Shown piece by piece: positions 1 through 64,000 of a DNA stretch of 64,000 nt. Source of the DNA: Octopus sinensis (taxonomy: Eukaryota); NCBI RefSeq assembly GCF_006345805.1, contig NC_042997.1, forward strand, positions 104,904,001 through 104,968,000. The letters run 5' to 3'. Under the pieces are notes generated by a model. The model saw only the letters and a list, made by a program, of their open reading frames with translations. It was not told the DNA's origin and did no database searches. Positions within the stretch are counted from its first letter, which is position 1. Every line of letters starts with the position of its first letter. The translations under genes and the position numbers were made by a program.

Positions 1-164
1 TTCCAACTATCCACTCACAACGCTTTGGTCGTTCCGAGGTTATAGTAGAAGACACTTGCTTAAGATGCCACGCAGTGGGAATGAACCTGGAATCATGTGG
101 TTAGGTTCACATGTGGCTAGGTTCACATGTGGCTAGGTTCTCACCACACAGCCATGCCAACGCC
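1..164 (-). mobile_element. SINE family A, 5' head (truncated by window edge)
   Basis: Reverse complement matches the head of the full copy at 41300 (GGCTGTGTGG...TTCAGTCCCACTGCGTGGCA.CTT..GCAAGTGTCTTCTACTATA). It contains a local 16-bp triplication CATGTGGYTAGGTTCA. Confidence 0.8.
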
Positions 165-1339
165 TAATGTAATTCAGATACTTTTTTTTCGAAACTCTTG
201 GCACCGGCTGCCATGAATATGACAAACAACAGTTATAAAAGAATACATCACTCAGTTTATTACGTGCGTGTCATAGAACCATTTCTATTTATACTCACCG
301 CTCCACTGTTTTATGTTTAATAATGGGATTTTTTGTCTTTTTTTGAGAATCTCAGTCAAAGGTATTTCCCATGTCAGTATTGACATTACTGAATTATACA
401 CCTGTGCTCTTTACTTGCCCCATTTTTAGAGCCTTTGCTAATTACCTCTTTGCATTTAATGGACGCTTGTGTAGGTGTAATGTTTGTTTTACGGTGATAC
501 GGAACTGGGTTTAGTAGGTTAGTGAAAATATGCATGTGTGTATTTATGTCTTTATGTACCTATGAATGCGTCTATTCATATACTTACATATCTGTGAATC
601 TATCACTCTAAATATATGCATGTATAAATCGAAACAAGATTATTGCAACAATGAGTGCAACACCCTAACCACTAATCACACGTCTCACACACCCACACGC
701 ACATATTCACACACACACAGAGAAACAAACACATAACCCCCCCCCCACACACACACAAACGCATGAACATCGCATTCCACTCTATCTTTCTCTTATTATA
801 TATATATATATGTAGCTTCATTAAGACTTATATATGCATATATTGAAAATAAATATATACATAGATATACATACACACACACACACACACATATATTACT
901 ATTAGAACTAAATAACAATCTATATAATCAACTTAGTGGGGACATGCTTTAAGAATGCCATAAACCTTTCGTATTCATCCTAAGAAAGTATATCCCATAG
1001 ACGTATACCAGGGAATATCAGCAGCAGAAAAAAGAGAGTCCAGTACCGGCGTGATTTCAACGCCTTTGCTCTTCGTTAGAAGCTATCCATTATTATCGTC
1101 TCTAGCCAAATCTCGTCCCTACTGAAATGTAGAATAACAGTGACTAATTTTCCACGTATCACAAATAGTTAGTGGGTTATATATACTGTTGTGTCTGGGG
1201 AGAGTCATTTTCTTTTTTTTGCCTTATAATGCAACACACTCACCGGTAAAATTTCCACTCTTTTCTTATTTTTATTTTCCTAAAATTTTCGTTGCGTCTT
1301 GCAACCTTTTCAATAGTTTTGACTCTGTCCGTTATTTAC

Positions 1340-1599
1340 ACTGTGTTCCCTTTTGTTTGTTTGTGCGCATGTGTGGGGGTCAGTGTGTGTGTGTGTGTGC
1401 CTATGCATGCATGTACGTATGTATATATGTGTGTGTATGCATATGTATGTATGTGTGTGCATCTGTATGTACGTATCCTGCATATTTATGTGCTTGCATG
1501 TCCGTCTTTGTGTGTTTTCTATGTATGTGTGTGTGTGAGCATGTGTTTGTATATGTATGCACCTCTGTCTCCTTGTGTGTACGTCTTTGTGTGTGTGTG

Positions 1600-1631
<32 letters not shown>

Positions 1632-1640
1632 CGTTATGCA
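1340..1640. repeat. Degenerate (GT)n/(GTAT)n microsatellite tract
   Basis: Direct reading; it produces the spurious C/V/Y/M-rich ORFs at 1189-1853. Confidence 0.9.
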
Positions 1641-1920
1641 ACTATGTACCATGCTTATATGTATGGATGTGCATCTTTATATGTGTGGATCCGTGTCTCC
1701 ATATGTGTCTGTTCTTATAGCCTATATACCTATCTGTCTATATGTCGATCTGTTTATTTTCATATCATATGCTTACATACAGAAATAAAAGTGCATAAAC
1801 ACACTCACACCCACACACACATACATACATTTTTCTACCTAACAGTCCACTAACTGTTCTACTCCACCTGTGTAAACTGTGGGTATGGAGGGTTATATAT
1901 ATGTATATATACATAAATAT

Positions 1921-1959
<39 letters not shown>

Positions 1960-2208
1960 AGAGAATCAAATATCCTTATTGAGTCATAGCTAATATTTTT
2001 GCTCATGCATACAATGCACCATCCGGTTCAGGAATCGAAACTACAATCTTCGTACCAAGATTGCAACACTCTAAATACGAATGAAATGCCTCACATGCAC
2101 ACACGCTTCCGAGTACACACACATAGATGTATATAGAATTCACTCTTCCTCTCTCCATCTCATTTTTTGTATTATATATGTATGTATATATATATATATA
2201 TATATTTT

Positions 2209-2328
2209 TTTATTATATAGAAGGAGCTTCTACAGGACTAGTACTGTTTCATTCAAGAGAAATCTTCCTGAAGATTTCTCTTGAATGAAACAGTACTAGT
2301 CCTGTAGAAGCTCCTTCTATATAATAAA
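2209..2328. repeat. Perfect palindrome, 59-bp arms with 2-nt loop (foldback element, probably PLE-derived)
   Basis: 2209-2267 is the exact reverse complement of 2270-2328. The right arm reads CTGAAGA-TTTC..GAAT-GAAAC-AGTACTA-GTC. Confidence 0.9.
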
Positions 2329-2551
2329 TTAATTTTACTCTGCTATGTATTGAGTACCTTACTTACTGTGGTTAACCCCGGATCAACCCGGGACCTACAT
2401 ATATATATATATATATATATTAGTATATATAGATACACTAGTACATGCATGCATACATATATGCATATATATACACATATATACTATATACATGCATATA
2501 CATACATACATACACATATATACAAACAGAGTTCTAGTGAAAAAATATATA

Positions 2552-3035
2552 AAAAAAGAGGGAAAATGCCCACAATTCATATATTTTAATATATTTTAAA
2601 GGATAGAATATTAGGATAGTCTACAGGTTTCGTGCGTCGCTAATTATGACATTGACACTGGTGAAAATATTGTAATTTAGTATTTTCTTAAAGAGTTTTT
2701 AGTCCATGATGGTTGTATAAGAGTCTGTTTGTAAACGAACCAGCGTGTAGAAAAAAATCTTAATGGAGGTAAATGGTGATTGTTATTATTTGCGATATTT
2801 GATTTATTTTTTTGGAGCGGTACACATTTTTGTAGGATAGGCTATTTTTTTTTTGGCTCCAACTCTCATACAAGCAGCATGGACTAAAAACTCCTTAAGA
2901 AAGTACAAAATAGCAATATTTTCACCAATCTCAATGTCCTAGGGCGAAACCCGAAACCAGTAGACTGTCATAATATTATATCTTTTAAAATATATTCAAA
3001 ATATAGAAATTGTGTGCATTTTCCGCCTTTTGTTA
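2552..3035. mobile_element. Foldback element with ~170-bp diverged inverted arms
   Basis: The arm at ~2552-2724 (GGAAAATGCCCACAATT...GAGTTTTTAGTCCATG) is the reverse complement of ~2862-3035 (CATGGACTAAAAACTC...AATTGTGTGCATTTTCC). Confidence 0.75.
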
Positions 3036-3804
3036 TGTGTATCTATATATATATGAGTGCGTGTGTGCGTGTGTGCCTATGTTTGTGTGTGTCTGTGTTT
3101 GTGTGTGTGTATGTGTATGTATGTATTTATCTATATGTCTGTGCATATTTATCTATATGTGTGTGCACGCATGTGTTTGAGTATGAGCGTTTGTGTACGT
3201 GTGCAGGTGCAGTACGATCGAAAGGGTAAAATATTTGCTTCGCCACCACGAAGACTTGGGCTCTATCTTACCGCATGCTATCTTGGATAAATTTCAATTA
3301 TAAATTATGCTCCTGCAGATCCAACTTGTGAGTGAAATTCAGTAGGTCAAAAATGTGCAAAAGACCATCGGTTGGATTGTACCGGTAATTTAAAGAGACA
3401 GCCTTGAACCATACTGCCTAACGCTGATTCTACCTGAGAATTATTTTAAGGGTACACCTATCTGTGGAATATTCACCAACTTATACCTTACTTTAGAAGC
3501 ACGTAATGCGTTTTATCGAATCAAATCCTGATCATCAAACGCGTTCAAAGTGTTATAGTCGCGGGAGGGAGAATACTTTTTATGAACAGCTACATATCAT
3601 GACCAATTTTGGACATATTTCTTCTGAAGTACACCGTGGAAACAGATACTCTTCTCTTGTTATCTGGCTTTCTCTCTCTCTCTCCTCTTTACCTTTGTCT
3701 CTCTCTTTCTCCCCCTTACTCTCCCTTAACACATGCATTCAAACACACAGAGACACATGCATTAAGGTGTGTGCGCCTATATACACATACATATACATAT
3801 ATAA

Positions 3805-3875
<71 letters not shown>

Positions 3876-4261
3876 TATATGCATGCTTTTATATATACAA
3901 ATAGAGAGAGAGGCGATGAGAGAGGAAGAGAGAGGAAAAAAAAAGAGGGGAAAGAGATTGAGGCGGGGCGAAAGTGTGACACGTGATTTCAAAGTAATTC
4001 GAAAGTCATTTCTATTCTGTAAATTAGGCAGATTCATTGAAAATTATTTGAGTGAAACATTTGTTTGATACTAACAATGAAGTATATAAAAACCCAAACA
4101 AAAGCGGAAACATTTTACGGAAGCACAGGTTTAGTGAGGCATTATCAAACGGAATAGACTTATATTTCAGACGGAATTTTAAATGAATCAGGCTAAGTTT
4201 TAGGCTGAAGATTGGGGTAAATGAAGCATAACGTCTGAGCAGTTATATTACGTCATACAAT

Positions 4262-5100
4262 TCAGATACAATTTACGTCATACAATTTAGATACGCCTGA
4301 CACAGAACTCCATACTCGTGAACATGTACTCTCGCTATGTTGATGATATCAACATAGTGGTAAAGGCACCCCCACAAGAGAGTACTCTTGAAATAGAAAT
4401 AGAAACTAATACTATGGAGAGCATCCAACAAATAGCTAACTCCATCCACCAGAGTATTAAGGTGAGAATAGACTACGCTACTAAGCACCCTAACCATAGA
4501 CTACCAGTACTAGATACAGAACTCTGGTTGGAAACTGAGAATAATAAAACCCGAATCCTTCATTCACACTATGCCAAACCTATGGCTTCCAAATACTTGA
4601 TCCACCGCAACTTAGCTATCGGGGACAATGCCAAATTCAATATTTTGATGGCAGACCTCGTCAGAATAATGCGAAATGTGTCCCGCATGTGAACCCGACA
4701 GAGTTAAAGAGACGCATACAACATTTCGTTCACCGCATGCACTTCTCAGGTTACAGCCATAAAGAATGGATCATAGTATACAAAGGAGCCATGAAGAAAT
4801 TTGATACTATCATACGTAACGATGGGAATGGGATTTGCCCACTCTATAGGAGCAAGTCATGGAACACTATTGAAAGGACTAAGAAGAAAATAGGGAAGGC
4901 CAACTCTTGGTATGATAGACACAAATACCAGCGTGTCATGTTCGTCGACACTACCCCTAGAGGCGAACTGGCGTACCGCTTTAGAAGGGCCCTAGATAAA
5001 CTTAAGCTAAGGATTAAGGCTGTTGAAAGGTCAGGCAACCCTATCAAATCCCTAATCGGTAGAACCTACCCTTTTAGTAGAACCCCATGTACGGATAGGA
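4262..5100 (+). pseudogene. Penelope-like retroelement RT C-terminal half and linker, frameshifted near 4690
   Basis: Motifs YSRYVDDINIV (RT catalytic), LPVLDTELW, HYAKPMAS, LVRIMRN, MHFSGYS, MFVDTTPRGELA and the Cys linker PCTDRKC are typical of PLE RT/thumb regions. Confidence 0.85.
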
Positions 5101-5290
5101 AGTGTGACGAAAGAACTCTGGCCGAAATAAGATTAAGATTAATGTAAAAAATAAATCAAGCTGGAGCAAATTAACACCAAATATATAGTGCGTGTGTTTT
5201 TATTGGCTAACAGGCAATATGACCATTCTTAGATACAACATCTGTTTCAACACACGATTTCGCATCAAGAATCTTGCAAAACAAATATAT
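5099..5290 (+). mobile_element. PLE terminal repeat (pLTR-like) segment carrying the 3' half of a hammerhead motif
   Basis: Closely similar to 20414-20600 and related to 18745-18890; directly abuts the PLE ORF. Confidence 0.75.
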
Positions 5291-5406
5291 AAACGTAAAA
5301 ATTTAGATACACTTTTAACACATATACATAGAACACAGAGGCACACACGCACAATGCATACACATGTTTAATAAAGAATATAAATTTATTACATAAATAA
5401 ATTTAA

Positions 5407-5520
5407 TACTGGGTTGGCAGAAAATCCATTTTGTAAACGAAAATAAGACACAAGTGATTCATTCAATTAATGGTATAATTACCATTTTGTGCCAATATCT
5501 TCTGACATTTTGTTAGCAGA
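5407..5520 (-). mobile_element. Mariner transposon 3' end remnant
   Basis: Minus strand translates LLTKCQKILAQNGNYTIN*, like the mariner C-terminal LPxRWQKVxxxNGxY, followed by a TIR-like end TACTGGGTTGGCAGAAAA. Confidence 0.55.
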
Positions 5521-5549
5521 GGAGTGCTACTGATTTGGGGTAAAAGAAT

Positions 5550-5725
5550 ATACAGTAGGATCAGGCAATTATGACTTTATTCAATATAGTCCAATTTCAG
5601 ATTCGTACATTTATTGCAACGGCCCTTTAGTTCTTGTAAGCCCTGTAAATGCACTCAGAAGTTTTGGCCTACAAACAGGCCTTTCGCGATACCCTTAAAG
5701 CTAGGGACTTTTCAGCCCTCCCTCG
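5550..5725 (-). mobile_element. Mariner-type terminal fragment
   Basis: Ends in ACTTTTCAGCCCTCCCTCG|TA, i.e. a TA-CGAGGG...CTGAAAAGT mariner-type TIR. The left boundary is uncertain. Confidence 0.5.
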
Positions 5726-6084
5726 TATTAAATAGCGAATAATGGGACGATGAAAGAAAGTCATTTAGACGTCTTTAGCTGCGAAAATGCAGACCCGTTT
5801 AGTATGGAGTTTACGAGGATTTAGAACTTCATTTCTGGGGATAGCTTATCATCTCGGCAGTTAGATACGGAGGTACGGTAGTAGTTATTTTTGTCTTCTA
5901 AATTTCCTCGGTGTATGCATGCATGAAGCTTGCATGAACAGCAAGACAGAAGGAATTGAGTGAAAGCGAAAAAAGAGCCTGCAAAATTATTGGGCACATT
6001 TTAAAATATTGTTTAGAAAATTACATTCATTCTATTAAGATAGCATACTCTGCTATTATTTACGTGTAAGTAACCCGTTGACCA

Positions 6085-6455
6085 GGAACATGGTAATTTT
6101 GGTTCATCTTCAAAACTCTACCTTCCCCTCCTAAATGCAGTTGTCCACTTTTGCAGTGTTGAGAAAGCTGGAGCGTCAACCCCCAATGTAACAACTATGC
6201 CAGCATGATGTCGTTGGCGGTTTAAATATTTTCTCTGTAGGCACTTGATAAGGCCACATTGCCACTCTTTTTCCATTTTCATGAGAAGTTGCTACTAGAT
6301 GCTTTTAAGGTCTGCTCTGAACAATCAGATGTCAGTTTACGTGGAAAGAAACAATGCAATAATTAATAAGATGATTCAAAATTAATGCGTGCAATATTTC
6401 ACAATTCTAGCTTCACTCTTTCATAGTGAGTTTAAGAAAGTTTTTGCCCACCTCG
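6085..6455 (-). mobile_element. Mariner transposon 5' remnant (TIR plus N-terminal HTH)
   Basis: Minus strand from ~6276 reads MEKEWQCGLIKCLQRK...TLGVDAPAFSTLQKWTTAFRRGR*SFEDEP, the mariner HTH pattern. The terminus is CACCTCG|TA. Confidence 0.75.
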
Positions 6456-7011
6456 TATTTTAGTCTTCAGAAACACCACTAAAGGTGGTAGTAATCGTTC
6501 TTTCCCTGAGTTGTGATTTTGGGGAATAATTTACTCAGATGGAGATCAACACGTGTAATGTATTTTTCAATGTGTGAGAGGTACCGATGACAGGGCGGGA
6601 AAAGTTAATTCTTAAAAGAGTAGGTAGGGGTCGTGTCCATGCAAAGGAGTGGCCACCATTAAATAAAGAATAAGTTTAAGGAGGTGGAATTAAGCCGTTC
6701 TAGGGATTAAATATGCCACCAAAGAACAGGACTCGGGTATCTGGCGGTACGTTCAAAGGTAACCACAATATCAGGGCTTTCGAGCGTCTCAAATATGCAT
6801 AATAATAGACACTATAGCAATCATGGCTTTTAATCATGTATAAAAAGTTCATTCGTACGCATACAAATACCCAGATGTGTATAGATGTGTAAGCACGTAT
6901 GCATATACATGTATACATACACACAAATATGTATGTATATGAGTATGTATAAACATGTATATATTTATGCCTATACATATATACATATATATTACACACG
7001 CACATATATGA

Positions 7012-7012
7012 C

Positions 7013-7095
<83 letters not shown>

Positions 7096-7125
7096 TGGAC
7101 ATACAGACAGATACATACATACATA
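7012..7125. repeat. Compound (GATA)n(GACA)n microsatellite
   Basis: Direct reading. Confidence 0.9.
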
Positions 7126-7135
7126 TATTACTACA

Positions 7136-7500
7136 GCACTCCGTCGGTTACGACGACGTGGGTTCCAGTTGATCCAATTAATGGAACAGCCTGCTCGTGA
7201 TATTAACGTGCAAGTGGCTGAGCAGCCCACAGACACGTGTACCCTAAACGCAGTTCTTGGGGAGATTCAGCGTGTCACAGGATGTGACAAGATTGGCCCT
7301 TTTAAATACAGGTACAACAGACACAAGACGAAAGAGCAAGAGGTGGTGAAAGAATAAAGCAGGGTTCACCACCACCACCTGCCGAAGCCTCGTGGAGTTT
7401 TAAGGGTTTTCGCTCAATAAACATTCACAACGACCGGTCTGAGAATCGAAACTGCGATCCTATGACCGCGAGTCCGCTGTCCCAAACACTGGGTCATTTC
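7136..7500 (-). mobile_element. Chimeric SINE: family C tRNA head plus family D body/tail
   Basis: 7330-7500 matches the head of the 15744 copy; 7136-7320 matches the 3' part of the 12832 and 62242 copies. Confidence 0.8.
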
Positions 7501-7504
7501 CCCC

Positions 7505-7902
7505 CAGGAGTGGCTGTGTGGTAAGTAGCTTGCTTACCAACCACACAGCTCCGGGTTCAGTCCCACTGCGTGGCACCTTGGGCAAGTGTCTTCTCGGGTC
7601 GACCAAAGGCTTGTGAGTGGATTTAGTAGACGGAAACTGAAAGAAGCCCGTCATATATATGTGTATATATATATGTGTGTGTATATGTTTGTGTGTCTGT
7701 GGCTGTCCCCCCACCCAACATCGCTTGACAACCGATGCTGGTGTGTTTACGTCCCCTTAACTTAGCGGTTCGGCAAAAGAAACCGATAGAATAAGTACTA
7801 GGCTTACAAAGAATAAGTCCTGGGGTCGATTTGCTCGACTGAAGGCGGTGCTCCAGCATGGCCACAGCCAAAATGACTGAAAACAGTAAATGAGTAAAGA
7901 GT
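7505..7902 (+). mobile_element. SINE family A, near full length with internal microsatellite
   Basis: tRNA-like head (A/B boxes), CORE-like GGCACCTTGGGCAAGT, internal (TA/TG)n, and body ending CAGCATGGCC.CAG.CAAATGACTGAAAC. Confidence 0.9.
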
Positions 7903-7903
7903 A

Positions 7904-7961
<58 letters not shown>

Positions 7962-7987
7962 CATAACATATATATATATATATATGA

Positions 7988-8058
<71 letters not shown>

Positions 8059-8157
8059 ATTAATCAATATAGGGAGGCAAAAAAATTTTGTAGAATTCTT
8101 TTGCCCCCAGCGGCCTAGTGGGAAAAAATTAAATAGTCATAAACCATTTTTAAGTTC

Positions 8158-8441
8158 AATATCACAATCAAGGAACGGCCATAATAGGCCATTCACCCAC
8201 TAGAAATAACAGCCAAAAAGCTTCAACCGCAAAATAACATTAATTCTGTAACCATTTAATCAGGTTAGCTTACCATTAAACAGTAGACGAAACGGTGCAT
8301 CGTATAAGGAATTTCAGGGTAAATGTTTTTTTTTTAATTTTCTCCTGGTTTACAGAATTAATGTTATTTTGCGGTTGAAGCTTTTTGGCTGTTATTTCTA
8401 GTGGGTGAATGGCCTATTATGGCCGTTCCTTGATTGTGATA
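8158..8441. mobile_element. Foldback element with ~92-bp near-perfect inverted arms
   Basis: ATATCACAATCAAGGAACGGCC...AATTCTGTAA (8158-8250) is the reverse complement of 8350-8441; the spacer is ~95 bp. Confidence 0.85.
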
Positions 8442-8481
8442 TATATATATACATATATATATATATGTATATATATATACG

Positions 8482-8513
<32 letters not shown>

Positions 8514-8976
8514 GAGAGAGGGGAATAGCGTGAGAGAAATAGGGTGAGATAAAATGTATGAGTTGTATATTGGTACAAAATCACACCAATGCTCAAATAG
8601 ATAGAGGCATATACTCAAATACATACATAATCTTACAATTTTATCAAATTACTTATCCGTACAATAGCATTTACCGGTTGTTAAGAGCACAGTATGCAAT
8701 GACACTAACATGAAAGAGACCGAGTACTTTGTATCATTTAATATAATCGAGAGAAACAGAACGAGTGGGCGGGGACTGAGTGAAAAAGTAGCAAAATATA
8801 CGTTTAGGGGTGTTTAAGACGAACAGTCAAAATGGTATATAATCAATCAGGGGAAAATAAATACCATATTTTGCAATACCTGACTGAGTACACGTATCTG
8901 TGTGTGTGTATGGTTGTACGTATGCTTGTATAAAGATTATGTATGTCTACGTATATAGGTATGTATGCACACACAC

Positions 8977-9010
<34 letters not shown>

Positions 9011-9012
9011 TA

Positions 9013-9104
9013 AAAATGAATAGAAATTGCTTTCCTGAAAAATTTTCCACTTTAATAATTAGATATAGTCGTAAAATTATCAGGAAAGCCATTTCAGTTC
9101 ATTT
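9013..9104. repeat. Imperfect ~90-bp hairpin
   Basis: AAAATGAA..GAAATTGCTTTCCTGA.AATTTT pairs with AAAATTATCAGGAAAGCCATTTC.GTTCATTTT. Confidence 0.65.
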
Positions 9105-9164
9105 TCTTTTTTTTTTTAAGTATATATAATACTGTACCAAGAGATTTCTACTTCTTATTCTGCT

Positions 9165-9197
<33 letters not shown>

Positions 9198-9218
9198 GTA
9201 TATATACATAGAGAGAGG

Positions 9219-9883
9219 TTGGGGCAAGTGCTGCTGCGTGGGCTGGAGCAGGGGAAGGAGCCAGGTTTGGAGTTGGGGCTAGGGAAGAAACTGTGGACCA
9301 GAAGGTTACGTAGATTGTGGGCTCGTTTGAAGGAAGGAACGTGTAGTTTGGGGAAGATGAGTGAAGGGAAGGGGTCGGAGAATGGTGCGTTGGGGGGGCA
9401 GGGTGGAGGAGTTGTAGGTGAGAGAAACAGGATACGGGGAGCGGCGGGGAGGGAGAGCAGAGGCACGGTCCACGGAACAGGTTCTGGCAAGGGCGGTGCG
9501 GATAGTGATGAGGGGATATCCACGAAGGATGAAGTGGCGAGCCATGAGATGAGACTGAGTCTCAAAGTCATGGTTGTCACTGCAGAGCTTGCGCAAACGG
9601 AGGAATTGGCAATAGGTAATGGAGAGCTTGGTGTAGGAAGGGTGGGAGGAGGAGAAGTTGAGGCATGAGGGCAAGTCGATGTGTTTGTAGTGGATGGAGG
9701 TAATGAGAACGGAGTGGTACATGTTGACCGAAATTCGAGGGCAGGGTGGAAGGATGGGACAAAAGAGAGGAAGGAGTCTAGTTTTTCGCGTATAGTTCCG
9801 GAGTGGGACCAGTGAATCTTGAAAATATTTGGGCCGCAACGAAGCTAATGAACAGGTTCGCATAGTAGGAGCCCATTCTCGTA
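9219..9883 (-). pseudogene. Penelope-like retroelement RT fragment (probably Neptune-type linker), internally deleted and frameshifted
   Basis: [11 protein letters not shown] (GxxMG motif), TSIHYKHID..LNFSSSHP..KLSITYCQFLRLRKLCS..FILRGYP, then FKRAHNLRNLLVHS..PGSFPCSSPRSSTCP (decayed Cys linker). The YxDD segment is missing. Confidence 0.85.
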
Positions 9884-9923
9884 TATATGTCTATATATAC
9901 GCACATACACACACACACACACA

Positions 9924-10003
<80 letters not shown>

Positions 10004-10162
10004 GGTCGAAGTATGCATGTTTGGTTAAGTAGCTCACTTTGAAACCGAGTAGTTTCGGGTTCAGTCTCACTGCGCGACACATTGTGCAAGTGTCTTCCAA
10101 TTTCGCTTCCGCTATTCCTTCATTTACATTGACAGCGCGTGAACCACCAAGCAGCTACCAAA

Positions 10163-10211
<49 letters not shown>

Positions 10212-10260
10212 CTTTTCATTCGTTTGCTCTCTCAAGTCCTACACATATGTGTGTGTACGT

Positions 10261-10315
<55 letters not shown>

Positions 10316-10758
10316 TATACATTGATGGGTCAATTATCGCCTCATTAGCACATTATGTAAGATCCTGGCTAGCGTAGTATTCCAAAATCAGAAGGTGGTC
10401 CTTAAAACATAAATTGATATTAAAAGGAAAACTGCACAACTCCAAAGTATGGTCCAGTAAGGTTAATATAAGAGCTGGAGTGTGATTAATAATTTGAATG
10501 TGGAAAGAAATCAAATTGACATTACTATTTTTCTTGTAAAAAATATATATAACTATATTTGGTCAATCGTGGCCTCAAATCATGACATCTGAGGAAATGA
10601 AGGGACTTTACGGTTATTATTACATATTTCTATATATTATGTCGTACATTACATAACATTGCATGAATTGTATAACATTGAATCAGATAAGGAATAAAAA
10701 GAATATAGTCCGTTTACAGAAACAATTGCAATGTCAATTTGACTTCTCCCTTCTCATT

Positions 10759-11873
10759 CGAAGTGTCAAAAATTTCCTGGACTAGTTCTGTAGGCCACTC
10801 ACAGATGGCAGCACACGGTTGGGTTCCCAGAGTGACCTAGCATGAGACAACGTGTTGAATGACGTTACTGTGTTTACTTCCCAAGTTGTGAAATTTATGT
10901 TTTTGTGATCACGTGTATGTTGTACTTTGCGATGTTTGTCGTGAACAAGAAGTTGGAACAAAACACAAAGGTGAAATTTTGCGTTTAACTTGTGAAGTCT
11001 GTTACAGAGACATTGAGCATACTTCGGTAAGCTTACGGCGACGAGGCAATGGGTTGTACTCAAGGTTTCGAGTGGCACAGGCGTTTCAAAGGGCACGAGA
11101 GAGCCGCAGCTCAATCAAGAGCATACTAATCATATTTTTGTCATTCGAGCTGGCAGAAACGTCAGCGCGCCAGGCGAAATGCATAGCGGTATTTCGTCTG
11201 TCGTTACGTTCTGAGTTCAAATTCCGCCGAGGTCGACTTTGCCTTTCATCCTTTCGGGTTCGATTAAATAAGTACCAGTTACGCACTGGCGTCGATATAA
11301 TCGACTTAATCCGTTTGTCTATCCTTGTCTGCTCCCTCTGTGTTTAGCCCCTTGTGGGTAGTACAGAAATAGGTATTGTGTATAGAGAATGTACCCGAGG
11401 GCCAGTCTCTCAATCGAGAGTTCTACCGCGACGATTTGAAGCCTTTTAGGGCAGACATTCGGTGGAAGTGACAGGATCTGTAAAGCGCGAAGACTGGTCA
11501 CCTTCACGACGGCAATGCACCCTGTCACCAAGCTCTCTCCACTCATGAGTTTTTTGCCAAAATCAACATATTATCGCTTCCGCAGCCGCCATGTTCGTCA
11601 GATTTAGCACCTGCGCACTTCCATCTCTTCCTCGAGATGAAATCGCAGCCCAAAGCTCGTCGTTTTAACACCGTTATCGAGATCAAGACCTAATCGCAAT
11701 GAGTCGGCACGTTTACAGAAAATTATTTCCAATCCGGATTCCAAAAGTGGCAGAAACGCTGGGATGGGTATATTGCTGCGGAAGGTAACTATTTCGAAGG
11801 TGATGGTGTTAAAACTCAGGTAAATAAGTTATTCATTATTAAACGTACCTAGTCCGGAAAGTAATATCACCTC
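10759..11873 (+). mobile_element. Decayed mariner transposon with both TIRs, internal deletion and a SINE insertion
   Basis: N-terminus LEQNTKVKFCV*LVKSVTETLSILR*AYGDEAMG.TQGFEWHRRFK; C-terminus HLHDGNAPCH...QPPCSSDLAPAHFHLF...WQKRWDGYIAAEGNYFEG. TIRs TCAAAAATTTCCTGGACTAG and CTAGTCCGGAAAG..ATCACCTC. Confidence 0.85.
11147..11377 (+). mobile_element. SINE family B (Nin/Deu-domain-like) inserted in the mariner
   Basis: GAGCTGGCAGAAACG...GAGTTCAAATTCC (B box)...GTCGACTTTGCCTTTCATCCTTTCGGG...AAGTACC, with tail GAAATAGGTATT. Confidence 0.85.
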
Positions 11874-11919
11874 TGCAGCAAGTACAAGATAACTTATAAA
11901 AAATTATATAATAATAATA

Positions 11920-11961
<42 letters not shown>

Positions 11962-12052
11962 CATTATTATTATTATATAGAGTTGCTGCATGATATATAG
12001 TATACATTATATGATATATATACTATATGTATAATGTATATAATGCACACAT

Positions 12053-12106
<54 letters not shown>

Positions 12107-12831
12107 TATTTGTATGTATGTATGTATGTATGTATGTATGTATGTATGTATGTATGTATGTATGTATGTATGTATGTGTGTGTGTATAAGTATATATTCA
12201 GAGTGAGTAGGTAGTATGTGCTATAGAAACCATTGGTTCATATGCTACTAAAAGATCTTCCTGAATATATGCTAAATATTTTCTTAAATGGACCGATAGA
12301 TAAAAGTTGTGATAGGTCAAAAACGTCTTGAGTACAGAGAGAGATAGGGAGAGAGTGAAAGAAAGAGCATGACGGTGTGTATGGTAAACATCTAAAGATA
12401 TTCTGAAGTGTGCAGTAGGAAGTAAGCTATTGACGACTTTATACAAGATACTTCAATTCAAAATTTACTTCCGTCCTTGCGATGTCGCTTGACCTTTCCT
12501 GCGAGTGCCTTCACACATGAATGGGTTCTCCGACCATGCTCAAGGCACAAGTGAGTTGGAAGATGAAAAAGCTAACTTTTGATGCCAACCCGCATGTGAC
12601 CAACCCTGTTGCTATCATACATTCTTTGTTTTAAAGTGATTTAAATGAAAATATTCCATAAAAAATTCATGTTCTATACATCAGCTTGGTGAAGATTAAA
12701 TCATTTCACCTTCAAGTTTATTTCTATTGATTTTCAATAGAAATCACAATCGTCTCTGTAAGTTCAGACGTTTCGTAAACAAATGCGTCTAGGTAAACAA
12801 TGTAACAGAAGATAGTAAAAATAGGTAGTAG

Positions 12832-13160
12832 TGAAGGCAGGCACGTGGTTTAGTGGTTAGGGTATTCGGCTAACGATCGCAAGGTCGTGAGTTCAATTCC
12901 TGGTGACACTGTGTGTCTTTGAGCAAGACACTTTATTTCGCGTTGCTCCAGTCCACTCAGCTGGCAAAATTGAGTAGTACTTGTATTTGAAAGGGCCCGC
13001 TTTGTCATACGTGTGCCTCGGTGAGTCTTCCCGAGAACTACGTTAAGGGTACAAATGTCTATGCAGTGCTCAAGCACATGCACATTAATTTCACGAACAG
13101 GCTGTTCCGTGGATCGAATCAATTGGAACCCCCGTTGTCGTAGCCGACGAAGTGCCAGCA
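12832..13160 (+). mobile_element. SINE family D, full length
   Basis: tRNA head TAGTGGTTAGGG...GAGTTCAATTCC and CORE-like TGTGTCTTTGAGCAAGACACTT; matches the copy at 62242. Confidence 0.85.
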
Positions 13161-13174
13161 TATGTATATTCCAG

Positions 13175-13545
13175 AGGTTCTTTTATTGTTTTACTTGTTT
13201 CAGTCATTTGACTGCGGCCATGCTGGAGCACCGCATTTAGTCGCGCAAATTGACACCAGGACTTATTCTTTGGAAGCCTAGTACTTATTCTATCAGTCTC
13301 TGCTGCCGAACCGCTAAGTGACGAGGACGTAAACACAACAGCATCGGTTGTCAAGCGATGTTGGGGGGACAAACACAAACACACAAACATATACATACAC
13401 ATACATATATATATATACATATATACAACGGGCTTCTTTCAGTTTCCGTCCACCGAATACATTCACAAGGCTTTGGTCGGCCCGAGGCTATAGTAAAAGA
13501 CACTTGCCCAAAGTTCCACGCAGTGGAAATGAACCCGGAGAATGC
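13175..13545 (-). mobile_element. SINE family A
   Basis: Reverse complement aligns to 41300-41712. Confidence 0.85.
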
Positions 13546-13747
13546 GTGGCTATGTGGCAAGAAGTTTGCTTTCCAACTGTTTGGTTCCAGGTTCATTTCC
13601 ACTACGTGGAATCCTGGGCAGGTATCTTCTATAATACCTTCGGGCCGACCAAAGCCTTGTGGGTAGATTTGGCATATGGAAACTGAAAGTAGCCTGTCGT
13701 ATCTATGTATATAGTTATATTTATATATATGGTGTGTGTGTGTTTGC

Positions 13748-13810
<63 letters not shown>

Positions 13811-14015
13811 GTGCATGTATTTGTCCTTCACCATCGTTTGACAACGAATGTTGATGTCTTAACATTAGCGGTTCGGCAAAAGAGAACGATAGAATAAGTA
13901 CCACGCTTTGCAAAAATGTAATAAGTACTAATGTCGATAAGCTCGTTTAAAATTCTTCAATGTTGTTTCCCAGCAGAGGCGCAGTCTAATGAATAAAACA
14001 TAGAAGAAATAAAAG
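13545..14015 (+). mobile_element. SINE family A, older copy with expanded (TG)n
   Basis: Diverged head, internal (TG)n and body AGCGGTTCGGCAAAAGAG..CGATAGAATAAGTAC. Confidence 0.75.
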
Positions 14016-14184
14016 AAATCAAGAAGAGAGAAACTGAAGAGTGAAAACATCACACTGCTAACACACGATAAGACAAAATATTGACTTGTAAACCTCTAAT
14101 ATACTTGGAAACACATTACGGTTCCGAAACGAAATACTGCGGCGTTGACAGCAATTAGATAATGAGTAAATCTACTGAATTTAT

Positions 14185-14566
14185 ATTTTATTCTATTACT
14201 TCTTTCAGTCATTTGACCGGCCATGCTACTGCACCGTCCCGAAGGACTCCAGGATGTTTTTTCTTAAAAAAGCCTAGTATTTATTCTATCGATCACTTAT
14301 GCGGAACCGCTAAGTTAGGGGGGACGGAAACACACCAACACCGGTTTTCAAGTGGTTATGGGGCACAAACACGAATACACACACACACATGCATCTATAT
14401 ATACGACAGGCTTCTTTCAGTTTCCGTCCACCAACTCCACTCACAAGACTGTGTTAGACCTGAGCTATAGAAGAAGGCACTAACCGATGGTGCCTCGCTG
14501 TGAAAATAAACCTGGAACCATGTTGTTGGGAAGCCAGCTTCTCACCATACAGCCACGCCTGTGCCT
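14185..14566 (-). mobile_element. SINE family A, diverged
   Basis: Reverse complement aligns to the family A head and body. Confidence 0.75.
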
Positions 14567-15083
14567 ATAATTCTTTATTATTTGACGAATTTATTGAAAT
14601 ACAAGCATTATCATAATGAGATTGTATGACAGTGAAAGGGTTACAATGTCAAACACCAGTTTATGCAGCTGTTTATCCTTTTATACGTCTAAACACGCAT
14701 GAATATTCTGTCTTTTGAAATTGTAGGAAATCCGCTCTAATAACAAATCGGGTCTTAACCGAGAAACAAAGAACAAGTCACCTTCATTGGAATTTATGAG
14801 TATGCATGGGATGTGGTCATTTTTTTTCTATACTGTTCAGCAGGTTTGTGGCTGAAACAATGCGACAACCAAAGGCTCTCTAAAGACATTACTTAAATCT
14901 CATATAAATCGTATCGATGTCGCGGTTAATGTGAGAATTGCCAGTGGTGGTCAGTACCTTTCTGGTTTTGATATCTAGGCTGCATATCTCATTGAGATAT
15001 ATGTATGTATGTATATATTATGTATGCATGTACATGTATTTCCTCTCTTTCTCTCTCTCTCTCACTCCTTGTATATATATCTA

Positions 15084-15166
<83 letters not shown>

Positions 15167-15168
15167 TA

Positions 15169-15214
<46 letters not shown>

Positions 15215-15219
15215 ATATC

Positions 15220-15258
<39 letters not shown>

Positions 15259-15360
15259 GACGTTGAAAGTTTTAAAAGGCCAAACAAGGCAAATAAATTT
15301 TAAGATGAGGTAACGTAAACTAAAAGTAAGTTATCTGGTAATCTTTGGTCGTATATGTAT

Positions 15361-15396
15361 CCAATATTTCGGGACATACAAGTCCCTTCTTCAGGG
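15361..15396 (-). ncRNA. Minimal type-I hammerhead ribozyme-like motif (PLE-type)
   Basis: Minus strand reads CC-CTGAAGA-A-GGGAC-TTGTAT-GTCCC-GAAA-TATT-GG: intact CUGANGA and GAAA boxes, a 5-bp stem II and palindromic AATATT in place of stem III. Confidence 0.6.
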
Positions 15397-15419
15397 TTAA
15401 AAAGGAACCATCCTTGGAA

Positions 15420-15478
15420 AGATGTTTCTTGTCGGTGACAAAATAATAGAATTATTTTATCTCCGACAAGAAAATCTA
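15420..15478. repeat. Imperfect hairpin next to the hammerhead motif
   Basis: AGAT.TTTCTTGTCGG.GA.AAAATAAT pairs with ATTATTTT.TC.CCGACAAGAAAATCT. Confidence 0.7.
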
Positions 15479-15705
15479 TATATATATATATATATTTATA
15501 TATAAGAGCGGGCGTGGCTGTGTGCTAAGAAGGTTTGGCCAGTGTCTTCTAATATAGCCTTGGGCCGACTAAAGCCGTGTTATTGGATTTAGTTGACAGA
15601 AACTGAAAGAAGTCTGTCCTATATAAGTATGTATGTATGTATGTATGTATGTATGTATGTATGTATGTATGTGTATGTATGTATGTATGTATGGGTGTAT
15701 GTATA

Positions 15706-15741
<36 letters not shown>

Positions 15742-15743
15742 GT

Positions 15744-16037
15744 GGAGACGCAATGGCCCAGTGGTTAGGGCAGCGGACTTGCGGTTATAGGATCGCGGTT
15801 TCGATTCCCAGACCGGGCGCTGTGGGTGTTTATTGAGCGAAAACACCTAAAGCTCCACGAGCCTCCGGCAGTGGTGAAGTGGGGTGATCCCTGCTGTACT
15901 CTTTCGCCGCAACTCTCTCTCGCTCTTTCTCCTGTTGGCCTACTCGCTTAACCAGCAGGATTACGTCATTTGAAGGCTAAAACAATGCAAAGAGCATTGT
16001 GACCAGCGATGTGTAGCAACATCTGATAGCCTGGTCG
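15744..16037 (+). mobile_element. SINE family C, full length (tRNA-derived head)
   Basis: TGGCCCAGTGGTTAGGGCAGCGGACTTGCGG...GGTTTCGATTCCC, body AACACCTAAAGCTCCACG, and 3' tandem (CACGGTGAT)2. Confidence 0.85.
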
Positions 16038-17290
16038 GTCACGGTGATCACGGTGATATATATATATATATATTTGTGTGTGTGTGTATATTATATATAT
16101 ATATATATGTATTCTTAAAGGCTAGAATTTATACACGGTATAAATATGTTATTTTTACCTCATGTATCTCAGACAAAGCGACCTCCGGCTCCATGAATAT
16201 TGTGGAACATAATCTGAAGTAGCCACCATCCTCAATATTATTGCACCAGTAATCAAAAACGTCATAGTGTCCCTCTATTATAAATGCCTATTTCTGAAGA
16301 GTAAATATTATTAGTAATACTAGTTCTCGTTTTCTTTTTCAAGATCCTTCACTTAGTAAAAACTCTATCAAGTCGTTTACTTAATGCAGTTAAACTCACA
16401 CCATTATATTGTTCCTTTAGTTACTCACCACAAATTCTTTCTAATTTTGTTACAAGGGCAGGGTGTGCATTGATTACATCGACCCCCGTAAAGGCAAAAA
16501 TGACCGCGGAATTTGAACTCAATATTTAAACATTTTGGAAGAATTGCTGCTAAGCAATTTGCACGACGCGTAACGATTGTGCAACCTCGCCAACTGGAAG
16601 AATTAACATTTGTTCGGTTATTTGTCTATCCGCAACCAAGAAGAATCTGAACTTAATTGGAAACAGTCTCTCTCATTTTCAGAATAGAGAAATTTAACAA
16701 ATACAATAATTTCTAAAACAAGTTGTAATGCATTGATCAACGAAACAACAATTACACTTTGTATTTGAGATTTTTGACAAGTTTAACAGCTGTGATCATT
16801 AATGAAAGCAAATATATCTACAGAATTATAAATAAATATATCGAATAGATAAACCGATTTTACACCCTATTTTACCATAGATATAAAAGCAGCCATAGAA
16901 ACTCCTACACTTCACAGTCAGTATCTTTATAAATATTGCACCAAAACCATTGTTTTGGTGCAATATTCGTGCCTATATGTTCATACAGTATAAATATTGT
17001 ACGGGCATAAATTCTATGCAATTTGAGTCTAACGTATAATTCGCGCTATGAAAATAGAAAGTATCGACATACGCGCACACGCGCGCGTGTGTGAGTGTAA
17101 ATGCATTTTCATACGAATCGATCTGTATCATTGTACACATAAAAGGCTCCCTTCGCAACCGCATAGTGTCGGGTTCAGTCCCAGAGCAAACATGGCACCT
17201 TGAGCAAGCGTATTCCACTATAGTCTCCAACCTGACAATGACTAGCAATGCATTTGGTTGGCGAAAACTATATGGCATCCTATCATATAA

Positions 17291-17321
<31 letters not shown>

Positions 17322-17332
17322 TATGTATAATG

Positions 17333-17384
<52 letters not shown>

Positions 17385-17402
17385 CATACACACACACACA
17401 CG

Positions 17403-17444
<42 letters not shown>

Positions 17445-18206
17445 CACGTACACATGCATGCATACGTACTTCCATATATACGTAGACGTATGCACATTGC
17501 ACACTCACACAGACAGGAGAGTGTGTCTCTATAATATGAAAGATCTATCGGAAATACATCCGTCTCATTTTCAAAGTGACAGATAAAACAACAAAAATGG
17601 CAAGTAACTAATTTAATTCATATTAAATCAACACAGTTATCGGCTTTCAGACTTATTAATTTAACTTCTTAAAACGGTCAGTAAAGGATATGAAATCAAA
17701 TACATCATACGTGAAGGAGGAAATAAAGTTATCGACTAGCCGCTGTACATTACTAAGCATTACATAAAGAGTGTCCTATATATGAAGAATGTAATGCGAA
17801 AGTTTCAGGGTCATTCAATTCATAAATATATCGTACGAATCTGAAATAGAATCTGAAGCTTTCATCATGTAGTTGCTTATTAAATATAGTAAATCCTCAA
17901 AAACAAATTAGCAGCTAAAATAATTTTAATTTATGTATTGGTACTAGACTGAGAGAGGAGACGTATTACAGAATGTCTAAAAAAGTGAGAGGGTTTTCAC
18001 TGAAAAATAAATGACACGCACATATACACTGCTCTAAAAGAAAACGTAAGACGTATTTTCTCGTAGAACATATTTACAAATGTAATGTGTGTGTGAGTGC
18101 ATATGTACTTTAAATGATGGTTATTATCTTAAAAAGAAGTTTGAATAACAGAATTTTTACTGATGGTAAGACTCGATAGAGTGAAATCAAAATTTATGAT
18201 ACATAC

Positions 18207-18508
18207 GCGGGTTCAAGTTGATCCGATTAACGAAACAACCTGAGCACTCCACAGACACATGTACCCTTAACGCAGCTCTCGGGAAGATTCAGCGTGACAC
18301 AGAGTGTGACAAGGCTGGCCCTTTGAAATATAGGTGCAACAAAATGAGAGAAGGTTGTAGTGAAAGAGTACAGTAGGTTTCGCTATCATCCCCAGCCTGC
18401 CGGAACCTTGTGGAGCTTTAGGTCACTTCGCTCAATAAACACTCACAACACCCGGTCTGGAAATCGAAACTGCAATGCTTCGAGCGCGAGTCCGCTTCCC
18501 TAACCACT
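18207..18508 (-). mobile_element. Chimeric SINE: C head plus D tail (second copy)
   Basis: Same architecture and junction region as 7136-7500. Confidence 0.75.
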
Positions 18509-18529
18509 GTATTTATGATAGCATATATA

Positions 18530-18888
18530 TATTGTCGTATTTTGGGATGATCATTTTTTTTTTTTGCCCAATAAACACGTGCATTATGTTTTTTTCACTC
18601 GTTTATTATAGTTCTTATTTTATTATTTCAACTCATGTCCATTGTCCAGAAATTTTTCGTCACACACATGTGACCTCGTGAGCGACACTTTTCCTTTTCG
18701 TGTGTGTTTTTGCTCCATTACTCCATGGGAATGGACATCTGTTAAAATAAGAACAGTGATAAACGAGTGAAGAAAATAAATATATATAGTGCGTGTGTTT
18801 AAGTGGCAAAAAAAAAAAAGCGACTATCCCGAAATCAACAATATCTGTTTCAACACACGATTTCACATCAGCAATCTTGCAAAACGAA

Positions 18889-18892
<4 letters not shown>
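18530..18892. mobile_element. pLTR-derived foldback element with a decayed hammerhead
   Basis: Arm ~18530-18643 is the diverged reverse complement of ~18728-18843. The right arm and tail match 5185-5288 and 20490-20600. A hammerhead-like motif lies on the minus strand at 18644-18686. Confidence 0.7.
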
Positions 18893-18955
<63 letters not shown>

Positions 18956-18983
18956 AAACACACACACATATGTATAAACATAC

Positions 18984-19029
<46 letters not shown>

Positions 19030-19519
19030 GCATGTTTATATATATGTGTGTGTGTTTAACAATATATATATATATGTATCCATTTACATGCATAGATATG
19101 TTTATATGTGTGTGTGCATGTGTGTGTGTGTGTGTGTGCGCGTGTGTGTATTTAAGCCTGTGTTTAACAATATATCTTGTTAATTATATGTTTAGAATAT
19201 CTGAAGAACCTGCTAAACATGTCAGTTAAACAACATATTATTTAACTACCAGCGATATTTAGAACACCCAAACGTAATAAACACCTCGCATTGAGATTTT
19301 TTGCCAAGTTCAACAGCTGTAATTATTAATAAAGCATACTGCCAGACACACACACACACACAAACACGGCTTTTACTTTTCTACTAAGCCGATGGTTTTA
19401 AGTTTACTTCGGTTTCTATTTTTGTAATTTTTCTCGTATTTTCACTGTTTCTAATTTCTGTTAACAGGAAAGCAGCGAAAAAGGAAAAAAAAAATTATGA
19501 AGGGATATATATACATTCG

Positions 19520-19917
<398 letters not shown>

Positions 19918-19920
<3 letters not shown>

Positions 19921-20013
19921 CATCAACTCTCTCCACCCTAACATCATTTTAGGTGTCATTCTGTGTTTTTCTCTGTCTTACCGAATGAATGTCTATTGGT
20001 GCCTATATGTAAA
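19918..20013 (+). repeat. ~95-bp copy of the unique sequence at 21110-21205
   Basis: Identical apart from a 1-nt indel (CTCCACCTA vs CTCCACCCTA). Confidence 0.9.
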
Positions 20014-20088
20014 AGTTGCCACGCAGTGGATTGGAACCCTAACTATGTGATTGTGAAACAAGCTTCTTACCACTCAGCCACTTTTGCG

Positions 20089-20124
<36 letters not shown>

Positions 20125-20393
20125 GTCAACAAAATTATATTAAATTAAATACAAAAAAAAGAAAGAACAAAAAAATAAGTAGGTATAAACACATGAACAA
20201 AATAAATAAAAGCAAATTAAACGAACGTGAATAAATAAGGGATACAGATAATACAGACACCCCACACACACACGCTCTTACTAAACATATACACACATAG
20301 GGTTATACGCATGCGCAAATAAAGACACAGTAGGAATACAAAATACAACATGGCTAGTAAGGAAGACACACAAATAAGAAAGAAGAAAGCAAA

Positions 20394-20438
20394 GGACCAC
20401 TGCTGACGTCACAGAAGTGTGACGAAAGAACTCTGGCC
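20394..20438 (+). ncRNA. Minimal type-I hammerhead ribozyme-like motif in a pLTR
   Basis: GGACCA-CTGCTGA-C-GTCACA-GAAG-TGTGAC-GAAA-GAAC-TC-TGGCC: stem I CCA/TGG, a 6-bp stem II and a UC cleavage dinucleotide. One core deviation (A6 to C). Confidence 0.6.
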
Positions 20439-20600
20439 GAAATACGATTAATGTAAAAAAGAAAATTAAGCTGAAACAAATTAACACCAAATATACAGTG
20501 CGTGTTTTTTTATTGGCTAAACTGGCAACATGACCATCCCCAAATACAACAATATATGTTTCAACACACGATTTCACATCAAGAATTTTGCAAAATGAAT
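20394..20600 (+). mobile_element. Solo PLE pLTR-like segment
   Basis: Closely matches 5099-5290, which lies downstream of the PLE ORF. Confidence 0.75.
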
Positions 20601-20642
20601 ATATATATATATATATATATAGCTAGCTAGATAGATAGATAT

Positions 20643-20729
<87 letters not shown>

Positions 20730-20745
20730 GTTTGATAGATAGAAA

Positions 20746-20783
<38 letters not shown>

Positions 20784-21260
20784 TGCCTGTGTTTTTGTTT
20801 ACGCATTTGTATGTCTGTTTGTACATAAATTCATGTACATACATTTTCATACAGACATTCCAGTATACTTGAAATTAAATATTACAACATAGGATGTTAT
20901 TAATTGTGAAAAATACTCCTTCGGCAATAAGCAGCATGTCTGCCGAACTTCCGTTTTAGGCTTCAAGTCAACGTCGTATAAAACGTGTGGGAATTGCGGT
21001 CAAAGCTAAGGAAATCTACCTCAATACTATCCATATATCATGATGCCAATGCAGAAGTCAACTAATGCGTTGCTTATTGGCTCTCACATAATTTCTGGCT
21101 TCTGACTTTTGACATCAACTCTCTCCACCCTAACATCATTTTAGGTGTCATTCTGTGTTTTTCTCTGTCTTACCGAATGAATGTCTATTGGTGCCTATAT
21201 GTAAATTATATATGTATGTAATTATGTATATATGCATGCTTATAAATGTGTGTATATGTG

Positions 21261-21341
<81 letters not shown>

Positions 21342-21344
21342 TAA

Positions 21345-21381
<37 letters not shown>

Positions 21382-23880
21382 CAGTTAGTATATCTGAACT
21401 TATTCTTATTCTGTTTTTATTTATGTAACTGTAAGGCTTCTCATCCTGTATTACTCATCATCCGTTTCTTTTCTATTGGATAATTCCCACATGTAGCTTT
21501 CTCTCCCTACACGTCTCTCTGTCTTTGTAACTAATCAGAGATTCTTACAAGTTTTCTTGCCTATTTTTCCTAATACTCGAAACTCGAACTAACGATTTCT
21601 GAAGATTCACTCTAAGTATATCAGTTTCTCTCGAATTAACGATTGCGCTCCACCCAGCAGATAAAAAGAGATCACCAAATCTTGTAGTCCAGATAGCAAA
21701 TTGCAAATAACACTGGAAGAGAACACAACTGACAGAACCATTGAGGTTGCTGGTCTCTGATGTAATTCACAATATATCTAGTGTAAAGGCAAACGAACTA
21801 TGTTAGAATGGTACACTCTGCATACAAATGACAGGATGTAATGTTCGTTCAAATCAAAAAAATTATTGAGGTTTCAAATTGCCCATTTACACCAACATTT
21901 TACCCTGTAGAATAATGACCTTGTGAAAACTTAGTGCCGATAAATGTTAGGCTTTACAGTTTACATTTTGACCATAGGTTCAAACACTATGTCGGTAAAT
22001 CTATATTCAAAATTTCTTCTTAAGGCAGAAAGTGTATTACATACACGAAGAAGTATTTTGTTCCTAATTTGCGAAGAATTTTTATTTTATCCATTAATAT
22101 GCAATGTATATGAAAACGAAATATCAGTTTAGGTAAGTAAATACGTTGTGTGTGTATGACTGGGTATGAGAGTGTATATGTGCGTGGCTGTCTGTGTGTG
22201 CGCATGTGTATCGTATGGGGTTACGTAAGAAGTCAGTTTGCAACCACGTGGGTCGAAGTTCGTTCTCATGCCGTGGCATCTTGGCATGATGTGATTAGCT
22301 GTTACCTCTTGAGTGAAACTGAGTAGGCGGAAACTGTATCGAAGCTGCATAGATTATAACTGTAATTCAAAGCTACGACCTTGTCGCACACCTTTGGAAG
22401 CAAATGATTCTGCGTGTGTGTTAAGTTGAGGGTACACGTAACCCTGGGGTACTTAGCCATTTATACCCTGATTAAGTAATTCTGTAGACCAAACAACTGA
22501 ATACTGGTTCTTAATTGACGGAGATCATCCATCTGTATAAATATTTAAATATTTTACTTGTTCCTGTCATCGCCTTCAAAGGTTTAGTCCAACAAATCCA
22601 CCACAGTATATATATTTTTAAGCTGGGATTTATTCTACCGATCAGTTTTACCTAAACAAACAAACAACGTTTGGTACAAACTCTAGGACATGCTCATATA
22701 TATACATGTGTATGAGTGTGTGTCTGTGTGTGTGGGTGCGTGTGTGTGCGTGTGTGTGTGCGAGCGAGGACACCAATGATAGTTAAGGTTGTTCATTATT
22801 TCCAATTGACAATCGGTCGTTTGAGTAAGCGGAACCATGAACGCACCAATAATGTATATCAGAAACAGCTGGGAGTCTAAGATGTACAAACAAATAAAAT
22901 GTAAAGCCTATTATTTATATTTTTCCTAGTATATCACTCTATGAAAAAGACCAGGTTAACTGCAATGATGGATTCATAAAATCGACTGTTGATGGACTTC
23001 AACTTCTGATCATGCCTAAGTATTACCTCGAGTTTTATACCATCTGGAAACGTTTTGTTAACATGATGTATTTGTGTTAGCAGAGCGCATGTGAAGTATT
23101 TTTCCCGTATTGATAATTCCTTATCAATAATTCTTTATGTGAGTATTTGTGTGTGCTTGCGTGTGTGTTTACGACGAACTGCTTTTAGTTTCCGCATACA
23201 AATTCCAGCCATAAGTCTTGTTTGACGAGAGGTTATAGTAGAAAGTATTTGCCCAAGTTGGCTCATAGTGAGACTAAAAATGAAGCCACGTGGTTGGGAA
23301 GCAAGCTTTTTATCACAAAACCATGCCTTGCAAATTTTGTTGAAGTTGTTTAGAAATAGGTAAGAACTATGCCACGCTAAAAACTTTCTATAAATAATAT
23401 TCATTTAGGTTTTAAAATTATCTATAGAATGCCTTAAAAGGAAGCCTTTTGAGAGAAACCTTAGAATGTATATACTAAAACGTTTACTCAATAAATATGA
23501 TAAAAGTAACGGTTGAAATATATCTTATAGCCTACGTCTGAAAAATTATGCGTAATTCAGAATTTTAAAAGAAACTCCTTCAGTAAATAAAACTGGATTG
23601 TTCTTTGTACCAATCTTAATGAGCATACATTTTGCGTTCATCATTTGAATTATATGCATTTGGGTTGTTCAAATGCTTAAATGTGTGCACCTCTACTATT
23701 ACCCTAAAGTATACGGAAATTTATATAGATAATTTGATTGAAAATCACATACATTACAATAACAAGCGTTATAACAAAACTTGTGGGATAAAAACCTAAA
23801 TTTTACAATGTAATCCCTTCTGTTATACATCTGTAAATAGTGTTACATATAAGTCTCGTATCTAGTGCATCAAATCGTAC

Positions 23881-23920
<40 letters not shown>

Positions 23921-23944
23921 GTCTGTGCGTGTTGTGTATATGTA

Positions 23945-23996
<52 letters not shown>

Positions 23997-25554
23997 ACAC
24001 ACACACACACACACAAACACATATCTCTGTGTGTTGTGTATATGTATTCATATATATATATATATATATATATAATTTGTCTGTTCTTTTAGCAAACTAT
24101 TCTCATTTAAGCAGAATTGATGTGGGAACTATTTCAGGTTTCCTACTCGAAAAATTCAATGATCGGCCGCAGTTATTTAAGGCGTATAATGTATCTGGTT
24201 TTCATGCAGACTCGTATATCATAGCTACTCAATGACTATATTTGAGAGAAAACGTAATCAAAGAAAAATATATTTTAAGAGATAAGATGTTAACTGTTTT
24301 CTTGATACCTAGGTTATTGAGCTTTAATTTGAACATGAAGATTGATATCGTAAATAAATGTCTTGCATCGTGTGTAAGACTATATTTAATACTGAATGAG
24401 TAATATATTGAAGATTGGTGAAATATATTTTATCTTTTTGAATATAGTGTTGCTTTGAGTTTTCAAGCTAGTAGCGTGGCATTGAGAGGATATTGAGATC
24501 CATGACTAATAAGGATTTTTTGTATGGGAGAATGGATGTGTATCAAAGCCGGTGAGAGAAGCGTCCTCGAGATAGATGCATCGACAGATAGTCATACATA
24601 AAAATATAGATTATCGTAATTATGTACATGTGCATGTGGGTGTATTAGTGTGTGATTGTGTGAGTGTGTGTGCATGGATAGTATACTATTGTGTATAGGT
24701 TGCGTGTGAAGTGGAGGTATATGTGTATGGTTCTCTTGTATCCAAGATCTTAACATCAAAAAATTAATGTCAAATTTTCTAACATATATGGAAATAAAGG
24801 ATATATAATTATATAGACTTACATTAATATAAGCATGCATGTTTATAGACATGCATGGACATGTGGTTTGCCTGTATCTCTACCTAACTATCTATCTATC
24901 GACCGATCTAACCGTCTGCCTTTCTTTTTTTCTCTCTTTCTTACTTTTTATCTATCTTTTTATATATGTGTGTGTATAAACATACATAAATGTAATCATG
25001 TATGGGTATATATATATATATATATATATATACAGAGAGAGAGAGGTGTGTGTGTGTGTGCTTGTAAGTGTGTAACTGTGTGTGTATGCCTGTGTATGTA
25101 TTTATGTGTGTATATATTTATGCACATATTTTACTTTCAACCTGACATTAATTAAGGTAGCCGTCTTACTATATTTAATCACGATGGCTGAATCCAATTA
25201 CTTTAATATATTCAAACTCATGTCACTAAAGAATGAAAGAAGTAATGTTAAAGAGAAAATTAAACCAAACAACAAAACAAATATATAAACAAAACAAAAA
25301 TACATATACACTAAACTTTAGTGTGAAAGTCTGTGGCAGGCGGGGAGGAAAACATAGTATGATGTTTACCATGAAATAAGCCAACAAACAATAAACGAAC
25401 TAAACGTGTAGATGAAATTGCTTAACCTAGTCAAGGAAATGATTTACAAACACGAGCTCACTGTTGAAATTTCTGGTTCACTACACCTAATCGAGATTTT
25501 CCTATGGTTGTTTTAGTTCGTTTTTTTTTTTTTTTTTTTTGTTTTGTTTTTCAG

Positions 25555-25648
25555 CTACGATTGCTGTTGGTGTTTGTCTGTGTTTGAATTTGTCCGTGTC
25601 TCTGTGTATGTGTATATGTATTGCTTGCTTTGATGACTCTGTGTCTCG
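25555..25648 (+). other. Candidate 94-nt exon (possibly UTR or lncRNA)
   Basis: Preceded by a ~30-nt poly-T tract ending TTTTCAG and followed by GTAAGT, in a TE-poor stretch. No protein similarity recognised. Confidence 0.3.
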
Positions 25649-25838
25649 GTAAGTATGTAATTCATTAGTAAACATCAATGTTAAAGGAAATCAACTGGTC
25701 TTGTATTTTAGTTAAAAATTTTACGATGGCTGTATCGTTTAGTTACAAAAACAGGCAAATTTTATTTCGCTGGCTTTTCAAATTTTGTTTTGTGTTTTTT
25801 TTACATTCTAGGTGTTTTACATATAACATAACTTATTT

Positions 25839-25870
<32 letters not shown>

Positions 25871-26037
25871 TTTGTTCGATAGTGAATTTATACTGAAGAG
25901 TTGCTTGTATAATAGAAAGTAGGTACTGTTTTTTTAAAGGCTGGTGTTTAAGGAATCTGAAATAAACATTTTCCGGTGTGACCTGCCAAAATACATCTTA
26001 TACAGATCTATTCATTGCAAGCATTGTTTCCTACATG

Positions 26038-26858
26038 TAATTACACGAACTAGATGTTTGAGAGTTCATATCAGCATCGTGTCCAGAGCCAAGGAGATGT
26101 GTTTGTAATAAAGAACGAAGCTATTACTTTACTACCCCACAAGGGGCTAAACACAGAGAGGATAAACATGGACAGACAAATGGATTAAGTCGATTATATC
26201 GACCCCAGTGCGTAACTGGTACTTTTTCAATCGACCTCGAAAGGATGAACGGCAAAGTCGACCTCTGCGAAATTTGAACTCAGAACGTAGCGGCAGGCGA
26301 AATACCTGCTTCTTTACTACCCACAAGGGGCTCTACACAAAGAGAGGACAGACAAGGACAGACAAACGGAGTAAGTCGATTATATCGACCCCAGTGCGTA
26401 ACCGGTACTTAATTTATCGACCCCAAAAGGATGAACGGCAAAGTCGACCTCGGTGGAATTTGAACTCAGAACGTAACGGCATACGAAATACCTATTTCTT
26501 TACTAACCACAAGGGGCTAAACATAGGGGGGACAAACAAGGACAGACAAAGGGATTAAGTCGATTACATCGACCCCAGTGCGTAACTGGTACTTAATTTA
26601 TCGACCCCGAAAGTATGAAAGGCAAAGTCGACCTCGGCGGAATTTGAACTCACAACGTAACGCAGACGAAATACCGCAAAGCATTTCGCCCGGCGTGCTA
26701 ACGTTTCTAATGATCACGATATCCTGCCTAGCCTCTTAATCTAATTACACGAACTAGATGTTTGAGAGTTCATATCAGCATCGTGTCCAGAGCTAAGGAG
26801 AAGTGTCTGAAATAAAGAACGAACCAATGACCACGATATCTTGCCTAGCCTCTTAATC
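26038..26858. repeat. ~117-bp tandem duplication whose first copy is interrupted by a SINE trimer
   Basis: 26038-26123 plus 26709-26741 match the uninterrupted copy at 26742-26858. Confidence 0.85.
26124..26708 (-). mobile_element. SINE family B head-to-tail trimer
   Basis: Three ~185-200 bp units, each with CACAAGGGGCT...TCGACCCCAGTGCGTAAC...AATTTGAACTCA; only the rightmost retains the 5' head. Confidence 0.9.
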
Positions 26859-27498
26859 TACCTTGAATTAATGACAACTGTGAGCAAATAATTCCAGCCA
26901 TGAATATCGCGGCGTTTATTTATATGTAGGCTCTTTCGTTTTACAAGTCGGTAAGACGTAGTCTGAGGATGATTTAGTTGCTATCTCTTGTATTATAACA
27001 TACCACGTAAAGAACGTCCAACTAGCTTGCAGAAACTTTGTAAGATGTGTACCGCTGCAATCCGAAAATTGATGTTATAGACCGCATCACAAAAGCGTTT
27101 TGGTAATTTCAAATGCTAATCCTATGTAAAGTACAAAATCAATCAGTATTATTTTCCTCTCTTTTTTTTTAATCACTATTATTTCCCCTTTTTTTGTTAT
27201 AATCAAGCGCACGCTGGTACACTCATGTATATTAGCGCGCGAATGCATTCTAAAATGACAAAGAAAAAAAACATTTTTCCCACGTTGTATTAGCTTCAGC
27301 CAAAATTTCGCATGTTTTTCTTGCTTTTTTTTTTTGTTCCCCGCTTTTATTCACCCATCACTTCAACTACATCCAATCAACTTTCTGTCTGTATACTAAT
27401 TTTTATTCTCAGATTGTGCCATCGTTATAATTTCCAACATTGTTTCTCAACTTTTGATGCTTAACGGCCCTCTCTCACCAAATCATATTTTATGGATG

Positions 27499-27534
<36 letters not shown>

Positions 27535-30064
27535 TACACAATCAAAAGCAGCAGCAGAATACTGCAAAAGAAACAAAGTTAATTTTGTGCAGTGGTATAT
27601 TATCTATATTTCCTTATACTGTCCCTTCTAGAATCTGAAATATTTTAGATATTTACATAAATTTCAGTCGGTTAGTTAATGGAAATTAAATTTAATGGGA
27701 ATTACAGATGTCGGGGACTTACATGACGTAAGTATATTGAACCTCGGAACACCCCCAGTCACATTTTCTTATCTTTCAAGTAATTATACAACTAGCTACA
27801 CATGATGTAGTGGTTGTAATTAGACTGTTTTCTATCATAGGTCTGTTTAAAGAACCCGGAAAAATACATCATATTTCGATTTACTGAGGGACCATCGACT
27901 AAGTAAATCGATTTGCTAGAACCTGCATTCAGATCTTCAAACATTACGATACTGTTTTAAAAAATATGTAAAAAGGATATAGTCGACAATGTTATAGTGA
28001 TATATTACAATTTGGAATCCTAAACCTTTTGGCTATTTTTGTTCAAACAGCGCTGATCCATATCTAAAAAACAAAAATGTGTTGTATTTATTCTATCATT
28101 CACAGGCTCCCTATACTAATTTTTTCAACACAGATTTTATATTCTAAGACTGAAATCAACATAAAGTCGAATTAAGTAGTTACATTGCCTTGCTTCCAAT
28201 CCACCTCTCTCTGATGTCAAGTGAACGTTTTGGGCATATTTTGGTCTAATAGCGCCCATCAAACTTAAGATGTCAACAGAATCGATTTCTTCGGGAGGAG
28301 AGAAAGACAGACGGACAAACAGAATGAGTGAGAGAAGTACAAAGATACAGGACATACATACATCTTGTTTGTCGATCTTGCAAGACTGGGAAGCAAAGCT
28401 AAGCTAAGTGGAATTTGAGCTCAGAGACTAGAAAACCGGAGCGATTACCGTAAGGTAATCGATCCGACGTTCTACCGACTCTGCCAATTGGAAGCCTTAT
28501 TAGCAAGATATTGGGAACGAGTCAATCGATAATATACCATTCCGACAAGTTTTGGCGACTTGACAATGTTAGAAAAGATTTTTTTAGTCGTTTATTTTTT
28601 TCTCTCATGGGATTCATTCCAAAATAGCCTTTTCCCTCCAAACATTCTCTTTGTTCATGTACGTATATATATATATATATATATATATCCCTATATATGT
28701 ATGCATTGCCCCTGCGAATTGTTCCAAATCCTTTTCAACTACACATACACACAGATATGTATGTACGTGCATATACATGTGTATATCAGTGTGTGCCTAT
28801 ATATATATATGTAATTATGTGTGTGTGTGCGCGCGTACGAATGTGTGTGTTGTGTGTGTATGTATAAGATCAAATAAATTATTGGGAAAGAAATACAAAA
28901 TATCAGAACAAAAAAATAAATAAATAGATATAAGCATCACCGAAATTAACCCTCGTGGGAGAGGAAAATTATAGCGTTAACTTGAACTTCGTTGCAGCAT
29001 ACTGTTCCCCGTGCTGTTTCGTTTACATTTTGTAACTAGATTCAATTAAGGAGTCTCTTTCAAAATTGGAAAATATCCACAAACAGGAGATCGAATCATA
29101 GCGATGCCGTGATAAAATAATGAATGACTCGATTTTACGAACGAATATCCTTTCTTTCAATTACGGGTAAAGTTTTAGTTTTTCTTTTTTCATTTTTGTC
29201 TACTTATTTTTTAATATTGCTTTCACCCGCCCCCATTTCTAATTTCTATTCCTGATCACTTTAAAGGTCATTTCTTTTAATTAGTGTAATTATTATTTAT
29301 ACATTATTATCTTTTTCTAGTTTTTTTTTACATTTTGTAGTATTTGGCTAAAGAATAGGAATCATTATCCATTGCCAAAACCAATTATTTAAAAAGAAAA
29401 TTATAAAAAAGTAAATAAATATCAAAATAGCGCATCACATTAAAAACAAATAAGTTTTGATATCTTCAGCTAAAAAAAAAACAAACAGAAAAAAGAAAGA
29501 AAATAGATGGTAAAGAAATATCATGTTGTTCTGTATAGAGAGTATTGCTTAACTTTCTTTTTCGATAATCTTAGCATTTGGCTCTGACAGTATAAATATG
29601 GAGACCAAGCACATTTTGAAGTGAGCATTGAAATGAGCATTTGCCAAATTATTCACAGAAAAACAATGAAATAATCTATAAATTATCACTAGATAATTGA
29701 TTAATACTGTTCACGCATTCTTGCATATACATACATGCCTAAATGCATACACATTATTTTTGTGTGAGTGAGAGTGCATGGCCTACTGGTCACAGTGTTC
29801 CACTCACGAATTAGACATCGTGGTTTCCATTCCTGCAGTGGGTGGAGCATTATATTCTTCAGCTAAAACTTGTCATGTCGCGTGGTTCTATATCACGTCG
29901 ACACCTAACGTGTAGTATACCGGGTACCTGTACAGATAACATCGATCTGAAGGATGGTGTGAGCTAATGTACAACACAAATATTTGATCCCTATAAACTA
30001 AACGTTTATGTAGATTGTTCAGCATGAACTTTCAGAACTGTCCTTCTCGGACCAAGAAAGACTA

Positions 30065-30108
<44 letters not shown>

Positions 30109-30214
30109 TATTTGTGTGTGTATATATGTTTGTATATAGCTATATGTGGGTGGGTGTGCGCGCGCTTTGCAAATGCTTTCCGAATCCTAAAAAATTCCAC
30201 CATCTTCTGTTATG

Positions 30215-30520
30215 TATTATCATCCCCAAGACATTCGTGAGCAAGCTCACAGATTGTCTTGCGTCTGTTAGCACGAATTACTTAGTCCATTGAATCTTGT
30301 CAATGGTACCAACTGATGGTCTTCTACTATGGGGCTTGTTTCCAAATCTGCTTCTCCTTTCTGTAAACTTCTTCATCGAACTGTGTGCATTGATCTCAGA
30401 AGGATTTCCATCTCCGTGCACAACATTTAGCCCCTTGTAGATTGTAAAATGTTCAGCACCGCTTCGTCAAGAATTCTAATGATGGCCCTTTCCTTCTGTC
30501 TCAAACCCATTATTTGCCTG
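30215..30520 (-). mobile_element. Highly decayed mariner N-terminal remnant
   Basis: Across frameshifts, the minus strand reads MGLRQKERAII...IYKGLNVVHGD...KKFTE...NKPHSRRPS...VIRANRRKTICELA. Confidence 0.55.
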
Positions 30521-32984
30521 CAATACAGAAGATATAATACTCTAAAATTCAGGTTATTCTACCAGCATGGTTAATTCATTTTAATAACTGGAATCGGCTG
30601 ATAAATAAGTTATGTCCACTTTTGCAATACTTTCAAAACATTCCGCGAAAATTATGAATCAATCTACCTATTCTCATGGCTGAGGTTCAGAGATCAAAAA
30701 GACATCGGTCACCCGCTCACCATACACTGATATCTCATGGTACACACTGCATCAAAGACTTTCTTGGCCAGTCCTTAATTTCATCGCTATAACTCACCAT
30801 CTTCGTCTCACAGCACACCCAAAGAAGATGTGAGAACGGAAGTCCTCCTGTCACTTATACAATCTATCATAATTGCTTGGTTTGAGCTTAAATGAAATCA
30901 ATATTTTTAAAAGCGGTGAGCTAGCAAAACCGCTAGAGTCTAGTAAAAATGCCTCGTGGTGTATCTCCTAGGTTCTTACCCTTTGACTTCCTATCAAAGC
31001 GATGCTGATTTTGCCTTTCTTCCCTCCGTGGCCGATAAAACAAAGTTCCAATAAATTACTTGTGTTGTTGGTGTCGACTAACACCCTCAGCTGAAAAGTG
31101 TTCTTTTTGTGCTTACGGTTGATGTTTTATTTTATTACATAGTCCTTGTATATTATTCAAGTCTCGTATAAAATACCTTATATTATGGAGTTACAACTTT
31201 CTATATAAATTTGTTACATTTATGAATTTTAAAATGATTGTATAACGCAACAACCCACCAAAGTTCTGATCTGAAATTTCGTCGTTGCCATATTTGTTTT
31301 TCATTCTTTTGCGTTCGATAAATTAAAGAACCAGTCAAGTAATGGTTCAATACCATATTTTCAGAATTGTGGCATTATGTCCATGTCCGAAATTATTACG
31401 CCTGGTCTCTTTGAATGCGTTGTTGGTGGCCAGTATCAACAGAGGCTATGAAACAAGTTAAATACATAGTCGGTTTAATCAACTACGCAGTTAAAAATAT
31501 ATTCATAGCCTTGTGCCTATAGTACAAAATATTGTTTTAAAAACGGGGATTTGGTAGAATCGTCACCGTACTCGGTAAAATGCTTAGCGGCATTTTTCAC
31601 AAATCAGTATGTTTTGAAGTCAAACTGCATTTCATTCTTTCGGAGGCGATGAAATAAGTACCAGTTGAGCACTGCGGTCGATATAATCGATCAGCACTTG
31701 CCCCAAAATTTGAGGCCTTATGCCAATTGGTTTTTATTGTTATATCACTTTGTTAAACAACGAAGGCTTGCACAACTTACTTGCTAAATGACAAGAGCTT
31801 GCATAAAAATCTGAACCTACCTTACCTATTTTAAACAAACATAACAAGAGGTTAAGTAATTTGTTTAATTAAACAATGAACCCTTGCGCTGAAAGAAACG
31901 TAATTAATATCTTTTGATTATTCATTTATTAGCTATTTAAGTTTATTTTGTAGTCTAATTAACACTAGCTAATTACCTAGTTAAATTAACGGCAAAGAGG
32001 AAACCTTTTTAATCATCCAATTACCTACTGCATTAACGAACTGATTAAGGAAGACTATATCAGGGTAACATGTCAACGAGTGAATGCCAGAGAATGAACA
32101 CCAACATCCTTAGTAGCATCAACAATAACAGCATGAGAAAGAAATCTACCACTACTACAGCTGATTTTTTTGTGACTTTAACGTTGAGGCATTCCACTTA
32201 AACGGTAACAAATTTGAGCGGGTATTAGGCTTATGTGTGTCTCTAACTAAAATTATCATACCATGATAAAACAGTGCAGGTACACAAACTGCCAACAAGA
32301 TTTACATATAGCGCGAAATAGATATATCGTATATGATTATCATTAATGTAGAGAATATAATCTGACAAACCATAGTATGGATAATTTTAGGAACTTAATA
32401 AAGCGGTTATCCTGCAGAAAGTCGAATATCGTCAGTAGATTAATCTTTTATATTTTTACTTGTTTGAGCTGCGGCCATGCTGGGGCACTGCTTTGAAGGG
32501 TTTTAGTCGAACAAATCGACCCTAGGCGTATGCAAGCCAGCATACACACACACACACACACACACACATGGGACAGGGAAAGAAGGAAGAAGAAAGAGAA
32601 TATGAAAATGATGAAAAGTAGGTTAATTATTTAATAGTAAAGAGCATTTTAGGTAAAAGAAAATAAGAAAATAAGAGAGACAGACGCAAGAGTATAAATG
32701 GAAGCGTGTTGGTTAGATATGAACTCACAACCTAATGAGCAGTGTACTCTATGGTTGCTGCCGAAGAAGAAGAAGGAAGAGGAGAAGAAGAAGAAGAAGA
32801 ATCATGAACATTATTTTATTAGTACTTTGGTAAATATGGAGAGATAAAGGGCAAAGTTAGCTTCAGCGTGATTTGAACTCAGCAATACGTTGGAATTATT
32901 ACTACAAAATGTAATTTATTCAACGCTTTTTATCTATAGTTACGATAAGGATGGCATAATAATAATACATATACATATATATAT

Positions 32985-33298
32985 TCTTTTATTCTTGATT
33001 CCGCCATTTGACTGCGGCTATGCTAGAGCACCGTCTTAAACGGTTTTAATCGAAGAAATCGCCCCGGGGACTTTTTTCATCGGCGTTGTACTTGCTCTAT
33101 CGGTCTCTTTTGCCTAACCGCCAAGTTATATGGACGTAAGCACACCAACACCGGTTGAAAAGCGATAGTGGGGGACAAACACAGAGCTTCTTGCAGTTTC
33201 CGTCTACAAAATCCACTCACACGGCTTTGGTCGGCCCGAGGCAATAGCAGAAGACACTTGCCCAAGTTGCTACGAAAAGGTACTGAACCCGGAACACA
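32985..33298 (-). mobile_element. SINE family A lacking the internal microsatellite
   Basis: Body joins head directly (GGGGACAAACACAGAGCTTCTTGCAGTTTCCGTC). Confidence 0.75.
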
Positions 33299-34138
33299 TA
33301 CATAACTGAAACGAAAATGAGCCTCAAACTGGCAAGTGACATGTATTTGAATAACATAGAAATGTACAGGCATGTCAGATTCTGTACAACATAGATTAAT
33401 GCTTTATCAAAATGATCTCCGACTTAAACTGATGAGTCATAATTGCCAAATGATAACTAAGATCAGCATCTCTTGAGAAAGGGAAATAATCTCAAGAATT
33501 AAGAATTTTTCAAATTCACATGGCATTCAGGAATAGGACAAGCTTATTGTATGGAGATATGGGAACTTTTCTAGAAAAAGTTTTTCTAGGTTTATAGCTG
33601 TCACTAACCACGCATTTTCTCACCTTGTGTTCAGGAATCGAAAGAAATATTTAGTAAGCAGGTCAATTAAATTCTCTATATACCTATAAATAATCTGTTT
33701 AAAAATCACCTGATGAAGTTTATACATATAACATAGCAGTTATGTATCTCATGGAGACATAAAATCTTCTGTATGTGTATCTAAAAATGTTTCTATGTGT
33801 GCTCACGTCTTTATTTGTTTACGTGGGAGTATATTTTAATGAACATGTGTATTACTATCGCTGGTTAATTTCCAGACAAACCAAATGTACGATTCAGGTT
33901 CGTGTCTCTGTCGTAGTCGCGTCACTTACGCCGATAACTCCACTGGGAAAGATATGGATATCAAAAGCATTCAACTGGCATCTCTGTCGTACGTGTATTT
34001 ACTCAGTATATAGTTTCAACGAATTTATTCTTTATAACAGCTTTAATGGTGGATTGTTAAACATTGACGAAACAAAATATCTGTAAAATGAAAACAAGAG
34101 AAAGAAAAATCTAAGCGCTAGATGGCGAGTGCGACATG

Positions 34139-34309
34139 GTGGTAGTAGTAGTAGTAGTAGTAGTAGCAGCAGCAGCAGTAGTAGTAGTAGCAGTAGTATT
34201 TGCGCTAGTAGTGATATTAGTAGCAGCGGCAGTGGTATTTATCATCATGATCATTATTATTATTATTATTATTGTTATTATTATTATTATCTTCATCATC
34301 ATTATTACT

Positions 34310-34349
<40 letters not shown>

Positions 34350-34420
34350 CTACTATTAATAATAATAATAATAGTAGTAGTAGTAATAGTAGTTATGCTT
34401 CTTGTTGTTGTTGTTGTGGT
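34139..34420. repeat. Compound trinucleotide repeat (GTA/GCA/TAT/AAT/GTT)n
   Basis: Direct reading; it gives homopolymeric ORFs in several frames. Confidence 0.9.
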
Positions 34421-35063
34421 ACAGTCAGCATTAATAAGCGTCTACAAGAACGAAAATAACACCAAGAAACCAAGAAACATATGCATGTGTAGACCAGGTG
34501 CACAGCTTCATATGTTCATTAACGAACGCAATCCACATTATGAATATATTTATGCATATGAGGCCATATATGTGCACCCATATACAAATTTGGTGTGTAT
34601 ATCAATCTCCATATGTATATACACAGTGACACAAAAATAATATGTGTGCCTACGTGAACTTATGTCTGTCTGCATATATGCGCATTTTTGTATATATATA
34701 TATTTATATGTGTGTGTATGTGTGTGAGTGCATGTAGATATGTATATATGTGAGTATATATAATGTGCGTGTGTGTGTGTATATATACATTTATATGCGT
34801 TTGCATAAGTACGAATTTGCGTGTATATATATGTATATATTATATATATACGTATTTTCATGCATATATACATAGCGAATGGCTTGTGCTCGAATCCAAT
34901 GCGTGCGGAAAGCCCACTTTTCTCCGTCGAGGGCTAATATGCCGCAGTATTAGAGTATTTCCTTTAATCAATACTTTAAGCTCATAAAATTTTATTATTA
35001 TTTTCAAAATGATCAATCATTACCGCTTCTCAAATTATAGCAGAAAACACACATACTTGTTCG

Positions 35064-35104
<41 letters not shown>

Positions 35105-35206
35105 ATGTATGAATATATACTCTGTTACTCTTTTACTCTTTTACTTGTTTCAGAGTCAGTTTTTACTGTTATTTCTGGAATGATGGTGCCTCTTTGGTAC
35201 CCTTAA

Positions 35207-35545
<339 letters not shown>

Positions 35546-36178
35546 TAAAAGTTATTTTAAATAAAATGTCGTGAAATCTTATATGAGGATGTTACTAACC
35601 TTTTTGGGGAATAACTTTTTTGTAGCGTGTGAGTGCTATCGTTTAACCTTATCAAACACACGTGCTCTCTCTCTCTTTATATGTATATTTATGTATGTGT
35701 GTCTTTGCATATGTGCCTGTCCCGCAAACACCACTTGACAACCGGTATTGGCGTATTTGCGTCTCCGTTATTTAACGGTTCGGCAAAATGAAGCAATAGA
35801 ATAAGGACCAATAATAAAAAAAGAAAGAAATCCAGGGGCCTTCAACGAAAATCCTTCGCGGCGGAACACCAGCTAGGTCGCAGTCAAATGACTGAAGCAA
35901 GCAAAGGAATTAAAAATATATATTATATAATGTATATACATGTCATAAATAGATTATATCGTGTTGTGTCGTGTTTTGGTCCACGATGTCTTATGCAGTA
36001 TAAAAAGTGAACTTATTACTAATGGCTAATCTGCTTGCCACCATGCAGACAATCCACACTGCCAACAGCTGTTGATATACGATTCAACATAAATATACAT
36101 ATACATATATACACATGCATACGTACATACATATACACACACACACACACACACACATACACACACACACACACACAC

Positions 36179-36236
<58 letters not shown>

Positions 36237-36436
36237 TACTTATATGCACGACGTGTATCTATAGTGAATGTATATTATAAATGTGGAAATTGACGATTTA
36301 AAATCTGTTCTCAGCATATTGGCATTGAAATAATTTTTGCATTGCCCTTCTTTATAGGTTGTTTATAATTTTAACCTTTATAGGTATTTTAATATGCTGC
36401 CACTTTTGATGAAATTTTTTCTGAAAAAAATTTTAT

Positions 36437-36526
36437 CCTTGGGCAAGTGTCTTCTACTATAACCTCGGGCCAACCAAAGCCTTGTGAGTGGATTTGGTAG
36501 ACGGAAACTGAAAGAAGCCTGTCGTA

Positions 36527-36591
<65 letters not shown>

Positions 36592-36836
36592 TACATATAT
36601 ATGTATATATATATATGTGTGTGTGTCTGTGTGTTTGCATTTGTCCCCCCAACATCGCTTGACTGATGCTGGTGTGTTTACGTCCCCGTAACTTAGTGGT
36701 TCGACAAAAGAGACCAATAGAATAAGTACTAGGCTTACAAGGAATAAGTCCTGGGGTCGATTTGCTCGACTAAAGGCGGTGCTCCAGCATGGCCACTGTC
36801 AAATGACTGAAACAAGTAAAAGAGAGAAAAAGAGAG
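36437..36836 (+). mobile_element. SINE family A, 5'-truncated, with expanded (AT)n
   Basis: Aligns to the 41300 copy from CCTTGGGCAAGT onward. Confidence 0.85.
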
Positions 36837-36837
36837 A

Positions 36838-36879
<42 letters not shown>

Positions 36880-37355
36880 CATTAGTATATATATATATGA
36901 TTAATGAGAGAGACGGAAGAGTGGAGATACGAGAATGTTTATTAATCACTACAATTAATCCCTCACGGGTGGGATACTTAGCAACTGGTTTAGGAGTATC
37001 TGTCGCTAAAGATGTGTCTCTTCGGGAAATTATAAAATGTATCACGTTAAAGTAATGTCTGTTCCGCAAGATATCTTCGCGGTTTGTATACAGAGACGCA
37101 GCAAATTAAGGTACATACATACATTGACATGCACACACAAATACGCAGACCCACATACAATCATACATAGAAATATAAAAACACTCATACATACGCATAC
37201 ACACAAACACACTTATAAATGTATATGTTGCATTTTTGTAAGTATTGATATGCTTCTTATTTAGTTGCCTAATTCTCATTTCTCACCGATTTTATGCCAT
37301 TTGCATTGACTATTAAGTTACTTTTACGTTTTTACTATCTCTTCAAGTGTTTGTA

Positions 37356-37415
<60 letters not shown>

Positions 37416-38004
37416 TTTATCACCTAATCTCTTGCACAATCGGGCAACCAATACTCCTCGCCCAGCCACAATGGTTGGAAGACGGAACTAACTTAACATC
37501 GACAATGTGGATGATGCTACTGAGATATATAGTCGCTGTGAAGCAACTGTCTGTCGGACGAAGTTCTAGCGCCACCTATCAACATGGCAACATGAGAAAT
37601 ATTTATGTTTTACCATTGAAAACGAAAGCAAAGAAAACGAAAACAAATATATTTAAGCAACTGCAACTGTGACTTCAAAACAAAACAAGGAAGAAAAAAT
37701 CCCGCAAAGCTAATAAATACACAGGTAAAATAAAGAAATGATATACAAAAAAAAAACTATTTCTAATATAAAATGATATAAAAGCAAATAATAGTGAGGC
37801 AACATCCTGCCTATAATTCAAATCAGACAAACAAAACTAAAACTCGTGTCTGTAATTTAAATACAAATCTACTATTTATTCAGAGTGGAATATGTGTTTG
37901 CGTGAGAGACAGGGTGGGAGAGTGAGCAAGAGGGAAAATGTTAGAAAGAAAAAGAGAGTGAAGTGCAAACACATATATGCATACACACACATATGCATAC
38001 ACAT

Positions 38005-38228
<224 letters not shown>

Positions 38229-38494
38229 CAGAGAGAGTAGGATGAAGAAAGAAAACATGAAAATAACGAAAAGTAAGTTCAGACCGGAAATGATGCTGAC
38301 TAACGTTAATGATCATTTTAGCAGAAAATAAATAAAAAAAATATTATGCCTTGTACCATGTTTGAAGCAGACATGAGACAAATATCTTCCACAGTCCAAC
38401 CTAATGTTGAATAAAATGCTCGCAAACGAATAATTATATCTAATTTTTCTCTGCTCTGATTTTTTAGTGTGTGGTATATGCTTCCATGGTGGAG

Positions 38495-38600
38495 GGAGAG
38501 AGAAGCTCGGGTATGGTAGAAAGGAGCGAGTGTGAGAGATCATGTGAGAGAGAAGCTGGAGTGAGGTAGAAAGGAGCGAGAGTGTGAGATCATGTGAGAG
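38495..38600. repeat. 50-bp tandem duplication (2 units)
   Basis: GAGAGAGAAGCT...GGTAGAAAGGAGCGAG.GTG.GAGATCATGTGAGAG occurs twice. Confidence 0.75.
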
Positions 38601-39155
38601 TGAGAAAGAAGGGGAGAGAGAAAGAAGATAGAAATATTTTACAATGCTAGACGTAGTGAACCAAACCGAAAATAATTTTTAATTGAAATTGCAACCTTAA
38701 TCAGAAGAAATTTTTAGCGCTAATGAAAATTTATTGTTATAAAGGAACAAGGGAGAGAGATGCCGAAATTTCATTTAGCTAAACATTAAATTTAATGGAA
38801 ATATGTAAGAAGAAAGAAAAAAAAGTCTGAACTTTTGTAGACAACGCGAAAATTCGGACCTGTTTCGTTCTTACTAGATCTTTTCAGCAAAATATAGACT
38901 GCTTGTGGCTTCCAAAGTATCAAGACAGCTAATAGAAACAGCTGTTTTGGTGAGGAATGTTCAGTGAATGCTTACATTGAAAAATTAATTCGGTGCTTTC
39001 TAAAGGCATCGTGCGTATGAAGATCATTCAACTCAGTACAGATTGATATAATTTAGGTGGTGAACTGAAAATAAGTCAAATTTATTGGAATCACAGCCTT
39101 AATGAGAGAACGAAAATCTCTTTAAAGTTAATAAAATATGTATATCAAAATTATA

Positions 39156-39528
39156 GACGCAGGCATGGCTGTGTGGTAAAAAGCTTACTTCGCAACCACA
39201 TAGTTCCGGGTTCAGTACCCCTGAGTGGCACCTTGGGCAAGTGTCTTCTACTATAGCCTCGGGCCGATCAAAGCCTTATGAGTGGATTTGGTAGACGGAA
39301 AGTCCGTCCTATATATGTATATGTGTGTGTCTGTGTGAGTCTGTCCCACCACCATCGCTTTACAACCGATGTTGTGTTTACGTTCGTGTAACTTAGCGGT
39401 TCGGCAAAACATACCGATAAGTACTATGCTTACAAAGAATAAGTCCTGAGGTTGATTAGTTCGACTAAAGGCGGTGCTTCAGCATAGCCACAGTCAAATG
39501 ATTGAAATATGTAAAAGAATAAAAGAAT
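39156..39528 (+). mobile_element. SINE family A, full length
   Basis: Head, short microsatellite, body and (AAAAGAAT)n tail. Confidence 0.85.
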
Positions 39529-39949
39529 CTGTATGTATGTATGTATGTATGTATGTATGTATGTATGTATGTATGTATATGTCTGTGCACAGTGGAAGGT
39601 AATGAGAAAAAAAGAGAAATGCAAAAGAAGAGTTGTTATAGAGTGAGTTTGTATGCTCTATATTTGCTGATTTCATTTGATACAGAGATATTGAGTTAGT
39701 TAAAATGATTGCTATGCGGAAGATATATTAGCCTTTCAAAAAGACTAAAGGTTATTAACTTCACTTAAACATTTATTATTTGGCCTCAAAATTCGTCGCT
39801 CCAGTTGTGGGCTGCTCATTGATATCATTCAACTGCAATAAACAAGCTTTGTATGTTTTTGAATGCCTAACAAGTGACTTCCACGCTGAGGCTTTTAGTT
39901 GCAGCATACGGCTTCAGACCATATGTCTGACAAGTATACCTTCTAAATT

Positions 39950-40255
39950 TGTTGTTTGTTCCTTCTCGAGCTATTCCCGGTTCATAAGGGCCGGTTTCCC
40001 GGTTTCCTTGGCGTATAGGTTCACCACCTGGACGGAACGCCGATCCGTCGCAGGTGAGCTGCAAGATGCAGGAGGAGAGAGTGAGAGAAAAGTGTGGCGA
40101 AAGAGTCAGCAGAAGTTCGCCATTACCTTCAGCCGGAGCCCCGTGGAGCTTAGGTGTTTCGCTCATAAACACACACATCGCCCGGTCTGAGATTCGAACC
40201 CACGATTCCTTGACCGCGAGTCCGCTGCTCTAACCACTAGGCCATGTGCCTCCAC
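39950..40255 (-). mobile_element. SINE with family C head and a third body type
   Basis: Head GGAGGCACATGGCCTAGTGGTTAGAGCAGCGGACTCGCGG...GGTTCGAATC; body CTGCGACGGATCGGCGTTCCGTCCAGG...GAAACCGGGAAACCGGCCC. Confidence 0.8.
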
Positions 40256-40540
40256 TGACCTCCTAAATTTACTTATCCGTGTCCACTAAAATAGTTTATT
40301 TAGCATTCAGCAGATCTCTGACTTTTTAAGTCAGATCTGTTTTGTCATTGGACAAATGTGTTGACTTAAGACTATGATAAAACGCCAATGAATAATCCGA
40401 CAGAAGGTCGATTTATCAAGTGCATTGGAACAGAGCTTCAGATGGAAAATAGACGTTGTGATTAAGTTTGGGAATACGAGAACATTGTTGAATCCCGTTG
40501 TAATAACTGTGCTTATTCTTGGCTATTTTTCTCAATCGTT

Positions 40541-40935
40541 TGGCAGAGGCGTTAACACGCCGGGCGAAATGCTTTGCGGTATTTCGTCTGCCGCTGCGTT
40601 CTGAGTTCAAATTCCGCCGAGGTCGACGATTAAATAAGTACCAGTTACGCACTGTGGTCGATATAATCGATTTAATCCGTTTGTCTGTCCTTGTTTGTCC
40701 TTGTTTGTCCTCTCTGTGTTTAGCCCCTTGTGGGTAGTAAAGAAATAGGTATTTCGTCTGCCGCTACGTTCTGAGTTCAAATTCCGCCGAGGTCGAGTTT
40801 GCCTTTCATCCTTTCTGGGTCGCTTAAATAAGTTCCAGTTACGCACTGTGGTCGACATAATAGACTTAATCCGTTTGTTTGTCCTTGTTTGTCTCCTCTG
40901 TGTGTAGCCCCTTATGGGCAGTAAAGAAATAGGTT
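40541..40935 (+). mobile_element. SINE family B head-to-tail dimer
   Basis: The second unit restarts at GGTATTTCGTCTGCC (~40748) straight after the GAAATA tail of unit 1. Confidence 0.85.
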
Positions 40936-40982
40936 TTCCAATTTAATATCACCATTTTCTCACTCTCGCTCTCTCTCTCTTT

Positions 40983-41053
<71 letters not shown>

Positions 41054-41299
41054 GTCGTCTCTCTACCGGCGTTCATTCTCTTGTAAGCATTTCTGACCCA
41101 AGGCTTCGGCGTGTGGGCAACTTGATATTTTTAAGCGCTCTCCCTATTTCAGCCACTTACCAGTCGTGGTGGTTTCCTCCTTTTACCCCGTCTATGTAAT
41201 TGTATCAACATCCCCGACCCGCGAACAGCATCGACAACTATATAAAAACAACATTAATAAATTATAGGAAAATGAAATCATAGATAGTTAACGTAATAG

Positions 41300-41712
41300 G
41301 GCGCAGGAGTGGCTGTGTGGTAAGTTGCTTACTAACCAACCACATGGTTCCGGGTTCAGTCCCACTGCGTGGCATCTTGGGCAATTGTCTTCTGCTATAG
41401 CCCCGGGCCGACCAATGCCTTGTGAGTGGATTTGGTAGACGGAAACTGAAAGAAGCCTGTCGTATATATGTATATATATATGTGTGTGTGTGTTTGTGTA
41501 TCTGTGTTTGTCCCCCTAGCATTGCTTGACAACCGATGCTGGTGTGTTTACGTCCCCGTCACTTAGCGGTTCGGCAAAAAGAGACCGATAAAATAAGTAC
41601 TGAGTTTACAAAGAATAAGTCATGGGGTCGATTTGCTCGACTAAAGGCGGTGCTCCAGCATGGCCGCAGTCAAATGACTGAAACAAGTAAAAGAGTAAAA
41701 GAGTAAAGAGTA
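41300..41712 (+). mobile_element. SINE family A, full length and least diverged copy
   Basis: GGCGCAGGAGTGGCTGTGTGGTAAG through to the (GTAAAAGA)n tail. Confidence 0.9.
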
Positions 41713-42602
41713 ATATATACCGGACAAGAAGCCGAAATATGTATTTATGCTTGTTGGACTGTTACTACAGTTCACACAGTCTTCCTTGATCAAGTCCATC
41801 AAGTTGTAAATAGGTGCCTTGTGTGATTAGAATGTTTTAAATTTATTTTCATGGAATTGAAACCAGCAAACCTTGGTTCCTAGATCCGCACAGCTGGGCA
41901 ACAGTATCTATCCCTTTTACGCGAATCTATTACCGAGTGAATTTCTCAGTCGTCTGCTGAACCACTGACTCAGCTTCATATAATAACATTTTAGAGTTGG
42001 TTAGACTATTTCTAATCTGCATATCTTTCTTGATTTTTTTTTGTCTGTTCCACAAATGATCCAAACGAAAAGTGATTTGGAAATCCAGGATTATTGTTTC
42101 CAGAAAACATTTTGGGAAATTGTTAATTTGCCGAAATGTTATTTCCAGTAGGCTTGACTATTCTTTGTACTATGTGAGCAAAAACTTTCAACCACATAGC
42201 ATTGTAGAAGTATTATATATTCCTATTTTAACGTCCTAAATTTAGTTTCGTCTCGTTGTCTTAGTATTAGTAGGCAATAATAGGTCATATATGGTTACTT
42301 AAATATTTGACGTAATATAGATTTCAAATTTTAGCACACGGCCAGTAAATTTGATGTAATATTAACTCGGCCTTTTAACGAGTCGAAGTATAAATTTTTA
42401 AGGAACATTCATTAGTAATTAAGAATATTTTATGTGTATTCGCTTGCATATGAAATACTCCGTCATTATTTAATTGCTTCTGCGCTCGGGTTCAAGTTAC
42501 TTCATGAAGTTTAACCTTCACTCCGCTAGTAAGATCATTGTATTACTTGAAATTGACAATACACCGCCAAAGTTTCCAAAAACAAACGTGAAAGCATTCA
42601 TA

Positions 42603-43669
42603 CGGGCTATTCTGGCTAATTTAATAGTTTGCACATAAGGAAGAGAGAACAGAATATCCCATCAAAAAATAAATGTATTTTAAAAATAAGGGAAAATATC
42701 AACTACATTATGACTGGCAATTTACTCAAAATAACCTCCATTAACTGCTACCACGGCCTCAGACGGATTCGGAACCTTGTGAATGCGTTTCTCATCTTTG
42801 AACACCTTGATCTTGGTCACCAGCTGGCTGAGCGGTTGGTGTTTTTCTCATTTTCAGAACCGTGTCCACACATAATCTATCGGATAACAATTCGTATAAT
42901 TAGGAGGCCAGAAATTAAAGCTAAGGAAATCGTAGAAATTCTCCGACAACTACTTCCTACTGTTTCCGGAGCTATAGAAAGAAGCCAAATCTTATTTCTT
43001 TATTACTCACAAGGGGCTAAACATAGGGGGGACAAGCAAGGACAGACAAAGGGGTTAAGTCGATTACATCGACCCCAGTGCGTAACTGGTACTTAATTTA
43101 TTGACCCCGAAAGGATGAAAGGAAAAGTCGACCTTGGTGGAATTTGAACTCAGAACGTAAAGGCTGACGAAATACCGCTAAGCATTTCGCCCGGTGTGCT
43201 AACGTTTTTGCCAGCTCGTCGCCTTGAGGAGCTAAATCTTGCTGTTACACACATGTTCCATCCGGAAACTTTTCCAGCAAAGGAATGATCTTAGTCACCA
43301 GCAGATTCACATAACCAAAGCCCTGTTCAAAGATGAGGCGAGGCTTGACGTCACTCTCACTGTGGACACCCAAAGACCATGGTAGTTTCGAGGAACTCGT
43401 TTTTCACAAGGTCCATGTCACGCCTTTACAGTGTTCATAGAGCTTTGAACAGCAGTCATGATGTCAACATCTTGATACTCAAAGCGAATCATCATAATAC
43501 AGATAACGCTTTTTCAATATTCACATGACTTCCACTCAGTTAACTTTTTCTCAACAAAAAATTTAATCTTTATTCTCTCCAACATAGTTGACTGTTCTTT
43601 CTAAATGCATCAATCAGTTTCTGAAAGAAGGAGACATTAAAAACCGTCAAATTTAGGCTGAACACCCTG
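42603..43669 (-). mobile_element. Decayed Tc1/mariner superfamily transposon, maT/DD37D-like, with SINE insertion
   Basis: Minus-strand pieces read MVFG..SESDVKPRLIFEQG, QQDLAP, LSENFYDFLSFNFWPPN, and FRIRLRPW...GGYFE. Right terminus AACACCCTG|TA; a degenerate left TIR lies at 42603. Confidence 0.7.
42994..43225 (-). mobile_element. SINE family B with ~13-bp TSD
   Basis: Full head AGGCGACGAGCTGGCA; flanks GAAGCCAAATCTT (42981-42993) and GGAGCTAAATCTT (43228-43240). Confidence 0.85.
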
Positions 43670-44449
43670 TATATACGAAACGGTAGCTAATTAGCGTGTG
43701 TGTTACTTAGATATAAATATAGAGGAGAATATACACCCACGTGTTTCAAAATAAATTACTCAGTAAAACGGAAGGAAACGAGAATGTTTAATATTATTAA
43801 ACAAACAAGGGAATTAGTTCTGCGAACGAAAGGCCGTCTAAATGAATCTCGAAATTATCAAGTAGACACTTTTACTCCTTTTTTACTTGTTTAAAGTCAT
43901 TTGACTGCGGCCATGCTGGAGCACCGCCTATAGTCGAGCAAATCGATCCCAGGACTTATTCTGTACTTGACTAGTCATCTCCTGCCAAATTTCAAGCGTT
44001 GTGCCTTTAGTAGAAAGGATAATTGCAAAAGCTAAGTATTTCTGAAAGCTTATTCTGACTAGCATATTCTTCACATAAATTTTTTTATCACATAAAAATC
44101 AGAAGAGAAAATTTAACAAGTTTTAGCATCTCTATACAAATTATAGAAAGTCAGAATTGGTCATTGAAGTTTAAAAGAAATAAACATCACTACATTCAAA
44201 GAACAAATACACTTAATATTTCATCGTGTTTGCGGACTCCGTTACATTGTTACATGTTCTAAATAGTCTCATATACGTGTTCTTGATGTCCCTTGAAGTC
44301 TCATATACCAACCTTGTTTATGTCTGAGAACAATTTACAATTGCCATTAGGTGTTTTCTTCTGTCTGGAATGAAGTAGATAAGATCCGGTCTACATATAT
44401 TTCGTAGCGAGCGGAACCTCGTAAGTAGTAAATATCCAAGTGTGGTGTA

Positions 44450-46066
44450 CATTATGTTTCCTTTTATTATGCAGGTCAATCATTCCTCAATAAAATCAAA
44501 ACCCTTTGTCCGATTTTCTTGAAATTTTTTCGCGACATGTAGGATTATGTATCCCATGTCTCGTGTACTTTTCGTCTAAATCGGTGTACACTTGAATCGG
44601 GAATGAAAAAAATTCCCGCTTTGTAAGGTGTTTCTTTTTATTATGCTAGTTAATTAAATATTATATTAACTGCATGCAATGTGATTTAATTATAGAACAA
44701 TGCATAACCAAACCATTAATATATACGTATATCTTCCACCATATAATTATATTTACAAACAATTATGTATATATTTTACATCTTTATAGTCTCCTTTACC
44801 ATATATAAGTTTAAATATTCTCTCATCAACTGATTTTTTCAATTTCTCAACAATCTCACTTTTAATATGACTTACAGCAGTTTTTATTGCTTCCCGTAGT
44901 AAATGCTTGTTTGGACATTGTTTACCATTAGAGTATACATATCATTTTTTAAATAATTGACCCCAAATTCTCTACTGGATTTAGATCTGGAGATTGGTGG
45001 GGTGCATTCCATTATCTTATGTTCTTTGAAACCTTTCTTAGCTAAATGGTTAATTGTGAGTTTGGCAATGTGTAAAGGGGCATGATCATGCATAAACATG
45101 CTCTTTAACTTGAAACTTCGTGATGTTGACTTGTAACATTGGAAGAAGTTATCATTTAGAAACTTTCAATAATTTTCACCATTTATTTTTACTCCATTAG
45201 CAACTTTAAATGAACCTATAATGTCTCCTCCAACTCTAACAGCGCAAAACATGATTCTTCCACCACCCTGCTGTCTTCGTTATCGTGTTAGTTGACTTTC
45301 TTCATATAACACCCAGCCTCTTGCCTATTTCTCAGGTCCATCTAATGTTGCTCTGCACTCGTCAGTAAAAATCATATTTGTATAGTCTGTCTTCCTATAT
45401 CTTTTTACCCACGTCATGTCACTCTTTTTTTCTTTGTGTACTTTATTTAAAGAAGGCAATTTTGCGAAATTTATGACTGTGCCTATTTCTTTTAGTGTTG
45501 TATAACGTTTTTTTTCCTCTGTATATTAGAGATTCTTGCTTCTTCAAAGATTTGTTTTCTGGTTAACCCACTTTTCTTATATATACTTCTTTCGAGTCTT
45601 ATCTCAATTTGTGATGACCTTGAAACCCGGTTCCTTCCTTACTCTTACTCTCTCTATGATTTGTACCGTTTTTTTTTATTCTTCTGTGGTCTCTATTTAG
45701 CTTTTTAGAAATTACAATTTTTGTATCCACTTCTCGCAGCAGTTTCACAATTTCTTTCTTCTCTTTTGATGTTATATCTTTACTTCGACCCATTTCTATA
45801 TTTCTTTTATCTGCAACTAAGAAAAAAAACATTTCATATATCACATGGGGAAAAGTAGTATCATGTTAACTTGCATAATAAAAACAAGCAACCTATAAAC
45901 GTGTTATTTTCATTTTCGCTTTAAATGTAAACTCAATTAGATGAAAAGAACATGAGGCATGGGGGTGCATAATCCTACTTATCCCGTAAAATTTTAAGAA
46001 AATCGCACAAGCGGTTTTGATTTTATTGAGAAATTATTGACCTGCATAATAAAAGGAAACATAGTG
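44450..46066 (-). mobile_element. Full-length decayed Tc1 transposon with ~200-bp IR/DR-type TIRs and TA TSD
   Basis: TIRs at 44450-44653 and 45866-46066; TA at 44448-49 and 46067-68; TTTTATTATGC is repeated at both ends of each TIR. Confidence 0.92.
44775..45793 (-). pseudogene. Tc1 DDE transposase pseudogene
   Basis: MGRSKDIT..HTH, MIFTDECRATLDGP, RRQQGGGRIM, FMHDHAPLH and SPDLNPVEN, read across stops and frameshifts. Confidence 0.9.
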
Positions 46067-47349
46067 TATACCACAGGCTACTCTTCAGGCCAAGGATATC
46101 TTGATTAAGTGAAAATTTACACTGTTGCAAGGAGGTACATGTTACCACATGGAAGATTCAATCAGAATCAAATTCAATCATACATAATTTGATTGAATCG
46201 TCCATCTGTTAACATGTACCTCCTTGCAACAGTGTAATCAAGATATCCTTGACCTGAAAAGTAGCCTGTGGTATACACCTCGCTTGGATATTTACCACTT
46301 CCGAGGTTCCGCTCGCTATGAAACTTATGTACCCCGGATCTTATTTACTCAGTTCTGTAACTTTTGTATTCCTATTCGCATAACTCGCAACCCTGGTCGC
46401 CTACCGTGAAATATAATGAATTTTTTTCAATTTATCATACTTCGATAAAAATAAATCCACAACCATCCGTCTCAATAAACCACTATTGTTCCTGAAGGTT
46501 GTTTTTCAAATTTACTACGGATTACTTGAAGCTAACGGTCTTCCTACACCTCGAAACTTGGATCTTATATATATATACATACATAAGAGTAAATAGATGA
46601 TACATTGACAATTAATCAATTAATCACTGCACAACGTTGTTTCATCTCATTCAGTGTGGCTCCTCCTATTAAAGAATGAAATCTTCAAAGTCAGAAGCTT
46701 CAAGGGCGACAGAATCTGCCTAAGTAAATACTCATAAGCTCCGGGTGAAATTAACATAGAAATCTTTCAAGGTTCAAAAATCAGAGATGAATATTTTAGA
46801 ATTTGGAATATTTGGTAAACTTTGATCTTACCCACAAGACCAAGAAGTGAATTGTACAAATAAAAAACAAAAATAATGTAAGTATGGAATTCATAATCTC
46901 CACCAATTATAGGTATGTTTTATTCATCGATTGAATTGTTTAGTTATTTATTATATGGTTATCGCATGTGAACCTGTATGATAACTCCACATTCGTCAAC
47001 CAGTCCAATTATAGATGATGTATCACTACTGAAGGAAAAAATGAAAAACTGTTGAAGAGAAACCAAGAAAAAAAATTAATACATATGTAACACATGAACA
47101 GAGAGAAAATTAAATATAGCTCTTCGCTGAATATCAAATCATAAACAGCCATACGGAAAGCAATCAAAGGCATTGACAAGTTGACTGTCTAGTGCTTAGG
47201 CAAGAATATAATTTTACATTGACAATGATTGATAATTTCATTCTACCTAGAATTTTGTAGAATATAGAGCAATACACACACACGGGCGTGTGTGCGTCAA
47301 GCACAAACGCATGATTCCGTCAGCGCGCAAACAAACAGGTATCAATGTA

Positions 47350-48385
47350 CTAGCATTATGACCCGTCGTTGCCGGGTCATAGTGCTAGTGCATGTATATA
47401 TGTGTATATATATGTGTACATATTACATGTACATCTATATATATACATCTACACATAAAATACAAAATACAAAGTTATATCTTGATATCGCTAGTGATAA
47501 CTATACTCAAAATATATAACAGACTGGAATTGTAAGCCTGTCTCTTGCAATTTCGATCAATTGTATCTTGTCCTCCTTCTTGTATAGAAGTGTAGCTACA
47601 ATCCAGCCTACCTCAACTTCTGGGAGGGGGGGGCATTTTTAATTTTTATCCGGTACGTCCTACATCCCAGATATAAAGGTAAAAATAAAATATTTTCACT
47701 TTGCAAGTTCGAGTCGAGTACTCCCTTGCACGCACCGTTGATTCAAACCTTGCTTCTATTGTGGCGAATTTACCGCCTCTGGTTAGATTTCTTTCATAAT
47801 CGCACCAAGACACTTTTCGATGGTGCTTTCCTCCAGGTGTTCAAATCTTTTTTCTCTACATTGTATACTTTATAGACAATAGTCTTTTCTTTAATTTAAT
47901 TTTTTATTATCCATCTGGACTATTCCATTTCTGCACGCTAATTTTATCTTTAATTTATTGCCATTCATGTGAATCCACTTATTCAAGTTCAAGTCATTGA
48001 TGCAATTTTATAACAATTGCTATTTTTACTTTTGTTATGTTACGATTATATTATACTTTAGTTTGATTTTAATTATTACTTACTACATATAATTCAATTG
48101 TTGTTATTATTTTTATTGTTAAAGTGAAAGTATCTGTCAAAAAACAGAGAAATGTTTTTGTTTCACTTTTAACACGTAATATTGAAATAGTGGAGAAGAT
48201 ATGATATTGCTATGGGCTCGCTCTAGGCAAGAAGTTGAAAATTTTTTTTGCCCATAAAACTATATGGACTCTAAGTAAGGCATGTATAAAATTTAAATGA
48301 AATTGGTTGTGTAGTTCTCAAGTTTTAGGGAAACACACAGACAGACAGACAGATAGACACACATTCTCAGTTTTATATATATAGA
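47350..48385 (-). mobile_element. Non-autonomous Helitron
   Basis: Minus strand starts A|TCTATATATATAAAACTGAG followed by (GTCT)n and ends with hairpin GACCCG-N7-CGGGTC then CTAG|T. It sits in an AT target with no TSD. Confidence 0.85.
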
Positions 48386-48417
48386 TTATTGTAGATATTT
48401 AAGCAAACAAGCAAACA

Positions 48418-48491
<74 letters not shown>

Positions 48492-49724
48492 GAGAGAGAG
48501 AGAGAGAGAGACATACGTACATACACATATATATTTGTATATGACATACGGGGCAAAATTGACAAGCGCTATCAACGAGCCTCTCAGCGTCTGAGACACT
48601 TCAAAACTTCAGTTGATTGAAGATAAACCTCTCAAATTATGGCAAAAGACCGGGAATTTTGAAAGAGCTGGGCTGATCGATTACATCGACTCTACTGATC
48701 AATTTGTATGTATTTCATCGACCCTGAAACGATGAAAGTCAGAGTGAACCTCGGCGGAATTTGACCTGAAAACGTAATTTCGACTGAAAAATTATAACAA
48801 AATCTATAGTCATATATTGAGCTTTTACGCCCTTTTTGTTCTATGAAACCTGTACATGCCTATTTGTGTATTTGAATGTATGTATGTATGTATGTATATT
48901 TATAGGAACATCAACCATTGGTGAGTGTTTATGAAGGCTGGATTTCATATGTTCATCTCTATCTCTTTCTGTATCTACCTACCAATCAATCTACTTTTTA
49001 CCTATATATATGTCTGTGTATATGAATGTGTCAGTATTTGTGTGGGAATTAAGATCCTCGGTACGTTCCGAGTTCATGTGATTCGATGAAGTCTTCTTTC
49101 CTTTCAATCTACAAAAAAAAAAAACGTTGAACCCTGTGAATAAACGACATATTGGTAGTTTCCCATTTCACCCCTAAAGGAACAAAATAAACGAATAATA
49201 TCGAAAGGCAAATTCGACTTCGGCGAAATTTAAACACATGAAGTAAAATCTGTAGAAAAAAAATTTTGAAATAAAACAATAAATAATCTGGTTGTATACT
49301 GTCAATCTAACAAGAACGTGAAATATCGTTATATTTTTTGCTTATTAATTATTCATAAATAAAGGGAGTACCCCACCGCTGTATAACCCTAGGAAGCATT
49401 GAACGCCTCCTGATAGCTTTGACACATTTTTTCCCTGTGTCCTTATATACACATACGAAGGGGAGACAAACACTTTTAGTAAATATGTAAGGCTGAATCC
49501 TACGAATATATTGCATATTGGTTGTTTTCCATTCCACTTCTAAAGTAACGATATAAATGAATGATTTCAAAAAAAATAGCCATTTATATTGCGTTTTTTC
49601 GCTAGAGAGAAGAAAATGCTTGCCTCATCTGGACTTTTAACATTGAACATATTTATTGTCATTTCTTCTTAGTATACAAATTGTAATACACTACTTTCGC
49701 GTGTTTACTGGAAAACCTACTTTT

Positions 49725-50200
49725 TTCCGTCGAGGTCTTATATGCACCTTTATTAGACTCTTCTCTTTAGTCATTGTGCTATGATTGCTTATAAGCTTTA
49801 AGCTTATAAAATACTATTGATATTATTTACAGAATCGTAAACATTGACGCTGCTTAACAAAACCAGGGTAGTAAAAGCGTATGAAAGTCTGATTAGAAAA
49901 ACAACACTACGAACTAATTATAGTTCTTAAATTTGACGGATATGCGTCTGTTGCAGGTTAGTGTAAGTAGTAGCACAGTTGCCGCGAACACAAAGAGATG
50001 TAGGTTCGCATCCCACGTCGACGGTAAATCCTGGGGGGGGGGGTTCCGTCGAGGGCTGATATATACCCCATTATTAGATTGTTTTCTTTAGTCATTGCGT
50101 GTTGATCGCTTATGAGCTTGTAAAATACTAATATTATTATATACAGAGTTGTAAAAAATCGACGCTACTTGACAAAAATCATCGCAGTAAAAATGTATAT
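49725..50200 (+). repeat. Two diverged ~160-bp direct repeats flanking a tRNA-like segment
   Basis: TTCCGTCGAGG...TTATTAGA...TTTAGTCATTG...AAAATACTA...GACGCT.CTT...GTAAAA at 49725 and 50044. Between them lies TAGTGTAAGTAGTAGCAC...GGTTCGCATCCC. Confidence 0.6.
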
Positions 50201-50535
50201 GTATGCGTACACTACATAACTACACGTGCAGTTAAAAGGAGACGTATGAGTCAATATGATTTTTCTTACATACTTCCAGTTGTTAGTTTAAATAAACATG
50301 GAATGGAGGTATGGCTTTAATATAATTACGTACATACATATAAAACATGCAATCTATGTCCACATGCATATACACAAAAAAGCAAAGAAAAGCACTCCCT
50401 CACATACACTCATATACACATCTATACATACATATATATGCGCACACATCTGTTTATCTATCTTGATCTCTCTTTGTCTGTATATATATATATATATATA
50501 TAATTTTCTCTCTCTCTGTATACATATATATACAC

Positions 50536-50576
<41 letters not shown>

Positions 50577-50708
50577 CAGATATAGATATAGATATGTAAT
50601 ATATATGATATATATATATTATATATCATATATATACACTCTCATATATATATTCTTATATATATATTTATATGTATATACTTCTATATAAATGTTTGTG
50701 TGTTTGTG

Positions 50709-50768
<60 letters not shown>

Positions 50769-51349
50769 GTTAGAGAGATAGATATGGTCATCAGTTCTCT
50801 ATGTTTATAAATGTATGTATATCACCTGTCAGATAGTTAAAGTAGTGCTGCCTAAGTTGAATCTTGCTATATTTCATTATTTGAAATGATGCTGAGAATT
50901 TGCAACGCAATAGAGATGCTTATAGTTGATTATTACATTTGCGCACCTGTGATGTATTCAAAGCTAGGCTTTTGACAATCAGCTCACATTCTGCTATTCC
51001 ACGCCCTCAATCCTCCCACTCCTCGTTACTACTACTACTACTACTACTACATCCTGCTCTTCGTCCTTTTTATTCGGTATTTACCTGCGGCACCTACCCT
51101 TGTTTCTCATACTCTAAACATCTTTACTGTTTATTACCCCACATTATGTACCCAACATTTGGTCTAGTCTCTGTGGAACTGCGGAAGTCCTTCCGTCTCC
51201 ACGTTTTTCCCACAGATTCCAGTACAACTTAAACATCTACCACGCCAGCTTCACCTGTTCTGTTTGGGAGGGCCGGCAAGGTCTACAGGAGAGGCTTCTC
51301 TTGCTATATAAATATTATGTTTTATATACAGATACATATATAAGCAGGC

Positions 51350-51393
<44 letters not shown>

Positions 51394-51435
51394 GCAAAAA
51401 GATGTGTATGTAACTAACCACTGGTGTATATGTCA

Positions 51436-51485
<50 letters not shown>

Positions 51486-51924
51486 CATACATACATACAT
51501 ACATACATACATACGTGCATGCATACATACATACATGTATATATGCATACACACATGTATGTACCCATGTATGTATGCATGTATGTATATATAAATGCCA
51601 CTGCATTTAAGAAGTAAGTTTTCAGTAAGGAGATTTTGCGGATACAGTTTTTTTATTTCTGTTCGTTAACCTCTTACACGAAAACAGAACATGTGAACTT
51701 GTATATCATAGATGGGCTATCCGGCTCATTCATGGGCTATCCGTCTGAGTTGTTCAGCATTTCTGAAGGTCATTACGATAAAGTTAACTTAAATTCAACA
51801 ATTACATATCACCCTGTCTGTATAATCCAGATGTTTCTTATGTTGGCTATTTTGGGTAAGCTCAGCTAAATCAGAGTAAGTAAAATTTTTCCTCATTGAC
51901 TCTGTACAGCTTGCTTACTTACAT

Positions 51925-52125
51925 AAGTGAGCTGGCAGAATTGTTAGCATGCCGGACAACATGCTTTACCGCATTACCTCGGGCTACGCATTCTGAATTC
52001 AAATTCTGACGAGCTTGACATTATTGGTCAACCTCGGTACCTATAAAATAAGTACCAGTTGAACGCACGCGTTGATGTAATCAATTAGCACGTTCCATCA
52101 AAATATCAGGCCCTGTGTCTATAGC
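51925..52125 (+). mobile_element. SINE family B, old diverged copy
   Basis: GTGAGCTGGCAGAATTGTTAGCATGCCGG...TTCAAATTC...AAAATAAGTACCAGTTGA. Confidence 0.65.
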
Positions 52126-52972
52126 AGTGGGAATATAAAGATTAATAACATACCTTCTGTTATCGAACGATATAGTTCAAACTATATTCAATTTTTTTTT
52201 TTTTTTTGCTTCTCCATCATTGTATTTCAGCAAAATATCTTCTTGCCTTCTTGTCGTTTTCTGACTCAGTATCGTAAAGTAAAAACTATAATACTAACTT
52301 CATTTCTTTCCTATAGAAGCCTCTTAAATGAATGTAATCAGCTCGATACTCAACTGATAGGACAACAATTTGTGTACAAATATTGTCATGACAAAGTTAG
52401 ATGTGGAAAAACACAGGAAATCTTGTTTGCTTCGCTCTCCCATGGGACCAGAAAAATTCGTTATAGTCTACTTATGAGACTAAGGAAAACACATCTGTTT
52501 TGCAGTTTCTAGGATGCTACTAACTAAATGTTCCTCACTAGTTTAGAAGTTGACTCCAAGAAGCAAATAAATAAATAAATAAATTACACAGATTGACATA
52601 AAATATAAGAAAAACAAACTTTTGAGATCATATCGATGTAACATGTGGTTAAAATTCAGAACTATTCATTAAGTTTTGCTTATTAATTATTCATAACTCA
52701 TTAGGGAGCGTCAGTAAGTTCAGAAAATAATTAAGTATGTTCATTTTGCTTTTGATTCGTTTTTCTAAAAACATATATGTGTTACATTTTAAAATTTATT
52801 TTGGAATAGCGTATTTTAAATAAACAAAATTATGTAAAAATAATAAAATATGTAATAGAAGTAGAAATGATTAAGAAAATACACACACACAGAGGCACAC
52901 ACAGACACACACACAGAAAGAGAGACAAACACATTTATATTTATATAGACATATGTATGTAAATATATTCGC

Positions 52973-53073
<101 letters not shown>

Positions 53074-53250
53074 TACATACATACATACATATATACATAC
53101 ATACACACATACATACATATATTCATACACAGATATACAGATTTCCGTATATGCAGAGCGATCGAATTGATTGATATACCATATGGTATCCAAGGAAGTG
53201 TGTACTGATATATATATATACTTATGAATATATATCTATATACATTTATA

Positions 53251-53329
<79 letters not shown>

Positions 53330-55294
53330 GTATGTATGTAAAGTAATATGTATATGCATATGTCTATATATGTATATATATGTACGTGGATATGCGTATA
53401 CGTCAATGTGAGCGTAAATGTGATGTGCGGGCATATGCGCTTTTTTGGGGTTTGTATGTATGCGCGCATTTTTGGGTTTCTATGTATAAGTTTAATGATC
53501 TTCAAAAGGATATATATGCATTACTGATAAAAAAATTTAGGTTAATTTTGCTGAAATTTCTAAGTACATGTGTTTGGTCGTTAAATTTCCCATTCGAAAT
53601 GCAAGAATTGCTTAAAAGGAGTTCTTTGTACAGACACAAATTATGGAATAATATTGATAAATTCATTACAATATTTCATTTTCTCATTTTTTTCAATCAC
53701 TTTTAATTAATTCCAGCTAAATTACGAAGAGAAATTGGTTTATTTGCATAAACATCAAATCAATAATGGTCGTCTGATGTATGTGTGCATGTATGTAAGT
53801 ATGTATGTACGTAAGTATGTATGTATGTGTGTATGTATGTATGTGTATGTCTGTGTATACATAAACATATATGAAAATGTACATTTACATGTGCATATTT
53901 ATACACAAACATATGTGTATATAAGCATATACGTGTTTATATATATGCAAATATATATATATATATATAAGTATACCTGCGTAAATGTATGTATATGTGT
54001 GTAAATATGCATGTAAATGATATGTAAATATATGTGTGCATTTCTTGACATAGATATCTATATATACATATTTACCTTTATATGTTTTTGTGTGTGTGTT
54101 AGTTTTTGCGTGCATGTATGTATAAGCATAATACTCCTGAAGTTACAGTGTTAGCATTTCTAGTTAACATTGCCACAGAAAAGTGAGATATTTATAATAT
54201 TCTAAAAAATGAAAATAATTAAATAAAATAAAATAATATTAGTCATCGACTAATAATTTATTTTTCTTCTTAATTTTGTGAGTTAACTTGTAAATATTTC
54301 TAACATTAAATATAGTAATACTACCGTAAATATATTCGTATAATTATGGCTTATTAAGGATGCATATTTCATAAGAGAAACTCTACTGTCTGGAGTATGT
54401 TGTTTCGAATAAAGTTGCAATAATAATCTATAAACAGAATCACGGAACATGTAAAAAGTTAATATTCAGAAAACCAAAAAGAAGTTGGAAGATGAAGCAA
54501 ACTCGAAGAAGCCATACAAATGGGATCATAAAATCGCTAAATTTGTGACCTACTAGTGAGGTCTGTCGGTTTCTTATCACAGGAGAGATTGTAACTATAA
54601 TGGCCAATCGCTTTCGCACTCGTTGTCTTGCGTATCTCAATGACCCTGAGATGAATACCAACAAATTCAAGTCTCCCATGCTGGACATGTCAAAGTATAA
54701 ATGCCAGACTAATATGGGCCGCGTCTTACCACAGGTAAAAATGTTTCCGTAGGACCAACGCCCCTACGCAGAAAAGATGCAAAGTTACTGAAGCATCGAT
54801 GACAAATCAAAATCAACATGTCCTAGGCGAGGACCTAGAGACAAGATCAACAGAAAAGTCGTCGATGGCCTATGATCCATAGAGAGTGAAGTCTTAAGTT
54901 GTGAGGAAATACTATCAAATGAATAAGGGCATTTCTCTTGGTTTTGACGGAAACAATTTTCCTGTCCACACAACTAAGCTAGCTGCTCGTTGAATTAATC
55001 ACTTTGTAAATCACAGAGCATTTCACAGTCACGTGTATTCTTATTTTAATTATCAATCGTTCTGTGAAATGCTTTGTGTAACAAAGTATAATTTGAGCTA
55101 TAGGTGCAATACATCAATAGCATGATAACTTTTTTGTTGCCCAGTGTAATATATAGCCCTATAATGGCTACATTTCTGAAGAATAGATTGCGGACATTTT
55201 TTTTTTTCAGTTAATATTCAGCATGCTCAAGCTTTGTTAGAATATCTGTAATTTCTTTTATATATCAAAATATTCAAAAAAAACCTTCCTGAGG

Positions 55295-55520
55295 CGAAGG
55301 CTCAATAAACCGATTTCCAGGAATTTGTGGCGTACATATTCTCCTCTCCTCAACCTGCACGGGACGCTGATCCGTTACAGGATTACTCATATTTTTGCCA
55401 GCTGAGCGGACTGAGTCAACGTAAAATGAAGTGTTTTGCTTAAGAACACAACGCATCACCCTGTCCAGGAATCGAAACTACTATCATACGATCATGAGTT
55501 CAAAACTTCCTATCCGTTAA
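55295..55520 (-). mobile_element. Diverged SINE: D-like head with the body type seen at 39950
   Basis: TTTTTGCCAGCTGAGCGGACTG...TGCTTAAGAACACAACGC (D head, reverse complement) and GGGACGCTGATCCGTTACAGG. Confidence 0.55.
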
Positions 55521-55651
55521 GCCTTACGATCCACTTCGTTTTGCACACACATACACACACACACACACATACACACACACACATACACACATACCCCCCC
55601 ACACACACACACATACACACACACACATTAATAATGCCGGGTACTAGAGAT

Positions 55652-56201
55652 AGCGACAACATGATAGAATAGCAGTCAGAAACACGATTTAAGACCACAA
55701 ATTTTCACTAAAACACAATGTTGAAATCGGGAGAATGGGCAAAAATAACCTCAAGACCCCATAGAAATTATTACAAAACTCGTAAATTGAAAAGCCAGAC
55801 ATACCCGTATTGCAGCGATTTCAAACTGTCAAAATATCACATGCTAAGCCATTGTTATTGTTGTAAACAACATCCTTATATTTTTTATAATTTTTATTCA
55901 CTTCGATATCTTATGAAAATAGATGCGGCATTAAAAACGGTCATCGCACACATTGGTTGAGATAGGCAAGCTTTATGACCCTAGGTCAGTAGAGACTCGC
56001 TCAGATTGACTAAGTGATATTTTCACAAAGTTTGAAATGACTGCGATACAGGTGTGCCTGGCTTTTCAATTTACGACTTTTTTCGTCATATGTATAGGGT
56101 CTTAAGGTTATTTTTCCCATTCTCCTGATTTTATGTTTGTGTTATAGTGAAAATTTGTGCTCTTAAGTCGTTTATCTCTGCCATTTTAGCATGCTGGTGC
56201 T
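55652..56201. mobile_element. MITE with ~190-bp TIRs, Kolobok-like
   Basis: 55652-55840 is the diverged reverse complement of 56013-56201. The right end ...GCTGGTGCT|TTAA fits an AG terminus with a TTAA target; the left TSD is not preserved. Confidence 0.65.
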
Positions 56202-57002
56202 TTAAGAATTTTGTTAAGGCCATGAATGAAGACGTTGAAAGATTCGAATATCTCAGTGAAAAATCTGTTTCTAGCAAGAATGAAGTTAAGATCAAAGCTG
56301 GTGTTTTTAATGGAGCAGAAATTCGTACACTAATTTGTGATGAGCTTTTTCAAGAAGAATTAAGTTCAGTAGAGAAAACTGATTGGGAAATGTTTGTTTC
56401 TCTTGTAAAAAATGTTTTGTGAACTGCAAAATCATCTAACTACGTTCCAATTGATTATTTGAAAGCTTATAAGCAACTTGGGGCAAGAATGTCTCTAAAA
56501 ATTCATTTTCTCCACTCTCATGCGGACTTTTTTCCACCCAGTATGGGTGATGTAAGCAATGAGCATGGTGAACGATTTCATCAAGAAATCAAAGAGCCAG
56601 AAAGCCGATACAGTGGCAGACTTACAGCAAACATGCTGGTTATAAAACGAGAAACGGACATGCAACTTAAGCGTAAAAGAAGACTCCAAAGCCATTTTTG
56701 AAAAACATAAAATTAATAATATTCACTTTACACTTTGTTTTGTGTTTTGTTGGTTTTAGCGCTACTTGCCCACCTAGTTGCTATTCTTCATATACCAAAT
56801 AAGGGCAATTTACGCTTAACAAAACATTCATTTTATTTGTCATGCATTTTCACATTATTATAATTTTGATAGCAGTATAATATTGATAGTGCAAAAATGT
56901 GACGTGCTAGAGCAAAAGTGATTGCAGATTCGGAATCAGCGCTCCCTAATTACTTATGAGCATCATTTCGTCTAATAGTAGCAAAAATGTTGTTGCCTGG
57001 TG
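56202..57002 (+). mobile_element. Chapaev3-like (CMC) DNA transposon 3' half with transposase pseudogene
   Basis: KNFVKAM...KIKAGVFNGAEIR...MSLKIHFLHSHADFFP..MGDVSNEHGERFHQEIK..E.RY.G; terminus TTGTTGCCTGGTG. Confidence 0.8.
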
Positions 57003-57763
57003 TTATTTATGCATCTAAGTTTTGATATTTGCTTTGTAAAAAAAATTCATATAAAAAGTTTGAAATTGAGGGCATGCTTTACAAAATGTTCGTAATTAGA
57101 ATTGATATAATATTTCACAGTAATGCTTTATATGGTTAAGCATGTGGGAAAGGAAACTCATACACCATATCTGTTTCCTTTCTCTCTTTCCCTTTCCCTT
57201 TCCCTCTTAATCTACTAATCGCTCTCTATCAATCTAGCTATTTATCCGTGCGCATGTAATGCGATCCATTTTTTCCTACTCGTTTTAATTGATCCTCTAT
57301 TCCCGCCCATATGCAAACTATATGAACTCTTCTTATTAGGAAACAATTTTCATAGGAAATAGCCATATACGATTTCTATTGTCTTACATTGTTCATTATG
57401 CGGAATTATGAAATAAACACATGGAAACTGGCACAATTATCTTATCATTTCTAGATTTAGGACTTTAACATTTGAATGAAAAACCGCGTAGGTGTGATTC
57501 ATTACGAATGTTACTGGTAAAGCATGTTTGTGACAGGATATTTATGAAAGCCTTTTAACCGTGTAAATTAATCATTTCCTATTACTGCGGTATATAAATG
57601 AGCGCTATTCTATATACAATAATGTGAAATTACATAAAGTTTAACACATTTAGTTTATCTTTAATATTCCAATTATATTTCATCGTGCAGAAAATCTTGC
57701 TTCTCATCATTTATTAAACACTTCAAAGGTACTTAAGTTTGTGCGATAGAATTATGTCAAATA

Positions 57764-57974
57764 CTGGCAGAACGTTAGCACGCCGGGCGAAATGCTTAGC
57801 GGTATTTCGTCTGCCGTTACGTTCTGAGTTCAAATTCCGCCGAGGTCGACTTTGCCTTTCATCCTTTCGGGGTCGATAAATTAAGCACCAGTTACACACT
57901 GGGGTCGATGTAATCGATTTAATGTCCTTGTTTGTCCCCTCTATGTTTATCCCCTTGTGAGCAATAGAGAAATA
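57764..57974 (+). mobile_element. SINE family B with a perfect 15-bp TSD
   Basis: AGAATTATGTCAAAT at 57748-57762 and 57975-57989. Confidence 0.9.
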
Positions 57975-60900
57975 AGAATTATGTCAAATGCTACTGAATT
58001 CGACGCTCGCGTACAAAAGTTTAATCTGAAAAGCTTTAAAAATACGACGTCCCTATTTGGCTGCAATTTATTTAATGAAGCACAAAGTAACGTTCATCAT
58101 ATAACTATAAGGTTTTTCGTTCTGGTTTGCAAGATTCTTCATGTGAATTTTTGTGTTGAAGCAAATTATGCTGTGTCTGGGGTGAGTTATATTGTCTTAA
58201 TACCTTTATTATGTAACACATCCACCGGTTCGATTTCCACTCATTTATTATTTATGGGAATCCGTAGTAAACATCCATATACAAAGTCAACACCTATTGA
58301 CAAGGTACCCAATACCTAGGGTCTATTTCTCGTATCCAATCTCATCTACAACAAGCCGTTACAAACTCTGCATATATCTGATAATCTCTCACTACGTCCT
58401 TATCACCAATGTGCATCACTTATATCCATCTTACATACCGACATTCCACAGAGAGCGCTGGGGTGCATCATGTCAGCTATTTGATCTGATCTCCGCTAGT
58501 TGATCCATCAGAAATAGATGGCCTAAAACAATCGACTGGGAATTGTTACCGCACACTTACTAATACACAACTAAAACTCACAGCTCGAAGTTTCCCTAGT
58601 GATTAATTGCTGCATCTACAAACTATGACCACCACAATATCACCTGCAAGGCCATTATCTGAAATGAAATTGATGCCTGCGTGCATCGTACAGCTTCCCA
58701 AACCGTAGTCGATCCTTTGGATCGCTTGCCAAAATGATTTCTACTAATTTTGCGGAATCTTCCTTTGTTCTACTCGTCAAACATGATTGTTTGTTTAGAA
58801 GTCACCTCTTAGAAGCCCAAAGTTTCATTACTCGCTATGCGCTCTTCTCTACACACATTAGATAAACCTCTTCCAAACCTACCCACTTCGTCCCTACCGA
58901 CTTCATTATCACACACGCATAGATACTATGTGCGAAAGTGCTCTCGGTCGCTTCATTTCAAAAACTTCACCAGCTTTCACAATGTCTTTTTAATAATCCT
59001 TAAACAAAGCATCCAGAAATAGTACATATTGCCACCAAACAACTAAATTTCTCTTTCCTTTCTCTCTCTCTCTCCCTCGCTCATTCTCTTTCTCTCTCGT
59101 TCTCTCAAGCTCTCTCGCTCTCTCTCGCTTTCTCTCTGTCTGTTTTTCTATTTGTCTCTCTCTCCCTCTCTCTAAACATAAATGTTTCTCATTCTTTGGA
59201 AATAGTCTACAATATGTTCCCATTCCTAGAAGAGCAACGATTCTTACAGTGGTAACTATTGTCCTATCATGTTCATTTATTTTCATTTCGAATGTGTTTG
59301 AGGCAGCTTTTAAAGATAACCTTCTCTCTCCTTCTCTCTCACAACCTGATAATCGCTAGTACGGTTTCGGAAATCCAGATTTATAGGAGTCCTACTTTTC
59401 TATGTCACTCACCACTGACGTTACCATTGACATCAACAGAATGTGTCTGGAATGATAATTTTCTGGCAAAAGCCCACACCCTTGAGACCCTACAAACCCC
59501 TGTCTCTTGGAAAGTTGACTTTATCACAATCCATAATGTATAAAATCTGGTTTGTCCAACAGTTTGGTTTAACATTTTTATCATATATTCAAGTATTTAT
59601 GATTTAAAAATACCTCTATAACATTAATCATACCTTGAGCTAGCACTATTTTATACAGATTAAAATGTTAATTTCCTAATGCTAATATTACAGTGAGAGG
59701 GCAGTGGTATATGCAAACTGGATAGTTAATTAGTATTACACATTTTGTTTACTGAAGAGGAAGAAAATTAGTTTATAAATAAGGATAACATACTAATATT
59801 CGTATTTCTAATATTCTTTTCTATGGCTTTGGTAGTAACCGTAATATCCTGACTGTAATAGCTCTCCAGATGTTCTCTTTTCTTAAGCGAGGAAGCATGT
59901 GTATGAACGTGTTCTTCAAGTCAGATATGCAGCTTATGAATGTTGCCACCGGTGTAAGACTCGCCAACTTCTTTCAAAGCCATGTTGTACATCACGTAGA
60001 CCTGTAAATGTTAGCTCACATTGTTAATGAGGCCATTGCCTAATACACATGTATTTTTGCCGTGCGTGGGCCCACTCCGACATAAACATTTTTTTTGGAA
60101 GGTTTACAGTGTGTCAGCTGTATACTCAATCAGCACTCTACGACTAACCTGACTAATTATAGTAATTGTTCTCTCATTAGAGTGCAGCAGTTTTAGAAGA
60201 CAAAGATTGTTGTTGAAGGTGTGAAGTTTCAACGTTTTAATTATTTCAAACTAGGTTAGTTATTCATTTTTCTGACCGTAGTGAGACTAAGTAGCATTAG
60301 ACTATAGCTATTAATAGTGCACATAAACTCAGACAGAATTGAATTGTTTAGACCTAATTTGCATAACATTGTAATTATGGAAAATGGGTATAAATAATTA
60401 CGAGAAACACAACACAAAGTTTTTACACAGATCTAAGGTTGACTTACAAGTGTACATTTTTCATAAAATCAAGTATTTAGCGTTTCTGTAAAAGTACATA
60501 TTGCTGTAAAATGATATATGTGACAGAGATTTGCCTGATTGGGCGAAGGAGATCAGTCTGAAGATATTCAAAGATTTAGTGCCATTTCCTCAAATCTTCT
60601 TGGCTTACTTTTCCTGACTGCACAGAAAACAATAGCTTATAGATATCTATGCCAGACACAATTTGGTACAGAAACACACTGACTTAATGAAGCGCCGAAA
60701 CTATTCAGGACAATATATTTTTCTAGTCACAGGAAGTAAAATAAGAGTATTTTCTTTTCACAGCAATACTGAAATAGTTTATAAGAAAACTTACATCAGT
60801 AAACCTGCTTAACATCTCTCTCTTACACTCTCTCTCTCACCCTCTTTTCCTCACTATCTCTCTCTCCCTCTGTCTTTCTCTCTCTCTTCTGCTTCTGTCT

Positions 60901-61259
60901 CTACCTCTCTCTTCCGCTCTCATCTTCTCTCCCAGTCTCTCTCTCTCTCTCTCAGTCTATGCCCGTCAATAACTTTTTCAGTATCTTTTTGAATAGATAT
61001 ACTTATATATGCATGCATGTAAATATATATATACATATATATATATGTGTGTGTGTGTGTATGTGTGTGTGTATGTGTGTGTATGTGTGTGTGTGTGTGT
61101 TTATGTATGTATATATTCAGATGGAGAGCAAGAGAGAAAAAAAGAGATGCAGACAGACTAATGTAGAGAATGAATGCATCTATATAAAGAAAAAAACACA
61201 AGCACACACACACAAACACACACACACGCACACACACACACACACTCAAGACCAAATAA

Positions 61260-61384
61260 CAGGGGCGTTGAAAGTCCAACAGGAAATTACTTAACCTTAG
61301 AACCGTCCCTAAAACATGTAGCTGGGGGACGAATCAAAAGTGATATATCAACCTACTACATCATACACTTTTCACCGCCTCTTG
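61260..61384. mobile_element. Tiny mariner-derived MITE relic
   Basis: CAGGGGCGTTGAAAGT ... ACTTTTCACCGCCTCTTG form imperfect TIRs of the same type as the 5725 terminus. Confidence 0.45.
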
Positions 61385-61603
61385 GAGTCGGGGTCCGGTA
61401 TCTGGGATTTAATATGAAACAGATGATGATTGTAGAAACTAAGTTAACGCTGCTTGGCAAAAGCTAAACACGAATTGCTTGAGTGGGTAACACAAAAACG
61501 GAAGAGAGTAAAATATTTCTAAAGGTGGGCAGGAAGGTAGGTAGTAGGCATGTAGATATACAGATGAATACGATAGACACATCAGTAAATAAATATACAA
61601 TAG

Positions 61604-61604
<1 letters not shown>

Positions 61605-61690
<86 letters not shown>

Positions 61691-61768
61691 CATACATATA
61701 TATATATATATGTGTGTGTGTGTGTATGTACATATATATATATATAAATATATATATATATTTATATT

Positions 61769-61803
<35 letters not shown>

Positions 61804-61815
61804 GTGCGTGTATGC

Positions 61816-61859
<44 letters not shown>

Positions 61860-61881
61860 ATATATGTATATATATATATGT

Positions 61882-61980
<99 letters not shown>

Positions 61981-61984
61981 CATT

Positions 61985-62054
<70 letters not shown>

Positions 62055-62080
62055 CACACATATATACATATACATATATA
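61605..62080. repeat. Very long interrupted (AT)n tract
   Basis: Direct reading; it is the source of the 200-aa YI-repeat ORFs. Confidence 0.9.
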
Positions 62081-62241
62081 ATATGAGTGGCTATGTGCAT
62101 TTACTTACAAATATACTAAGAGGGAAAGGCTGATATATATAGAAAAAGAGATGAATAGCCGAATAGATATATTGGCAATTTCAGGGAGTAAATAATCTTC
62201 AGAAATTACCGGAAATGTCACCACTGTACATATACGGTACT

Positions 62242-62563
62242 GTGAAGGCACATGGAATTGTGGTTAGGGTATTCGTCTAACGATCGTAAAGTCGTGAGTT
62301 CAATTCTCGGCGACGCGCTGTATCCTTGAGCAAGACACGTTATTTCACATTGCTCCAGTCCACTCAGATGGCAAAAATAAGCAGTACCTGTATTTCAAAG
62401 GCCCGTTTTGTCACACACTGTGTTACGCTGAATCTTCCTGAGAACTATGTTAAGGGTACACGTGTCTGTGAAGCGCTCAGCCACTTGCACGTTAATTTCA
62501 CGAGCAGGCTCTTCCGTTGATCGGATTAACTGGAGCCATTGTCGTCTTAAGCGACGGAGTGCA
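62242..62563 (+). mobile_element. SINE family D, full length
   Basis: Matches 12832-13160 throughout. Confidence 0.85.
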
Positions 62564-63702
62564 ATTATTAAACCTATTCGGTATAAGAATTTTTTGAAAG
62601 CGTTAGAAGTGAAATATGTAATTATGTAACGAAAGATTTCGGTGTCATGAATTTTTTAATTGAATAAAAGTAATAGAATTGAGTTTTCGCTTCTGTTTTG
62701 GCGGGGGTGGGGAGAACCAAATGAATATATATAATATAAAGTAATTTAGTGGTTTCCAAGTTTATTTGTTGAAACCAAGTGCAGGAATTCCGTTGATTTT
62801 ATTGTTCAAAACATTTTGTTCTATTAGCACAAGTTAAATTTTTGGAAACATCTACGAGGACACGTGTGCATTATGTTAGTTTTACTTATAGGCGATGTTA
62901 GGCTATAGTGGTGATAATGAGAGGGCGGACAAATTGCTATGATTAATAAACTTACATTAGTTTTAAGCTTTTTCTTCTAAGCTAGTACCATGGCAAAGAA
63001 AGAAGAATTATACGACTGCAAAATCTATTAATAAAACAAGAGGAAGTGAAGAAATTATGTTAATATCTGGGATTGGGTGCCTAGGGTTTGCCTCAGCAAG
63101 TCTGTGCTTATATTCAACTGAACAGAAATTAGAAATAATTAATGAATTTGGAAATGTAAGATATCTTTTACATATGTACCTAGTCTTATTCCTCTCTTAA
63201 TAAGTATAAAGACACACTTTGACTTAATGCTTATATAAACAAAGTAGTTGGCTATCTGGCAGAAAGAATTGTTAGAGCCTCCCAAAAAATACCTTATGGC
63301 ACTTGTTCCGGCTTCTTGTATTCGAATGCTACCAAGAGTTCGAGTCCCACCAAGGTCAGCCTTACCCTTCACCATACGAGTGTAGTGTGAGATCGATGGT
63401 GTCGACTAAATCAGGCCTTTGGCAAACTTCTGACAATGGAGTGCCAAAAACATTGCACGTTCCAACCTCATATAACTACTTTTAGTAATAGAGTTTATGC
63501 TTTTGAAACTTGTTATATCAGAAATCTATTTTATTAATCCTTTAATAGTTTAATGGTAACAAATAAAATTTTGTTTAAAAAAATTAATTTTAAAAAAATG
63601 TTAAAATCATAAACAACAGCAGAAAATTATAAACAAATTATAAACAACAGTTACATTAAATTTCTATAAATTAACAAGAACCTTGTCCCTGTAGATTTTT
63701 GG

Positions 63703-64000
63703 TTAATTTCTCAATATCAGGTGCATAATTTGTGACTTAGTTTTAAGCAAGCTTCCGAATGTTGAACTGTCAGACAACTTCTTTGTGGACTCAGATTTCA
63801 TATAGGAAAAAATTTGGTCGCGTGTATATGTTGAGCCAAAGGCTGAAAGCTGAGCATATGAGATTTTCTTCGAAAAATTGAATCTTTCAGGCCACGACAT
63901 CCAGCAATTAATGTTGGCAACGGACTTCTCCAAACAGCTTCTTTCAAGAGTTTTTCGTAATTCCACAAATTTTGTTTTCCACAATTCTGAAGTTATTAAT
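63703..64000 (-). pseudogene. hAT (Charlie/Buster-type) transposase C-terminal dimerisation domain remnant
   Basis: LSAFGSTYTRDQIFSYMK resembles the FGSTYxCEQxFSxMK motif; it runs off the window edge. Confidence 0.7.

What the first reader, a model, noticed from the sequence alone, without database searches (positions are those of the whole stretch)
20394..20600. Hammerhead-bearing pLTR family dispersed as mini-elements, with conserved stem II and variable loop
Seen: this segment recurs at 5099-5290, 18530-18892 and here. The copy here folds as a minimal type-I hammerhead (CUGCUGA-C-GUCACA-GAAG-UGUGAC-GAAA-GAAC-UC). The more diverged copy at 18644-18686 (minus) keeps the identical stem II GTCACA/TGTGAC and GAAA-N4-TC-TGG but has a different tetraloop (TGTG), as expected for structural constraint. 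Known: PLE pLTRs carry minimal hammerheads that cleave best as dimers. Inference: this is a non-autonomous, retrozyme-like ribozyme element family. Both copies have a core substitution and may be dead.
Basis: partly seen in the sequence, partly recalled or inferred. Interest (0 to 1): 0.75.

Follow-up and report, generated by a model that had tools for sequence, protein, structure and literature searches.

The report
Penelope retrotransposon ends, hammerhead core mutated
This repeat is the broken-off end of a protein-coding Penelope-type jumping gene that carries a known kind of tiny hammerhead ribozyme motif, not a separate non-coding element; its youngest and most numerous copies share a change in a normally fixed core letter, so the element likely keeps spreading with little or no self-cutting.

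Summary
The repeat and the minimal hammerhead fold are real; the reading as a non-autonomous retrozyme is not supported. The segment is the 3' pseudo-LTR plus the first ~27 codons of a Penelope-like element (RT, CX4CXXC linker, GIY-YIG), with full pLTR-ORF-pLTR copies in the genome. Copies end at two fixed sites inside the ORF start, have variable 5' ends and 5' inversions, and are not tandem arrays. The window copy (20128-20605) is a decayed stump with private A6C and 9a changes. The 5099 copy is the tail of an internally deleted RT-bearing insert with an 11-bp TSD. The 18530 copy belongs to a sister family; its TGTG loop is private, and stem II shows no covariation. Of more interest, the younger subfamilies fixed A9-to-C (2399 exact motifs versus 591 canonical), the youngest also C17U, while the ORF stayed under purifying selection (dN/dS 0.11-0.13). 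Cleavage is untested. The scan noted core-mutated young Penelope subfamilies before, in other genomes.

The parts
20128..20605 (+). 5'-truncated copy of the 3' end of a Penelope-like element (family A, older subfamily): 3' UTR/pLTR, hammerhead, first codons of the ORF; (TA)n on both sides
   Evidence: 87% over 491 columns to a longer, endonuclease-bearing copy; flanks
20394..20438 (+). Minimal type-I hammerhead motif with private A6C (20403) and G-to-C at the extra base (20407), which is predicted to pair with G12; predicted cleavage after 20433
   Evidence: A6C in 15 exact motifs genome-wide, this combination once
20530..20605 (+). Start of the element's ORF (ATG at 20530) up to the outer fixed 3' end (about +82); +26 to +82 is the PLE 'tail'
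   Evidence: reading frame continues in full-length copies; end mapping
20350..20393 (+). Leader between the preferred 5' boundary of short copies (44-71 nt before the core) and stem I; inferred start of the pLTR transcript
   Evidence: 5' end clustering; promoter role is inference
4295..5105 (+). RT C-terminal part (YVDD motif), thumb and start of the linker of the same element; frameshifted
5099..5299 (+). 3' half of the hammerhead to the outer 3' end, joined to the coding part by an internal deletion of about 770 nt with 7 nt of overlap
4284..4294 (+). 11-bp target-site duplication, left copy
5300..5310 (+). 11-bp target-site duplication, right copy
18527..18726 (-). Sister family B, inverted arm: leader, hammerhead (18644-18688, private G5C and loop change), ends at the inner 3' site
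18731..18900 (+). Sister family B, direct arm: starts just after the hammerhead, ends at the outer 3' site in (TA)n

Best explanation
The segment is the hammerhead-bearing pseudo-LTR end and ORF start of a protein-coding Penelope-like retrotransposon, scattered as thousands of 5'-truncated copies that were likely made by the element's own reverse transcriptase from uncut RNA. Shown: unit of about 4.4-4.6 kb with one ORF (RT, short CX4CXXC linker, GIY-YIG with CCHH), a hammerhead about 100 nt before the ATG in each pLTR, two fixed 3' ends at about +26 and +82 of the ORF, 5' inversions, insertion mostly into (TA)n. Inferred, by analogy with Poseidon of Anolis: the protein nicks AT-rich DNA and starts reverse transcription at one of two sites inside the ORF start. 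Starting at the site in the first pLTR of a transcript copies only the leader, which would give the ~215-275-nt 'mini-elements' with a preferred 5' boundary (likely the transcription start). Starting at the downstream pLTR gives longer or full-length copies. Shown: the source lineage changed A9 to C, later also C17 to U, and kept spreading with a selected ORF. Inferred: this weakens or abolishes cleavage, so cleavage is likely not needed for spread, while stem II and the rest of the core are kept for another reason, likely as a fold bound by the element's protein.
For: Upstream of longer copies lies a GIY-YIG frame. 21 of 29 RT loci carry the unit downstream. Direct pLTRs with a hammerhead flank the ORF in L062 and in 6 of 16 regions chosen for the ORF N-terminus. 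Homologues of 890-1325 aa at up to 48% identity keep the linker cysteines and endonuclease residues; one scores Pfam GIY-YIG above cut-off. 3' ends of 58 copies: 33 at +17 to +36, 21 at +67 to +85, 4 before the ATG, none beyond; 38 run into a microsatellite; 20 have an inverted copy upstream. 5' ends: 24 of 58 at -71 to -44; in a set chosen without regard to the hammerhead 15 of 33 nearby ends fall there (p = 1e-4), and only 2-3 of 59 within 3 nt of the cleavage site (p = 0.25-0.53). Exact motifs: C9 2399, A9 591, G9/U9 66, C9+U17 687, controls 0. ORF divergence from the group majority: A9 4.7% (13 copies), C9+U17 0.9% (14); dN/dS 0.13 between them at dS 0.28, and 0.11 within the C9 lineage; no stop in these majorities. 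The sister family has A9, and the tree rooted on it nests the C9+U17 clade (support 100) inside family A. In 3 of 4 public runs, labelled as three organisms, A makes up 9-14% of depth at position 9. PMC11167929 shows internal RT starts, the tail, and transposition without hammerhead cleavage in vitro.
Against: No cleavage or transposition assay. I found no measured rate for A9C, so 'weakened' rests on A9 being a consensus core base (PMC3088659) and on recalled structure; protein or dimer assistance could rescue it. No copy with an unbroken ORF was seen among 23 long regions (longest stop-free stretches 748-795 aa), so present activity is not shown. Pfam hits on the element's own fragments stay below cut-off (RVT_1 E = 3e-4; no GIY-YIG hit). 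The oldest C9 copies mix with four A9 copies at low support, so a single origin of C9 is not proven. Exact-motif counts favour young copies. The transcription start is not mapped; the 5' cluster could be an RT stop. Persistence of an invariant stem II and GAAA after A9C also fits residual cleavage.
Confidence: 0.82

Rival explanations
1. Non-autonomous retrozyme-like element: short hammerhead units replicate on their own through self-cleaved, circular RNA and borrow PLE enzymes.
For: Short copies far outnumber full ones: 3328 exact leader motifs against 64 candidate places for the ORF N-terminus. Short copies share a 5' boundary. PMC7229834 and bioRxiv 10.64898/2026.07.22.740005 link retrozymes to PLE pLTRs.
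Against: No tandem arrays: 2 of 58 loci (one pair, 479 bp apart) have a second direct hammerhead. Unit ends do not coincide with the cleavage site. Short copies are interspersed with coding copies in every subfamily. The hammerhead is of the minimal PLE type.
Confidence: 0.04
2. Same element, but the C9 core is a working variant: cleavage is slow alone and restored by dimer formation or by the element's protein, and is still under selection.
For: Between families A and B (dS about 1.4-1.8) stem II, the U-turn and GAAA are unchanged and the stem I closing pair covaries. They also stay unchanged along the whole C9 lineage (dS about 0.2-0.3). U17 still fits the NUH rule (PMC3088659). The Anolis hammerhead cleaves only with its protein (PMC11167929). 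Predicted pairing of C9 with G12 is low (0.07-0.08).
Against: A9 is a consensus core base. The stem III hexamer of family A cannot form a full palindromic duplex (two central A-A mismatches). No pile-up of copy ends at the cleavage site.
Confidence: 0.25
3. The short copies are plain random 5' truncations, and the cluster of 5' ends is a pause site of the reverse transcriptase or an alignment effect, not a transcription start.
For: The sequence just upstream is AT-rich and repetitive, so local alignments can end there. A second, weaker cluster lies at +41 to +70. 5' truncation is general in PLEs (PMC8557442).
Against: The boundary falls at the same short motif in many copies and at the equivalent place in family B (12 of 37). 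Penelope has an internal promoter in its pLTR (PMC2377424).
Confidence: 0.3

Closest known systems
Minimal hammerheads (min-HHR) in pLTRs of metazoan Penelope-like elements (Cervera and De la Pena 2014, PMC4209133; seen: parts 1-2 of 4, abstract to start of methods)
   Same: Type I, short helix I, long helix II, unpaired base between 9 and 10.1, G10.1-C11.1, rudimentary helix III; mostly single and tied to truncated PLEs; pairs on opposite strands 100-700 bp apart.
   Different: The most numerous subfamilies here have an uncompensated A9C; that paper reports a compensated U3-A8 core variant. Loop III of family A is not palindromic (family B's is, with G-U pairs).
Poseidon of Anolis carolinensis, PAc (Frangieh et al. 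2024, PMC11167929; seen: parts 1-2 of 4, main text)
   Same: Two fixed 3' ends inside the ORF start defining a tail, AT-rich targets, hammerhead at the pLTR-ORF junction, no sign that cleavage sets copy ends.
   Different: Tail about 56 nt; ATG about 100 nt after the cleavage site instead of inside the hammerhead; Zn-finger-like linker present; ORF longer (about 1340 codons with a low-complexity insert in L062).
Nematis and Neptune clades of C-terminal-endonuclease PLEs (Craig et al. 2021, PMC8557442; seen: Introduction, passages, supplement rows of Fig. S2 and File S1, part 57 of 59)
   Same: RT followed by CX2-5CxxC linker and GIY-YIG with CCHH; (TA)n targets; partial tandems, 5' inversions, tail.
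   Different: Linker spacing is short like the Nematis rows, not long like the Neptune rows; the RT region reads TDKSG and LRKDHK, which none of the rows seen matches exactly. Clade not settled by a tree. It is neither a Naiad (endonuclease is C-terminal) nor a Hydra (CCHH present).
Animal non-LTR retrozymes (PMC7229834, passages; bioRxiv 10.64898/2026.07.22.740005, part 1 of 5 and passages)
   Same: Type I hammerhead in a short dispersed repeat related to PLE pLTRs.
   Different: Retrozymes are non-coding tandem arrays of 150-450 bp, each unit with a hammerhead. Here the unit is part of a coding element and is not arrayed.

Membership tests
EN+ Penelope-like element | Single ORF with RT and C-terminal GIY-YIG endonuclease | tested here: met
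   YVDD RT motif then VVY...YVG with conserved R, E, H, N; homologue scores Pfam GIY-YIG above cut-off; own fragments below Pfam cut-offs; every copy seen is interrupted
EN+ Penelope-like element | CCHH motif in the endonuclease | tested here: met
EN+ Penelope-like element | Pseudo-LTRs from partial tandems, 5' truncation, inverted 5' copy | tested here: met
   L062 and 6 of 16 long regions with direct pLTRs; 20 of 58 with an inverted copy
EN+ Penelope-like element | Tail between two 3' end sites | tested here: met
   ends at about +26 and +82 of the ORF
EN+ Penelope-like element | RT groups with PLE RTs in a tree with reference families | not tested
   no named reference sequences were on hand as tool sequences
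Nematis/Neptune type | CX2-5CxxC linker before the endonuclease | tested here: met
   C-X4-C-X2-C in both families and all homologues aligned; spacing like Nematis rows
Nematis/Neptune type | Placement in one of these clades by RT phylogeny | not tested
   motif comparison by eye only
Minimal type-I hammerhead of PLEs | Core CUGANGA and GAAA, U16.1-H17 | tested here: inconclusive
   met in older family A (26 of 29 closest copies; 591 exact) and family B; not met in the window copies (A6C, G5C) nor in the C9 subfamilies (2399 exact)
Minimal type-I hammerhead of PLEs | Helices I and II with G10.1-C11.1 and an extra base after position 9 | tested here: met
   stem II 99.3% and stem I 93.9% paired in 23 sequences
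Minimal type-I hammerhead of PLEs | Compensatory changes in the helices | tested here: inconclusive
   stem II: none; stem I closing pair A-U (15) versus G-C, one event between two families; 4 of 500 shuffles, related sequences
Minimal type-I hammerhead of PLEs | Self-cleavage as dimer or with protein | not testable with these tools
   only assembled contigs were available
Non-LTR retrozyme | Tandem arrays of short units, each with a hammerhead | tested here: not met
   2 of 58 loci, one pair; none at the window copies
Non-LTR retrozyme | Non-coding lineage separate from a coding element | tested here: not met
Non-LTR retrozyme | Unit-length linear and circular RNA | not testable with these tools
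   no raw RNA reads listed

The most novel reading that the evidence does not exclude
A Penelope-like lineage kept its hammerhead fold almost unchanged for a very long time (dS above 1.3 between families), then fixed A9C and later C17U in its source elements and went on to its largest and most recent bursts. The 'ribozyme' has become a non-cutting RNA element bound by the retrotransposon protein, loss of cleavage favours spread, and the mini-elements are complete copies of the uncut leader from transcription start to the internal RT start. The dated series A9, C9, C9/U17 in one backbone is a natural experiment on what PLE hammerheads are for.
Probability: 0.35. Interest if true: 0.65.

Novelty: new variant of a known kind. 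Interest (0 to 1): 0.38.

Why it matters
The role of hammerheads in Penelope-like elements is open: they cut poorly in vitro (PMC4209133), are dispensable for insertion in one in vitro system (PMC11167929), and may simply ride along (PMC8557442). This family gives genomic evidence from a living lineage: a core change fixed in the source elements, with age order, copy counts and a selected ORF, and three natural variants that can be assayed side by side. The window copy itself is an ordinary dead stump. The pattern of core-mutated young subfamilies has come up in other genomes in this scan, so it may be general; those notes are unchecked and are not evidence here.

Tried and rejected
Rfam: no hammerhead match in 20330-20600; the window-wide scan showed microsatellite-driven miRNA matches in the 150 of 368 rows shown. 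The repeat finder was swamped by microsatellites. PDB search with a 753-aa fragment: 0 hits. A hairpin spanning the ATG, suggested by sequence conservation between families A and B, was not supported: z from -1.0 to +2.1 in 5 of 5 copies folded. A pile-up of 5' ends at the cleavage site: not found. A6C as a subfamily mark: rejected, 15 exact motifs on mixed backgrounds. TGTG loop as sign of constraint: rejected. A short intron between a GTAAG motif in the leader and stem I was considered from the sequence; about 41 nt, no pyrimidine tract, no such joint among the joints shown; not pursued. Expression: no RNA holder listed; only contigs of runs guessed to be RNA, which cover most of the element but cannot show ends, strand or level. 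Neptune as clade, my first reading, was dropped after seeing the linker spacing. In one search the 'A1' group held four family-B copies and 'A3' two, so the A1 figure (15.6%) is not used. In one search the window row was off by one base and its probabilities are not used. In some searches one reference each distorted a few 5' ends (a short reference; a microsatellite in the reference); both results are given. Literature searches: Penelope-like + hammerhead, octopus + hammerhead ribozyme, Neptune + Penelope + octopus, hammerhead + A9C, core mutation terms, Penelope promoter, Nematis. None listed a paper on this family or on an A9C core in PLEs; the library lacks most subscription papers and Repbase/Dfam were not searchable, so the family may already have a database name. 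Two structure reviews were not held; PMC1636495 gave no passage. Supplements of the bioRxiv preprint were not seen and could bear on retrozyme occurrence in invertebrates.

Full report
OBSERVATION. The window is a microsatellite-rich stretch of a 2.7-Gb animal genome (G000). The host is likely an octopus; this is a guess from the repeat landscape and from earlier notes of the scan, not tested here. The segment 20394-20600 recurs at 5099-5298 (85%) and in part at 18527-18900. It folds with stem I (20394-20399/20434-20438) and stem II (20408-20413/20418-20423), z = -2.4. A genome search gave 3599 candidate places. Of the 29 closest other copies, 26 read CUGAUGA at the core, so the window's CUGCUGA is a later change: A6C occurs in 15 exact motifs on mixed backgrounds, and the window's combination once. 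In the window copy the extra base after position 9 is C and is predicted to pair with G12, the general base (PMC6155905, passages). A6C strongly lowers Mg2+ cleavage in other hammerheads (PMC7151607, passages). This copy is probably dead.

WHAT IT IS PART OF. Copies share the 3' end and differ in 5' extent. Longer ones run into a GIY-YIG frame, and the window itself holds an RT fragment with YVDD at 4295-5105, joined to the 5099 copy by a deletion of about 770 nt; the whole insert has an 11-bp target-site duplication. Of 29 other loci found with this RT fragment, 21 carry the hammerhead unit 1.5-1.9 kb downstream within the fetched flank. L062 shows inverted copy, pLTR, ORF, pLTR, with a hammerhead in each pLTR; 6 of 16 further long regions have direct hammerheads on both sides, the undeleted units being 4.4-4.6 kb. 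The ATG lies about 100 nt after the cleavage site; a homologue aligns from its first residue. Forty homologues were found among longer proteins, up to 48% identical; linker cysteines and endonuclease residues are invariant in the 8 sequences aligned. The linker is short, like the Nematis rows of Fig. S2 in PMC8557442; the clade is not settled. No copy had an unbroken ORF; several single-base gaps in one young copy are absent from contigs of four public runs, so some may be assembly errors.

ENDS. In 58 family-A copies picked by the hammerhead motif, 33 end at +17 to +36 of the ORF, 21 at +67 to +85, 4 before the ATG and none further; 38 run into a microsatellite; 20 have an inverted copy upstream; 2 (one pair) have a second direct hammerhead. 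Public contigs show loose (TA)n ends at the same two places. This is the PLE tail, which in Anolis Poseidon lies between two internal RT start sites (PMC11167929). 5' ends cluster 44-71 nt before the core: 24 of 58; in a partly overlapping set of 94 ends picked by a downstream motif, 16 or 15 depending on references (15 of 33 nearby ends, p = 1e-4); and 12 of 37 in family B. They do not cluster at the cleavage site (3 or 2 of 59). Penelope has an internal promoter in its pLTR (PMC2377424, passages), so I infer that the cluster is the transcription start and that the short 'mini-elements' are full copies of the leader. Short copies are as close to ORF-linked copies as to each other, so there is no separate non-autonomous lineage. 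The window copy (478 bp) extends past this boundary and is a plain truncation.

THE 18530 COPY AND CONSTRAINT. It belongs to a sister family B with majority core CUGAAGA, loop GAUG, a different stem I and loop III. Its TGTG loop and G5C are private. Stem II is identical in both families, so it shows conservation but no covariation; the stem I closing pair changes from A-U to G-C. With dS about 1.4-1.8 between the ORFs (about 205 codons, only three B copies), identity of core and stem II does show selection on the source elements.

THE CORE CHANGE. Among 27 hammerheads found through the RT, position 9 was A in 14, C in 11, T in 2. Exact motif counts are C9 2399, A9 591, G9/U9 66, position 7 other than U (mostly family B) 527, C9 with U17 687; all controls 0. 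Subfamilies form a ladder: B (12% from majority, 15 copies), A9 groups (5.1% and 3.5%; 10 and 9 copies), C9 (median 3.2%), C9/U17 (0.9%, 11 copies); the ORF gives the same order. A tree of 44 ORF-linked copies rooted on B has A9 copies at the base, a later C9 clade with high support and C9/U17 monophyletic; the earliest C9 copies mix with four A9 copies at support 56. dN/dS between majorities is 0.13 (A9 vs C9/U17; 481 codons, dS 0.28) and 0.11 within the C9 lineage (541 codons), with no stops. Of 30 loci found with the ORF N-terminus, 21 showed a hammerhead, 20 with C9 (the query was a C9 copy). In three of four public runs A is 9-14% of depth at position 9; the fourth has very low depth. A9 is part of the consensus core (PMC3088659, section 8 and passages; PMC7151607); I found no rate for A9C, so reduced activity is inferred.

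MECHANISM. Shown: structure, two 3' ends, 5' cluster, lineage order, selection on the ORF. Inferred: target-primed reverse transcription from two internal sites on uncut RNA; leader-only copies as the commonest product; weak or no cleavage in the C9 lineage; retention of the fold for protein binding. The main rival is a working, assisted C9 variant.

COMPARISON AND NOVELTY. PLE minimal hammerheads, their dispersal as truncated copies and opposite-strand pairs are described (PMC4209133). The element passes the PLE tests run here and fails both retrozyme tests that could be run. What I did not find in print is this family or an uncompensated A9C core fixed in an expanding PLE lineage. Earlier notes of this scan report core-mutated young subfamilies in other genomes and a related case in this one; none matched this sequence. 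They are unchecked leads.

VERDICT. Observation partly confirmed, interpretation partly supported. The window copy is ordinary; the family is a new variant of a known kind that makes an open question testable. Interest 0.38.

Noticed in passing
window 15362-15399, minus strand: A second, unrelated minimal-hammerhead-like motif with intact CUGAAGA core, 5-bp stem II and GAAA; probably another PLE family.
   Followed up: no
G000, loci L128-L157 and listing: At least three other recurrent minimal-hammerhead families with different stems II and palindromic loops III; 87 matches against 33 for the control.
   Followed up: no
window 58099-58182 (minus) and about 1178-1229: Very old 3' tips related to the ORF start of this element.
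   Followed up: partly
window 26121-26675: Three tandem copies of a 186-bp unit, 87% alike.
   Followed up: no
L160/L161 (G000:C1:12471226 and 12471705): Two direct hammerhead copies 479 bp apart, the only such pair among 58 loci; partial tandem or assembly duplication.
   Followed up: no
L239 (G000:C17:58533500-58543400): Two head-to-tail 3.9-kb units, 99% alike, with three direct hammerheads and one inverted.
   Followed up: partly
ORF start, window 20494-20600 and all families: The 30 nt before and the first 80 nt of the ORF are conserved at the nucleotide level between families whose ORFs differ by dS above 1.3; likely the protein-binding and RT-start signal, but no stable fold was found.
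   Followed up: partly
L062 ORF, oriented positions about 3480-4360: Long Asn/Ser/Gly-rich low-complexity stretch with triplet repeats inside the ORF, between the N-terminal domain and the RT.
   Followed up: no
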